A stretch of 63,751 nucleotides of DNA, counting the filler, from Pelomyxa schiedti (taxonomy: Eukaryota > Protista > Evosea), in NCBI GenBank assembly GCA_020536535.1. It is 6 parts of 6 records of this genome, joined end to end, with 100 filler letters (N's around TTAATTAATTAA, not from the genome) between each part and the next. Parts side by side here need not be neighbours in the genome. Positions count along the whole stretch, not along the records: positions 17,154 to 41,744 come from JAHLWZ010000449.1; 5 more parts are not named here. One strand, given 5' to 3'. How positions within the stretch are numbered: the first letter of the stretch is position 1; every line of letters starts with the position of its first letter. Shown here in pieces: positions 1 through 63,751 of this stretch. The notes beneath the pieces were generated by a model, which worked only from the letters and a program-made list of their open reading frames with translations, had not been told where the DNA came from and searched no databases. The translations under genes and the position numbers were made by a program.

Positions 1-2935
1 TTCTCGTTATTTCTGGATGATGGGATCGAACTTTCGTTGACAATCGATTCTTGTAGGTTGTACTTGTGGTTGCTCCATGCAGCATTGTGTGGGCCACGTC
101 GTATGAAAAGGCTGATGAGAGCATAAGCACTGTTTCGCAGAGCCTCGTGGACTCACTGTCAAAAAACACTCACGACATCGTGAGCGGTATAATATCAGAG
201 GTGGAAACTTTCTTGGCGTCTGAGGTTGCCATCCGTACTTTTTTTTTTCCCCATCCTTTTTCTTTGCTTTTGGGTTGTGCTTACAATAGAATTTATTAGG
301 TGGAGTGGCTCAAATACCGCGATATTGATATGAATTCGTACTCTGAGTGGGTAAATGTCCTCAGGCCGCGATACACCCACTTTGCTACCAAGATATTGGG
401 GTGTGCAGACTTTGGTACATATATGAAGTCTAACTTCCATTTGCTTGCAGGAATGGAGCGCTTTCACTAAGGTCTCCAAACTTGACAATGATATGTTACC
501 CATACAACACCAGCATGACAACGGTGCGCTTGTGGTTTTTCCTCCCATTTCCGTCTCACCAATTGCTCTTGCTTTTTCACAGCCCGTTTGTGCGCGCAAG
601 ACACACCCAACTGACAGTCTCAACTTCTATGCTGTTGATCCTTACACCAATGTGGAAGGTGCTCTCGTTTCGCCACCTTCCACTGCCGTCTATTCTTCAT
701 ATGGAAGGCTCTATGCNNNNNNNNNNNNNNNNNNNNNNNNNNNNNNNNNNNNNNNNNNNNNNNNNNNNNNNNNNNNNNNNNNNNNNNNNNNNNNNNNNNN
801 NNNNNNNNNNNNNNNNGCAAGACACACCCAACTGACAGTCTCAACTTCTATGCTGTTGATCCTTACACCAATGTGGAAGGTGCTCTCGTTTCGCCACCTT
901 CCACTGCCGTCTATTCTTCATATGGAAGGCTCTATGCCGACGATGTTTACGCCAGCATGATTGCGGGAAAAATGAACTGGGGAAAGGTTCTTCACTTATT
1001 CGCACCTTTCTTTTTATTCTCACTCATACTTTCAGATTGTAACTCCACAGAAACCGCGGGTTACCATCGCATGTTATAACCCATGTATGCATATGAAATT
1101 CCTACAAACAATTTTGAATGAACACAGATATGAGTGCCAGTGGGAAACTCCTTGGGGTAATCCAGCGGTCTTATTCCGTGAGAGGGCTGTCTGACAGTTT
1201 ACGTGAAGTACGCATCTTCCCATGATTGTAATTTACATGTGACTCGTAAACAGATTGCGGCAGGAAAGAATGTAATTTACGTTACCACACAAGATGGCTT
1301 CCTACTTGGTACATCCAATGGAAGTGTTGTCACTGTTGATGAAAGTAGGTGAGCACAATAGCTCTTTATACTTACGATCCCTTAGATAGCCGTGATCAAC
1401 CGCTTCGGGCTAATTCAAGTGACAACCCAGTTGTTGCTGCAATTGCACGCCAAATAGATTTGCAAGGTGGATGCGGAAACGCCTCAACGGAATTGAACAA
1501 GATCAGATTGGACGTGAATGGCAGCACCTATACGATTGCCATTTCTCGTGTGTTAAACGATTCGTCAATATCTTTTTTTTTTTCGTCTGCAACTCACATC
1601 AACACGAAGATATTCCGGCAGGCCAACGCGTGTGGTGCGGCTTCTCAGCCATTCCAAGCTCTGAGATGACGAAAACCATTGAGGAGGGAAACCGAGTGAG
1701 CATCATTGTATTTGTATGCAGTATCGTCGTCAGCATTGCATTGGCTTTGGTGTTGGCCGTTATGTTGGTCTCCCCATTGAGGCACCTCACAAAAGGTTCT
1801 TTGTCACGCCCCAGTCCACTCTCAGCTCATGCTCTATCAGACATGCAAAACCTTTCGAAACTGAGGTTCAAGCCCGTCGGTAAGACAGTGTCCGTGTTCA
1901 CGGAACTGCATTCGATGCTGAGGGACTACATGGCAATGAAACAAGGAATCCACGCCTTCTCGAGGTGTGTTTCTGTACTTCCTTGATCCTTTTTTTCTGA
2001 ATCCTCATCCCTGCCTTTACAGATATGTGTCAGCCGGTGTTGTGAGACAATTGCTTGATGGGAATGACAAGATGTCATCACTCTATCTCGAGAGGCACAA
2101 CGTAACGGTGCGATTCTATCCCTCTTTTGTACTTTGTGTTCCTGTCATTACTCAACGACATACAGGTTGTATTCATGGATATTGTTGGATTCACCAGCCT
2201 GTGTGAGGTGCGTTTCTCCCCCTTAATTCTGGCAGATACTGACCAAACGATCACACACAGAAATTGACACCGAGCACACTTGTGACACTGATGAGTGTGT
2301 TCATGCAGAGGATGTGCCAGGTTCTCATCGCCGAGGGTGCCACTGTTGACAAGTTCATTGGTGTAAGTACTTTCATGCCCTGGCTGGCCGTTTAATCTCA
2401 CACAACACACAGGATTGCATCATGTCATTCTGGAACCATCCGCAGGCTTGCGAAGATCACACATTCAGGGCCGTCCAAGCTGTCATCAAGTGTTTTGAGG
2501 AATTGAAGAAGATGAACGCTGAAAACCAAATCCACGTGCGTTTCCCACAAAAAAAAAACCACAAAAAACACCCCTGAACACAAACAATAGGGTCTCCCGG
2601 AACTGCAATTCCGCGCCGGAGTGAACACAGGAAGAGTTCTTGTTGGTAACTTCGGATCCCCTGAGAGGTTTGATTACACCGTCCTTGGCGACGCTGTCAA
2701 CGTTGCCGGTGTGCTTCTTTCTCACCAACAATAACATATACTTTAAACCATACATCGCATTGACGCACTGACAGCGAGACTGGAGCAGCTGAACCGCGAG
2801 CTCGGAACCAAGCTCCTCGTATCAGAGAGCGTGCAGAGGGCCGTTGTGGGCAGGGTCCCATTGGAACCCAAGGGTGAAGTCACAATCAGGGGCAGGGAGG
2901 CCAAGCTGGAGGTGTTTGAAGTAACAATACCTTGA
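1..2935 (+). CDS. Membrane-bound class III adenylate cyclase (TM - Cache-like extracellular domain - TM - HAMP-like - cyclase), copy 1, 5' end outside window, multi-exon
   Basis: Spliced motifs [67 protein letters not shown]; TM segment [26 protein letters not shown] followed by HAMP-like [15 protein letters not shown]; GT-AG introns; stop at 2933-2935. Confidence 0.9.
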
Positions 2936-3263
2936 GGGAGTAGGCACATGTGTGCCTACAGACAGAGGAGTAAAGAGTATCATTAAGCATGTAAATAAAA
3001 AAAAAATTCAACATCGATGACTTTCCCCCAGTCCAGATAGCCCGGGGTCGCCAGGTTTTCAGACAACCCCGAAAAGGGATTTCGACGTATTGAGTCCCTG
3101 AATAATCACGAAAGACAAAGGCGTTTTCCGCGCATTCGACTCTAAGATCATCAACTTTACGTAGCGTTGAAGCCCAACGAAAAGAGAGATACGTTCAACC
3201 TAAAACCCAGCACCTAAACCACAAAAAAACAAACAGCACACAAGCAAAGCAAGTAATAACTAA

Positions 3264-6200
3264 ATGCCAAACAACAAAGTTGAGCCCAGCAATGGTCCTG
3301 TCTACGGGGATAACAGCGCCGAAGAGGAGGGTGAAGTTGAATATGACACTGAGCAACCGGCCCAACCACCACGCACTGAATCCACAGCGACCACCACAAC
3401 GACCACCAACAGCAGCCAGTGTATGACCGTGATGAAGATACCCGACAGCGTCTTCGCCGCGCAGATGGTCGACGAGTACAGGCAGGAGCTGGTCGAGGAC
3501 TTGGCAAGCATGAAACAGGCAAAGGCAATCACCAAGAAGGGTTCCAAAAAGAGCCGGGGAACCTTGTTGGGTGCTTATGACAAGTTGTGCCCAGCGCGCA
3601 TCACGGTGCCTTTTTCGTTGATTCTGATGATAGCTTCCGTATGCGTGACCGTTTGATTTCGTTTTATCAACTGATCAAACCGTTCCTACTTCCACATAGG
3701 TGATATTTGTAGTGGTACCGTGTAGTATCGTGTGGGCTACATCATACCAGAAGGCACAGTCGAGTGTTGGCACTGTATCTAATAGTTTGGTGGAGTCTCT
3801 CTCGAAAAATGTCCACGATATTGTTGCTGGAATGATTTCCGAAGTCGACGTGTTTCTATCTGCCGAGGTTCATAGTACCCAGTTATTGGGTTCCACTTAC
3901 GGTATTCAAAAAGATTGAGTGGCTAAAATACAGAGAAATTGACATGAACTCATATCCTCAATGGGAAGCCATTCTAAGGCCAAGATATGCTCACCTGGCC
4001 CAATCGTCATTGGCGTATAAGACCATTACCTAGATTTCTTTGTTTGATACCTTTTTAGGGGTGGCGCAATTTACCTGCGGTCTCCAAATGTCACTTTGGT
4101 TTGCTACACTTATAATATCACCTATGTAGTCTTCTTTCCTTTTTTTTGTATCCTCCTTTCTCTGACACCATATAAAAAGCCTGTCTGTGCTCGGAAAAAA
4201 AACGCCTCTGACGCACTCAATTTCTATTATGTTGATCCATTCACAAATGAGGAAGGGGGATTAGTATATGGAGCACTTTCAACCGTTAAGTACAACTCAT
4301 ATGGAAAGTTATATGCCGATGACGTCTGGAATAGCATGGTGGCTGGAAAGCCAGACTGGGGAAAGGTACGGAAAGGAATTTTTTGTTTTTGTTTTTGTTG
4401 TTAATGCTGTACTAGGTGGTTACAGCACTAATGCCTGCAGTTGCAATGGCTTCTTATTACCCATGTTCGGCACCCTATTTTTTTACCCACAGTTAAACCC
4501 AAGTGCAGATATGAGCCCAAGTGGGACTCTTTTGGGGGTGGTCCAGCGGTCTTATTCTGTGAGAGGGCTGTCTGACAGTTTACGTGAAGTGCGTATTCCC
4601 AGTTGTTAATTATTCTTTTCCAAGTCGTGAACAGATTGCCTCCGGCAAGAATGTGATTTACGTTACCACACAAGACGGATTCCTCCTTGGAACATCCAAC
4701 GGAAGTGTTGTCACTGTCGATTCATGTATGAGTGCCTACTATGTCTCATGAACTTACTCCACTGTAACAGCCGGTTACGATCAACCGGTACGTGCCAATT
4801 CAAGTGACAACCCAGTTGTTGCTGCAATTGCGCGCCAAATAGATTTCCAAGGTGGATGCGGAAACGCCTCAACTGAGATGAAAAATATTCGAATCGACGT
4901 GAATGGCAGCACCTATACGATTGCCATTGCTCGTGTGTTTACCTTCCCAATTTATTTCTAAATACCGCTCACTCACTACGGACAGATATTCCAGCAGGAC
5001 AACGAATATGGTGCGGCTTCTCAGCCATTCCAAGCTCTGAGATGATGAAAACCATTGAGGATGGAACTAGAGATAGCATAATTGTGTTCGTGTGCAGTAT
5101 CGTAATCAGCATTGCATTGGCGTTGGTTTTGGCAATCCTTTTAGTGTCACCATTGAGGCACCTCACAAAAGGTTCTTTGTCACCCACTCCACTCCACTCT
5201 CAGCTCATGCTCTGTCAGACATGCAAAACCTTTCGAAACTGAGGTTCAAGCCCGTCGGTAAGACAGTGTCCGTGTTCACGGAACTGCATTCGATGCTGAG
5301 GGACTACATGGCAATGAAACAAGGAATCCACGCCTTCTCGAGGTGAATTTTGTACTTATGAACCTTCCTTCTCCTAACTTCCCCAACTCGATGTACTCAG
5401 GTATGTGTCAGCCGGCGTTGTGAGACAATTGCTTGATGGGAATGACAAGATGTCATCACTCTATCTCGAGAGGCACAACGTGACGGTGCGAACAACCTTT
5501 TGTCTTTTGTCTCAAAAACCAATTACGCACACCCAGGTTGTATTCATGGATATTGTTGGATTCACCAGCCTGTGTGAGGTGAGTTTCTCCTCCGTCGTTC
5601 TGAATGCTACTGACCAAGCGATCACACACAGAAATTGGCACCGAGCACACTTGTGACACTGATGAGCGTGTTCATGCAGAGGATGTGCCAGGTTCTCATC
5701 GCTGAGGGTGCCACTGTTGACAAGTTCATTGGTGTAAGTAATTTTATGCTCCGTGGCTGGCCGGTCAATCTCACAACACACACACAGGATTGCATCATGT
5801 CATTCTGGAACCACCCGCACCCCTGTGAAGACCACGCCTTCAGGGCCGTTCAAGCTGTCATCAAGTGCTTTGAAGAACTGGACAAAATGAACCAAGAAAA
5901 TGTCCAAAAGGTTAGTTTGCATCCTATTATGAATCAAATAGCCAAACTCACAACAAAAGGGTCTCCCGGAACTGCATTTTCGAGCCGGAGTGAACACAGG
6001 AAGAGTTCTTGTTGGTAACTTCGGATCCCCTGAGAGATTTGATTACACCGTCCTTGGTGATCCAGTCAACGTTGCCGGTGTGTTTTTATTTCTATGGTTC
6101 CCTAAGACCCTCTTTCATTTCTCTTCTTCTATTCATATAAGAAGCACTCACACACATTTTCATCACCAAATTTGCTTACGTACCGTCACTTCTTTCCGTT

Positions 6201-6390
6201 TGCTTACATCAAAACACAAACAACAGCGAGACTAGAGCAACTGAATCGTGAGCTCGGAACCAAGTTGCTTGTATCAGAGAGCGTGCAGAGGGCCGTTGTT
6301 GGCAGGGTCCCAATGCAGACAATGGGAGAAGTCAAAATCAAAGGCAGAGAGGCCAAAATGGAGGTGTTTTCTGTAACGGTGGAGCACTGA
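3264..6390 (+). CDS. Membrane-bound class III adenylate cyclase, copy 2 (tandem paralog), multi-exon
   Basis: Same exon structure and motifs as copy 1 ([31 protein letters not shown]); N-terminal cytosolic tail and TM1 (ITVPFSLILMIASV); TM2 near 5080-5150. Confidence 0.9.
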
Positions 6391-6631
6391 TGACTTCTAA
6401 ACGGCAGAAGCGGCACCAGTCAAAGAGGGGCAGAGAATCTGAGTTCCGGATAAATCAATCAAAGTTTGTTTTTTTTCTGGCACTTCACGTGGATCTGAAC
6501 CACGTTTTTACCATAACGGTGCTTTATGTAAGTATCGTTCTTTGCGGAAACAGGACTGAACCTCAATCACAAGAAACCCAAAACACACACAACCAGTTTT
6601 GTGTGACGGTATCACCAACGCCAACCTCACA

Positions 6632-9600
6632 ATGGATAAAAGTGCAGGCACCACAGCATCACACGATAGCAGGTTGTCAACACACACATCATCTCAACAC
6701 AATACCAATAATCACAAGGCTAACATACACGCATACAGGATTATAGAGGTGAAGAGAGGTAATGGAAGAGGCGGAGGGGGGAAAGTGAGTCGGAAATGGA
6801 GCAGAAGTAGTACAAGATGTAGGGACGCGGTAGGGGGCACGCGTGGGAGAACCGTCGTGATGTCGGTCACGCTCGTGATCGTGACCGCGTTGTGCGTGTG
6901 GCTGGTGTGGTTCGCCGAATCGCGCCATTTCGTGAACCAGCTGACTGGCGTGGCTATGAATGACAAGTCAAACGGTCCGTGAGTGGTTGTGATTGCTATT
7001 GTGATTGTGTTTGGGGTTGTGGGAGTGGGAGTGGGTTGATGTGGGTGTTTGTTTGTTTAAGGGGTTGGCCATGTTGCGTTTTTTTGGTTTTTACTTATTT
7101 TGTTTTGGTTTTTCTTATCCTAACATAGTGGTAATCGAAAGAATTGGGAAATATGTGTCGGTGCGCAGCTACTGCTTCTTTTTTTTTTACCTTTAACTAT
7201 CTTATACTGTGTAAGACCGCACCCGCGGCAATTGAATACCTGTCTATGGAAATGCAGTTTAACTCACATGCTATGTCGACTGACGTGTGGTCTATAATAG
7301 CAAGTTACAACTTCCACGTGAGTTTTGATTGAAACTATTTCTGCTCAGGCATCTTAGATAAACAACTCCCAACTCAAAGTTCTTGTTGTAATTCCAAATA
7401 ATGCTTCAAATTGGGACCCATTACAAGATTCAATGACCTCTGAAGCGGATGTTGTAGGCGCAATTCAAGTACCCAAGATATCTACTTATCATACTCAGAT
7501 ATTTGTTGGCATTCTGACGAACCCTGATTTCACAGTTATTGTGGCAATGAAAGATGGTCTCAACGGTGGAGGGTTGATGTGCATTTCCTATATCACCTCT
7601 CAGTCAAGTTCTGTGCTAACTTACATTGACTGTGGCGACTATCTAGTCAACTGGTCAGTTATAACTGCCCCACCACTCGATAACGGTGGATATCTATTCA
7701 CAGACCCAACAAGGATGACCTTTATGTAAAAAAATCGCTCCCTAAATCCTGTTAAAAAATGAGCAGGGGTTCCCCATGGTTCATGTTTTTTGCTAGTAAA
7801 GTGCGTAGTATTTCCGTCCGCATCCGTATTCATTTCACATCAGATTATATATGACTCTGACCATACTCCAATTGCGTATCTTTTCTGTGGTGTCGACGTA
7901 ATTACGGTACCTTTTTTTGTTTGTTTTATTTGATTTTAATGGCCCGTTTCCAGCTGACGGACTACTTGGCAGAAATAGAAATTCCCGAAAATGGGTTTGG
8001 TTACCTCTTGGATTCCCAAAACAAACTTCTAGCCACCCTTGGACACGCGTCTGTCAATCAATCTGAGCTTGGGTAGAATTCCCTTTCCACGCTTGTGTCC
8101 ATCTGCATCACACTTACCCGGAAATAGAGTGGTCTCTCCAGAGAATTGCTCAAATCCTCGCATTTCCCACAGCTATCAACTAATAAGAAGCAAGATCAAC
8201 TTTAACGATATGCTTCTCAGTCAATCTGAGCACATTACATATAAAGATAGCACTGGGGACAACTTCTTGTATGCGACGTCTTTTAAAAGTATGGCACTCA
8301 CGTTTCCTCTCTTTTTTTATCAGGAAAGGTTACCTAACTTAGAGCCTTCTGATTTTTGTTAAGTGGAAAAATAGTGCTAAGATACCTTCCATCCCCGGAA
8401 AGTAATGTGACATGGACAATTATAATTTCGTTGTCAACCAAGTACTGTGTTGCCCGAATTGTATAAAACAACCAACAGTTGCATCAGTGACTTTACGAAG
8501 ACAGAAAAACTCAGTAATGTTATATCTTTTGCTATTTCTGCCAGTATTGTCATGCTTCTGGTTGTTGTTGGGTTTGTCAACTATGTATCAAATTTTCCCT
8601 TACAATGACAATTCAATCTTACAGGGTTGCGTCGTCATTTAAAATTTCGAAAAAGAATGTGATTAGTCCAGAACCAAAAATAGACTTGGATGCAGGAATA
8701 ATCAAGGTTTGGATACTTTTTGTACTAGACAACCCAAAACTCATCAAGTTCGAAAGGTGATTGACAAACTGCATCAACTTCAAGAGCAGAGTTCCTCAAA
8801 AACCAGGGACACACTGGACGAGATTATATTGCAGCTTACACAAACTAAAGGACTTTTTTCGCCCGAACTGCGCAAGCAAACCGCATATCTTGATGCTGAC
8901 ATACAGCAGTGGTGGGGTTTATCTCTAATTTGCAGTTGAGTCTCATGACTACTCAGGCTAAATGATGAAATAGCACCTACCCAAGAATTTTCTCCCCGTA
9001 CTGTTCAGCTGAGACAGCCGACCCCCTTGGACGCAGGTGAAATTATATCCATATCTGTGGAAGCTTTAGACCCACGTTCCCATCTTGGGGACTTCAACTT
9101 TAATGTTTCCTCACTTCGCAAAATACTATCCTCTCAACCGCACTCATGAAGATATTTGACTTGCCTTCAGACAGAATATTGGAAAGAATAGCTATGCAGG
9201 TACTCAATTGTTTTCTTTCTCGTTTCCACCAATATCAACCAAAGGTACTAAACGAGTTGGATGTGCTTACAGTACTCTCTATTCCTGTGAAATCCATGCA
9301 GAGCTTCATTCGAGAGATTGAGTCCCTGTACAAGGTAAATAATTTCTTTAGCCCCCCCAACTTACATATTTCTTTCCAGCCCAATGCATATCATAACAAG
9401 TACTTCACTTTCGAGGCAATAACTGACTTAGAACAAATTCTCCCATTAATCATAGTGTCCATGCAGCCGACGTTGTACAGTGCCTCTATTTTTTCTTGGT
9501 GAATGGGCTGCGAGATCTTATTGGCCCCTCTAACCCGTTGACTATTCTGGCACTCATACTTGCCGGAGTCGTGCATGATGTGGGACATCCAGGAGTGAAT

Positions 9601-10522
9601 AATGTGCTTGCTTTTTGTGTGCGTTTTTTTTTTGACCGTTTCTAGGCGTTTCTGATTGCATCTAAAGATCGGCTTGCCATAAGATACAATGGTACGTGCT
9701 TGACCACCCCTTGCCCTTTAAACGTAACTGCGGCCTACAGATAGAAGTGTTCTTGAAAATTTTCACTCAAGTGTGGCATTAAGAATGATCCTCTTGAAAT
9801 ATGCCGCTGAGTGGAAATTATCCGAGACCGATACCAAATTTTGTGTGTATAAGGTTCCAATGAGCGTTAAACTTATTCCCTTCACAGTGCGCTCGCTCCT
9901 AATCGGTCTTGTATTATCCACGGATATGGCTCAACACTTTGAGATCATCTCCAAGTTTAAGGTTTGCACACTTACTACTTTTTGCACTGAAAACCAGAAA
10001 AAGGCTCTTCTAGGCAGTCCCAACTTTAACCTGAACGAGAATGATAACCTCACACACTTCCTGTGCCTTGCAATTAAAACTGCGGATATTTCCAATGTAC
10101 TTTCCGTCACTTCATTTTATATTACCAAACACAAAAATACTAACACCGCCAAAAAGGTGATGCGGCCACATGCACAAATGCTACGGTGGGTGTCACAGCT
10201 CACACAAGAATTCTTCTCACAAGGAGACCGCGAGAGGGACCTCCACCTTCCGGTCAGCCCATTCACAGACCGGTCCGATGGGATCACCAAGCTCAGCAAG
10301 CTGCAGACCAACTTCATAGAGCTAGTAGCGGAGCCACTTGTTGCTACCCTCCACAAGGTTCTGCCAGTACCTCTTCTCACAGAAAACATGGCCAAGAATT
10401 CCTCATACTGGTCATCCAACCCCGTTCACCACATTGACACATCCAACAACACACTGGAACCTGGACCAGCCTCTTCCCCTATCACGATTCCACCCTCAGC
10501 ATCAGCACCTTGCAATCATTGA
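6632..10522 (+). CDS. Class I 3',5'-cyclic nucleotide phosphodiesterase with two TM segments flanking a Cache-like extracellular domain, multi-exon
   Basis: PNAYHN, HAADVVQ, HDVGHPGVNN, SVLENFH, LSTDMAQHF, KTADISN, EFFSQGDRE, QTNFI; TM1 VVMSVTLVIVTALCVWLVWF; Cache-like LTDYLAEIEIPENGFGYLLDSQNKLLA; TM2 near 8520-8580. Confidence 0.88.
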
Positions 10523-10606
10523 CATAGGAGGACTTTTTGTGAATAGTTTCCACTACGTACATAGGGAAACACCCACACAGAGAATAAAAACATGGTTTGG
10601 TTGTTA

Positions 10607-12705
10607 TTATTCGTTGACTGGACAATTGTTATTTCTGGTGTGGGGGAAGGTATTGTGTGGTCTCTGGTATACCTGGCAATATCCACTGTGGGAGTAGTAG
10701 ATAGGTTGTTGGGGGTAGTACTGTGGGACTTGTTGCTGCTGTTGTAGTTGGAGGTGCTGTTGCCAGGTATAAGCACCGCTGTTGCAGGGCGGTGGCTGCG
10801 TTTGGTTGTAGCAGTAGTATATGTTGTGGTGGGGGTTAATTGTGTTATTGTGGTGTTGTTGGTAGTAGACCCGGCCTTGGTTTCTTTTGTTTGGGTTGTA
10901 GTAGTTCTGCTGCACGGGGGTGGTAGGGTGAGGCTCCGCGGCCTCAGTTTCGGATGATTCCGGCATGGCTGAGGAGTGTGGCGGAGATAACGGGTCATAA
11001 AGCACGTGGGTTCCAAGTGTCTTGGGAAACGTTAGAAGTAGGGATTGTAATACAGGGGAAAAACTGTACTGGAGGGGCGGATGGTGGGAAGCCAAGTGCT
11101 TTGTCATATGGCACCCACCAAGCACGATCTATGTCCTCAAATTTAACGGTGGGCGATTGCAAAACATTTGTACTGTAAGTAGGTTAAAGGGTGCACAGGG
11201 GAAAGTAAAAGCTCACCCAGATTCGTTATACGTTACTCGTGGGAGAATGGAGTCAGCGAAATGGTGCTGCTTCTCCCCGTTACTAGAGTTGCCGGTTTGC
11301 GTGAAGGTTTGCGAATTTGCAGGTATAAGAGCGTGCAAGTAGCTGCAGCTGCAGGGAGGGCATGGCGAAGATGTGAGGTGTGCTTGAACAAAATGGCGGC
11401 AATATTTAGTTGTGCCAAATGCTGCTCTGTGTTAGGATAAGAATACAGTAATAGTGGGGTGAAGTTTTGTAGGTACTTACCGAAGCAACTTTCCGCCAAG
11501 CCAAGAGCCATCAACTGACTGAGTAATGTTAGAAAAGTACAGAAACGAAGTTGTAATACCCTTATGCATTCCTGTGCTTCTGCTTCGTTTAAAAACGATA
11601 TGAAGCACTTGCAGGTGTTGAAGGCTGGTGCTAGTGATGGCAAGGATGCAGTGGATGAGGCAGATTTCATATCTATCACGAGCTTGAGGATTGTCCCATA
11701 CTGGCCGAAATATTCCGTTTTTTTCAGGTGCTGGGCGTACTCTTCAGTTGTCTGGCGCTTTTTAGAAGGGAGGTGTCGTCGAGTAACCTCTTACCGTGGT
11801 AGGTTCGGGACAAGGTACATTCGCTACATATACCAAGTCTTTTTGAATAATTCTTAGGTGCTCCATTTCCAGCTTTTGTGCCATCCATGCCGATGGGTCT
11901 GCCTGCTTTGTGATGGTAAGAGAGATGAGCGGGTTAGGCCACTTTAGTACCAGAAGGAGGTAACCCTCTTGTGCAGGCAGTGGCATAGGCGAAGTAGGGT
12001 GTGACACAGCCGATTGGGGAGAAACAGAGTCACTGTAAATAGGAGAAGGATTTGCCTTCTTCTTCTTTTTCTTATTCTTGGTCTTCCCGTTTCTAGCAGG
12101 CTTAGACAATAACTTAGAGAGGAAAAGAAGGAGTACTTTACTGCTAGAGGTGTATTTGTCCACTGGTATTTTTGTGGCTCATACTGCCCCCGGCAAAGGG
12201 GACAACGGCCGTTCGGATGTTGCTCCTTCATTATTCTTGTCCAGCAGAACATGCACATCTATGTAGTCCCAAAAGCATAAGTAAAGGAAGGGGAAGACAA
12301 AGCAGGAAGGAGAATAGTTTAGATAAGTGTGGTAGGGGGAAAAAAAAAAACGACTTGGGCACAAACAACAACAACAGCAACAGCACAGCACAGGACAGGA
12401 CACGCCTGGTATCCGCAAGGGCAGGGCTTGAACCGGACCTCTATAGAGTCCAATGGTTCCTCGCACAGGGGGCAGCACTTGTCCGACTCCTCGTGTGCCT
12501 GCTGCTGCTGCTGCTGCCCGTGCTGGGCCCCCTCGTGCTCGTGCGATTTGTTCCTGCTGTGCCGCCTCCGCCCCCCGTTCCCAGTCCCAGTCCCATTCCC
12601 GCTGGTGCCTGACGTCGTCGTGTTCCCGCCCCCCACCGCCGCAGCCCCAGCCCCCGTCGTGCTGGTGCTGGTGCTTGTGGCGGTGGTGGTGGTTTGTTGT
12701 CGTGC

Positions 12706-12736
<31 letters not shown>

Positions 12737-13011
12737 GTGGTGGTGGTGGTGTCGCCGCCGCAGCACCCACCACTACCGTCAACTTCCACGTTCGTCGGCA
12801 GCAACGGCGACACGTCGGCTACCACGGGATCTGGCACCGCCGTCGCCGCGGCGCCCTGCGGTGCGCTGCTGCTGGTGTTGGTGCCGCTGGCGACCGCGGC
12901 GGTCACCGCCGGCGATGCGAGTGCTCGTTGCTGCTGCTGGTGGTGTTGGGGCCTGCTGTTGTGCTTGTTGTTGCGCATCATCTCGTCTCCGTTGTTTTTT
13001 TGTCTTTTCAT
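10607..13011 (-). CDS. NOT4: CCR4-NOT subunit 4 (RING C4C4 E3 ligase + RRM), multi-exon; 3' end approximate
   Basis: CPLCEEPLD...FKPCPCGYQ|MCMFCW...GRCPLCR RING; LRIIQKDLVYVANVP and YFGQYG RRM; Q/T-rich low-complexity N-terminus. Confidence 0.85.
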
Positions 13012-13689
13012 GTTTTATCTGGTAGGTTTTTGTTCTGTAGAGCAGGGAGCTGTCCCCAGGGTATCTAGGAGAAACATAAGGTGGTGCTATGTGAGTTTCA
13101 CGCGGGAGAGAACTGGATCCCCAGAGCCCCCAGGTCAATTCTTGTAACTGATGCGATAATGGACCAGCGACACATGCAGGTGAAACACGAATTGAAAGAA
13201 TTCGTCCCGCAAGTTGTGCCTTTTTACTCCGGTCTAGGCGTGCATTCTCAATGACGGCGGGTGGTTCGCTGCTAACACAAATAGAAACCACTAACTGGCC
13301 CTTTTCTCTACTCCTATACAACACTGATTAAATCTATTGTTGCTAATGACTTTCATGGCAGTTTCTTCAAAAGAGATAAATGCAGGCAAGTTCCCGTGTT
13401 CAACATACTTCATCAAAACGGACATCTATGCGATAACATAAACTATTATTCCCTAACCAACACTTGCACACAGGAGGTTCAGTTTGCATACATCGGGAAG
13501 ATGACAATTACATTCCACTTCTTTTCACTGGTTAGCTTCAGGTGCCGCAAACGCGCAACACCGGTGGATTTGCACTCCACTGGGAGGTATGCATTCATTG
13601 TCTTTCAGACACCAATTGTCACTCAACTCATACAGAAAAACCCAATTCCGCATCAACTGTATGACCTGAGGTTGGAACCGCCAATTCCG

Positions 13690-14110
13690 AGAGTACCAAA
13701 AAAGAGGTACTATTTGTACAAATTGACGGAGGAGTGGGGGATTATGTCTCAATGAGCAACAGGCTTGCTGGGGGATTTGCACCAGAGTCAAATTAGAGGG
13801 GTGGCTCAAATTGGGGATTCAGTTCACACAGAAAACACACAATTCTGCTGACATTCTCACAATAGGTCATGAGTCCAGTCACCTCTTAAATAAAACAACA
13901 ACCACACTCAGACATTGTCACCCCGAAAAAAAAAACACTTGGTTTTTGGCCAAAAAAATGGTGCTATTTGTACAATTATTTCTGCCGTGGCACTTGGAAG
14001 GATTGGGCTGCTGGTACTTTGGGGGCTTGTGTCTCCATGAGCAACAGGCTGCTGGGGGATTTGCACGAGAGTCGAATTGGGGGGGGTGGCTCGAATTGGG
14101 GATTGCACTT
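13690..14110. repeat. Degenerate direct repeat, two copies (~13690-13820 and ~13945-14110)
   Basis: ctatttgtaca...tgtctc(a/c)atgagcaacaggct(t)gctgggggatttgcac..gagtc.aatt...tggctc.aattggggatt occurs twice with mismatches. Confidence 0.7.
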
Positions 14111-15277
14111 GATACTCCACGAGAACCCACCCAACAACCCCCCATTGACACCCAGTCCTCCGCGGGGGATTCCCAGCCCAGTTGGGTTTGGTCTGGGAAT
14201 GTGTTCGGGGTTTCCAAACACCCGCCGCGGTACTTTGGTGCCAAACTCGGGGGAAGGGTTCTCGTGGGGTGAGCCCAGCCCGGCCAATCTTCCTCTCTTT
14301 TGGGGTGTGTGCAATGTGCAGCCACTCGAAATGGTCATCAGAGATAATGCTGAACTTGAACCACCGGGGATGGGAAGGATTTGCCGGAACTCAGTGAAGA
14401 TGAAGTACAAGTGGGCAAGAGGTTCCGGGAATCGTCGCGGATCAGGTGAGCAGCTGTGAATTGGTGAGTTGGGAGAAAAAAGCATGNNNNNNNNNNNNNN
14501 NNNNNNNNNNNNNNNNNNNNNNNNNNNNNNNNNNNNNNNNNNNNNNNNNNNNNNNNNNNNNNNNNNNNNNNNNNNNNNNNNNNNNNGGGGATGGGAAGGA
14601 TTTGCCGGAACTCAGTGAAGATGAAGTACAAGTGGGCAAGAGGTTCCGGGAATCGTCGCGGATCAGGTGAGCAGCTGTGAATTGGTGAGTTGGGAGAAAA
14701 AAGCATGCAAGGTGTTCATTGCAATACCTTGCGTCCGGCTGCTGCTGACTCGGGCTGATTTTTTATTTTGGATATCAAATCATATGGCTTGCTTTCTTCA
14801 TCGGTTGTGTCAACAACAAGACTGTCGAGTGGGATGTGAGTTGGGAGAAGACGCAAAACTGAAGAAGAGACCTGCTGACAACAACTCGGTGATAATAATT
14901 TCGCGGATCGGGTAAAATAAATTGCCTGCCAATATATATCATAGCAATCATCCACCACACTCGACGTGGTGTGAATCGCAGATGACCACATGATCACACA
15001 TGGGAGTGTTACTATTATTTTCTCTGTGTGCGATATATTAGAACACACGGAATTCAACGGGAAAAGGGAGCCATACCCTCTCATGATAGCGGCGGCAAAT
15101 CCTCGATCCCAGCGAAACTATTTTGAATTGATGATCAAGCCATATGTGGTGAGTCAACACAGCAGCGTAGCGGGAGTCTCAGCACAGCAGAAATTACGGA
15201 CTTTGAGCGCGTGCGGGATGGTTGATGGTCGATGGTGTTACATGTTGGGGTGGTATTACAAATGCAAGTGCGGGTCT

Positions 15278-16741
15278 CTACAATGTGGTCCCCACCAGCC
15301 TGGGGATCCACACTGCTGCTGGTGGCTGCTGCTGCTGTGGCTGCTGCGGGGGGATGTTGGGCCACAAAGAAGACGAAGGCGAGGACGAGGGCCGCCACGC
15401 GGCCGGGGAGACTGGCGCAGCAGCTGCAGTATCAACGGCATCAGCCATTTGGGCGTTGCGCTGTTGGGCAATCAGTCGCAGCAACCAGGCAGGCTGAACA
15501 GGCCCAGCAGGGCGTGATGGCTGCTGGGGCGGGGTCGGGGGATCTACGGCGAGCAACAAAGCTGCTGGTTGTGACGGCGGTACCCCAAACGGGAACCAGC
15601 CAACGCCAGGTACACTAACACCAACACCAACAGCAGCAGCAGTCTGAACAGACCGATCAGGGCGTGGTGGCTGCGGGGGCGGTGGTACTCCAAACGGGAA
15701 CCAGCCAACGCCAGGTACACTGACACCAACGCCAGCAGCAGCAGCAGCAGCAGCAGGGTGAACAGGCCGAGCAGGGCGTGGTGGCTGCTGGGGCGGTGGT
15801 ACCCCAAACGGGAACCAGCCAACGCCAGGTACACTGACACCAACACCAGCAGCAGCAGGCTGAACAGGCTGAGCAGGGCGTGGTGGCTGCTGCTGGGGCG
15901 GCGGTACTCCAAACGGGAACCAGCCAACGCCAGGTACACTGACACCAACACCAACAGCAGCAGCAGCAGGGTGAACAGGCCGAGCAGGGCGTGGTGGCTG
16001 CTGGGGCGGTGGAACTCCAAACGGGAACCAGCCAACGCCAGGTATACTGACACCAACACCAGCAGCAGCAGCGGTACTAGTGGTGCCAGTCCCCGGGGGC
16101 TGTTGCTGCTGCTGCTGTGGGGTGCCACCACCACTGGTAATCCGTGGTTGCGAAGGCAGCGTAGGCATCATCATTATGGGAGCGGCGTCAGCAGAAGCAG
16201 AAGCAGCAGATGATGTCACGTGGGGCTGCGGCTGGGTCTGCGGCTGCGGCTGGGTCTGCGGCTGCGGCTGTGACTGTGACTGTGCCGGGCCCTGCGCATC
16301 CCAGTCACAGTCCAGCGACCCCGTTGTCGTCGTCGTCGTCGTCGTCCCATCGGTACTTGTAGTCACAGCCGCGGCGGCGGGGGTCGTACTTGGTGCCTGT
16401 GCCTGCACCTGCGACGTCGGGTGCTGCGCTCCGCGGTCCCAGTCGAGCGCCCGGGGCAGCGTGGGGCGGGTCCAAGCGGGGGCCGGGGTCGCGCCGCTGC
16501 TGTCGCTGAGGCCATCACCGCCGTCATCAGCTGGAGGGGCTGCACTGGGAGTGCGTCGTGGGGCGGGCGACGCCGAGGCCGAGGAGGGCGAGGACGACGA
16601 GGGGGCCGAGGATGATGGGCGAAGCGGGCTCGGCGGCGACGCGGCACGAGAATGATCGTCGGTAGCAGCATCAGGGAGGGCGGCCGCGGTGGTATCTGTT
16701 GTGGCAGCGGCAGCGGCAGGAGCGAGGCGTGGCCGGGCCAC
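15278..16741 (-). CDS. Low-complexity Pro/Ala/Gln-rich protein with five GVGVS(V/I)PGVGWFPFGVPP repeats
   Basis: 487 aa ORF; tandem nucleotide unit of roughly 105-120 bp at ~15575-16075. Confidence 0.65.
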   Translation of the reverse strand: MARPRLAPAAAAATTDTTAAALPDAATDDHSRAASPPSPLRPSSSAPSSSSPSSASASPAPRRTPSAAPPADDGGDGLSDSSGATPAPAWTRPTLPRALDWDRGAQHPTSQVQAQAPSTTPAAAAVTTSTDGTTTTTTTTGSLDCDWDAQGPAQSQSQPQPQTQPQPQTQPQPHVTSSAASASADAAPIMMMPTLPSQPRITSGGGTPQQQQQQPPGTGTTSTAAAAGVGVSIPGVGWFPFGVPPPQQPPRPARPVHPAAAAVGVGVSVPGVGWFPFGVPPPQQQPPRPAQPVQPAAAGVGVSVPGVGWFPFGVPPPQQPPRPARPVHPAAAAAAAGVGVSVPGVGWFPFGVPPPPQPPRPDRSVQTAAAVGVGVSVPGVGWFPFGVPPSQPAALLLAVDPPTPPQQPSRPAGPVQPAWLLRLIAQQRNAQMADAVDTAAAAPVSPAAWRPSSSPSSSLWPNIPPQQPQQQQPPAAVWIPRLVGTTL

Positions 16742-16937
16742 AATGCGCGAGAAAAGCTTCCCGTCGCGCTGGAAATCAAATGCAATGAAATTCTCGGGAA
16801 GACTTGCCGAGCCGGCTGGTCTGTTCAGCTTAGGAACGACGAATGCTACTCTTTGTCCAAAGACCTGTTGTGGGTGTGATCAGTGGGATTACACCAAACA
16901 GAAACACCAAACACAGCCCATTTGTTTCGCTCACAGC

Positions 16938-17053
<116 letters not shown>

Positions 17054-17153
17054 NNNNNNNNNNNNNNNNNNNNNNNNNNNNNNNNNNNNNNNNNNNNTTA
17101 ATTAATTAANNNNNNNNNNNNNNNNNNNNNNNNNNNNNNNNNNNNNNNNNNNN
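17054..17153. other. Artificial scaffold-joining spacer (N-TTAATTAATTAA-N); also at 41745-41844, 58427-58526, 61267-61366, 62471-62570
   Basis: Identical 100-nt construct with a six-frame stop linker at five places. Confidence 0.97.
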
Positions 17154-17166
17154 AAGAGAACTTCTT

Positions 17167-18347
17167 TTATGAAACACTTTGGACAAACAACCTCACTCCT
17201 GTTGTCATTGTGAATATCGGCAATCCAGATGCAAGATCAGAGACTTGAAATTCGGTCCCTTCCTCCCTCAGGGCCAGTTCATTCCAAAACGTCATGTTAC
17301 AGGGCTGTTTCGGGAAGTACCTGAAGCACACCTTGGTTGGCTCCACAACGCTGAACACCTCCACCGTGCGGCCCGAAAACAGTTCAGTCAGTGTGAAGTA
17401 TGGACCACCAACTGGGTGCAGTGCCCTGCAACTCAACCCAGGAGGAGCCGGCAGCTGCGTTCTCTCACCAGTTGTGGCACACACCAGGTGCTCGTACCTG
17501 TCCGTTGCTGTGTACACCTTTCCTCCCCAACACCACATTGGAAACGGACCGGACTGCTCCGGCCCAATAGTGAACCGGCTCACAACCCTCAGCTCTTTGT
17601 GCTGCATTGTTGCCGCAAGGTCGATGACATCCACTGCACGGCCAGTTGGCACTTGGTGCATAACAGCCAGCGAGTCATCACTAAGGAACACCATATTCAC
17701 GACTTCCAACTGCCAAGGGATTGCAGCATTCGACACCACGCCACGTTCAATCTCGCCAAAGTCCCACAATCCCAGAGCATGCCCACCAAGGGTCCATTCT
17801 TCGTCATTCACAACCCACCTCCCTCTGACTGCCAATGAGTTCCCATAACCCGGCACAGTCGCGACAACGTTGCTGCAACGTCTCACGCCGGGTGAGTTGT
17901 TCAGAACCAATTCCCACGAGCTCCCAGGCTTCCATTTCTGGTCGATCACTTGCATTTCGGAGTCATCAGAGGCCACCAATGGGAACCTGGTCCCGGCTGA
18001 CTTTGGCCCAACACCCACGGTACTGGAAGATGTGCTTGCCGTAGTCGACGACGGCGGGGCGGTCCACGACGCCCATTGTGGGAGACACGCTGAACTCGAC
18101 GCACAGGGAGACTGTCCACCCGAGGTTGATGAGCAAGACAACAGATCTCCTCGCAGGGAAGACGATCCAGTCGCGGCCAATGAGTGACAAGGACGACGTG
18201 GTGAGCGAGGACACCGCGCTGTGGGCCCCCGACGCTCAGTGCGATGAATTGGCTCCGCGCGTCGATTAATACACAAAAAGCGATTTCTGGGGGCGGTTCC
18301 CTGCGCTGGGTAGAATCGGCGGCAGCACAAACACAACAGGATGACAT
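17167..18347 (-). pseudogene. Frameshifted member of the intronless DQFxAL/HPRCG-type family
   Basis: Family motifs are split over three frames: ARSQFIAL, then LIGRDWIV...FSVSPTMGVV, then RWVVNDE...VIDLAAT...VSDLASG; first shift at the C5 run 18226-18230. Confidence 0.65.
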
Positions 18348-18613
18348 CAACAATTTTCTCAATCACATAGATCTATTGTACTGTATCAGTTTCGGTGGAT
18401 TTTCAACACTTCCAAGGCCATCAAGGATGCCTTAGATGAGGAACCACCATCCAGCCTCTCATCACCCCCATCATGTTCCACGAACGAATTTTTTTCCCAT
18501 CAAAATCAACGTCACAGCCATCAATCAACATCAACTTTTTCAAGCAACGCACGTGTCCGTTGAGAGACATAACATAACAACCAACACTACCTACCACCAC
18601 GAACTCCATCATC

Positions 18614-19331
18614 ATGACGTCACAGAAGTACGAGGATGACGCGGAGTGGCGCAGGCTGATGCAGATAACCACGGCCATGGACGTGCAGTCTGGCACCCTG
18701 CAGTTCAGCCCGGACGAGTTCACGCGCCCGGCAACTGAGGGCGCCGTTGCTCCCCCTCCCGAACACATTGCACAGGTCAGGGACGCCCTCGTTGCCTCCT
18801 GCACGACCGGCATGTTTTCATTCGTGTATGTTAACATCTCCCAATGCTTCTGTGCATACTTTTTACTGCTTATAAGTAAAACACGACATTTAGGTCACAG
18901 TGGCAGGGGATTGCTGCACAGTTCAAGAACGCGAACATGAGGGGAACTACTCTCACGGCGGCGGAGGTTGAGGCGTGCCTGGCTGTCATCAGCGACGGCG
19001 GCTCGGATGCACTTCCTNNNNNNNNNNNNNNNNNNNNNNNNNNNNNNNNNNNNNNNNNNNNNNNNNNNNNNNNNNNNNNNNNNNNNNNNNNNNNNNNNNN
19101 NNNNNNNNNNNNNNNNNACAGTGGCAGGGGATTGCTGCACAGTTCAAGAACGCGAACATGAGGGGAACTACTCTCACGGCGGCGGAGGTTGAGGCGTGCC
19201 TGGCTGTCATCAGCGACGGCGGCTCGGATGCACTTCCTCCGCCGCTTCGCGCCAAGGGCATCAAGCTGGTGTACTACAAGGGTGGCATGTACGGCCCCGA
19301 CGCACGGACCTTCAAGATCACTCGCAACTGA
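18614..19331 (+). CDS. Small hypothetical protein, one intron (~18814-18892), interrupted by an assembly gap
   Basis: ORF MTSQKYEDD... continues after a GT-AG intron into SQWQGIAAQFK...TFKITRN; GC-rich coding-like codon usage. Confidence 0.55.
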
Positions 19332-19418
19332 GTGAAGAGTGATTAGTACCCCCATTTCCCCGAAACAAACGATCGAAAAAAACAAGAAACAGTAACGCTC
19401 TTGTGCGTCAAGGGTCTG

Positions 19419-19879
19419 ATGCCGCGCACGCCGCCGACGCTGCTACAACACCCACTTGGCGAAATCCGCGTCGCCCGGGTGGTCCGCGCCGGCGACCAAG
19501 TTGGGGCGCTCGCCCTCGCCGGCCACTCGCGCCGCTGCGGCGCCGGCTCCCCGGCTCGGGCCCTGGGCCCCCACCTCGTCGAGCAATTGTGGGACTCGTG
19601 CGTCCTCGCCTGCCTGCGCCCCGTGGTGGTGGACGTCCACGTCGGGAAGCGGTCCGCCGCCGTAAGACGCTGCGGCGGGGCGGGGGAGTGGCTGTGCCTG
19701 CGGCTGCGCCTGTCCCCGCTGCTGCTGGGGCTCGTGGGCGACCCACACGTGGTCCAGATGGAGGAGACTCTCGGGGGCCGCCGCGTCACGGGCTCCCGGT
19801 GGCTGGACGACGCGCTGTGCTGCGTGAAGCACGCCACCGACAGGGTCTCGAGGGACGCGGTGGTGGTGGTCAGGAGCGC

Positions 19880-19920
<41 letters not shown>

Positions 19921-20802
19921 TGGGGGGGCCGCAGGGGGGGGGGCATGGGGGCGTGGAGCGGGAGCGGGAGCTGGGAGGAGAGGGACGGGCGCACGACGTT
20001 GATCCCGGAGCTCAGCTTCCTGGACGTGTACTTTGTGAACAGGGAGTGGTTCCTGCAGAGGAGAGACAACGGGGACACCTACCACTCGGTGGTTGTGAGG
20101 AGCCTCAGGGGTGGTGTATGTGATGGTGAGGGGAGCACGTGCCGGCCGGGGGAGGAGGTTGTGATTCCGCTCCCTCAGTTTTGGTATTTCGGAAGACCAT
20201 TCACGTTCAGCAAGGTGTTTCCGTCACAGGTAGTGATGCTTATGATTGGGTTAGTAAAAATGGGGTGCATCACGATTGTGGTGCTTGATATTGCAAAAAT
20301 GTATTCAACAGGGAGCCTGCAAGTGGTGAGCACAACACACTGTGCATGGAAACCAGAGATGAGGCACAACTTCCAGAATATTCTTGCAATGCAGAACAGA
20401 GCCCGTGAAAACGTGTTCATTTTTAATGCCTTGGGGCGGAATCTGCCACGAATCACACCAAGTGTTGTGTATGCTGCTCAGTCGAATGGAGATACAACCC
20501 AGCTTTACTCTGGGAATGAGGCTTGTTCTCTGCGGCAGGTGAGTGGATCACTCTTTGGCATTTTCCACAAGAGCACACAAGTGTTGGAAATCTGGGATTG
20601 CAGTGATACTTCACCGTCAGCAACAAGGAAGCCTCTGAGGAGCTTCAACGAGGTAAAGAGTTGCATTTCAGGTGGTGGATTCCTGTTCATGGCAAACGAG
20701 AGGCAACTGCAAGTGATAGATGCCGAATCAGGAATCAACACAGTGACCTTTGAGTTCCCTTTTGATGATTGGTCCATCAAATCAACCTCCTTGTTGTGGT
20801 GA
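19419..20802 (+). pseudogene. Intronless family member with a frameshift in the G-runs after a (CAG)n tract
   Basis: RAGDQVGALALAGHSRRCGAGSPA...QLWD...LSPLLLG in one frame; VNREWF...VVLDIAK...EIWDCS...GGGFLF...VIDAESG in another; shift near G7/G10 at 19922-19943. Confidence 0.7.
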
Positions 20803-20955
20803 TTATTAGGTCAAAGGAATTTGGCCCTCAGGAAACACAAAATCTTTGTTCTTCCTCGAGATCTTGCTCCTCTCCACAGTTAAGTAAGTAAATAAGCGAG
20901 TGTGTGTGTGTGTTGTGGTTGTGGTTAACACCCACCCACCACGCGTGTCACACAG

Positions 20956-21910
20956 GAGTGCGGACACAGAGTGTGCAGGGGTTGTATGGTGTCACTGTGC
21001 ACCAGGACGTTCCTGCTGCGCGGCTCCTCCTCCTCCTCCTCCTCCTCGGCGTTGCATGGCGACGACTCCTCTGTCGACGTTGAGTGTGGTGTGTGTAGCC
21101 GCAAGACCAGTGTTGACATCGGGGATGTGCTGTATGATCACGATTTGGACAGGAAGCAACAGGAGCTATACGGTGGGACAGGTGCCGTTTTTTTTTTCTT
21201 TGGGTTCATTAACTCACATTCAAGCAGGATCGGTGTGCTCTTTGCATGGGGGGATGTCACTTGTGAAGTACTGTGTGAATGACAAGAAGCTTGTATGCTC
21301 GAGGTGTGTCTTGGAGTCTCACCAAAGGCACAACTTGACTGAAATTACCTCACAACACCGCGTTGCGGAGGCTGAAGTGTCCTCCCTGCTGAAGGCGATT
21401 CAAAGAGAAAGGGAATCATTGGAGCATTCTGCTTCTTATGTTGAGGACTCGATCGACATTCTCACAACAGTATGTGATCCCCTGTTCCGCCACAACTCTC
21501 ACACCCAACAACAGAGACAGCAGATTATCGCACGGGAAATTAAAACAACATTTGAGAGACTGATGAAGGAACTCCAGAGAAAGAAGGACAAGCTGCTATC
21601 CAGCATGATGAATATCTTTTCAAAAAAAAAGGGAGCTCTCAATCTGCACTTGAAATGCACTCGTTCCACCATCAACCAACTCACAGAATTTGAATGGAAG
21701 AGTTTCATTGCAAGCCAAAGTGCACTGACTGAAGAGAACAGTGGAATTGAGCAGGCCACGTCACTCCTTTCCTTGACCCAAAATCCCATTATCCGAAATT
21801 GGAACCTTGCCGATGTAAGTAGAGCTCTGTTTCTGCCAACTAACGGATCTGATACACTGATGGAGGAGGGGCACTGTATGGTGGATTCGCGGCAATGGCA
21901 ACAGGCATGA
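20956..21910 (+). CDS. TRIM/RBCC-like protein (partial RING, B-box, coiled coil), multi-exon; first exon not identified
   Basis: After acceptor cacag: ECGHRVCRGC...ECGVCS (RING C-terminal part); CSLHGGMSLVKYCVNDKKLVCSRCVLESHQRH (B-box 2); IAREIKTTFERLMKELQRKKDKLL (coiled coil). Confidence 0.7.
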
Positions 21911-22224
21911 TGTACATGAGCAAGAAGGGCAAAATGAAGACACAACCACCAAAGAAATACTAGTTACAACAACAAATTACAATGGCAAACAGCCGGTCTG
22001 TTACGATTTTTGATTTCCAAGCCGTCACTAATCCACGAAAGAGTTACACCGGTGTGCAAATGGGCGGAGAATGGCCAGAGAATTTGAGTGGGAAAAATGA
22101 AGTTTTTTTGAGTTAACCAGGGCTTTTTTTTTTTGAGCTGCACCGAAGTTTTTCGTTTGAGGCCACCCATTTTTTTAACGGCAACAAATCTTTTTTTTTC
22201 TTTTTCATTTTTTGAAGGAAATCT

Positions 22225-23400
22225 ATGCATGGGTGGGAGGCTGCCAAGAGAAGCACCCTGTTGAGGTGGGCACAGGAGGATGCCTGCCGAGTTGCCCGCG
22301 AGGAAGGAGTTGCAGTCAGTACAGTGTATCGGTATCGCCACAGACCAGCCCTGGCTACTTGGAGATCAAAAATGCCAGAACTCGTTGCTGCACTGTTGAA
22401 GGCCTTTATTTGCAAGCACAGCACATCAACCAGGGCAGAACAAATTAAGTTCTTGCTGCAAACCACGGGGCTGCCATTTGCGTATGCACTTGATGATCGG
22501 TTTTGTTCCCTTTAACTGTGTTAGTCCTTATGACATAAGCTGGCCAACTAAGAGGCTTGGCTTTAAGTTGCACTACACAACAAAAAAAGAAATTGGCACC
22601 AGGAATGAGGTTAGTCCCCCCTCTACTCGGTTCTCTAGATTAGAATATATATAAGGGAGAGAGAGTTCTCTGGTGGCAGCACACAATAACAGATGTCCCT
22701 CGAGGGTTGCCTTTCTTGCTTTGATGTTATTGTGTTAACCACACTTTAGTATTCGTCATATTTCTGTTGACTGCCTCATTGATTTGGATGAGATGGGATG
22801 CACCTTGGCTTCCACAAGAAGGAGAAGTGGACATCCCTTCCTGGACACTCTGTTCGAATCTCAATGGTTTGCTTTTAGTAAAAATTTCCCATCATTTACT
22901 GTGTGCAGCCATCTTCTTCCAAGCACTTCAACCTTCTGATGGCTGCTGATACAACTGTTGGTGCTGTTGCACAGTGGGTTTTCCCTGGGACCATGGATGT
23001 ACATGTATTCTATTCCTGGATGGCTGCAATACTGCTTCCTGCCATTCAAGGCAGAAAACGAATCCTGATGATGGACAACCATCCAGCTCATCTGGATCCC
23101 TCAGTTTTCCACCTAGTAGAAAGCCATGGGCACTTACTACTACGACGGTTCACTTCCACTTTTCCAACTTGCATACTAATTGCTCCCAGACCTGCAACCT
23201 CCCCTGACTTTGCCTGGATTGAGTCTTGCTTTTCTTACTTGAAGACAAGACTCCGGGAAAAGGCTGATGAAATCACTGAGGATAATTTGATGGACTACAT
23301 TTATATGGAATCGAACAACATCACTGGTGCTCTCGCGGCGCACTGTCATTACTATGTCCCGGGAATTCAATACACACCCTACTCATACGCCAACATTTGA
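22225..23400 (+). CDS. DD34E transposase (Tc1/IS630 type) with spliceosomal introns; start approximate
   Basis: HTH CRVAREEGVAVSTVYRY; D1 LIDLDEMG; D2 ILMMDNHPAH; E in PATSPDFAWIES (cf. PxxSPDLNPIE); D-E spacing is 34 after removing the 42-nt intron 23148-23189. Confidence 0.88.
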
Positions 23401-25002
23401 TAGGGTACCGCGGAAAAAAAAATGATTTTTTTGGGATTTGAACTCGGTACTCTTTTTTGTCAAACATTTTCTTTCCGCCTGCACTAAGAGAATAACGCAG
23501 TATTTCAGGCCTTTCACCCTGTGTAAAAAAAAGAAAAAAACCAAACTTGTTTTGGTTACAAATTCTGGTGGGTTATGGATATGAATTTTGAAGTCAGTAC
23601 GAATTATGTGGACCATACCCGGGAGGTGGAAAAGGAGGCGGAGGGATAAAAGGATGTGGGACATAAGGTGGGGCTTGTGTATCTTGTTGCACCACAGTTG
23701 TGTTAGTCTCAGGTAGTGGGAGGGTTGAGTCAGATGACTGTTGTATCTCCTTGTCACCTGGTTGTTTGTGAGATGCGGAAATGAATGTTCTGATATACCA
23801 ATCTTATACTTCAGAATTAGGGATTCGATTTTGGGTCCAAACTCTTTCATACGCCTTAAATCTGCACACTCCTCATATGTAGAGAGTACTTCATACATCA
23901 AAAGTGCTATAACTTCATTCCCCTGAGGGATGCCACATGCTGGCATTAATACCGAAGAAACAAAAGCTGTGTCTTGATTAAAAAGCAAAAAAAAGAAGAA
24001 AAAAAGCAAGCCTTTAAACTCCTGAAGAGTGTTTCTGATCCTAGGTTTTTTTGGGGAACACTCAGAAGCAGCATCATCTTCAGGGTCAGGGGGAATACTC
24101 AAAGGAAACCCTGTTCAGTATTAATTAATCAACGCAGGTAATGAATGCTGCAGGACAACCTAGAACCGAACTTTGTGAAGTAGGAGGGACCCCTGTTGCA
24201 CAAGATGTTGAAGTTGTATGTATGTCAGAGGTACAAGACGCTGCTGATGCAATAAATGTTGCATTGGTTGCCACAGCACAAGATGCTGCGCCTACAACTT
24301 TGTTAGTTCTTGTGCATCATTAATTTCCTACGAAGCACCTTGTGAACACAGTGCTTGCCCTACAGCAGGCTTGGTTGCAAACAGGTGTCCCAAGTGCTTT
24401 GTCAAGGCATCAGTCTGTGATGCTGGTCTTTGGGTTTCCAGCTTTTTTTCAGTACTGGCAATAGTCTCTTTCGTTTGTTGCTCATAGGAGAGTGTAGCCC
24501 TCTTAGAGTAATCCCAGTACGAGTGAGACTTGTCTTTCGTTTCTTTTGCGCATTGACAAAGACACCTCCTGCACAAACATCAATAGAAAGTTGATTTACA
24601 TGAAACTCACGGGCAGGTCGAGCAAAAAGGCAAGCCACATTCAATGCAGGTTCCACCTGACTGCCGGACTTGATTTCGACAGTGACATACACAGAGTGGA
24701 GCACCGTCTAGGCACGCTTTTAAGAAAATTAGAATTCAAGTAATGAGTGATGGAGAACACCATTGCAAGGGTTTCCCTTAAGGTGTCCAGTGCAGATACA
24801 GTGTACTCGGACAATACTAGTCTAGACTACACAAGTTATGAATTCCAGTGTTTGAAAAAGAAACACAGACTGGTTTTTTGGTTTTCTGCCTGGGACACTC
24901 GTGTCGACAATTATAACAGAGGTAGATCTCCTCTGGTGGCGCCTGGTCATCTGAACAGGGTGAAATGGGAAGTGAAGAGCCCCTGGGTGATTCGTCTGAC
25001 AT
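23383..25002 (-). CDS. Transposon passenger gene: Cys-rich N-terminal domain, helical middle region, Pro-rich C-terminus; multi-exon, 3' end approximate
   Basis: Manual splicing gives ...LCYNCRHECP...VHCICTGHLKGNPCNACLDGAPLCVCHC...TCIECGLPFCSTCPRCLCQC...; GT-AG introns; lies wholly inside the TIRs. Confidence 0.65.
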
Positions 25003-25210
25003 GGTGATAGTCTTGTGGAGGGTTTTGCTTTTCTTTGTAATAATAAGAATAAAATCCAACCGACACCCCTTGAAAAAAACACAACGCCCTCCAGCAAAAT
25101 CTTGCCTGTGGGGCCAAAAAAAAAAGCATGTGGCAAAACCAAAAAAACCGGTTCAGGTTCAGTGAAACGATCACTGTTTTCTCTTCACATTTGCACACCG
25201 GTGTAACGCC

Positions 25211-27237
25211 ATGACCACAAGTACGGCTACTGACGGCAATTGTTTGACCATTCGTCCCATAAGTGGTGCGGTGGTGTCGGTGGGCGCAGGGGGTGTGTTG
25301 TCTGTGGACGCGTGGGAGTCCGCGTGTCGGTTGGCCGACGAATCGGTGCGGGACATGGGCCGACTGTGGCCGTTGGTGGAATCCTTCAAGGCCAATTTCG
25401 GCGCCGGTGTTACTGAGGGTACTGTTATTGAACTGCTTAACGGCTGGTCCAGTACCTTGGTCTCACTGACACTCGGGTGCACAATGGCCACGGATTCGCT
25501 GGTGGAAGCTATTTCCTCAAGGTGCCACAGGATACGAAACCTGGCGTTCCTGTGCTCTACAGGAGAGCCGGAGTGCAAGGACAAGCTCACTGATGAGTCG
25601 CTCAGGAGAATCGCAGAGGGATTCCCGGACCTGAACTCACTGGAACTCTCCTGCGCCGCTGAAATTACCGACGATGGGATATCAGCGCTATCTAGGAGAG
25701 TGACTGCGCTGAATACAATCAGATTCCCGCACTCGCTTAACATTGGTGACGCTGGAATCTCTGCACTCTCCAGAACGTGTCCGCGGTTGATACATTTTGA
25801 TGCAGAGTGGACTGAGAATCTCACTGATTCCGGGGCAACTCAACTGGCCCGGAACTGCCCCCGGCTTCAACATATCAACATAGCTTCTACTGAAAACCTC
25901 ACAGATCTAACCCTTGAAGCCGTTGGTACTAACTGCCACGATCTCCAGGTTCTTGATGTGTGCCATAGCTATGGTATCACTGACGCCGGCCTGAGAGTTT
26001 TAGTCTCAGGCTGCCCAAAGATAAGCAAGCTGGATATCGGCTACTCAGTAATAACTGATGTTGGACTAGAGTATATTGGAAACGGGCTGCATCACCTCAG
26101 CTCGCTCAATATTGTAGACAACACCTCGGTCACTGACGATGGCCTGGCCCACATATCCCGAGGGTGCCCTCTGCTAATGACCCTCAACATGACGAGGGTG
26201 TCAACAGTGACAGAGAGAGGCATTCTCCAAATCGCGCGGAACTGCCATCAGATGGAATTCTTGTGGAATGATGAGGTTCTGCTATCAGATGAAGTTATGA
26301 GCCAGGTTGCCAATTTTTGCCCCGGACTCAAGTCCATTAGCTTCCGTAGTGCTACAGGAATCACTGATGAGGGTATAATACAGCTAGCAAAGAGTTGTCC
26401 CAGGCTCGAGGAGTTAGACCTATATTCGAATACCAGTATAACCGACAGATCCGTATTGCCTTTGGCTGAAAACTGCCCGGAATTACAGGCTCTCTGTCTC
26501 CATAAGTGCCGAAACTTGACTGATGAAGCACTCTCCCATCTGGGTCGGTATTGCCACAAGCTCAAATCACTGTACTTCAAATCGCCCAACATCAGCGATG
26601 ATGGAATAAAAAGGCTTGCAGAAGGGTGCCCCTGCATTGAATACTTAACCATGGCATCGCAGAAACTGACAGATGAAGCCTTGATTCACCTAGGCCGGCA
26701 CTGCCACAATCTGAGCACGATTACCATCAAAGGGAACACGAACATGACTGATGCCGGAGTGCTACAAATTTCTCAGGAATGTCCTTTGAGATGGGGACTC
26801 TATGTTCACAAGTATGAACTTATAATAACCACTTTTTAGCAAATTGTAACATTCCTTCAGCCCCAACGTGGATGCCACTAAACTCTTTCTTGTCAACCTC
26901 CCGAACTACCTTACTGAGTCAAACCTCAACAATCTGTTCAGTACACAGGTGGGAAACTATTTAAAAAAAATTAATTTAAATTTGAAAAAAACAAAAAAAA
27001 AAAAAACAAAAAGGCAAGACAAAGCCGGCGTGACTAATCCTACTTGTAGGAAGCCCGGGTCCTGGGAATAAGCTTTGAAAATCGAGGATTTGGGTATGTA
27101 AAATTCGGTACAGTAGAGGAACTTCGAGCCGCGCAACAAGAAGCTGGCTTAAAGTGTTCAGACCTCGATGGCCGCACTGTAGCCACACAATACCCCAAAT
27201 GTACTTCTCCCAAATCACTTCATGACTTGGTGTAACT
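25211..27237 (+). CDS. Cys-containing leucine-rich-repeat protein (FBXL/AMN1-type) with a spliced C-terminal RRM; 3' end approximate
   Basis: 542 aa ORF of ITDxGLxxLxxxCPxL repeats; donor gtatga at ~26812 joins to KLFLVNLP (RNP2), then RGFGYVKF (RNP1) and LDGRTV. Confidence 0.82.
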
Positions 27238-27605
27238 ATTGTCCCCTCTACCCGCCTATAGGGAAATTCGAATCCACCTCGGAGTGCCACGAAAGGAGAA
27301 TGAGGGAACTCACAGTGGTCTGTGCCACACACCCGCGATGCGGTTCAATTGTGTAAGCGCTATTCACACCCCACATCTTCTATTAACATTATTATAAATA
27401 AGGCACTGCAGACTACCACTGCACACACTACAGATGATTGTGTATTATCTTAGGCCCGCTATCGTCCACAAATACACCTTAACAAGGTATTTGTTGCTCA
27501 AGTAAATGTTTATTTTGTAACACTCAGACATTTGTAGGTTTTACAACCCATAAAAAGGAGAATGAGGGTGGGAGTTTTCTCTTCTGCCGGCTGTGGAATT
27601 GACTG

Positions 27606-29674
27606 TTATGAGTTACTATTTGGTGGAATAGAGACGACTATTGGTTGTTCTGGTGTTTGTGCCGTTATTGGTGTAGTTGCGGGTGTTACTGTTGTTGCTG
27701 ATGGCTCGGCTGCCTGTGATGCACTTGTGCTTGTTGTTGTTGATTGGTTTGTTGGTTCCGGTTGTGTTGTTTGGGGTTGTGCTGGAGTGGGTGCCGGTGT
27801 GGCTGCAGTGGATGCTGTGTTTGTTGTGTCGGGAGCCGGAGTTGAAGATGCTACAGCTGTGGCAGGAGGCTGCTGTGAAGGTGGTTGGGCTGCTGGTGTT
27901 GATGTGGATGTGGATAATGGCGGGGTTTGTGTTGCGGGTGTTGTGGTGGTGACTGGGGGATAGGGAGTTGGTGTTGTTTGATCGGTGGGGTACGGAGGTT
28001 GTGGTGTAGGTGGGTAAGGATAGGGATAAGGGTACCCTGAATACGACGGGTATGGATACGGGTACTGTGCTGGAGGCTGGCCTGGAGAGGCTGGAGTACC
28101 AGGAGTGGTGGGTGGAGGGTATGGATAAGGGTATGGGTACGGGTAGGGGTATGGATAGTATGGATAGGGCTGACCTGGCTGCCCTGGTTGCCCGGGTTGA
28201 CCCGGCTGCCCAGGCTGTGGGAATGGCAGCTGCTGTGGATATGGGTATGGGTATGGAGTGTAAGGTTGCTGCTGTGCAGTTTGAGTTGGTGCCTGTGGTG
28301 ATGGTTGAGCCGCTGGAACAATCTTAGGTTTCAATGTGTCCTAGTCACTGTTACACTTATTACAGCCCAGAGAGTGGAATACAGGAAGGTTTGAACACTT
28401 GATAATGAGGGTTCCATTTCCTTCGCCATGGATTTGAATTCGAATCGTTGTTGATTTTACAACACTTTCCACAACTTCACTGATCGTACATGTGCACAGA
28501 CCTCTGGAAAAGACTTAGATCGGAATGCAATGAGACGTACATTTCATCATTTGAGGTAAAGCGATCCCAGTCCCATACTTTAAATGTAAAGCGATCGGTA
28601 AGATCGTTGCAGGTAAGATTAAAGCTAGGCCATGTTGGGTTGAGGTTCTATGGGTGAAGATTAATCATCTCCAATGGTAGGATTACACCATACATATTTT
28701 ATCACTTCAGATTTATGAAGAACTTTTTTCTTTGGGTCTGTACCCAACCAAATTTCGAAAAATGGATCTAAAGAGTTAAATTAATAAAAAAGGAGTCGAG
28801 ATCTACAATACCTGATAAACCAGCAACATCCATTTTAGGGAGATTTTCAGCCCTGACATCGAGTCTGTTTGAGTTGTAAGGGACAATTCAAGCCTATTCT
28901 GGTTCTGGGTATTGGATACCTCAGTACTTTTGGTCCAGAAGGAACGGCCTATTATTTGTTAGCAAAAAGTTGAGTTTCTAAATACAAACGTTATGAGAGG
29001 CAATTGTAGCAACAAGGTAAAAAACTTGGCCAGATGTTGAACGCCTGCGTTATGTTAGGGCCTTTTCGTATCAAGTTAAGGTACATCGTTGCAGTGTAGC
29101 GCTTCACTGGGGCGGTTTGTATATCTCGAAAATTGCACTCCTTGGTTTTGTAAGCAAGGCAATTAAAGTGAACTAGCGCACATGCGATGATAGGACAGCT
29201 TTAGTTCCTTGCCGAACTCCAAAAACGGAGAACCTATGGGAGTTACGAGTAGAAAGTGGAAAGGGGGATTGTCGAATACTTCAAGGAAATATGGGGGGCA
29301 AGGCCAGACAGTGCAATCATTTTCACATAGACAGGATGTCGCCCACTTGATACCAAATAAGAAACATTCAAGTCGAATATGTGTTTCCATACACTTGATT
29401 GTCAGTTGTTGCTAATTCAGCCCATTTCTCACTCACTCCATTTCTACTTTCAACAAGCACACAAGACGATGCCTCATTTTGGAATGGCAACGAACTGGCG
29501 ATGCAATTAGAGTCTTCATGCAACAACAAGTCGAGGAGAAAAAATAAGGAGTTGAGTGGTACTGTTTGTCACACACTTGCACCAAACGAGCAAACAGTCG
29601 GACGGCTGTGTAGCCCCCGTACCACTACTAGTTGCCGCTGTCGCATTTCCGGTAGATCCACCGAACCCCGACAT
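27606..29674 (-). CDS. C2-domain protein with Pro/Tyr/Gln-rich and Thr-rich C-terminal tail, multi-exon; start approximate
   Basis: KMDVAGLSDPFFEI...KSEVIK...NLNPTW...FKVWDWDRFTSNDE (copine-type C2 with Ca-binding Asp residues); PYPYPY and QPGQPG repeats. Confidence 0.78.
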
Positions 29675-29889
29675 CGTCCCACACAACAGCGATTAGAAAT
29701 TGAAAATAAAGGGAGAGAATCGAAATTGCCGGAACAAACGAAAAACATAAGCCAACAAAAAAACAAAGGAACCGGCAGGCAAGTGATGTCTAACTCTTTA
29801 CCGGTTGGGGGGTACCGCACGGCGACACTTATTTTTAAATTAAAATAGGCAAGTGGGAGATCTTAGCGTCGGGTGTGAAGCATAACAAC

Positions 29890-31569
29890 ATGGTGGATCC
29901 AGTATCGGCTACTATTAGTGCCTGCACTCTCACACTCCAGGCCGTCATATTTGTTAAGAAATTGTACGACTCTAACTCGGCAATACCGGGGGTACGTTCC
30001 TTTTCTTTCTTTCTTTTTTGTGGTGGGTTATTATGCAACAATTTTACGTTCTAATTTATGTTTATGTTTTATTTTGTATTTTTTTTTTTTCTTCTTTTTC
30101 TGAACAAACCTCAAGACCCTCGACGAGTTGTCTGCAATCAGTCAGACCATATTTGACACGATCACGCCAATCAGAGACACAAATGAATCACTGAATGCGT
30201 GTCTATCTATGATAGACCGTGAACTCATGACCGCGAACCGCATTCTCGAGTCCCTCAAACACAAAAGCAAAAAGGTTGACAAAACTCAGCAATTTAGTCT
30301 TACGTGGTGCAGTTCTTCTTTAACCCCAACGGCACACTTGCCAAAGTGCATGAATGTACAACTAAGCTTAAGGAAGCCTTTGATTTGCTCGTTTCGGCAC
30401 AAAAGTTAGCTGAAGGGCAACATATCAACTCAAATCTCATTATCACCGACCCGGTGTGCATGTTTTGTAAAATATTCCTCTCATGCAAACATATATAAAA
30501 TAGACTGCTAAAAGATTTTGGGCTACTTGTATTGGCGAAAATACGTACCACCCTGTTAAACCTATATATTTTTTGAAAAATCCCTAGTTTGGTTGTAAAA
30601 TACGATACATTCTGTGCAGCCTTGAAGACATTTATGTCTTTAACCCCTGCCCAGTTTTCCCGCCTCGGAGGACGTATGTAAATGTTTGTTAGTGCAGCAC
30701 TAAATTTTGTCAATGCAGGGCCCGCTTCTGCCACGATGAATGTTCACTTGTTCCATGATCTTACACAAAAGAAACGCCTTGAGGGTTTGATTGAACTTCT
30801 CGCCTACTGTAACCCCTTTGTTGACCCGGTGGCACCGTCAGCAAAAATGCCCGTCGTTGTCAACCCGGAGGGCCTACCAGCCCTTCACGAATCGGTACCA
30901 TGTTCTCTTTAAATTCTTATTTCTGACTCCGCTATTATGCAAGGTCAAATCACTCAACAGGCAAGTTAATTGGACAGGAGCTAGTGCTGACAAAGCTAAC
31001 TCCGTTAATAAGTACTTTTTCATAATGTGCGATGCGGGTGGAGTTCTGGATGTCTTTGGTAACTAGAATTGCCTCTCTTTAGTTACTCAAGTTATCTTAG
31101 AGCAGTCAAACAGGCCAGGGTACCCCGTCATGATGCTTCCATTCACTGGCGCTGCCTCTCAAAAGTGGAAGTTTGATAAATATGGTTGTATCTGCAACCT
31201 GAATAGCGGGTTGGTCCTGGATGTGGACTCCAACTCCGGATCTCTACCAAGGGTCATTCAGTGGCCCCGCCATGGCGGCCCCAACCAGAAGTGGAAACTG
31301 GGTCTGGTACATGAACGACTCCACACTTTTCTCCTTTTCTGATATCTAAAATGTAGGACCGCTCACTCCGCGTTGAAATCATGCCAGACAAGTGCATGGA
31401 CATCGACCGCGGGTCTTCCTGTGCTACCGTGTACACCTGGAGGGGCAACAGGCAAAACCAGATGTTCCGGCTCGTCTCTGAGGTCATGCCGCCCACACCC
31501 GCCCACTCATCCCGAGGAGCAACCGCTGCTACTGCGACAACTACCCCAACAACCCCCTCACGCTCCTGA
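29890..31569 (+). CDS. Protein with MLKL/Cbl-N-like helical N-terminal domain, Cbl-type EF-hand-like segment and C-terminal ricin-B lectin domain; multi-exon
   Basis: MVDPVSATISACTLTLQAVIFVKKLY; IITDP-TAKRFWATCIGEN-SLVVKYDTFCAAL; QKWKF, GLVLDV, VIQWPRHGGPNQKW, KCMDI, NQMF (QxW repeats). Confidence 0.75.
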
Positions 31570-31865
31570 TGGCCCAGTCGCATAAAAACTATCTTACCTA
31601 ACTTAACAAACAAACAGACAAACAAAAAGAGTCTTGGTGCTTCATGACCCTCAGCTACGTGCTTGTGTGCTTCTCATCCCACACGGCACCTCAGTTTTTC
31701 TTTTTGTTAGAGAGGCGGTAGTTTGATCATTGGATCTGCGTTAAATTTGGTTTATTGGAATCAACGTGAGAACGAAACTTCGCCAAACGGAAAAAAAAAA
31801 GGCAAACCTAAAAAACAACGTAACGCACCGCACGACCGGATAAGCGACACAATTTTGATCTGAAG

Positions 31866-34800
31866 ATGGCCATGTTGAACCCCACTATGACCCGCAAGCA
31901 AGTGAAGGATCAAGACATCCTTCACAAGCAGTTGGAAGTAAAAACTCTTGCTTTTTTTTTCCCGTTTTTTTCATTTTTATGAGCTAAGCTTCTGTAATAG
32001 ACTAGAGACTGGATTCAAAGGGTTCTTGGTGAGAAGTTACCTGGGAAGGACGGTGACGACCTTCATGACGCTCTCAAGGACGGAGTGGTAAGCGATTTAT
32101 TTGGTTTCTCTATGTGTCGCCTGTGTGACTCTAGACAGGCCCTCTGTGAGCTCGCTAATAAGATGTTTGCCAACTGCATCGCCAGGTTCCACCCACACGA
32201 CGCTCTTCCTTTCCAACACCGCGAGAACATCCACTTCTTCATCGAAATTTGCCGCAAGGTAATACTAGTCGGTTTTATATTTTCTATGTTCTGACATGCC
32301 TCAGTTGGGACTTCCAGAGGCCGCTATCTTCCAGGTTGAAGACCTCTATTCTTGCCGCAAGATGGCAAACGTGTACGCCACTCTTTTCACACTTGCTGAG
32401 ATGGCTGGAGCAAAAGGTTTCCCCATTAAATGGATCAAGGTGGCAGATGAGGCCAGAGTTGGAATGAAGATGTCCTCTGGGGCAGCTATTTCTTGGGATG
32501 GTATTGACGTCGATATCAAGTACCGTTGTAATTCTGTGTAGGAATGGATGCTGCGGCTCCAAAGAAAGTTGCACTTGCGAAGCCTGATACTTCTTCTGTA
32601 CCCAATCTAAGAACATCTGCTCCAAAGGCCCCTTCTCCTCCTCCTTCAACCCCAGTAGCTACACCCCCCGCTACCACGCCGGCCTCCACTCCCACTCCCA
32701 CTCCCACTCCCGCCCCCAGAAAGCCCGTGACCCCTGAGGAACGTCTCAGGGTACATTTTTATTGGAATTTTTCGTATTCTCACGTAATTCAAGGCTTTGG
32801 AAGCCTTCCTTGCCAAGCAACCAAATCCTGAGAATGTTAGTGCAATTCACTTTGCTGTACAAAATGAACAAACAGGTTATATCCAGTGTAACCTTACCAA
32901 ACCTGCCATTGACGTATTCTAGCTGACATCGTTGACCTTATCATTAAGACTCGCAAAGGTGACCTCGCCCTTACAACGGCCGCTGGATACACACCTCTTC
33001 ATCTAGCCGTTATGCACTCCATGCCAGCGTATGTTTCTCGCTTGATTTATTAAAGTAACGATCTTCTACAGTTATGTAGAAAAACTCGTTGCTGCTGGGT
33101 GTGACATTAATGCAGTTTCTGCTGACGGAGTACTCTCACCTCTCACCAACACCTTCCTAACTGTAAAAGGATACCCCACTGCATCTTGCTGTTGAAAGAA
33201 CCGATGACGCAATCATTAACACCCTTCTAAATGCTCATGCCACCCTCAACGTACAGAATAAAGATGGTTCGCACTTTTCTAGTGTTTCAATTGCGTGAAC
33301 TTCCATGTAGGGCGCACTCCTTTGCATGTTGCAATTACTGATGGCAGTGAGGATACAGTTAAAAAACTCATGGGTGCCGGTGCTTCACTTGCTGCGGCAG
33401 ATAAACTGGTAATCGTCAAAGAAACCAACAAATAAGCCTTATGCGTTGCAGGGAAATACTCCGCTGCATCTGGCCTGCTCCGTACCTCTTACCCCACCAA
33501 CCATCAAACTCATGGTAGATAAAGGAGCAGATCCACGAGCGGTAATGCCATTAGATACGCCAATGAAGTACCTAATTCCATGTAGGTGAATAAAGATGGA
33601 AACCTTCCCATGCACGTTGCTGCCGAGACTGGAGATGCCGCTGTATGCCTGGGTGCTGGTTTCCAACTTTTTAAACCTTTTCTAGGTCTTGGACATTCTT
33701 TCCAAGGTAACTGAGAAGACATCTCTGAACCAAATCAACAAGGCTGGTAACACTGCATTGCACGTCGCAACTCTGAGGTAGGCAAGCAGACTTTGTTCAC
33801 TATTAATCACTGCAGGGGATCAAAATCGATTGCACAAAAACTTATTGCTATTGGAGCAGATCCCAATGTAAAGAATGCTGAGAACTCCACTGCTCTGCAA
33901 CTTGCCGGTTTTTTTCCCTCCCCTTTAGTAAGTTAACCTGACTTCAAAATAGTGGATGGGGATAGCACTGATATGGTGGATGTTTTACTTAGCACTTCTT
34001 CCATCGACTTGAACACCAAAAACAATGAGGGAAAGTGAGTGTGTTGCTGTGGTGTTTTAGAGATTAACATTATCTCGCAGAACACCGCTGTACACAGCCG
34101 CTTGGAGAGGCAATGTAATTTCCGTGCGGTCACTTATTGGTGGTGGTGCCAATGTGAACATCAAGAATAAAGATGTATGTTAACACCCTTACTTTTTCTT
34201 CTTTTTGATTCTTTCCTAGGGATGGTCACCAATGCATGCCGCGTGCGGCAATGGGCATTTGGAAGTAGTGAAAGAACTTGTGACAGCTCACGCCGAAGTT
34301 AATGTGCAGGATAACCAAGGGACAACACCTCTCTACCACGCCTGTGATAACATGAAGGTTGCTGTGGCTGAGTACCTACTCACCGTTGCCGGAATAGATC
34401 CAAATATTTCTGCCAAAGACTGCTGGAAGCCAATTCGTATCCCCTCCCCTCCTCTTTTTTCTTTTTTTTTTTTTTCACCACTGTTTACAGATGCTGCTGC
34501 TAGAAGAGGGCTTGTTAACATCACCAAGACCATTCTGACTCGACACAGACCAGACCTCCGCGCCACAGTAAAGGAGTGTCAACAGTAAGGCGACCAAATA
34601 GAAGCCAATCCTCTCACAAAACACTAGGTATAACGTACTTCACTTAGTTGTGATGGCAAGCCAAACCCCAAGGTCCGTTATCAATTCCCCTTAGTGAAAC
34701 ATACTTACCCAGAGAATAGCATTGAAATGCTTCAACTTTTGGTTACCTCCGGTGCCGATGTCAACCAACAAAATGAGAATGGCATGACCCCACTTCACTT

Positions 34801-35166
34801 GGCCTGCTGCGTTGATGTTAAGCCCGCCATTACCTTCCTTGTAGAAACAGCAAGGGTAAAAACCCCTTTCCGAATCCGATTTTATCCTCAAACATACACT
34901 TAGGCAAGATTGGACATCAAGAACAACAACGGAAGGCGCCCGCTTGAAGTATCATGCTACTATGGTTTTGAAGAGACCGCGGTACCTACCTCCACAACAA
35001 ACAAAAGAAACCCCAACATCTAACAGCCAAAAAGAAATACCTCGCCACCAAGATGGGGAAGAAGAAGCCCCCAAAAATCGAGAAGCACAGACTTGCTGCC
35101 AAGTCCATGGACGAAGTACAACCCTCGGCACCACCCACACCAGAGGAATTCGAAAAGCACTCTTAG
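31866..35166 (+). CDS. Calponin-homology domain + ankyrin-repeat protein, many exons
   Basis: WIQRVLGE...LHDALKDGV-ALCELANK...ENIHFFIEICRK-LGL...FQVEDLY (CH); repeated GxTPLHLA ankyrin motifs; Pro/Thr linker. Confidence 0.88.
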
Positions 35167-35422
35167 AGTAAAATCAAAAACATTTGAGTGTGAAACGTTA
35201 TTCTTGCGATCTGATATCTGGTTTTTCTATTCTAATGCAACTGCCCGTTAGTTTGAATCGGGTCGGCCTGAAATCTCATTCATTTAACGCTGAGAAGCCT
35301 ATTTAAACCCGGCCAACGAACAAACAACAACAACTAAAAAAAAATAAAAAGCCAAGCGACAGCAACACACCGGCAATAAAAAAAACCAACAAACCAACCA
35401 CCGACCGTACCATAATCCCTAA

Positions 35423-36113
35423 ATGCAAGCAATCAAGTGCGTCGTAGTCGGAGATGGAGCCGTTGGCAAGACATGCCTGTTGATCAGCTACACAACAAAC
35501 GCCTTCCCCACTGAATACATCCCCACCGTGTTCGACAACTACAGCGCCAATGTGATGGTCGACGGAAAGCCCGTCAACTTAGGCTTGTGGGATACCGCCG
35601 GCCAGGAGGACTACGATCGCCTCGTACGTTTTTTCTTCCCTACTACCTATGCCACTGCAGACTTCAATAAATTAAACCAAAACAAAACAATAAGCAACAT
35701 ATCTCCCATCAATTACTTACCAATATCCACAGAGGCCACTTTCCTACCCACAGACTGATGTTTTCCTTGTTGCATTCTCTGTGATCAGCCCACCGTCTTA
35801 CGAGAACGTGAGCAGCAAGTGGTACCCAGAGATATCCCATCATTGCCCCAAGACCCCGTGCCTCCTGGTCGGCACAAAGACCGATCTCCGCGACGACCGA
35901 GAGGCCCGCGAGCGCGCAAAGATCAAGGCCACTCCCATAACCTACGAGCAGGGAATCGCCAAGGCCAAGGAGATAAACGCCGTAAAGTACATGGAGTGCT
36001 CTGCCCTGACCCAGAAGGGCCTCAAGGAAGTTTTCGACGAGGCCATCAGGTGTGTCATCGCACCCCCAGTCAAGACCGCCGCAAAGAAGAAGGGCGGTTG
36101 CAACCTCCTCTAA
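35423..36113 (+). CDS. rac1: Rac-family small GTPase, one intron 35624-35732
   Basis: [64 protein letters not shown], polybasic KKK + CaaX CNLL; exact ortholog not resolvable. Confidence 0.95.
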
Positions 36114-36265
36114 ATCTGGGTGATGGGATGCCACTGCCGGCAGATCACTTATCGCCTACTTATCTACCCAACAACTACAAAGCATGCTTTGTAGTTGCAA
36201 AATCCAATAAATTTTGTGTATGATTTTTTTTTAATTCCGCGCTTTCTATTTGTTTTCGGTACTAT

Positions 36266-39200
36266 TCAGTGCGTGGTCCTTTTAGACTTATAGTACCTCT
36301 TTTTCTTGTTCTTGCCATGAAGTAGAGCAGGGTGATGTTGTGGTGGGGGTGTAAGTGACCTTGTTGTACTTGTTATTGCTGTTGTTGGTGATGTGGGAGT
36401 GCTGGCTGTTGATGAAGATGTTGTTGGTAGATGGAATAGCATTTTGAGGTCGTCTATTCTGAGTTGTTGTTGGGGGTCTGTGGTTGTTGTGGGTGCGAGT
36501 GCGTTTTGTTGCATTGCTATTTTGTGTTGCTGGAGTTGGAGCATTGATTCTTCTATAGTATTGTGAACAATGANNNNNNNNNNNNNNNNNNNNNNNNNNN
36601 NNNNNNNNNNNNNNNNNNNNNNNNNNNNNNNNNNNNNNNNNNNNNNNNNNNNNNNNNNNNNNNNNNNNNNNNNTCTATTCTGAGTTGTTGTTGGGGGTCT
36701 GTGGTTGTTGTGGGTGCGAGTGCGTTTTGTTGCATTGCTATTTTGTGTTGCTGGAGTTGGAGCATTGATTCTTCTATAGTATTGTGAACAATGAACCGGC
36801 GGATGAAAACCTTGTGAATATGTGAACTTTTGGGAAGTATTTTGATAATAATATAAGTAATACTCGATGTCAGGTTTAATTACCTTCTTGGTCTGTCCGA
36901 TTCTGTGTATCCGGTTGATGGCTTGTTCTTCTACAGCGGGATTCCACCACTGCAGAAGTGGTGAGTATGTGTGTATGTGTTGGTTAGGAAATACCGGATC
37001 AATTAAGAAGACGTGAGAGGCACTTGTGAGGTTCAGTCCAACACCTCCCGCTCTCAGAGATATCAACAGAACAGCAGAGCACTTGCATTGCGCGAACTGG
37101 GATAATACCAATTCACGGGCATGTTGCGTGAGTGATCCGTCAAAGCGTAGCCGTATAAGTTCTGGCTTCTTGAGGGAAGAGGTGGATGTGGAACTGACCG
37201 CTGATGAGGTAGGAGCCTCTTGCACTGAAGTCTGGGTACTGCTCTTATTATCAGGGGAGCGCTCTTTGGCTATGGAAATATCTTCAGGTTCTTCTGCGGC
37301 CAGCATTCGGTCCAGTGCCACTTCAATGAGGTCGAGCATGCTGGTCCATTGAGAAAAAACAACGCACTATTGGGTTTTCAGGTAAGAGAAGCAACACAGG
37401 AGACCAACGCACTTTTTCTGACTTCTCTCGACACTTCTGAACTTCATGGAGTAGAGCCTCTATCTTAGCCGAAGATATCCACTTCTCCTTTATATCAAGG
37501 CTAAATCGGCTGGCTCTAAAAGTGAAGTTAGTGTTGCGTTGGATACAGTTCATACCTGGGAACTGTATGGATTTCTTCCTTGGTGAAGCTTTCTCGGCAC
37601 ACGGGGCAGAAAGCTGAGTTAACACTACGTTTACCTATTGTTTTTAAAAAATAACTTAGTTAAATGCCAAGTAGCCAGAATCATACCGAAAATGAAAAGT
37701 CCGTTGACGCACAATCTACAGAAAATGTGGAGACACGGAACTATGACGGCATCTTCAACGACTTCCAGGCAAATAGGGCACGGTTCAGTTATTTTCTAGT
37801 AAGAGATTACTACAAAAACCAGAAGATGGTTTGGTTGCAAACCTTTCCGCTTTTGACTTCGGATTCAACCTGGGACGCAAAATTTAGGGAAGCTGCGTCA
37901 TCTGTTGCACTGAAAATGGGTCAGATTGGTACTGACTGAAGTGGACACACAGTTTTGAATCGAAATTTCTCAGAAGTTTGTTTAACTCAGTGAAGGTTGT
38001 AGCATCTCCCCTCGCTTGTGTGAGGAAGGGATGGTCGCAACACTGTCGAAGGCGAAGTACAAGCTCGAGTATGCTCATATAATTTTGCAATGCTGTTCCT
38101 GCACACATTTATTTGTATGCATACGAATGAACTCTTAACCATACATCATTACCTGCAGCAACGAAGGCAGCAAACTTGGTTTTAGAACTTTCAAAGAGAG
38201 CAGAATAAAAGTCCTGCTCAGGGGACGAGAATTCTACAGTTATCGTGCTTTCATCTTTGTGGATAAGTACAAATGAATGCGAAAAGATACTCAGACCTTT
38301 TTCAGGGAGTTCAACGATTGGCCGACCATCAATATCTTGCATGTTTTTCGTTCGCCGCAACAAAACAGGTTGCAGGAGGCACTGGAAAGTGTTATAAATA
38401 GAGAAAAGATGAGCTGAAAACCTGGACAACGGATAACACTGAAGTATCATGAAAGTCTAAAAGAGGCCGACTAATTTTTTCCTTCCACATTGGTAAATAG
38501 CACCAAGGTTCCTGTAAAAAGCGGTAAACAAATGAAAAGAGAGATTGCCGGGGCACACCAACCTAGGGAAAATAGTAAGAACAGTTTAAAAACAAGTGAG
38601 GGACAAACTGAATGAACTTCAGAAGATTGTAAAGATCGTCCACGGAGTTTTGAAGGGGTGTGCCAGTCACACACCATGAATACTTTCTTTTCAGTGAAAA
38701 TACAGCTTTTGCTGTTTGTGTGTTGAGCCCCTGGCGAAATTAGGTTCAAAAAGGGATTGAGTTTTCACTTTGATTAAATGAGCTTCATCTAGTATAACCC
38801 TATGCCTGTGGTAGTGTTTCAGTATTTAGGCGGAGAAGTCTATTGGGAGCACACCACGTGACATCAAACAGAGTGTGTTTGGAGGGTGTCTCATTGTGTA
38901 TTCCATGATCAGATAAAATAACGCCTGCAGTAATTTCCCTTAGAAAATGAATGTGACAGGCTAGTTGGACCGTAAGTTGTGATGACTACATCATAATTTG
39001 ATAGCGAGCTAGAATCTCGGTTGTTGTAGTAAATTGTGTATCTACAAGTATGAGGTTTACATTGAGGCAACGTCCCTTACGTAAGTTCTGATTGGTCAAT
39101 GTGTGTTTCAATCTCACCACACCACTGCGAGAGGAGTGACAGAGGACAAACAACAAGTGAAGGATGAACCCCAACGAGTTTTCGTGCAGCGGGCCCTCTT

Positions 39201-41010
39201 TGATAATGCTTGTCTGTTACAATTAGGGATAACATGCAAACAGTTTTGCCAAGTCCCATCTCATCGGCAAGGATTCCTATACACGGATCAATCAACAATG
39301 TAATACAATCCCTTTGGACCTCCAAAGGCTGTGGCTTGCTTGGGCTTCGTGAGAGACACTTGTCCGGTATGAGAACTTTAGAAAATGAGATACACTGGAA
39401 GTATAAAATCCAACCTGAAGTAAAAGGGAGTTCCATCAGCAAATTCTAGTGCTTCCCAGAGTGGATTCAGTGCTTCATCCTCCGCTTGAGGGGAGTAAGT
39501 ACCACATGAAAAAAGAATGAGTAAATACTCTGTATGTCTGTGGGTAAAGGAGGCATATTAGTGCTGTGATGCCTGACTTCAGCTGGTGCGTTGGAGGTCA
39601 GATTGTCAGGAGTACTAATGGTCTTACTGGCATTGATATCTGGAGAAGTAGAATCAATAGAACGAGCAGCTGACACGGTATCAGCGCCCAGTGAATTTGA
39701 AGGGACATTGCCCGGAGACTCAGTAGCTAGACCCCGTTCCCGTTGCAGTAGCCACCACAAAGCCTGAACGCATTGAGTGAAGACCACACTCAGATTTCAA
39801 ACTTGTTTCTGATATTTCCGAAGGTCACATAGAACAGTCTCGGGAGGTATCACAACTGGGAGGGTCTGTAGGTTGTAGGTAGAGTTGTTGCACACTGTCT
39901 CCATTTTGACTGAAGCTGGACTTCCAGCAGCACATCCTGAAGAATCTATTGTTATTGGAAGTCAGGGTAAGTATAAACCTGGTTAAGCATACTTGGTATG
40001 GCGGGTTTTGGTTTAAAAATATTTAATAACGAAAATAGGGATTTGAAATCGAATTGATTTTCCTGGGAATCCCCAGAATTGTCAGCTGTATGACAATGTT
40101 ATGGGGAACAAGGGAGGAAAATAGATATAAAGAGATCTACAGGAACTCTCAAAAGCGGCAATAAGGAGATAAGTATTCAGTGCAACCAATATAGTGTCTC
40201 CAACAGCGAGTGGCGTATTGCATTCTACCACTTTGCCTTCAACCGCAACAACCTCTGCTTCCAGCATCTTGCCAAGAAAGGCGGCAATGTCCATAGGAAG
40301 TTTACCAACCTATTATGGGAATGTCAGTATCCTCGTTTAAGGCAATGATAGTGGTAATACCTCACTGCCATCAACAACAAATCTTAGAACATGCACTGCC
40401 TTCTTTTCTCTTTTCCCTTTGGTAGGGCGGGTTGTCACACATTCCCGGCATATCGTGATAGTTGACTATTGAATTGCAAAGGTTAACAAGGAGTGCTTCA
40501 AAATGAAAAAAAAAAAAACAGTACCCCTGGGGCTATTCCTCTAATTGACTTGGTGGTTGAGTAGCCTTTTACAAATGCAGTGCCAAGAAACCAAGAAGCC
40601 TTGAGAGAAGCTTGATTACATGACACTGGAGGAGATCTTTGTCTGGCGGGAATTGTAGGCACAGGTTTTACACAGGAAACTGTTGGTGAGGTTGACACAG
40701 TTGCAGGTTCAATGATTTTGGAAGGAGTGTCGAGTGGCACTGATGCACAGGGGCCTGATGCATTGTCAACTTGGGGTGGTGAGGAGGGTTCATCTGCTGC
40801 AGAGGAGGATGTTGTTGTAGAGTATGATGTGGTTGATGTTGTAGAAGGTACTTGGGGATCATGTGAAAGGGGAGGTGGTGTTGTGGTCCGGCGTGAGCCA
40901 GTTGCAGTAGAGTTGTCATTGTCTTTTACAACAGTTGTTGGTTTTGGAGGAATGAAGTCAGTGAGTCTCCGTTGCTTCTTTCCTCTGGGCTGTTCAAAGG
41001 GTGTTGTGCT
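36266..41010 (-). CDS. RAD5: Rad5/HLTF-like SNF2 helicase with HIRAN and RING domains, multi-exon, 5' end lost in gap
   Basis: [59 protein letters not shown] ([10 protein letters not shown]...CPVCRE), [43 protein letters not shown]; HIRAN-like [15 protein letters not shown]. Confidence 0.9.
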
Positions 41011-41138
41011 CTAAAACCAAATCAATCAAAAAAAAAAANNNNNNNNNNNNNNNNNNNNNNNNNNNNNNNNNNNNNNNNNNNNNNNNNNNNNNNNNNNNNN
41101 NNNNNNNNNNNNNNNNNNNNNNNNNNNNNNNNNNNNNN

Positions 41139-41744
41139 ACGCCGTAAAGTACATGGAGTGCTCTGCCCTGACCCAGAAGGGCCTCAAGGAAGTTTTCGAC
41201 GAGGCCATCAGGTGTGTCATCGCACCCCCAGTCAAGACCGCCGCAAAGAAGAAGGGCGGGTGCAACCTCCTCTAAATCTGGGTGATGGGATGCCACTGCC
41301 GGCAGATCACTTATCGCCTACTTATCTACCCAACAACGACAAAGCATGCTTTGTAGTTGCAAAAGCTGAAATCCAATAAATTTTGTGTATGATTTTTTTT
41401 AATTCCTCACTTTCTATTTGTTGTTTTCGGTACTATTCAGTGTGTGGTCCTTTTAGACTTATAGTACCTCTTTTTCTTGTTCTTGCCATGAAGTAGAGTA
41501 GGGTGATGTTGTGGTGGGGGTGTAAGTGACCTTGTTGTGCTTGCTATTGCTGTTGTTGGTGATGTGGGAGTGCCGGCTGCTGATGAAGATGTTGTTGGTA
41601 GATGGAATAGCATTTTGAGGTCATCTATTCTGAGTTGTTGTTGGGGGTCTGTGGTTGTTGTGGGTGCGAGTGCGTTTTGTTGCATTGCTATTTTGTGTTG
41701 CTGGAGTTGGAGCATTGATTCTTCTATAGTATTGTGAACAATGA
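41139..41744. repeat. Second, slightly divergent copy of the Rac 3' end / Rad5 3' end region (35979-36573)
   Basis: Near-identical with SNPs and small indels (ggcggttgc vs ggcgggtgc; SSTAST vs SSAAGT). Confidence 0.9.
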
Positions 41745-41844
41745 NNNNNNNNNNNNNNNNNNNNNNNNNNNNNNNNNNNNNNNNNNNNTTAATTAATTAA
41801 NNNNNNNNNNNNNNNNNNNNNNNNNNNNNNNNNNNNNNNNNNNN

Positions 41845-42648
41845 TGGTGGAATGTTGCAGTGGCCATCTCAGGATATCAGAACCCCAACCAGCATAATCC
41901 TCTCATCAAAGATGACACAACCCCGGTCTGGGAGATAGAAACTCTGAATAAGCATCTCCCATGCCCTATCTTCTCCCACAGACATCTATAGGCATATGCA
42001 AAAAGCACCCAATTAAGCCTTTGCACCATGACTACAACACCGTCAGCAACCACTGGCAAGACTTAATAAGGGACCTCCACACCCCAGGCATCCCCCCCTC
42101 AATCTGGGACCAAGCCCTCTTGGTTGTAACCAACATGAAACCCCTTAACAATCACATGGCCCATGTATGCAAAGTTGCTCTGACTTGCCGGCATGGATGT
42201 GATTCACTGGAGACAGTAAAACACATCCTTAACAGGTGCCAACATAATTCGGAACTCTGGCAGAAACTGAACCCAATGAAGACCCTCAACATAATTCCGA
42301 ACTCCCCAGACTCAGCCAAATCTGCAGCCAAAACCATCATAGGGCTATATAATTTCCACACCTCAACACTCCCATGGGAACTAGCGCGTGTGGAAGTCTG
42401 TGGGGCACTGGGTTTACCAACCCAGGCCAAATTCCAAACAACCACCATCATTCACCCAAGATTTGAATACAATCCACCTTAAAGGCTTCATGCATTTAAT
42501 AAATGCCCAGTTGTGTGGGCTTACCCCCAATTGTAGCAAAAACCAACCTCAAACCGAACAAATAATCTTAATTTCTTTTCCCTCTGGCTTTGGCACCCTC
42601 TGGAACCACCACACGACCAGCCACTACGAAGAGTTCCTTTACCGCTAA
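41845..42648 (+). mobile_element. 3' remnant of a non-LTR retrotransposon (zf-RVT zinc-binding region)
   Basis: CRHGCDSLETVKHILNRCQHNSELW matches the C-x-C-ET-x2-H-x4-C-W motif downstream of LINE RT; A/C-rich strand bias; stops and frameshifts; no RT motif in window. Confidence 0.6.
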
Positions 42649-43092
42649 AAATAGACCTTTTTTTCGCATCTGGAACTAGCTTAGAACTTAGAGATTAAAC
42701 TTAGATATTTAGACTTTTAGTGACTGTTCTATTGGATAGATGTCTTTCCGGTGTGTGATTCTGTAGAATACACAAGCAAACTCTCTGTGAGCACGAGCAC
42801 AAACACCGAGACTGAGAGACTGACCTGCTGAGTCAGCACTCGGACCTGACATCTTAGGAAATCAAGTTCGTGGAAATCTACCTAGTCCTTATAAGCCCAA
42901 CACACTCCAACCTTAGAATCGCGACCCAAACCTCATAAATCAAAACAAACAACAAACAGAACAAATAATAGAATCCTTTCTTGATCTCGTTCTTGTTCTC
43001 TGCTTTCTCGTCACACACTGAACTACACATCCCCACAGAAGCACACACCGGACACTTCTAAGAGTTTTTTTGCCCCCAGTGGGCAATGGATA

Positions 43093-43325
43093 TCTCTTTG
43101 AGTCCGGGTGCATAATTTGCCCGATAAGGCAATTTCGATTTTTTGCAACAACAGCAAGGACTTGGGTGCCCCAACAGGGGCCCTCGGGTGTTACTTGACA
43201 ACCCCATGAACACAGCCCCACACCCGCGGGCAAGCAGGTCCTGTTGAGGAGATCTCAAAAAAAAAATTCCAAAAAATCTCTCAGTCTTTTTTACCGGTAA
43301 AATTATGCACCCGGACTCAAAGAGA
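43093..43325. mobile_element. 233-bp MITE with TA target duplication
   Basis: TIR TCTCTTTGAGTCCGGGTGCATAATTT (43093-43118) and AAATTATGCACCCGGACTCAAAGAGA (43300-43325), each flanked by TA; no coding capacity. Confidence 0.85.
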
Positions 43326-43715
43326 TATAGTGTTTAATTAATTAAAGACGCCTTCCTTTTTGAAAGGGTACTCCCGGATTACCAAGAAACACAACAGTGC
43401 TGTCTCAGAACCCACATCCAGAGGGAGACCCAAATCACACCCAAACAGCTCTGAGACAGTTAAAGATTTGTTTGTATTCCGGAATTTTTCCGGAAAAAAA
43501 AAAGTCAAAGAGGAGTGATGGGCTTCTGATGTTTGGCCAACTAATTATGGCCAACTCACAGACACCAGCAAACCGACCCACCTTATAAACCCCCTCTGTA
43601 TCGTGGAAATAGTTAAGACCAAGTTGTGTGATAAACATTCTAACACCCATGAGGACAACAACACTATGCCGCCCACAACATCCCTCACCATTTTTTCATT
43701 ACCAACACCAAGGAT

Positions 43716-45337
43716 TCAAGGAAAACAGAAGGCATACTCAAGCTCATTGCATGGTGTCGATGGGAGAGTGACACGGAACGCAATGAACCCTGTGAGTGGT
43801 TCCATCACTATAACTTCATTGCCGTCAAGGGAAAACAAAAGCCCTGAATCCACTTCGATGTGGTGAAGTGCTTGTTGAACTCTGGCAAGTGGCCCTGTCA
43901 ATCCGTTGCAGTCCCAGATGTCACACAGAAAGTTTTTGCCTCTGGGAAAATGCGTAACAGCAAACAGATGTGAAGTCAATCGTGACACTCTCTTTGCGTT
44001 CATTGTTTGGGGCAGAACCACCACCTGGGAGTTTGCGGCAGAACCACCACTCTCTAAAAACTGGATGCAGTGAAACCTGTAACTGATCACCGCCTTGGCA
44101 AAGAAACTCCTTGAACAGGCTCCATACAGCAGAATAACGGAATAGCTCAGGATGTAACACCTGTGTACTTCCACAAAGTGCACGAACTCAGTGCACCAAA
44201 CTAGTTCCGCGAAGGAAAGTAGAACGAACACCAACCCAGCCTCGGCTTCTGTGTGGACACTGATGTGCCCACTGGGGTTTTGGACTCTCACAAGAGGCCC
44301 CGTCAATTCGTTGCAGTCCCAGATGTCACACAGCCAATTTCTGGTGTCGGTCACAACAGCAAACAGATGTGAACTCAATCGGTAGACTGTCTTCACATTC
44401 TTTGTTTGTGGCAGAAATATCACTTTGGGGTTGTCTTCTGAGAACTGGACACAATAAGGTGTTGTCCCCAGCCTGGCTATCCCAATGAAACACCTGGAGG
44501 ACGCTCTTTGCAGTAGAATAATGGAGTGGCCCACAATGTAACCTCCTTTATCCAACTTGATGCTTGTTTCACTCAACACACATTACCTGAGAACTGAATG
44601 ACCGCTCAACATCAATCACCAAAAACACACATTTCTCTGGCATCCTGCAATCCTTCACTGCAACAACAAGTTCATTCACCACCAACTTGTTGAAGAAGAT
44701 CGAGCGGTACTTTGTTACCGCTGGCAGAGTAACCAATCCTTACAGCAACAGATGTGACACCAGGCTTCCTGTCAGCCAGCCTCCCAATTGAGACTCTCAG
44801 CCTGTTTCCTTCCCACTCATCGCTTTCATGTCCACTCGCCACAAACCACTCGCGATTCACCGCGTGCACAAGAACGTGTTCCGACGGCATGATGCTCCTC
44901 GGAAAGACTGCCACCTCTTCGCCAGTGACCAAGTCATGGAGCTCATAGCGGGGCAGCAGGCGCCTCCTGTTGTCAACCCACTCTGATGCACGCGCATTTC
45001 TCCAACGCTGCGATGCCCATGCATCAGTTGTGAGGGCGGGATCACCGAGGATTCCCAGAACAAGTGGTGACACATCGAACTTGAGCAGCAAGTAAAGATA
45101 ACGTGAAGGAATGCAGGGCCCGACGGCGAACTGTCGGCGAGTTTGCTTGACCAGCTCCCACACCAACCTCACCGCGTTTATTGACTCTGACGATGATGAC
45201 GACGCGAGTTGATTGTGGGACGAGGAGGAACGAGACCAACCGCACCTTGGGTGCGACACAAAGCACAGCGAAACAAATTGGTCGACGGCTCGGAGTGTCC
45301 CATAAGACCATGGTACTGGTTCGTTCGGTGTCGTCAT
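43716..45337 (-). pseudogene. Array family copy 1 (subtype A): two frameshifts and a duplicated C-terminal block
   Basis: GTLRAVDQFVSLCFVSHPRCGW start; frameshifts near 44705 and 44580; two successive SSHLFAV...CDIWDCN blocks. Confidence 0.8.
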
Positions 45338-45591
45338 CGTAGTTTCAAACCGGCGTGGACTTATGAGAAAACTGGACTTCAAAAAGATCTTGGCCCCCTG
45401 GCTTGAGCCAGCAGGAAGCAAATTCAAAGGGGGGGTACAAGCGCTTATCGATTCTGTTGGACTTTTTCTCCGAACCGGGAATGATCAGAGTAGGAGAAGT
45501 GGTGTACGAAGGGCTGTGGAAAGGTGTTTTAGAATTCTTTCAAAAATCACCCTCAAAGTGACCATAGTTCCTTAGTCACTTTAAAAGGGAA

Positions 45592-46854
45592 TCAAGGAAA
45601 ACAGAAAGGATGAGCAAGTTCATAGGGGTGCCCTTTAGAAGAAGGGAGAGTGACACTGAGAACAGTGCAGCCTGTGAGTGGTTCCACCACCATCAATTGG
45701 TCATTCCCAAGGGAAAACACCAACCCAGCCTCGGCTTCTGTGTGGAGACTGATGTGCCCACTGGGTGTCTGAACTCTCACAAGGGGCCCCGTCAATTCGT
45801 TGCAGTCCCAGATGTCACACAGCCAATTTCTGTCGGTCACAACAGCAAACAGATGTGAACTCAATTGGGAGACTGTCTTCACGTTCTGTGTATGTGGCAG
45901 AACTATCACCTTGGGGTTGTCTTCCGAAAACTGGACACAATAAGGTGTTGTCCCCAGCATGGCTATACCTATGCCAATGAAACACCTGCAACCGGCTTTT
46001 CTGTACATCAAAATGCTCCAGAGGTCCCCTTCTTCCAACTCCACGCTCGTTTCACTCAACACACACAATGACTGGGAACTGAATGACCTCTCAACATCAA
46101 TCACCACAAACACATATTTCTCGTCTTCCCAGCGATTCCTCACCACAGCAACAACCTCATTCACTGCCGACTTGTCGAATAAAACCCAATTCACTTCGTG
46201 AGTCACAGCAGGGTAATCAAGCCTGACAACAACAGAGGTGGCACCAGGATCCCTGTCCGCCAGCCTCCCAATTGACACTCCCAGCATCTTCTCTTCCCAT
46301 AAATCGCTCTCAAATCCACTCGCCACAAACCACAGCTGATTCACCGCGTGCACAAGCTTGCTTCCCGATCTCTGCGGTGGCATGGGCATGACTCCCGGGA
46401 ACAGTGACACCTCATCGCCAGTGACCGAGTCATACAGCAGAAACGGTGGCCTCAGGCGTCTCGTGCAGTCAACCCACTCGACTGCTGGTGCCTCGAGCCC
46501 ACCCTTTGCTCTCCAAGCATCACGTGTTACAACGGGATCACCAATGATTCCCATAACGAGTGGTGACACCTCGAACTTGATCAGCAAGTAGATACCTTGA
46601 GGGAGGCTATAAGGCCCGACTGCAAACCGTCGTCGAGTGTCCGCGACCAACTCCCACACCAACCTCACTGCATTAATTGCCTCAGAGGGCGATGGTGGTG
46701 CAATTTGATTGTGGGACGATGACGAACTCGCGGGGGACGGATACCAACCGCACCTTGGGTGCGACACAAAGCACAGGGCAACAAATTGGTCGATGGCTCG
46801 AAGTGTCCCATGAGCCCGCAGTGTTGGTTCTTTCCTTTTCGATGGTGTTGTCAT
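45592..46854 (-). CDS. Array family copy 2 (subtype A), intronless, 420 aa
   Basis: GTLRAIDQFVALCFVSHPRCGW ... FEVSPLVMG ... AVNQLWF ... VIDVERS ... CDIWDCN ... EPLTG ... HPFCFP. Confidence 0.85.
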   Translation of the reverse strand: MTTPSKRKEPTLRAHGTLRAIDQFVALCFVSHPRCGWYPSPASSSSSHNQIAPPSPSEAINAVRLVWELVADTRRRFAVGPYSLPQGIYLLIKFEVSPLVMGIIGDPVVTRDAWRAKGGLEAPAVEWVDCTRRLRPPFLLYDSVTGDEVSLFPGVMPMPPQRSGSKLVHAVNQLWFVASGFESDLWEEKMLGVSIGRLADRDPGATSVVVRLDYPAVTHEVNWVLFDKSAVNEVVAVVRNRWEDEKYVFVVIDVERSFSSQSLCVLSETSVELEEGDLWSILMYRKAGCRCFIGIGIAMLGTTPYCVQFSEDNPKVIVLPHTQNVKTVSQLSSHLFAVVTDRNWLCDIWDCNELTGPLVRVQTPSGHISLHTEAEAGLVFSLGNDQLMVVEPLTGCTVLSVTLPSSKGHPYELAHPFCFP

Positions 46855-48360
46855 GGGGTCAACCCAAAGGAGAAAGTAATACAGTGGGAAACTCTTGAAA
46901 GTGATTTACTTTTTTTAAGAAGTGAGAGACCGATGTTGTTGTTAGCATCGATGTACCCCCAGGGCCTTGGAACGAGAAGGTTCGGATGGAAGTTGGGACT
47001 CCCAACTTGTTATGGTCAGTGAAATTGATGAGAAAACCGTTACAACGAAAAAACAACAAGGATGAGTCGCCAGCCGCGGCACCAATGTGGCCTGGTAGCT
47101 CGTCACTTTTTTTTGGTGTCCTATTACCCATAAGTACCGAGACATCGATGTGTTGAGCGAGTAGTTGTCACACCAACAGCCGTGTGTGTTGGTTCCTTAG
47201 TTCTGATTGATTCTTGCCACCATCGCAAGACAGACGTCCGACACTAGTGGCCAAACAAACAACAAGGAACCAACACGCAAACGCTCATGACAGCATAATC
47301 CAGTGGCACCGAAAAGCCCACGACTTGTGGGATGTACCCCCAGTACGTGCCACCACAACTGCATCACGGCCCACCATCATCCAAACGAAATTTTTCCGCG
47401 CACTTCTCCTGGCATCGTCGTTTTTGCATTTGGATCTGACATTTGGACCTTGTAGATCTGCCACTTGGAGACTCCGAGATCTGCAACTACAACACTGGCT
47501 CACTGTAGTTCCTCAGTCATAGTGCCAAATAACCACTGCATAAGTGCAGTTGCATTCTCCCCACGAAATTTCTTGGCATTTTAACCCTTCATAATTAACC
47601 AACTTTCATTTTTTTAAACAAACAGAGACACGGCAGATCTACCGTGACAAGTACACCGTCATAACCACAAGGTTGTCGTTTTTTTCAAAGTGGACGTGTT
47701 TTATCCATCCACATCTCCGCAAAACAATACGCACGTTCACAACTCGCAGTTTATTTCCACCCTTTTACGAATTGAATGCTCTTTCTAACCACTCTCAGAT
47801 ACCCACCCCCCACTGCTGCAACGCTGAGACTTCTGGCGCTATTACTATACTCTATTGGGGCTAGGCAGGCTGCTTGCTATATTATGGAGTTGGCGAAGGG
47901 CCTAGATTGCTGCGGTTTGGTGTAAAAAGCCAAACCGTGGCTGTATTGTGCCCTTTCTCCACAGGACCGGCTGACAGCGGCGCTATTGGGAGGCAACACA
48001 GCACAGCGAGCTAGCTTCTTGCTTGGTTGGGATCATCATCATCATTCACGGCATGCATGCATGCATCAGGGGTCAACAACCACTCAACAACCAACAACAA
48101 GTTCAACGGGGACTCTTCTTCTCTTGCAGCTTGATCTCACTCATGACCTGGGAAAGTGTCTGTGATCCTTCTACTAGTGGTGCAAAAAAATTTTTTTCGG
48201 AACCGTTCGTTTTGTTGCTTAAGTGGGGGAAACGAGCACATGTGACAATGTGACACGTTTTTGTGGAGTTTTTTTGACCCGTGCGTTGTGCTGTCGGCTC
48301 AGTTTGAATGTTATGCCTCAAACCGCAATTTTGTTTGGAACGAAACAACAACTGGGGGTG

Positions 48361-50567
48361 ATGGACAGACGGTGCGTGGAGGGTTCATCGTTATCGTCAT
48401 CGCGTGAGCACCAGCATGTGCCCCAGCAGTTTACCGGCAACACCCAAAGCACGCGGCCTGCTCCGCCGCCAACCGCAACCACATACGCAACCGCAACCGC
48501 AACTGCAACGACGACGTGCACAACCACTACAACTCCGCCGCCGCCGCCATCAAATGAGGAGGGGGGGGGACCCTGGAATTCAGAATCATGGGTGTACCGA
48601 TGGAGGTGGAGTGCAAGGTGATATGGAAGGCACTCACACAGAGGATGGGAAAAAAACCACGCAGAATGTACTTGTGTTTTACTGTTTTATGTTGTTGTTA
48701 TTATTATATTCTGAAACTTGTTCCCTTTTTGTAACTCCAATTAATCTTGAGGAACACATGTACTATGTCTGTCAAGAAGGGTAAGCGGTACCTACAGTTC
48801 CACAAAGCGGGGTCTGTTGCTGTTGCAAGTGTTACTGGGCACCCATTGACTATAAGAGACAAAGATGGAAAAACCTACACAATGTGGTTGAAGCCAAAAT
48901 GCAAACAGCAAACACCAAGTAAAATTGGTTCAAAGGTGCCCAAAACAACCCTTGGACCACAACAGCAACCAACAGCCCAGCTACCGCCACCGGCACTGCA
49001 ACCACAACCACAACCACTGCAGAAGCAAATGCAAACCCAACAACACCAAAGAGATCAGAATATACAAGGACAACAGCAGCAAATTCAAATGCAAGTGCAA
49101 CCACAAAATCTATCCCAACAGCTTCAGGATTTGTACCGAGACTTGTGGATACAACCAGAGTCACTACCTAATCCCCATGGCAGAGGTTTCTTAGGGGCGG
49201 GTGCATATTCTACAGTGTATACTGGTGAGTACAAAGTGTGACTTAAGTTCATGGCTCCTTACTCTTTTTTAGAATCGCTTGGAGTAACAAATGTGGCAGT
49301 CAAAGAGCACAAAGAAGTGGCCGACTTCATACAAGAAATCAGTATTTTAAGGCACTTCCCGTGTAGTTCCTTTCATCATTTAGTTGACTCAATTCTAGAA
49401 TGTTGCGTCACCCCAATATTGTGTTACTGATGGGTACCCATCTTCGTCATTGACACGAAGTTAACCTCAAAACAGGCTGCTCAGTCAGTGGCGATGGCCA
49501 TGCACTTCTTGTTATGGAGCGCATGGATACTAACCTGGACCTTTTAATCCACCAGCCCTGGAGCGTCCCAGAGGAGATGCGAGGGAGCATGCTACTCCGC
49601 CGAAAACTTGATATTGCTCTTCAAGTGGTATGGACCCTCCTTCTTTCCTCTTCATTTACCCATTTCACCACAGGTATCTGGCCTTGATCACACTCACAGG
49701 AGCGATATTGTTCAGAGGTTTATATAACATATCATTGGGCATTTCATGCAATTAAACAACTCTCATCAGAGATTTAAAACCGGCTAATATTCTTCTCGAT
49801 AGGAAAGGGAATGTCAAGGTTTTTTACCTTTTAATTGATTTAACAAACAAAAAAAACAGGTTTCTGGCTGGGGTTGTTCATGCAGCTTGGCCAATGGTCC
49901 TGTGGCATCGAATCCCAACATTGGAACATGTTTGTCTCGGCTCACTCTTTCTCCTTTGAGCAATAATGCAAACTATCTCTTAGGGCAATACATGCCCCCG
50001 GAAAATTACGGCTCCGCACTTGTTTCAAAAGCGTACGATATGTGAGACCTCCTTTAATTCTTCCTCCCTTCACCTTTTTCCAGATACTCTCTTGGATTAA
50101 TTCTGTGGGAGTTGTACACTGAAATGGAGTTGTGGTCTATGAAGGTGGTGCGGGAAAGAATGAGCAAGATCCCTCCAGACGCGCCGGAAGCTAAAATGAC
50201 ACCTCAAGAAGTGCTATTGATGATGATTGTATGTGAAGAATACCGGCCAAACATCCCGGACCTTATGCCCCACAAGCGGGATCCCACACAGGCCGAGCAA
50301 GTGACCCCCCCAGCGTTGGTACCGTCCCTCTTTCTTCACTACAAAACAGAGTTTCTTACCAAACAATTAGAGAGAACTCATCACACTCTGCTGGGCTGCT
50401 GACCCAATCAAGGTACGTTCTTAAGATAATAATTAATAATTTTATAGATAATAAATAATAAATATAATAATTAAACGCCGGCGATCATTTCAATCTCATC
50501 AAAACAGAGGCTCTCCATTTCTGAAGTCAATTTGCGACTCAAGGCTATCATCGCTGATCTGCCATGA
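48361..50567 (+). CDS. TKL-like protein kinase fold with degenerate catalytic motifs (probable pseudokinase), multi-exon; start approximate
   Basis: FLGAGAYSTVY, VAVKE, LRHPNIV, QRDLKPANILL, VSGWG in place of DFG, YMPPE, YSLGLILWEL; Gln-rich N-terminal region. Confidence 0.8.
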
Positions 50568-50677
50568 TTACCCTTTGCTTGTGACAATAGAAGAGACCCA
50601 AAGAAATTTGGTTTTTGTTTAGAACTAAGACTTAAGTTTCGAAAATCAAATCTTGTTTAAAATAGGTCGGTACAACA

Positions 50678-52057
50678 TCAGGGACAACAGAACGGGTGAC
50701 CAACTTCGTAGAGCAGTGCTGGAGGCATGGTCACCCGAAGTATCATGCACCCCGTGAGTGGTTCCTTGACAGTAAGCTCATTTCCTTGCAGGAAAAACAA
50801 AAACCCAGAATCTGCTTCTGCGTGGTACCAGGGCACAACATCCCGTTGTTGTTGAGCTCCAGGAACAACACTCACAAGAGGCTTGGTCATGTCATTGCAA
50901 TCCCAGATGCCACACCACTTGTCATTATACGAAACAGCAAAGAGTGATGCACTCAATTGTGAAATATCTGCACAGCTTTGTGTTTGTGGGATAGCCACTG
51001 GAGTGGTACCATTCTCTGGGAACTCAAAGCAACAGGAAGCAAAAGGTGACAGAATCGCCCCTTTCTGAATGAAGCTCCGGGAACCATCCCTTTTGGTCAC
51101 AACAACGGCGTTTTCCGTGAGGAATGCGCCAGAGTGAACACAAAGTGTGTTCGTTTCAACTATCGCACACAATGACTTGGAGCTGAAGCTCTTCTCAACG
51201 TCCACAACCACGAAAGCAGAGTTCAACGGTGCACTTTGTTGGGACACAATCACAACGAGCTCATTTGGTGATGACTTGTTGAAGAAAAGCGCCGCTACCT
51301 TGTTGCCATCGGACGGGTATTTCAGCTTGACACCAACACTTGTGTCAGCAGGCAGTGGGTCCCCCAGTTTCGCGATCCCGATCCCCAAGGATCCCGAGAA
51401 GTCACACGGCTTCCCAGCCACCGCAAACCACTTGTGGTTCACAGCCAGAGGCAACGAGAAAAACCCCCCAAGCCTTTCCAGCAGAAACGGCGGGACCACA
51501 GGCACATACTGACCAGTGACCAGGTCGTGCAGCATGAAGTTTGGCATCAGCCGCCGGGTTTCTCCAACCCAGCGAGTGACCCCGTGGAAAGAGCAGCTGG
51601 CCGCATCGGCCCCCAGTGGATCGGGAACGACGGTCGGCCCGTCGGTCGTTCCCATAACCAGCGGTGACACCCCGAACGACGCGATCCACGACTGGTGCCT
51701 CGTTGGTTCGTTTTCGTGGTGATCGCCATCATCTCCACCGCCACCTTTCTCGTTGGCGACGAGCCCGCCGAAGCCAATCACGAACCGGCGGCGGGTCTCC
51801 ATTACCATCTCCCACACAACCCTGGCCGCACCTGCACAACTACAACTTGCGCCAACCGCGGTTGTCGTACTTGTCTCGTGCGTGTGAGGATGGCCATTCC
51901 GTTGTTGTTGTTGTTGTTGTGATGGGAGCAACGACGGGAGCCGCGACCAACCGCACCTTGGGTGCCAACCGAGGCACAGCGCAACGAATTGGTCGACAGC
52001 TCGAAGTGTCCCATAAGCCCGCGGTACTGGCCGCGGCAAACCCCCCGTTGTAGTCAT
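50678..52057 (-). CDS. Array family copy 3 (subtype B), intronless, 459 aa
   Basis: GTLRAVDQFVALCLGWHPRCGW, FGVSPLVMG, FFNKSSPNELVV, IWDCN, GHPFCCP. Confidence 0.85.
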   Translation of the reverse strand: MTTTGGLPRPVPRAYGTLRAVDQFVALCLGWHPRCGWSRLPSLLPSQQQQQQRNGHPHTHETSTTTAVGASCSCAGAARVVWEMVMETRRRFVIGFGGLVANEKGGGGDDGDHHENEPTRHQSWIASFGVSPLVMGTTDGPTVVPDPLGADAASCSFHGVTRWVGETRRLMPNFMLHDLVTGQYVPVVPPFLLERLGGFFSLPLAVNHKWFAVAGKPCDFSGSLGIGIAKLGDPLPADTSVGVKLKYPSDGNKVAALFFNKSSPNELVVIVSQQSAPLNSAFVVVDVEKSFSSKSLCAIVETNTLCVHSGAFLTENAVVVTKRDGSRSFIQKGAILSPFASCCFEFPENGTTPVAIPQTQSCADISQLSASLFAVSYNDKWCGIWDCNDMTKPLVSVVPGAQQQRDVVPWYHAEADSGFLFFLQGNELTVKEPLTGCMILRVTMPPALLYEVGHPFCCP

Positions 52058-52207
52058 CAGTTTTTAACGAATTGTACGTCTTCCGTGAATGTGATGACTT
52101 CGTTACTTTGGTCAAGACAACTCAGACGATGAGGAACTGCCTCCTCTGGAGGATGTGTTCTAACTTGCGAGAATAGAAACAATTAAGGTAATTGGAATTG
52201 AAGAAGA

Positions 52208-53602
52208 TCAGGGAAAACAGCAGAAGGGGTGACCAACATCATAAATACGATCCAAAGGGAGAGTGACGTGGAGTACAGTGAACCCTGAGAGTGGTTCAAT
52301 CACTCTCAATTCATTGCCCTCAAGGGAAAACAACATGCCAGCCTCTGCTTCAGCGTTAACGCACTGATTCCTGGATTGCGATTGAGTTGCAGGAACACTG
52401 ACAAGAGGCTTGGTCGAGTCGTTGCAATCCCAGATGTCACACAGCTTGTTGCCCGAGGAAAATGAAACAGCGAAGAGTGATGAACTCAACTGTGATACCT
52501 TTGTAACATTCTCTGTTTGTGGGAGGGCGACTGCTGTGGAGCAGTTCTCTGGAAACTCAATGCAATGATATCGGAAGTGCGACATCACACCTTTCTCAAC
52601 GAAGCTCCTGGAGCCATCTCTCTTGGTCACAACAACGGCGTTCATTGTGAGGTAGGACGAGGATTCAACAACCACTGGGGCCATTTCACTCAACACAGAC
52701 AATGACTTGGAACTGAATGTCATTTCAGCATCAATCACCAAAAACGCAGAATTTTTATGTGCAGTCCGCTTGTGTAGCACCACAACCAGCTCGTTTGGTG
52801 ATGACTTGTTGAAAAAAAGCACCTTGAAATTGAAGTTTTCAGAAGAGTGGTTGAGCTTCACACCAACACAAGTGTCAGCTGGCTGTGGGTCTCCAACTTT
52901 CGAAATCAGTATCTCTAAAACACCTCCTTCAGCTCTTGAATTACTGGCAGCAAACCACTTGTGATTCACAGTACACCCTAGAGAGTTTCCATCAAGTCGA
53001 CCCTGGAGCACCAATGGCACATATTCGCCAGTGACCAGGTCATGCAGCCTGTAATTTCGCTCGAGGCGCCTCATGCTGCCCACCCACTGGAAGTTGATTG
53101 ATGCATCATAGCCAAGTGGATCAGGCATGACCGTTGGATCATCAGTGATTCCGAGAACAAGTGGTGACACACCAAACGACACAATCCAGTGGCTGGTTTT
53201 TTCGGACCCCCTTGGGTCAGCAATTTGTACAGCAACCACAAACCTGCGCCGAGTGTCCATGACCATGTCCCACACAATCCTGGGGGTGATTAAACAACAA
53301 CATTCGTTGGACAACCGAGAGGAAGAAGAAGCAGAACTGTTCTGTGCAGTTGCACATGTGTCACTTTGGCCCGTGTAATTTCTCTGAAGGCCCATGGGGG
53401 TGGCATCTGCCGACATTTGATTCAACGTTGTCTTTGACATCAATGGATCTGGTTGTTGTGGTGCCGAGGGCGAGGGCGAGGACGACGATGACCGATACCA
53501 ACCGCACCTTGGGTGTGCAACAATGCACAAGGCGACGAATTGGTCAATGGCGCGAAGTGTCCCATAAGCCCGCGGCGGAGGTGCAGGTGCGTACGCCGCC
53601 AT
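52208..53602 (-). CDS. Array family copy 4 (subtype B), intronless, 464 aa
   Basis: Same motif series; closest to copy 6. Confidence 0.85.
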   Translation of the reverse strand: MAAYAPAPPPRAYGTLRAIDQFVALCIVAHPRCGWYRSSSSSPSPSAPQQPDPLMSKTTLNQMSADATPMGLQRNYTGQSDTCATAQNSSASSSSRLSNECCCLITPRIVWDMVMDTRRRFVVAVQIADPRGSEKTSHWIVSFGVSPLVLGITDDPTVMPDPLGYDASINFQWVGSMRRLERNYRLHDLVTGEYVPLVLQGRLDGNSLGCTVNHKWFAASNSRAEGGVLEILISKVGDPQPADTCVGVKLNHSSENFNFKVLFFNKSSPNELVVVLHKRTAHKNSAFLVIDAEMTFSSKSLSVLSEMAPVVVESSSYLTMNAVVVTKRDGSRSFVEKGVMSHFRYHCIEFPENCSTAVALPQTENVTKVSQLSSSLFAVSFSSGNKLCDIWDCNDSTKPLVSVPATQSQSRNQCVNAEAEAGMLFSLEGNELRVIEPLSGFTVLHVTLPLDRIYDVGHPFCCFP

Positions 53603-53713
53603 CGGAGCTGTTGGTGATGGGGATTTTTTTTCGCGAAGGTGATCGATTGTGATGGGGGGTCAAAGAAAGGCATTGGGCAACATAGTTTTGAAAGAGGATT
53701 TTAATTTATTTTA

Positions 53714-54966
53714 TCAATGAAAACAGAAGGGAGTGCCAAGTTCGTACTTCTGATCCCTTAAAGGGAGAGTGACATTGAGAGCAATGAACCTTGTGAGTGG
53801 TTCCATCACTATCAATTGATTCCCCTCAATGGAAAACACAAGCCCTGCCTCTGCCTCAGCGGGGCCTCTGATGTCACTTGTAACTCGCACGAGTGGCCCT
53901 GTCAACTTGTTGCAGTCCCAGATGTCACATGCACCCCCGCTTCCAAGACTCATATAAACAGCAAACAGATGTGAACTCAGTCGCGCCACTCTATACACAT
54001 CAGTCGTTTGTGGCAGTACAACCACCTGGGGGTTATTCTCTGTAAACTGGATGCAGTGGCCATGGCGAGCTGGCGAGTGGCCTATGCCAATGAAACACCT
54101 GCAACCTGCTCTGTACATCAAAGAGATTGTAAACGCCCAGAGGGTCCATCCTGTCTGCAACTCAACACTTGTTTCACTCAACACACACAACGACTGGGAA
54201 CTGAATGACTTCTCAACATCAATCACCACAAACACATGTTTCTCATGTGCCTTCCGATTACTCACCACAGCAACAACCTCATTCACTGCCGACTTGTTGA
54301 ACAAAACCCTCTCTACCCAGCAAGTCACGGCCGGGTAACCAAGCCTGACAACAACAGACGTGGCTCCAGGGTCCTTGTCCAGGAGCCTTCCAATTGACAT
54401 CCCCAGCATGTTTCTCCCCTCCGGATCGCTTTCAAACCAACTTGCCACAAACCACACGTGGTTCACAGCGTGTCGAGGATGGCCTCCTCCTGATGGCAGT
54501 GCCCTCGGATACAGTGACACCTCTTCGCCGGTGACCACGTCATACAGCGCGCAAGGCGGCACCAGGCGCCTGGTGTTGTCCCCCACTCCAACTCCACTGG
54601 GATGAGACGGAACTTGGCTCTCATCTCATCAGTTGCGATCGCAGCAGGGTGACCAGCAACACCAAGGATCCCCAGAACAAGTGGCGACACCTCGAACTTG
54701 ATAAGCCAGTACATGGAACAGCTGAAGCAAGAAGGCCCGACGGCAAAGAGTCGACGTGTGTCTCTGACCAGTTCCCACACCAACCTCACCGCGTTTATTG
54801 CCTCCGACGATGGCGATGTGATCTGATTGTGGGACGATGAAGACGAGGAGGAGGGCCGATACCAACCGCACCTTGGGTGAGAAACAAGGCACAGGGCAAT
54901 AAATTGGTCGATGGCTCGGAGTGCCCCATGAGCCCGCGGCATTGTTGGTCCTTTCAGTGCTGCCAT
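53714..54966 (-). pseudogene. Array family copy 5 (subtype A), single frameshift
   Basis: N-part ORF 54463-54966 and C-part ORF 53714-54586 join at LEW(x)DNTRRL; shift at the C5 run 54580-54584. Confidence 0.8.
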
Positions 54967-55158
54967 CGTTTTACTGTAAATCGCGCACTGTTCTGATCCG
55001 TGTGATCTGAGCTCTTTCGAAAATAATCAGCAGCATTTTCGACGTACATGATGATGAACACCTCTGGGTGACAAGATACGGTTCCACAGTTCTGCATTAA
55101 TGAATTTCGATAACGAAAACAAAGCCAGGTGTGATATTTAAATGTTAGGTGAAAGACA

Positions 55159-56508
55159 TCAGGGAAACCAGCAGAAGGGGTGACCAATACCAGAGATCCA
55201 AAAAGGGAGAGTGACACTCAGCACAGTGCACCCTGTGAGGGGTTCTAGCACTCTAAATTCATTGCCCTCAGGTGCGAACAACATTCCCGCCTCGGCTTCA
55301 AAGTAGCTCATTCTGTCTCTGGTGTGTGGGGGCTGTTTTGCGGGAACACTGACAAGAGGCTTGGTCAAATCGTTGCAATCCCAGATGTCGTACAGCTTGT
55401 TACCTGAGGAAAACGAAACAACAAACAGTGATGAACTCAATTGTGACACTATACTCTTCCCATCCGAGTTTGGGAGGGCAACTGCTCTGGAGCCGTTCTC
55501 TGGAAACTCAATGCAACACCATTCACGGAGTGCTGCAATTGCACCCCTCTCAATGAAGCTCTTGGAGCCATCTCTCTTGGTCACAGCAATGGCAGTCATT
55601 CCGAGGAGGATCGAGGATTCAACAACCACTGGGGCCATTTCACTCAACACACACAATGACTTGGAGTTGAATGTGACCTCAGCATCAATCACCAAAAACG
55701 CAGAATTTGGCTGTGTGTTTCGCTTGGATAAGATCACAACGAGCTCATTTGGTGAAGACTTGTTGAAGAAAAGCGCCCTTATGTGGTAGTTTTCGGAAGA
55801 GTGGTTGAGCTTCACACCAACACAAGTGTCAGCTGGCTGCGGGTCTCCAACTTTCGAAATCAGGATCTCCAAAACACCTCCTTCATCTCTTCGTCTTGGG
55901 GCTGCAAACCACTTGGGATTCACAGCATACCGTAGAGGCACCTCACCATCAACTCGATCCAGAAACGCCAATGGCACATATTCACCGGTGACCAAGTCAT
56001 GCAGCCTGTAATTTCCCTCGAGGCGCCTCGTGCTGCCCACCCACTGGAAATTGATCGACGCAGCGGAGTCAAGTGGATCAGGCATGACCGTTGGCATTTC
56101 AGTGATACTGAGAACAAGCGGTGACATACCAAATGACACATTCCAGTGACTGCCAGGACCATACACAGTAATCACAAACCTGCGCCGAGTGTCCATGACC
56201 ATGTCCCACACAATCCTGGGGATGATGACGCAACAACATTCATTGGCCAAAGAAGAACAAGAATAATTGCTCTGTGCAGTGGCAGTTGCACATGTGTCAT
56301 TTCTCTGGAGGACCATGGGAGCTGCTGCGGATATTTGATTTGATGGAACCATCAATGGATCTGATTGTTGTGGTGTTGGTTCCCGGAACGACGACGAGTA
56401 CGACGACCGATTCCAACCGCACCTTGGGTGCGAGACGAGGCACAAGGAGACGAATTGGTCGATGGTGCGGAGTGTCCCATAAGCCCGTGCAGGTGCGTAC
56501 GCCCTCAT
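55159..56508 (-). CDS. Array family copy 6 (subtype B), intronless, 449 aa
   Basis: Same motif series; shares EGGVLEILISKVGDPQPADTCVGVKLNHSSEN with copy 4. Confidence 0.85.
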   Translation of the reverse strand: MRAYAPARAYGTLRTIDQFVSLCLVSHPRCGWNRSSYSSSFREPTPQQSDPLMVPSNQISAAAPMVLQRNDTCATATAQSNYSCSSLANECCCVIIPRIVWDMVMDTRRRFVITVYGPGSHWNVSFGMSPLVLSITEMPTVMPDPLDSAASINFQWVGSTRRLEGNYRLHDLVTGEYVPLAFLDRVDGEVPLRYAVNPKWFAAPRRRDEGGVLEILISKVGDPQPADTCVGVKLNHSSENYHIRALFFNKSSPNELVVILSKRNTQPNSAFLVIDAEVTFNSKSLCVLSEMAPVVVESSILLGMTAIAVTKRDGSKSFIERGAIAALREWCCIEFPENGSRAVALPNSDGKSIVSQLSSSLFVVSFSSGNKLYDIWDCNDLTKPLVSVPAKQPPHTRDRMSYFEAEAGMLFAPEGNEFRVLEPLTGCTVLSVTLPFWISGIGHPFCWFP

Positions 56509-57024
56509 CAGAAACGTGTGGTTGAAATTCTGTGAAAGTGATCCAAATCACTTTCTTTTTTCTTTATCCGAAACAGCGGAAACGGCACCAGGTTCAAAGA
56601 ATACGGTCCACCAAGGGATGAGGAGTGCCAACATGCATAACCAAGAAAAAAGGGGTAAACAAGTGGACTTGGGGATTTGCCAACAGCAAAGGAAGCCGAG
56701 TTGCCAGTGATTTCTTGAGTGAGTCCAAAGTTCCATTTTTTTTCTTCTTCAACTGGGGGTTGGTGTTGTAGATTTGGCAAATCAACACTCTTGTGTGTAC
56801 TTTTCAAGGAAAACAGAAGACCTGGCCAAGGACATAGAGCCGTACTTCAGGGAGAGTGACATGGAGCACAGTGAACCTTGTGAGTGGTTCNNNNNNNNNN
56901 NNNNNNNNNNNNNNNNNNNNNNNNNNNNNNNNNNNNNNNNNNNNNNNNNNNNNNNNNNNNNNNNNNNNNNNNNNNNNNNNNNNNNNNNNNAGATTTGGCA
57001 AATCAACACTCTTGTGTGTACTTT

Positions 57025-58290
57025 TCAAGGAAAACAGAAGACCTGGCCAAGGACATAGAGCCGTACTTCAGGGAGAGTGACATGGAGCACAGTGAACCTT
57101 GTGAGTGGTTCTATCACTCTAAATTCATTCCCCTCAACAGAGAACAAAAACCCTGAAGCTGCCTCTGCTGACTGTAAACTGATGTCACTTGTAACTCTCA
57201 CAAGTGGCCCTGTCAATTCTTTGCAGTCCCAGATGTCACATGCAACCTTGTAAGTGAATCCAGCACGCAGAAAAGAAACAGCAAACAGATGTGAACTCAA
57301 TTTTGACACTGAGCGCATATCACTTGTTTGTGGCAGAACAACGACCTTGGGGTTGTCCTCTGAAAACTGGATGCAGTAATTTCTGTAAGTTGACGACATC
57401 GCTCTCCCAATGAAACACCTGCAACCGGCTCTGTCCATCAAAATGAGTGAATTGCTCTGGACGTACAATTCTCTCTCCAACTCAATGCTTGTTTCAGATA
57501 ACACACACAATGACTGGGAACTGAATGACTTCTCAACATCGATCACCACAAACACGTATTTCTCATCATTTTCCACGCGACTCTTCACCACAGCAACAAC
57601 CTCATCCACTACCGACTTGTCAAAGAAAACCCAATCCGTTTTGTGACTCACAGCAGAGTAGCCAAGCCTGAAAACAACAGAGGTGGCACCAGGATCCTTG
57701 TCCGCCAGCCTCCCAATTGATATCCCCAGCATCTTTCCTTCCCGTAAATCACTTTCGAACTCGCCTGCCACAAACCACACGTGATTCACCGCATGCACAG
57801 GAACGATTCTTGTTGTGGGTGGTTGCTCTGGCATACCCCTTGGAAACAGTGACACTTCATCGCCAGTTGCTAAGTCACACAGCATAAAAGGTGGCACCAA
57901 GCGCCTCGTGTTGTCAATCCACTCCAATTCTGGGGCCTTGAGTCTGAACTTGAGTCTCAGCTCATCGAATGTGACCACAACATCACCAAGGATTCCCATG
58001 ACAAGTGGTGACACATCAAACTTGATCAGCCAGTAAACTGAGCTGCCGAAGTCATAAGGCCCGACGGCGAACTGTCGGCGCGTATCCTTGACCATTTCCC
58101 ACACCAACTTCACTGCGTTAATTGCCTCTGACGATGGTGATGCGATTTGATTGTGGGACGATGACGTCGACGACGAAGAGGACGGATACCAACCGCACCT
58201 TGGGTGAGACACAAAGCACAGGGCAACAAATTGGTCGATGGCTCGAAGTGTCCCATGAGCCCGTGGCGTTGGTCCGTCAGGTGTCGTCAT
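57025..58290 (-). CDS. Array family copy 7 (subtype A), intronless
   Basis: MTTPDGPTPRAHGTLRAIDQFVALCFVSHPRCGW ... QVFCFP. Confidence 0.85.
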   Translation of the reverse strand: MTTPDGPTPRAHGTLRAIDQFVALCFVSHPRCGWYPSSSSSTSSSHNQIASPSSEAINAVKLVWEMVKDTRRQFAVGPYDFGSSVYWLIKFDVSPLVMGILGDVVVTFDELRLKFRLKAPELEWIDNTRRLVPPFMLCDLATGDEVSLFPRGMPEQPPTTRIVPVHAVNHVWFVAGEFESDLREGKMLGISIGRLADKDPGATSVVFRLGYSAVSHKTDWVFFDKSVVDEVVAVVKSRVENDEKYVFVVIDVEKSFSSQSLCVLSETSIELERELYVQSNSLILMDRAGCRCFIGRAMSSTYRNYCIQFSEDNPKVVVLPQTSDMRSVSKLSSHLFAVSFLRAGFTYKVACDIWDCKELTGPLVRVTSDISLQSAEAASGFLFSVEGNEFRVIEPLTRFTVLHVTLPEVRLYVLGQVFCFP

Positions 58291-58526
58291 GTGGTCAACC
58301 GTGCTGATTTTGCTCTTGTTGTTTTGGTAATTTTCCTTCAATCAGTTCGGTGAAGGAAAAGCAGGGTGTGAGCTTTTGAAAAGGGATGGATGGAGGAGTA
58401 GGTGTAGTTTTGGTTTGTGGATGTTGNNNNNNNNNNNNNNNNNNNNNNNNNNNNNNNNNNNNNNNNNNNNTTAATTAATTAANNNNNNNNNNNNNNNNNN
58501 NNNNNNNNNNNNNNNNNNNNNNNNNN

Positions 58527-59857
58527 ATTGTAAATGACACCTCAATCGTGAGAACAATGAAACCAGACATTGCATCCATCACCAGAATCTCGTTCTTGTT
58601 GTAAGTGAGTGCAAACAAGAACCCTCTTCCTCCAACAACTTGCCTGAAGCTGTCACCACTGTGAACGGACCTCAGAGGATGAGCCACATTGTTGCAGTCC
58701 CACAGTTCGTATGTTTCTTCAAACCAAATGCAGAACACTGATGAACTCACTTGAGAGAGTAAACTGCGCCCCGTCAGCTTTGTGAGCTGATTCTTTGCCC
58801 CAGTGCAAGAATCCACATAGTAGACAGCTCTGCTGTTTGAGTAAATAAACACAGGTTGACCGGCACGATTCCTCATGATGAATAGTTCTTTGAGAGCATC
58901 AACAGCACTCACGCCTTCTTCCCTCGGCCACTGTGTTGCTATTGACATCAACACCGCCGGCCTGCCCGTGTTGTATGTCATTGGCAAGTCAAGTAATGTG
59001 AACTGTGCCTTATCGTTGATACAGCTCATGATCAATGCCTCATCAGGGTTTGACTGGTTCAGTACAACACGGATGCTTCCCTTTGCCTCCATACCCAACC
59101 ATACACATTCAAATCTACCACTCCCGGTCCTGTCATTGTCACTACAGTGAATGACCCTGTGCAACACCAAGACATAGTCACTCGCCCACAACCAAGCCAC
59201 CACCCACTTGCTGTTTATAATGCCAGCATCCAATCTAGCAAAAGTTTGGAGCACACCTTCTTTTTGAGTAATCAAACAACCAGCATCACTTTTTGCAGTT
59301 GCACTTTCAGCTTCTTCTTCTGTTGCCGCTGCTGGAGTGCAAAAAGCATACACACTGGATGGAGCCGGCTCCCTTGGGAAATAATTTGCAGTTGCAGCCG
59401 TTGCGTCGATCGAACGAACTTGCCATAAATACTCGTCGGGGCCGATCCACTTTGCGAGCTGCCTGGTGTCGAGGCGGTGCGCGACGGCGGGGGGCCGCGC
59501 CACGCCCAGCGTCGCGGGAGACACGCTCAGCGAGATGGCGACCGAGGCCCAGCCGCGGCGCGGACCGACGGAGATGACGAACTCGGCCGCCGGCCCGCGC
59601 GACGACGAGGCGCCGCAGGAGGAGGAGCCGCCGAAGTCGCGCCACATGGAGAGCATGAGGGGGGAGTTGGACGCAGCGGGGCGGGCCGGGCTGGCGGCCC
59701 CGCACCGTAGCAGCGACGACGCCAGAAGCGCGGCGAACTGGTCGCGGCACATGCCTGCCCCCGCTAAAGATCGTGTGATGTCGCCACTTTTGCTGGCGGC
59801 GTGCGTGCGGTGCCTCTTCGTTGTGGGAGAGCGAGCGGTGAAATCGTAGTCAGACAT
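58527..59857 (-). CDS. Divergent family member, intronless, 3' truncated by scaffold end
   Basis: CRDQFAALLASSLLRCGAASPA...MWRD, LSVSPATLGV, INSKWVV, NQSNPDEA, ELWDCN, GGRGFLF, VMDAMSG. Confidence 0.8.
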
Positions 59858-60015
59858 TCCGATTCACAGTGAAGTGCATTCGAGGAAGGCGATACAAGTG
59901 AAGTGGTGGGGAACCCAGAGCTCTAATGAGACGTGTTCCTCCCACAACTGTCTCCATTCTTTGTCTTAGGTGTAATCATCGATTGGGATTTTTAGTAACC
60001 TCGAAAGGCCAATCG

Positions 60016-61266
60016 ATGATTACCGCATCCTTCCCAACAACTGACGGTCCCATCGAATGCGTTTGCCGGGCAACGCTGTCAGCCCGCGACCAAGTTGGGA
60101 CCCTCCTCCTCGCTGCAGCTTCGCGCGGCGGCGCAGTCGGCGTCGACGGGGGGCCTACGCCGCCGCTGCGGGCCAACGCGCACACGATCGCGAGGCTGGT
60201 GTGGTCGCACGTAGCCGCGACGCAGGTTCGCCTCGCGGTCTCTGCGCGCGGCATGTGGGACGACGGCGGCGAGGACGTCGACGTCGACGAGGAAGACACC
60301 GACGAGGCTGTACTCGTGTGCCACAATGATGGGTCGTGGACGGCTTTTTTCCGGGTTTCGCCTGACCTGCTCGGGATTGTGGGACGCGTGGAAGTTAGGC
60401 CTGGGAGCATTGGCCGACAGTGGGTTGATGAGACACACTACATTGCTTACGGCCGTGAGGTGTACCCAAGGCTGGTTATAAGGAGTTGTACTGCCAGCAC
60501 AAGAACCAGAAGCGGAAGGGAGCCGGATGTAGAAGACAGGATTATGGAGTTGAAGGTTCCTGATTTCCGCATGGGAGATTGCTGTGCAAATGAGGTGTGG
60601 ATGGTGGAGATTGGCCAGCAAGTGAAGGAGGAGGAGAGAACGTGGTTCCTCCTTATCCAACCGTCACTGATTCTAAAAGGCAGTGATAAAGGGGAATGCG
60701 CGGCCATTCAGCTCCCATACAGAAACAGCCTTGTTAATTCAGTGGCATTCAACAAGCTGAACGAGCTTATCATTTATGTTTCACTGTTGGGTGAAGGCAA
60801 GGCATTACTCGCGGCTGTTGATACCATGAAATCATACTCCACCAGGAGCCTTGTTGTTATTGGTGGAACATCCTTCTACAGAGATGAACATTTCTGCATC
60901 ACCAAGTCGTTCCACATACAGGGTATTCAACACCAACTCAGTGGCCACACCTCATCGCCTTCCCTCACTGAAGCTGATGTTTGCAGGAGTTGTGGAGTTT
61001 TCATTGCAGTTGCAGGCCAATTGGATGAAAGTGGTCACCGAGATGAAGTCTGGCTGGTGGAAGAAACCAGTGGAGTGAAAAAGGTTCTCGCTTGCAGTAC
61101 TGACACCTTGAGGGTGTCGTGGATCAGTGGGTCAAAGTTCACACTTTGCCACTGGTCACAACCTGATTATGAGGTGTGGGATTGCTGGAACCCCTCCTCA
61201 CCATTGAAGGTCTCACCAGTCCCAATGATAACCCCCGATTGTGCCTCCACTGAGGATGAAAAAGTG
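60016..61266 (+). CDS. Divergent family member, intronless, head-to-head with the previous gene, 3' truncated
   Basis: LSARDQVGTLL...ARLVWS, FRVSPDLLGI, ANEVWM, AFNKLNEL, VDTMKSY, EVWDC. Confidence 0.75.
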
Positions 61267-61366
61267 NNNNNNNNNNNNNNNNNNNNNNNNNNNNNNNNNN
61301 NNNNNNNNNNTTAATTAATTAANNNNNNNNNNNNNNNNNNNNNNNNNNNNNNNNNNNNNNNNNNNN

Positions 61367-62470
61367 CATCCCAGAATGTGAGGGCGAGTGCAAAAGAGTC
61401 ACACTTTGAGTATGAGAACACACCACTGGTTCCCCTCGTGATACTCTTGAGGAACAAGCTCAGCTCTGGTGGCATCGTGCCTGTGTTGCCCCATGCCTGT
61501 GTTGTGGCATTGACGACCATTTCCAAGTTTGGGGGGCAGTACTTGGCCTCGCCAAAGTCAATCAGTGTCAGCTTGCCACTCTCTGGGTCAACAAGAATGT
61601 TGTCTCCCTTGATGTCCCTGTGTGCAGATTTCTTGTGGTAGAGGGAGGAAGGTACATATACCTGTGAACAACGAAATGTGACTCAATGTGCTCAATGGCT
61701 TTGAGAGCTTGAACAAACAGACTCTGTGTGAGCATTACTTTGGGAAAACTCGAGCGCGAGAGAAATGCTGACAACGGTACACCACAATCGGGCATGAGGA
61801 TGACAAATGATTTGTTCTTGCACAGTTCCCTGAAGGCAGTTTGGGCAGCTGGTATCCTTTCAATAAATGGATCTGGAAGGCTATATGCTTGTGTTATGGA
61901 GGCTTAAAAGATCTGTTCATACCAAGGAAATACTAAGTCACCAAAAGGATGGATCACATTTGGGTGAACGGTAGCCACCGAGAGTATCGCACACTCAGTA
62001 ATGTCGTTGCGTTGTGGTGTGTTGGCCCAGTCGAATTGAACCTTCATTACCATTGCACAGTTCATGTGTTTAACTTTAAAAACCACAGAGCTGGAGCCTG
62101 TTCCAATGAGTGCCTCAACCTGGAAATCAGTAGCTGTTGCTGGCGTGTCAGTCTCCTCCTGACTGCCTCTGGAAGTGAAAGAAACACTATGTCTTTGTGG
62201 CATGTTGGCTTTTCCATGAGGAATAAAGCTTGCAAGGGCATCAGTGGCAGAGAGCCTGAGAGTTTTGTCAGGGTTCATCATTCCAATCATCACCGACTGC
62301 AAAATGTCGGAAGTGTGGGAGACATCATCCTGTGCTGCTGTGGTCACCACTTGTGGTTGGGGAGGTGTCAATGAAAACAAGGGGACTGGGAACAAGTCGA
62401 CGAGCGACTGGGTGCTGAATGCACTCATGTCATGGTTCAGTGTGCTCCCAATGAACTTGTGGGAGGGTGG
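61367..62470 (-). CDS. Internal fragment of a tandem (double) Ser/Thr kinase-domain protein, multi-exon
   Basis: End of one kinase (GMMNPDKTLRLSATDAL) followed by LIGTGSSSVVFKV, VMK, HPNVIH, VVHR|DIKGDNILV, LIDFGEA, WGNTGTMPPE. Confidence 0.8.
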
Positions 62471-62677
62471 NNNNNNNNNNNNNNNNNNNNNNNNNNNNNN
62501 NNNNNNNNNNNNNNTTAATTAATTAANNNNNNNNNNNNNNNNNNNNNNNNNNNNNNNNNNNNNNNNNNNNGATGGGACACACCAAACAGCAGCCGACACG
62601 CGACGGGTGGTGGTCCTGTTCACGTGCACGGGGGCGTTGGGGAGTGAGCAGCTTATTCACTTAAAGTTTTACCAAGT

Positions 62678-63751
62678 TCAGAAATAAAACATGTTTGATT
62701 TGATGTGACCACCAACAGAAACAGAGAAGAGAATGGATGATGTTTCAGGATCAACAAGAGTGGCTGTGTTGTTGTTGTTGTTGAACAGGCACATCACACC
62801 ACCACCTGCAAACAGGTTTCTTGGGTCAACTTCCTCCAATGCGGTGATTGTGTTCAAAGGGTTTGACAGGTCTCTGTGGCCATCAAACACACTCTGTTTT
62901 CTATTTGTTGCGCGAACACCAAAGAGCCCATACCCAATGTCAAAAACAGAATCATCCAGATGAAATGATGGAAGGCACGAGATCTCTGAAACCACACGAC
63001 CATATTTGACACTGAACAGGGAGACAACTTGATATTTCAGATCAACAGGAAGGAGGTAATCATCGCGCTCTGGGATTGGAACTGCCTGAGAGGGATAATG
63101 ATAAGGCCGCAGCTCTGGGACCTGCCACGACCTCACCACCACCGCCATCGCCGGGCCAAAGCACTTCGGCGTGGTGCGTGCCTTCCAGCTTTGCTCCAAA
63201 TCGGCCACCACAAGTGCCCTCTCACCAGGATCCTCAGAATACACCAGTGCCACGATCTCGTTTGGGTTTACTTTGTTGTTTCCTCCTCGCCCTCCCACCG
63301 CAACCTCAGTCATGAGCTTCATCCACCTGCACTGGACACCACCAATTCCGATCCCGGTGCGCGGGTCCGAGAAGCACAAGCGCATGCCCACGCGGTCTAC
63401 CTGGCGGCCGCTGCCCAGCCTCCACACCGCCAGGTCCCTCCTCCGCGACCACCCGCCCGCAGTGTCGCTGACCAGCCACTCCCTGTTCACGTGGACGAGG
63501 GCGCCGCGGGCCTGCTCGCCGCGGTCGGCGGGCCAGGGGCGCCTCACCTCGTGCCTCACCGCGCCTGTGGCGGTGTCCCGCACCTGCACGACCTTGCCCC
63601 GCTCGTACACTGCGGAAGAGGCGCCCGAGCACCAGGCCACGAGGCGCCAGCCGTCGCTCGGGGCAGAGACGACGCGGCAGGTGACGCCGAGGGTGTGGGA
63701 GACGCCCACCACCGCCGTTATGTTGCTGCCGTCGTCGCCTTCGCCTTCGCC
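62678..63751 (-). CDS. Divergent family member, intronless, 5' end outside window
   Basis: VGVSHTLGV, VNREWLV, NKVNPNEIV, VVADLEQSW, AGGGVM, LVDPETS. Confidence 0.7.
   Translation of the reverse strand, partial: GEGEGDDGSNITAVVGVSHTLGVTCRVVSAPSDGWRLVAWCSGASSAVYERGKVVQVRDTATGAVRHEVRRPWPADRGEQARGALVHVNREWLVSDTAGGWSRRRDLAVWRLGSGRQVDRVGMRLCFSDPRTGIGIGGVQCRWMKLMTEVAVGGRGGNNKVNPNEIVALVYSEDPGERALVVADLEQSWKARTTPKCFGPAMAVVVRSWQVPELRPYHYPSQAVPIPERDDYLLPVDLKYQVVSLFSVKYGRVVSEISCLPSFHLDDSVFDIGYGLFGVRATNRKQSVFDGHRDLSNPLNTITALEEVDPRNLFAGGGVMCLFNNNNNTATLVDPETSSILFSVSVGGHIKSNMFYF

Follow-up and report, generated by a model that had tools for sequence, protein, structure and literature searches.

Within the window, by which we mean the whole stretch of Pelomyxa schiedti DNA that was analysed (63,751 nucleotides, filler included), positions 22047–25203 hold a 3157-bp element with a TA dinucleotide on each side (22045–22046 and 25204–25205). 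Read directly, the left end (22045–22062) consists of TA followed by CACCGGTGTGCAAATG, and the right end (25188–25205) of CATTTGCACACCGGTG followed by TA. The two terminal inverted repeats (TIRs; 22047–22062 on the plus strand, 25188–25203 on the minus strand) are perfect over 16 nt. A repeat search aligned 26 of 29 positions (90%) when the TA and further bases were counted, with imperfect similarity on the left reaching ~22071. In the 52-Mb genome, we found the 18-nt end motif 41 times and its reversed control not once, which indicates that the element ends are not a product of chance. TA duplications also flank the copies on contigs C4240 and C4070 and the sister elements L055, L056 and L057; in the sister lineages, the inverted repeats measure 214–277 nt. 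A separate, non-coding family of 2.3 kb has only ~30 nt of its termini in common with the element. Copy counts are lower bounds throughout, because the assembly derives from fragmented single-cell data. No empty-site allele was seen in the assembled Logan contigs.

The plus strand encodes a transposase in six exons that total 945 nt, separated by GT-AG introns of 42–58 nt, as derived from exon phases and direct reading. Exon 1 (22225–22481) encodes a putative N-terminal helix-turn-helix region, placed by comparison with L002, by phase and by sub-threshold Pfam matches to HTH_23/HTH_7 (E 0.008). Here the window copy has 18 nt in place of the 36 nt that encode a ...GGGRPS... linker in the copy on C4240, and its transposase lacks this linker. 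Exon 2 (22540–22609) is defined by AG/GT boundaries and phase continuity, and the 50-nt exon 3 (22656–22705) is a predicted exon required by phase continuity and bounded by AG and GT. Exon 4 (22750–22866) carries the first catalytic D (..LDEMG..). One G after position 22834 is missing from the window assembly and present in contigs of all three DNA runs (X1–X3); its absence shifts the frame of exon 4, and inserting it restores the frame. The second catalytic D (..MMDNHPAH..) lies in exon 5 (22909–23147), the catalytic E (..FAWIES..) and the stop codon in exon 6 (23190–23400). The open reading frame at 22903–23400 matches the Pfam family DDE_3 (PF13358; E 6.5e-12, 46 bits against a cut-off of 28.6), and removal of a putative 42-nt GT-AG intron (23148–23189) leaves 34 residues between the D of MMDNHPAH and the E of FAWIES. 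The same reading frame found no match at E<=1 among PDB sequences. From its sequence, we assign the element to the IS630/Tc1/mariner superfamily and, within it, to the Tc1-like DD34E group.

A second, Cys-rich gene of 363 codons occupies the minus strand, with its ATG at 25002 and its stop ending at 23594. All eight exons are open and add up to 1092 nt, exactly 364 codons; the seven introns measure 41–49 nt, six of them GT-AG and one GC-AG. Exon 1 (24871–25002) contains the start codon and a CYNCRH motif, within an MSDE..CYNCRH start common to the homologues on C1578 and C893, and exon 2 (24761–24821) a CxCTGHLxxNPC motif common to the protein models P0002 and P0009 and the C1578 open reading frame. 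Exon 3 (24611–24716; alignment A3) encodes a CxC...CxxCx4CxxC module, in which the window copy reads CLDG where its relatives have CxxC. The best-conserved exon is exon 4 (24339–24568; alignment A1), with 21 genomic matches; its CxCxC...SHxxWDY motif is followed by a helical stretch, and the residues C, C, C, W and Q are invariant. Exon phases define a Ser/Thr/Ala-rich linker in exon 5 (24160–24291) and an acidic stretch together with a basic patch resembling a nuclear localisation signal (..PKKPRIR..) in exon 6 (24012–24110). The donor of exon 6 is GC in the window copy and GT in the C1578 homologue. Exon 7 (23799–23966) specifies a conserved C-terminal helical domain, supported by alignment A4 and the predicted fold of P0002, and exon 8 (23594–23757), again placed by phase, the stop codon and a proline-rich tail in which a PPxY motif occurs. 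The C1578 and C572a homologues also have PPxY; the C633 and C753 models lack it. The protein is thus laid out as a multi-cysteine module with ~16–18 conserved Cys/His within ~110 residues, a basic patch, a predicted three-helix bundle and a proline-rich tail, often with PPxY. In P. schiedti, 1.59% of introns belong to the GC-AG class. This is a genome whose intron density is comparable to the intron load of the element genes (PMC8887013).

The two genes converge on each other, leaving ~195 bp between their stops; their starts lie 180 and 201 nt inward of their respective element ends. An earlier note on this DNA had described a 3157-bp element with 16-bp perfect TIRs and a TA duplication, holding a spliced DD34E transposase on the plus strand and a second spliced gene converging on it from the minus strand, each starting just inside its own TIR. 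This description held: the reading of the ends and the repeat search recover the boundaries, the DDE_3 match, the exon phases and the 34-residue spacing recover the transposase, and a phase-consistent model of eight exons recovers the second gene. Among the assembled contigs of the sole RNA run, none fell on the element, though the neighbouring LRR gene was represented; in a data set of contigs, such an absence carries little weight.

The second protein stands apart from characterised families. Neither the window exons, taken one by one, nor the spliced database models P0002, P0004, P0005, P0006 and P0009 matched any Pfam domain, in agreement with the earlier note, which had seen no RuvC, kinase or tyrosine-recombinase motif. 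Searches for protein relatives with the exon-4 alignment, residues 20–190 of P0002 and alignment A2 returned only P. schiedti "hypothetical proteins". Searched exhaustively with an HMMER profile, 1.84 billion representatives yielded nine matches, seven of which are gene models of the P. schiedti genome; the other two are long proteins that aligned only in a low-complexity helical part and were set aside. A feature search of the ESM Atlas yielded no usable match. Taken together, no relative was found in Pfam, the PDB or metagenomic sequences outside P. schiedti. We also considered a B-box zinc finger of the TRIM/BBX type for the cysteine module. The best hit of a PDB profile search was TRIM28 B-box 1, at an E-value of 0.25 that is not significant; only the CxxCx4CxxC spacing resembles it, and Pfam gave no match at E<=1. 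Structure prediction, a check that the earlier note had suggested, succeeded in part. AlphaFold2 returned an unusable model for residues 1–345 of P0002 (pLDDT 45), and predicted its C-terminal domain as a three-helix bundle (pLDDT 77), for which Foldseek retrieved nothing better than E 1.7 from the PDB.

Relatives of the second gene are instead found in sister elements of the same genome. The gene is single-copy in the assembly at the DNA level, and homologues are detectable at the protein level: at least five other diverged Tc1-like lineages have, between their inverted repeats, homologues of the second gene that are themselves diverged (20–43% identity). The lineages are ones whose transposases are 53–72% identical, the range also seen for exon 5. 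At all ten loci with a complete transposase (10/10), the second gene has the same position, distance and orientation. Its exon homologues adjoin, and converge on, transposase homologues on C1578, C753 (two), C572 (two or three), C511, C633, C714 and C968. TA-flanked TIRs of 214 nt enclose both genes in a 3177-bp element (L055), and TIRs of 277 nt do so in a 3089-bp element (L056 and L057) that is inserted on C511 and C633 with different flanks. At L051 both genes lie within TA-flanked TIRs of at least 121 nt, and at L049 both lie inside the right end. Together with the window element, these two-gene elements span 3.0–3.5 kb. The intron after CxxCx4CxxC has the same place in all lineages, the Cys pattern is invariant (alignments A1, A3 and A4), and pattern and domain order are kept even between lineages that have become too different for their non-coding DNA to align.

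Purifying selection acts on the second gene, at about a third of the strength seen for the transposase. Between C633 and C714, pN/pS is 0.32 for the second gene (Fisher p 5e-6) and 0.09 for the transposase; the dN/dS estimate of ~0.3 versus ~0.09 refers to two copies of one lineage. A Mantel test of transposase against second-protein distances was significant, but near-identical pairs drive the signal, and we do not read it as deep co-phylogeny of the two genes, for which second-protein identities of 20–43% are too low. As would be expected of an element-encoded accessory gene, the second gene lies inside the ends in independent insertions, is conserved in diverged lineages and is selectively maintained. 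The co-occurrence and dN/dS checks that the earlier note had called for therefore both favour its proposal of a new compound ITm family, in which, as the note suggested, the accessory protein could act in targeting, anti-silencing or regulation.

One copy departs from this arrangement. On contig C4070 (L003), a near-identical copy (95–99%) runs from the transposase stop region straight into the right end and lacks a 1634-bp segment (23413–25046) that holds the entire second gene; the joint 23412->25047 was seen independently in a contig of run X3. Such a copy, along with the single-copy state of the second-gene DNA, is what would be seen if one element had captured a host fragment by transduplication, or if the Cys-rich gene had inserted separately into a one-gene Tc1 element. 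The breakpoints of the segment, however, show a 3-nt GAA microhomology typical of deletion, and the segment has neither ends nor a duplication of its own. In at least five other diverged lineages, the TIRs enclose homologues that are placed and oriented alike, that have intron positions and the MSDE..CYNCRH start in common, and that evolve under purifying selection. We therefore consider a one-copy capture very improbable. Since homologous genes are convergent in at least five other lineages, with dN/dS ~0.3, the C4070 copy is best read as an internal-deletion derivative. The earlier note had named two findings that would count against its proposal: further copies without the passenger, or a passenger that is a single-copy host gene fragment free of purifying selection. 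One copy does lack it and its DNA is single-copy, but protein homologues and purifying selection contradict the rest. Solo homologues without a transposase, on C893 (an annotated 350-aa gene) and C912, could point to a host gene family beside which Tc1-like elements tend to insert, and they leave room for a role of the second protein in the host, in addition to or in place of one in the element. A mere neighbourhood of this kind is the least probable reading of all, given that five elements hold both genes between matching TA-flanked inverted repeats, that the 3089-bp element carries both into different flanks, and that distance and orientation are constant at the ten complete loci.

The lost cysteine (CLDG), the GC donor and the lack of RNA contigs in the window copy, along with the poor AlphaFold confidence for the N-terminal part of the sister homologue P0002, would suit a decaying relic without current function. 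Against this stand eight open exons whose phases sum to exactly 364 codons, the pN/pS of 0.32 between lineage copies, and a Cys pattern and domain order that outlast the alignability of non-coding DNA; we regard decay as a highly unlikely account. A stronger competitor accepts the second protein as integral to the element and directs it at the host, in anti-silencing, in the tuning of expression or copy number, or in recruiting WW-domain ubiquitin ligases through its PPxY and proline-rich tail. Its identity of 20–43%, against 53–72% for the transposase, is the fast change expected in host conflict, and several lineages carry PPxY and proline-rich tails. Moreover, binding of the element ends is normally the task of helix-turn-helix domains in the Tc1 transposases themselves, which leaves no obvious need for a DNA-binding helper. 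PPxY, however, is not present in all lineages, and we hold a host-directed role to be unlikely overall, if clearly more plausible than capture, neighbourhood or decay.

We favour the reading that the window element is a complete, intron-rich, two-gene Tc1-like cut-and-paste transposon whose second gene is an integral, selected part of it and probably encodes an accessory factor, and give this reading a probability of about 0.72. At least six diverged lineages have the gene in one and the same place within their TIRs, and it is under purifying selection; it has therefore belonged to these elements, as an integral and selected component, from before their lineages diverged, and is not the cargo of one copy. 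Both genes are presumably transcribed inward, each from its own end. Judging from its architecture and by analogy, the second protein would be a nuclear, zinc-binding factor supplied in trans, which may either aid in building or controlling the transposition complex at the ends of the element or link the element with the machinery of the host. In this it would act like the Myb-like protein of Harbinger, MURB of MuDR or TnpA of CACTA. The derivatives, namely the C4070 deletion and the 2.3-kb non-coding family, are consistent with trans-complementation. The window copy itself may be impaired by its rearranged transposase linker, the cysteine lost from its second protein and its GC donor. A further-reaching version, in which Pelomyxa Tc1-like elements form an obligate two-component system whose second part is a previously undescribed multi-zinc protein required for transposition or for escape from host control, is one that we advance tentatively and would not bet on.

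The wide use of Tc1/mariner elements as gene-transfer tools stems from a transposase that suffices on its own in almost any cell. That a whole Tc1-like clade has kept a selected second gene through deep divergence suggests an added layer, be it a cofactor, a regulator or a host-interaction module; we know of no such layer in the IS630/Tc1/mariner superfamily outside ciliates. As an orphan with a distinctive, conserved Cys pattern, the second protein may define a new zinc-binding domain. Our data also indicate that mobile-element genes can bear intron loads at the level of the host. P. schiedti is an anaerobic amoeba. The genome descriptions of P. schiedti (PMC8887013) and of the related Mastigamoeba balamuthi do not mention transposons, and relative to these, ours is the first account of transposons in P. 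schiedti.

The overall organisation agrees in many respects with canonical Tc1-like DD34E elements, such as Tc1 and Tc3 of C. elegans, the Sleeping Beauty-type elements of fish and the Entamoeba families. These share the TA duplication, inverted repeats beginning CA.. and a DDE_3 core with a 34-residue gap between the second D and the E. Their N-terminal helix-turn-helix region has a putative counterpart in the Pelomyxa element, and both give rise to derivatives that are internally deleted or non-autonomous. Tc1 elements, however, are textbook one-protein transposons, which makes a second gene in an element of this type unusual. Whereas canonical elements encode a transposase only, in ~1.3–2.4 kb, the Pelomyxa elements reach 3.0–3.5 kb, contain a second, convergent, multi-exon gene, and are rich in introns (five and seven in the two genes).

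Among multi-gene relatives, ciliate TBE1 and Tec are multi-ORF members of the IS630/Tc1/mariner superfamily (PMC7325037). They likewise combine a DD34E-type transposase with further ORFs inside inverted repeats, and one TBE ORF encodes a zinc-finger protein. TBE and Tec, however, carry three ORFs where the Pelomyxa element has two genes, Tec has a tyrosine recombinase and TIRs of ~700 bp, and their hosts are ciliates with germline elimination rather than an amoebozoan. The second protein showed no recombinase or kinase domain in Pfam and no sequence similarity to these systems. Tc1/mariner elements that carry Fanzor/TnpB also hold an extra protein-coding gene, but Fanzor has a RuvC-like nuclease domain, for which Pfam gave no match in the second protein, and is typically far longer than the 363-aa Pelomyxa protein.

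The functional analogy behind the proposed mechanism comes from outside the superfamily. PIF/Harbinger elements are two-component DDE cut-and-paste systems that encode a small nuclear accessory protein, as the second protein would be by analogy. They differ in belonging to another transposase superfamily, in their 3-bp TAA/TWA duplication and in their SANT/Myb accessory protein; no Myb/SANT-like Pfam domain was present in the window exons or in the five models searched. Maize MuDR (mudrA and mudrB) has a Mutator-superfamily transposase, a 9-bp duplication and no sequence relation to the Pelomyxa element. Its MURB is lineage-restricted and of unknown biochemistry, as is the Pelomyxa second protein, and the layout of MuDR is the same: two convergent genes, each starting inside its own terminal inverted repeat.

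By direct reading, the left end of the element runs ..gagt TA CACCGGTGTGCAAATG.. from 22045 and the right end ..CATTTGCACACCGGTG TA acgcc.. up to 25205. The element proper (22047–25203) measures 3157 bp, its terminal 16 bases are perfect inverted repeats and a TA stands on each side, so that the extent, terminal inverted repeats (TIRs) and TA duplication described in the earlier note all hold. Its arms were the top pair in an inverted-repeat search of the window (29 nt, 90% complementary, spacing 3107 nt). With the TA counted in, the end motif is 18 nt long; the 52.4-Mb assembly has 41 copies of it (17 forward, 24 reverse), and its reversed control has 0 occurrences in the same assembly. TA duplication, TIRs, a DDE_3 domain and D-34-E spacing place the element among the Tc1-like DD34E transposons.

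The transposase lies on the plus strand in six exons, delimited by splice sites and reading phases (22225–22481, 22540–22609, 22656–22705, 22750–22866, 22909–23147 and 23190–23400). The introns of 58, 46, 44, 42 and 42 nt are GT-AG throughout, and the predicted coding total is 945 nt. Pfam DDE_3 matches the ORF at 22903–23400 (E 6.5e-12); matches of the first exon to Pfam HTH families are weak. The catalytic residues lie in LDEMG, MMDNHPAH and FAWIES, with 34 residues between the latter two after removal of the predicted 42-nt intron. The source sample's three DNA runs all yield contigs with a G after 22834 that the window assembly lacks; with it exon 4 keeps its frame (..SGHALPGHSVRISM), without it the frame is broken. 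The run contigs also differ by T>A at 22885, T>C at 22962 and C>T at 23059, and at 25116 those of X1 and X3 have one base fewer. These five differences reflect either assembly or polishing error or the collapse of near-identical copies. In exon 1 (22347–22366 versus L002:429–466), the 93%-identical copy on contig C4240 carries 36 nt encoding ..PDYKPGHGGGRPS.., a basic linker of Gly, Arg and Pro, which 18 nt replace in frame in the window copy. Run X3 has loose ends at 22347 and 22366, which place both variants in the reads. Part of the 18-nt stretch resembles the C4240 version in reverse complement, pointing to a small inversion-deletion. Because the linker is lost, the transposase of the window copy may be impaired.

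Converging on the transposase, the second gene (the passenger) is modelled on the minus strand in eight exons: 25002–24871, 24821–24761, 24716–24611, 24568–24339, 24291–24160, 24110–24012, 23966–23799 and 23757–23594. Its seven introns measure 41–49 nt, and the exons together give 1092 nt or exactly 364 codons, with an in-frame TGA at the end. The phases of both models are consistent, in agreement with the two spliced, convergent genes proposed earlier. All exon boundaries are AG/GT but one, the donor after 24012, which is GC here and GT in the homologue on C1578. P. schiedti genes average 7.43 introns, 98.4% of them GT-AG and 1.59% GC-AG (PMC8887013), and the GC donor thus belongs to a minor class already known in this species. 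The product begins with CYNCRH, CxCTGHLxxNPC, a CxC...CxxCx4CxxC block, a CxCxC...SHxxWDY block and a helical stretch, followed by a Ser/Thr-rich linker, an acidic patch and then PKKPRIR, a helical domain and a proline-rich tail with PPYV.

The passenger lies within the element, and across lineages it is conserved and under selection. At the DNA level, the 1634-bp segment 23414–25047 matches only itself in the assembly, and in a 95–99% identical copy on C4070 the transposase stop region is joined directly to the right end's final 158 bp, with a 3-nt GAA microhomology at the junction; the same joint (23412 to 25047) occurs in a contig of run X3. To this extent the passenger is single-copy and lacking from another copy of the element, which the earlier note had named as refuting its reading, yet at the protein level the picture is reversed. 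Six-frame searches found homologues of its exons, 37–42% identical to the window, on C1578, C753 (two), C572 (two or three), C893 and C912, and a genome search with an exon 4 profile reached 21 places, adding C968, C511, C633, C714 and C1695. These contigs are largely those with diverged transposase homologues (46–61% identity). In tblastn, each fetched locus has its Cys-rich exons 1.0–1.6 kb past the 3' end of the transposase and on the other strand, and where the transposase is complete and the contig long enough, the convergent pairing is found at 10 of 10 loci (C449, the contig of the window element, C1578, C753a, C753b, C572a, C572b, C511, C633, C714 and C968).

Where ends could be placed, both genes lie inside them. 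The C968 element (L055) spans 3177 bp between 214-nt TIRs with TA flanks; one 3089-bp element with 277-nt TIRs stands at two sites with different flanks and a TA at each (L056 on C511, L057 on C633); and on C753b (L051) TIRs of at least 121 nt start TACACCCGTG.. and run into the contig end. On C1578 (L049), the right end ..CCGGTG TA falls just past the start of the Cys-rich gene. The two-gene elements measure 3.0–3.5 kb, about 1.6 kb more than one-gene Tc1. The C714 element (L058:3077–6077) appears nested in another inverted-repeat element, with a further 63-nt inverted repeat and identical outer flanks (gttgtttc) around it; its right end starts TGCAG, not TACAG.

Since every sister lineage has the passenger, the C4070 copy is most simply read as an internal-deletion derivative, of a kind that Tc1-like elements commonly yield. 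Two window-type copies, on C2554 (L004) and C4940 (L005), lack 171 nt (window ~22457–22627), from the end of exon 1 through intron 1 and exon 2 into intron 2, and are further such derivatives. The copies on C4240 (L002:60–120) and C4070 (L003:225–252) are both inserted in sequence with the word AACTCGAGTT(T/A), which upstream of C4240 is repeated twice; the sites may represent another repeat family or a common preferred target context.

Most of the ~40 ends with the window's terminal motif belong to a 2.3–2.85-kb family, with copies on C912 (L054:114–2388), C757 (L061:528–3380), C666, C187, C800 and C733, and two abutting copies with overlapping ends on C879 (L062:537–2891 and 2882–5207). Their similarity to the window element is confined to the terminal ~30 nt (TACACCGGTGTGCAAATG..). 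They form two subgroups, 66–77% identical over most of the length, and have no recognisable coding capacity, whether for transposase, passenger or another protein. They are presumably non-autonomous and mobilised in trans.

Alignments of exon 4, the Cys module and the C-terminal domain show invariant cysteines and a common domain order, and the intron directly after CxxCx4CxxC holds the same position in every lineage. Between lineages, passenger exon 4 is 20–43% identical and transposase exon 5 53–72%, indicating that the second gene evolves about twice as fast. For the pair C633 and C714, at dS 0.1–0.3, pN/pS is 0.32 for the pooled passenger exons (33.5/539 versus 30.5/157 sites; Fisher p 5e-6) and 0.09 for the transposase exons. 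This speaks against the host fragment free of purifying selection that the earlier note named as a refuting outcome, although the DNA is single-copy.

One single-cell RNA run (assembled contigs) yielded no contig on the window element, whereas the neighbouring leucine-rich-repeat (LRR) gene was present at 100% identity; this is weak negative evidence, for the window copy alone. That neighbour is a 542-aa ORF within 25204–26839 (LRR_4/LRR_6, F-box-LRR-like). Its first ATG (25211) follows the element end by 5 nt, which puts the element in the gene's 5' region, and an RNA contig covers 25469–25700 despite the insertion. Upstream, a plus-strand host ORF (20900–21910) has a B-box-like CxxC..CxxC..HxxH motif and then a long helical region (TRIM-like B-box/coiled-coil), and has no sequence relationship with the Cys-rich protein of the element; a paralogue among the RNA contigs matches 21859–21941 with 5 mismatches.

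No Pfam family was found in the passenger's exon ORFs or in five spliced database models, in agreement with the initial reading, in which no RuvC, kinase or tyrosine-recombinase motif was visible. Among billions of proteins, searched both by word index and exhaustively with HMMER, there were no relatives beyond P. schiedti models named 'hypothetical protein Pelo_... [Pelomyxa schiedti]', and Atlas searches were blank. A B-box identity for the Cys module was not supported: the best PDB profile match, TRIM28 B-box 1 (E 0.25), resembles it in spacing only. AlphaFold2 was unreliable for the N-terminal 345 residues of the database model P0002 (pLDDT 45) and predicted a three-helix bundle for the C-terminal domain (pLDDT 77, pTM 0.66), with no meaningful Foldseek match. 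From sequence comparison, the two-gene architecture is real and reproducible, and the predicted second protein is an orphan.

We infer that the product would act in trans as an accessory protein of the nucleus that binds zinc, and by analogy we prefer the reading that it takes part in the transposition complex or controls it directly. The main rival is a host-directed protein, acting in silencing escape or recruiting a WW-domain ligase through PPxY. Fast evolution fits either role, as do the solo homologues on C912 and C893. The latter (L053:3300–4810, C893:20300–21810) has no transposase or recognisable TIRs nearby and could be a copy that was immobilised or domesticated; it is annotated as a 350-aa protein (P0009) with a long Gln-rich N-terminal extension, and its CxCxC exon is apparently mis-spliced in the database model.

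Some Tc1/mariner elements reportedly carry Fanzor (PMC3627910). Multi-ORF members of the superfamily are also known in ciliates, namely TBE and Tec (PMC7325037). The Pelomyxa second protein differs from these accessory proteins in having none of their domains. Transposons are not mentioned in the genome papers of P. schiedti (PMC8887013) or Mastigamoeba balamuthi, and the literature searched, whose incomplete coverage leaves novelty unproven, describes no conserved accessory gene for amoebozoan Tc1-like elements. Three known two-gene DDE transposons offer models for the proposed accessory protein. The Myb-like protein of Harbinger helps in end binding and nuclear import, and TnpA of CACTA is a derepressor that binds subterminally. 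MURB of MuDR is an insertion helper of unknown chemistry, encoded in the same convergent, TIR-proximal layout as the Pelomyxa second gene.

Follow-up and report, generated by a model that had tools for sequence, protein, structure and literature searches.

The seven-copy gene array at positions 43716-58290 of the window (the whole 63,751-nt stretch of Pelomyxa schiedti DNA that was analysed) belongs to an orphan family of beta-propeller proteins in which, on the reading that we favour at roughly 45% probability, a conserved N-terminal box (the N-box) docks a common partner and the propeller loops bind ligands of their own, the members perhaps being receptors of the cullin-RING type. The design of a constant box joined to a variable binder is itself supported. 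Every member would dock on one common partner through the N-box, possibly aided by the last two blades, which are also conserved, and would bind a ligand of its own through the variable loops; the family would then supply a set of interchangeable receptor subunits. As to kind, these would most likely be substrate receptors for ubiquitin ligases of the cullin-RING type, comparable to F-box, DCAF or BTB propeller proteins, with a docking box not recognisably any of these three.

ORF listing and tblastn placed exactly seven paralogues on the 16.6-kb contig, head-to-tail and all on the minus strand, in agreement with the tandem array claimed in the initial annotation. Five are intact: c1 (57025-58290; 421 aa from the ATG, corresponding to P0001), c2 (55159-56508; 449 aa), c4 (52208-53602; 464 aa), c5 (50678-52057; 459 aa) and c6 (45592-46854; 420 aa), from which the structure was modelled. 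Each is a continuous Met-to-stop ORF that aligns end to end with its paralogues and is thus intronless, as had been proposed; the mean for the P. schiedti genome is 7.43 introns per gene (PMC8887013). In this assembly, a 1-nt frameshift near 54581 breaks c3 (53714-54966) into two overlapping ORFs (54463-54966 and 53714-54586). At this site, run X4 has a DNA contig with an extra base that yields an uninterrupted 417-aa ORF; the c3 frameshift is a single-base break absent from an independent DNA contig. By contrast, c7 (43716-45337) is truly degraded, with pieces in three frames (45337-44708, 44724-44575 and 44582-44220), at least two frameshifts and an in-frame second C-terminal copy at 44144-43719 that repeats the C-terminal ~140 residues; its tract at 44227-44487 shares 92-95% identity with c6 45716-45973. 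Single-cell RNA-seq contigs lie over c2 (55513-56516), c4 (52223-52490) and c5 (50742-51386), suggesting that these copies may be transcribed, the evidence consisting solely of contigs from the study that also produced the genome, with DNA carry-over possible.

The array was built by local duplication. The copies fall into clade A (c1, c3 and c6 among them) and clade B (c2, c4 and c5) in the order A-B-A-B-B, a kinase-like gene, A-A, and the similar silent divergence of the c1/c3 and c2/c4 pairs fits duplication of a two-gene unit. With one copy, c7, decayed, the evolution of the family is of the birth-and-death type. A run of Ns (56891-56990) lies outside any gene 3' of c1, beginning 34 nt beyond its stop codon and crossed by no reading frame, and is bordered by 121-nt direct copies at 56770-56890 and 56991-57111 that are 100% identical. 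This gap is a scaffolding artefact in which two overlapping contig ends were joined with Ns; because its borders duplicate those ends, the true c1-c2 spacer is probably ~295 nt rather than 516 nt. Scanning the separate exon ORFs of the kinase-like neighbour one by one gave no matches, and an Rfam search of the contig likewise gave none. The Pfam scan picked up a weak reverse-transcriptase zinc-finger-like ORF at 41961-42482.

The family extends far beyond this contig. A profile search recovered 284 representative proteins at E<=0.001 (164 at E<=1e-10), and as representatives are clusters at 50% identity, the family comprises at least 284 clusters, a share of ~1.4% of the 19,876 predicted P. 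schiedti proteins. Every traced match (32 of 32) originated from P. schiedti, as did all 20 sampled representatives. Inspection covered the best 150 of the 284 matches, whose ten weakest were in the sample, and distant non-Pelomyxa relatives are possible among the matches ranked lower. The named matches in word-index protein searches were also all from P. schiedti. HxRLGxxSP-type motifs may occur in other protists, a possibility that prompted a word-index search with the N-box alone; it returned nothing beyond the query itself. Pattern scans for relatives in prokaryote genomes, JGI metagenomes and IMG/VR viral contigs gave none, the whole-protein profile had no match among PDB sequences, and ESM atlas searches gave no usable match by features, for either the N-box or a whole member, and TM <0.5 throughout by shape with a shallow (8-sequence) model. 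No Pfam family domain was found in the contig copies, in 60 members or, for the family itself, in eight long matches; the latter bear unrelated domains (kinase, Sel1, phosphodiesterases, Med22) and are therefore merged gene models rather than a recurrent architecture. The literature on the motif, and on Pelomyxa together with propellers, yielded nothing relevant. The family is thus unnamed, confined to P. schiedti as far as found and never described before, and the earlier description of it as massively expanded, lineage-specific and devoid of a named domain is upheld and, as to extent, was an understatement.

Elsewhere in the genome, members are found one or two at a time between ordinary genes, as continuous ORFs, and are real nuclear genes encoding proteins of about 400-460 aa with no strong hydrophobic segment and no evident transmembrane segment. 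All traced members are annotated as 'hypothetical protein' except P0147, which is named after a fused phosphodiesterase domain. Public gene models of this family need to be read with care: P0006 (Pelo_16540) fuses c4 with the tail of c3, and P0009, P0064, P0065 and P0147 similarly fuse neighbouring copies or unrelated genes. P. schiedti, an anaerobic amoeba, lives obligately in a consortium that includes bacteria and a methanogen, and a single orphan family makes up the above share of its predicted proteome. It is conceivable, if unlikely, that the HPRCG N-box is a new adaptor domain that defines a new class of interchangeable receptor subunits, for cullin-RING ligases or another common effector, and that the ~300 propellers form a Pelomyxa-only repertoire for intracellular recognition, possibly policing the obligate bacterial and archaeal endosymbionts or invading microbes; the role in immunity or symbiont control suggested in the initial annotation is thus speculative.

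The body of the protein was modelled with AlphaFold2 from c6. A 60-sequence alignment gave pLDDT 88.2 and pTM 0.87, superseding an earlier run with 8 sequences (pLDDT 61). Residues 75-420 (45595-46632, minus strand) form about 26 of the roughly 27 strands in the model, in keeping with a seven-bladed propeller, which has about 28, four in each of seven sheets around an axis, the blade count being taken from the strand list and structural matches rather than from coordinates. VIA-align matched about 260-310 residues of the model to each of many seven-bladed propellers (Z 15.6-17.9), among them the S9 peptidase propeller, methylamine dehydrogenase, BtuG and RbBP5; the list is flat and consists of generic propellers, with none standing out. 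The model and its matches support a predicted seven-bladed beta-propeller with variable loops, in line with the propeller that the motif pattern had first suggested. All motifs listed at that time are present in the alignments (RAxDQFxAL..HPRCG, RxVW, SPxxxG, VNxxW, FNKxxxNE, VIDxxxS, IWDCN, GxxF, EPxxG), with IWDC at c6 residues 348-351. The description of the body as variable holds for loops that change at close to the silent-site rate but not throughout, as the C-terminal blades are conserved together with the N-box.

The N-box, which the initial annotation had called a conserved helical box, is the most conserved and constrained part of the protein. It spans ~45-60 residues and consists of a helix, a loop and a helix that runs directly into the propeller. 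In c6 it covers residues 12-72 (46639-46821, minus strand) as delimited from the model and the alignment, with a strand at 13-16, a first helix at 20-31 (IDQFVALCFVS), the HPRCG loop with a Ser-rich linker and a second helix at 56-72 (..VRLVWELV..). The consensus reads A-R-D-Q-[FL]-x-A-L-x3-[ST]-H-P-R-C-G-A-x-S-P-A-R ... L-W. R-C-G is invariant, H and Q are kept in at least 90-95% of boxes, 6 of the 15 invariant or nearly invariant columns fall within the box, and no element has a lower mean entropy than its first helix (1.80 bits). No PDB chain matched the N-box profile.

These same features could be read differently: the N-box may be integral to the propeller, for example as a ring-closure cap or as an active or metal site formed by Cys/His, the proteins being stand-alone binders or enzymes with no common adaptor partner. 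We consider this possible, though on the unlikely side. In the model, the first helix comes after the strand at 13-16, for which reason the box may be threaded into propeller closure; the earlier notion of a separable N-terminal module is therefore borne out as to its helix-loop-helix, but less so as to its being freely separable. Both helices have pLDDT of about 91-95 and are therefore predicted to hold a fixed position on the propeller. Judging from conservation, R-C-G, which never varies, and His and Gln, which hardly do, could alternatively mark a catalytic or metal site; the co-conservation of the C-terminal blades with the box and the presence of enzyme propellers (S9 peptidases, amine dehydrogenases) among the top structural matches point the same way. 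However, those matches are generic, the loop after HPRCG can be lengthened by as much as tens of residues (it adds 71 columns to the alignment), the His is replaced by Asn in P0076, and ~300 paralogues with hypervariable loops are more than an enzyme family would usually require. If the box is only structural, the family would be a large but ordinary lineage-specific propeller expansion.

For the docking reading, the distribution of substitutions is informative. By pairwise Nei-Gojobori estimates (15-codon windows, no statistical test), dN/dS was 0.31-0.60 for whole genes, 0.13-0.24 for the N-box and 0.29-0.50 for the propeller, indicating that the coding sequence is under apparent purifying selection, strongest on the N-box. 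In several c6 windows, pN reached ~0.9-1.3x the gene-wide pS: windows 153-167 and 298-312 in all 4 of 4 pairs, 110-122 and 271-282 in 3 of 4, and 364-376 in 2 of 4. Judged by these values, particular propeller loops appear to change about as fast as silent sites.

Constraint on the coding sequence also bears on the proposal that the ORFs are a selfish element (a transposon or an integrated virus) or decaying retrocopies with no cellular function. The lack of introns in an intron-dense genome, the high copy number, the weak reverse-transcriptase zinc-finger-like ORF and the one degraded array copy would all fit, yet we regard it as highly improbable. Transposase, integrase and reverse-transcriptase domains are absent from all members scanned with Pfam, no inverted repeats were found in the contig and its direct repeats lie only in coding parts, there are no IMG/VR relatives, members sit singly among ordinary genes, and RNA contigs cover three copies; the check for a transposon ORF, which the initial annotation had named as a possible refutation, and for a viral ORF thus came out in favour of cellular genes. 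Moreover, the upstream regions of the copies cannot be aligned, and therefore share no promoter motif, while coding dN/dS is well below 1.

The initial annotation had likened the family to F-box or SOCS-box ubiquitin-ligase receptors; the constant box with a variable binder stands, but the F-box and SOCS Pfam models miss 60 of 60 members. In its strictest form, the proposal would make the N-box a true, very divergent F-box, the family SCF receptors that bind Skp1 and the architecture homologous to plant F-box/DUF295 proteins (KIB1-4). F-boxes are three-helix bundles of about 45 residues that lie N-terminal to the substrate-binding domain, and the c6 model shows two helices (20-31 and 56-72), with a low-complexity loop between them and a strand before. 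The two boxes share size (about 45 aa) and N-terminal position, and members with short linkers have a hydrophobic helix followed by a Pro loop, after which another helical stretch closes with L-W (cf. ...V-C-x-x-W), a register that hhalign also picked, non-significantly. Yet in that comparison, with a genuine F-box from P. schiedti (L005 7266-7499), hhalign gave a probability of 0.4%. F-box PF00646 and F-box-like PF12937 had no match at E<=1 in the 60 members or the contig copies, whereas a canonical P. schiedti F-box beside a family member does have weak precomputed matches to both. The L-P start is missing. PF03478 (Beta-prop_KIB1-4) matched residues 147-250 of P0092 (E 0.0014, 18.7 bits), which is below the gathering score of 27.4 bits and compares with a chance expectation of ~0.08 over 60 scans; the remaining 59 of 60 members had no match. 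F-box homology is thus distinctly improbable, and we return to docking through a box of the family's own.

Other adaptor systems offer partial parallels. BC-boxes follow the pattern [APST]-L-x3-[CSA]-x3-[AILV], part of which, A-L-x3-[S/T/A], fits the first N-box helix; the last position, however, is the invariant Cys rather than an aliphatic residue. SOCS boxes are normally C-terminal, unlike the N-terminal P. schiedti box, no LPxP-type Cul-box was seen, and Pfam SOCS-box and BTB models had no match in the 60 members. DCAF receptors of CUL4-DDB1, with an 'H-box' that binds DDB1 and a seven-bladed WD40 propeller, have the same N-terminal helix-loop-helix directly before the propeller, and the family has a W-D dipeptide at a strand end (IWDC). 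The WDxR/DWD box is absent, the family motif being [ILV]-W-D-C-N without the Arg, and WD40 PF00400 had no match in the 60 members, with one weak Prp19 WD40 match (E 0.096). DCAF5 is among the structural matches, its alignment starting at model residue 22 (Z 15.3), not above about 50 other propellers, and the DCAF17 similarity of 0.82 in the ESM atlas is in the chance range. The best matches in a viral structural library (TM 0.44-0.49) were BTB/POZ plus WD-repeat families of giant viruses (mimivirus, moumouvirus), which share the design of an adaptor joined to a propeller and are likewise multi-copy and amoeba-associated; their adaptor is a BTB domain of ~100 residues, absent from the P. schiedti family, and they have no sequence similarity to it.

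The closest likeness in overall plan is to the F-box propeller receptors (F-box/WD40, F-box/Kelch and plant F-box/DUF295). The N-box differs from theirs in that it lacks both a match to the Pfam F-box models and the L-P start, and in its own invariant H-P-R-C-G loop and the modelled strand before the first helix. In both, a short N-terminal helical box precedes a ~350-residue propeller, overall protein size is similar, conservation is higher in the box than in the body, and very large lineage-specific tandem families evolve by birth and death; plant DUF295 genes are also largely intronless. If the N-box is a docking module, it would represent a new adaptor motif that follows the logic of the F-box, BTB, SOCS-box and DCAF H-box, and the family would add another independent case of birth-and-death evolution of modular receptors.

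The piece at 41845-58426 corresponds to one entire contig (16,582 bp) from Pelomyxa schiedti, an anaerobic amoeba. ORF listing together with tblastn searches using the intact copies identified exactly seven copies of the family on this piece, every one on the minus strand: c1 (57025-58290, protein P0001), c2 (55159-56508), c3 (53714-54966), c4 (52208-53602), c5 (50678-52057), c6 (45592-46854) and c7 (43716-45337). Spacers between adjacent copies measure ~110-300 nt, with the exception of the 3.8-kb c5-c6 interval, which contains a gene on the opposite strand. The five intact copies are uninterrupted ORFs of 420-464 codons in a genome that averages 7.43 introns per gene (PMC8887013), so the description of the family as intronless in the initial annotation stands; it holds too for the members checked on other contigs, and the motifs quoted there were all found in family alignments. 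The gene between c5 and c6 (48747-50402, plus strand) is multi-exon, in contrast to the intronless family copies around it. Its ORF at 48747-49241 (plus strand) has a Gln-rich stretch and a C-terminal end, GAGAYSTVY, that resembles a kinase glycine loop, while the next ORF (49251-49430) contains VAVKEHK, similar to kinase subdomain II; scanned one by one with Pfam, the exon ORFs were each too short. At the edge of the array, a 173-aa ORF (41961-42482, plus strand) with a weak, below-threshold match to zf-RVT, the reverse transcriptase zinc-binding region (E 0.069), may be a retroelement remnant.

A run of 100 Ns at 56891-56990 begins 34 nt past the c1 stop codon. It is flanked by two 121-nt segments (56770-56890 and 56991-57111) in the same orientation and 100% identical, the left-hand one corresponding to the final 87 nt of the c1 reading frame, stop included, plus 34 nt of 3' flank, and no reading frame crosses it. 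Flanks of this kind arise when a scaffolder links contig ends that overlap, and the gap is best read as such a join, in which no sequence need be missing. A single frameshift near 54581 divides c3. A contig from X4, a second DNA data set from the same study as the genome, carries one extra base exactly at this site, which turns c3 into an unbroken 417-codon frame; some genomes at least thus probably carry an intact c3, the break being an assembly error or an allele. At 51264-52358 and 54266-54700, X4 contigs diverge from the window by 1-2%, with indels at 52058 and 54581 among the differences, which could reflect allelic variation, near-identical paralogues or single-cell amplification errors. 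The c7 copy is truly degraded: tblastn recovered pieces in three frames, after which the C-terminal 140 residues occur a second time as a partial copy. Over 260 nt (44227-44487), c7 is 92-95% identical to 45716-45973 in c6, compared to 60-78% for the remainder of the two copies, which suggests gene conversion.

In phylogenetic analysis, the window copies fell into two well-supported clades, A (c1, c3, c6) and B (c2, c4, c5); c7 was too broken to include and was counted with clade A because its tblastn pieces (60-76%) are most like c6. On this basis the copies run A-B-A-B-B, the opposite-strand gene, then A-A, and silent divergence is alike for c1/c3 (pS 0.33) and c2/c4 (pS 0.29), a combination that would fit the duplication of a two-gene unit. 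Both clades are nested in one subfamily, separated from other sampled members by branches of ~1.7-2.8 changes per site; such lengths point to a family that is old and diverse as a whole, with the array as a local outgrowth.

To define the extent of the family, we compared a profile built from eight members with 1.84 billion representative proteins. This yielded 284 matches at E<=0.001, of which 164 reached E<=1e-10 and 17 reached E<=1e-30. Since the representatives are clusters at 50% identity, 284 sets a minimum for the diversity of the family, with the reservation that fragments and merged models occur among the matches; it amounts to ~1.4% of the 19,876 predicted P. schiedti proteins. All 20 representatives sampled came from P. 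schiedti, including the ten weakest among the best 150 of the 284 matches, from which the species range was read, and the 134 weaker matches may include distant relatives elsewhere. The 12 named matches of word-index searches were likewise all from P. schiedti, close relatives were all annotated as 'hypothetical protein Pelo_...' of this species, and other family members map to its assembly GCA_020536535.1. Pattern scans of 185,579 prokaryote genomes, JGI metagenomes and IMG/VR returned no relatives. Five GenBank models (P0006, P0009, P0064, P0065 and P0147) merge adjacent copies or fuse members to unrelated genes (kinase, Sel1, phosphodiesterase); P0009 comprises two tandem ORFs at another locus, L002, and P0006 the c3 tail plus c4. 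Family counts derived from annotation will be distorted by such merged models. At a further locus, on contig JAHLWZ010000343.1, several adjacent genes join Sel1 repeats to protein-kinase domains. Genes with Sel1 repeats and kinase genes turn up again at more P. schiedti loci; these may constitute another expanded family.

AlphaFold2 produced a poor model from eight sequences (pLDDT 61) and, with 60 diverse members, a model of c6 with pLDDT 88.2 and pTM 0.87. The latter comprises a short strand (residues 13-16), a helix containing IDQFVALCFVS (20-31), the HPRCG turn and a low-confidence linker rich in Ser, a second helix with ..VRLVWELV.. (56-72) and, from residue 75 to the end of the protein, ~26 strands. 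All matches in structure searches were beta-propellers, mainly seven-bladed (Z 15.6-17.9, ~260-310 residues aligned), among them the S9 peptidase propeller, methylamine and aromatic amine dehydrogenases, BtuG and many WD40 proteins. Given this flat list, the predicted fold can be taken as an established beta-propeller, but of no particular family; how many blades there are, and where the N-terminal box (N-box) sits on the propeller, were deduced from the strand list and structural matches.

The N-box consensus from 84 boxes is L-[RT]-A-R-D-Q-[FL]-x-A-L-x3-[ST]-H-P-R-C-G-A-x-S-P-A-R, followed after ~8-12 (up to ~25) residues by L-W, with H, R, C and G fixed because the boxes were picked by a pattern that preset them. 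Conservation of Q, L, R, C, G and W reaches at least 90% across an unbiased alignment of 60 members. Among 40 aligned boxes, R, C and G never vary, and Q, L, H and W are conserved in at least 90%. One member, P0076, has Asn in place of the box His, and the window's subfamily has a Ser-rich insertion following HPRCG. The first N-box helix has the lowest mean entropy of all protein elements (1.80 bits). The main rival to an adaptor role is that the N-box belongs to the propeller itself, as a structural or catalytic element; we consider this reading less likely, though it is allowed by the preceding strand and fixed position in the predicted model and by the invariant Arg-Cys-Gly with His and Gln nearby.

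Every sequence-based test of membership in a named box family that we ran on the family was negative. No Pfam match to F-box, SOCS-box, BTB, LisH or WD40 was found at E<=1 in 60 members, and the N-box profile matched none of the solved chains. A canonical F-box gene (L005 7223-7897, plus strand; ..LDLPLDVLSHIVGYLSPKSVFAARAVCLQFW..) lies 104 nt upstream of P0076 (8001-9182) on the same strand, probably as a chance neighbour, and it demonstrates that ordinary F-boxes exist in P. schiedti and differ from the N-box; hhalign of the N-box against it gave 0.4% probability, in the register expected for an F-box. Another member, P0092, matched the KIB1-4/DUF295 propeller of plant F-box proteins at 18.7 bits, below the threshold of 27.4 bits; this may serve as a lead only.

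Pairwise Nei-Gojobori dN/dS was 0.31-0.60 for the whole gene, 0.13-0.24 for the N-box, 0.13-0.50 for the second helix and 0.29-0.50 for the propeller. Local rates (pN per 15-codon window against gene-wide pS, four pairs, c6 numbering) reached ~0.9-1.3 times pS at residues 153-167 and 298-312 in all four pairs, at 110-122 and 271-282 in three, and at 364-376 in two. All five of these fast windows fall in loops, and at 153-167, 271-282 and 364-376 the window's own copies differ by indels, while the N-box and motifs near residues 198-212, 257-270 and 353-363 are nearly frozen. The proteins are thus under selection, with a scaffold that is conserved and loops that change quickly. The upstream regions of the copies could not be aligned, so conservation is confined to the proteins. 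Single-cell RNA-seq contigs from three runs matched c5, c4 and c2 (99-100% identity, no spliced joints) but not c3; this suggests that c2, c4 and c5 are transcribed, though the evidence consists of contigs from the same study as the genome and DNA carry-over could account for them. No copy checked has a strong hydrophobic segment or obvious signal sequence, the sole hydrophobic stretch near the N-terminus being the conserved N-box helix, and the proteins are thus presumably cytosolic.

The family couples a constant, strongly constrained N-terminal box to a loop-variable propeller. Tandem as well as dispersed duplication, with some copies decaying, has multiplied this design ~300-fold in a single lineage; an origin of the family as a selfish element is unlikely. 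The propeller fold itself is ordinary, and our literature search found no description of the family, its N-box or its scale. In our favoured reading, to which we give a probability of about 45%, the N-box, perhaps with the conserved last two blades, would bind one common partner and the variable loops many different ligands, yielding exchangeable receptor subunits. A role in immunity or symbiont control, as suggested in the initial annotation, is conceivable given the biology of Pelomyxa (PMC10579272). Within the common-partner reading, assignment to a ubiquitin ligase is a tentative option, and true F-box homology is unlikely. The family can be described as an adaptor-like box plus propeller in a lineage-specific expansion. 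The best structural matches in a viral library, BTB-plus-WD-repeat paralogues of mimivirus and moumouvirus, are alike in design, which is not evidence of kinship. The best-known systems that combine a box with a variable binder are the cullin-RING ligase receptors (F-box, DCAF, BTB, SOCS-box), which, like the Pelomyxa family, form large, fast-evolving and often intron-poor families.
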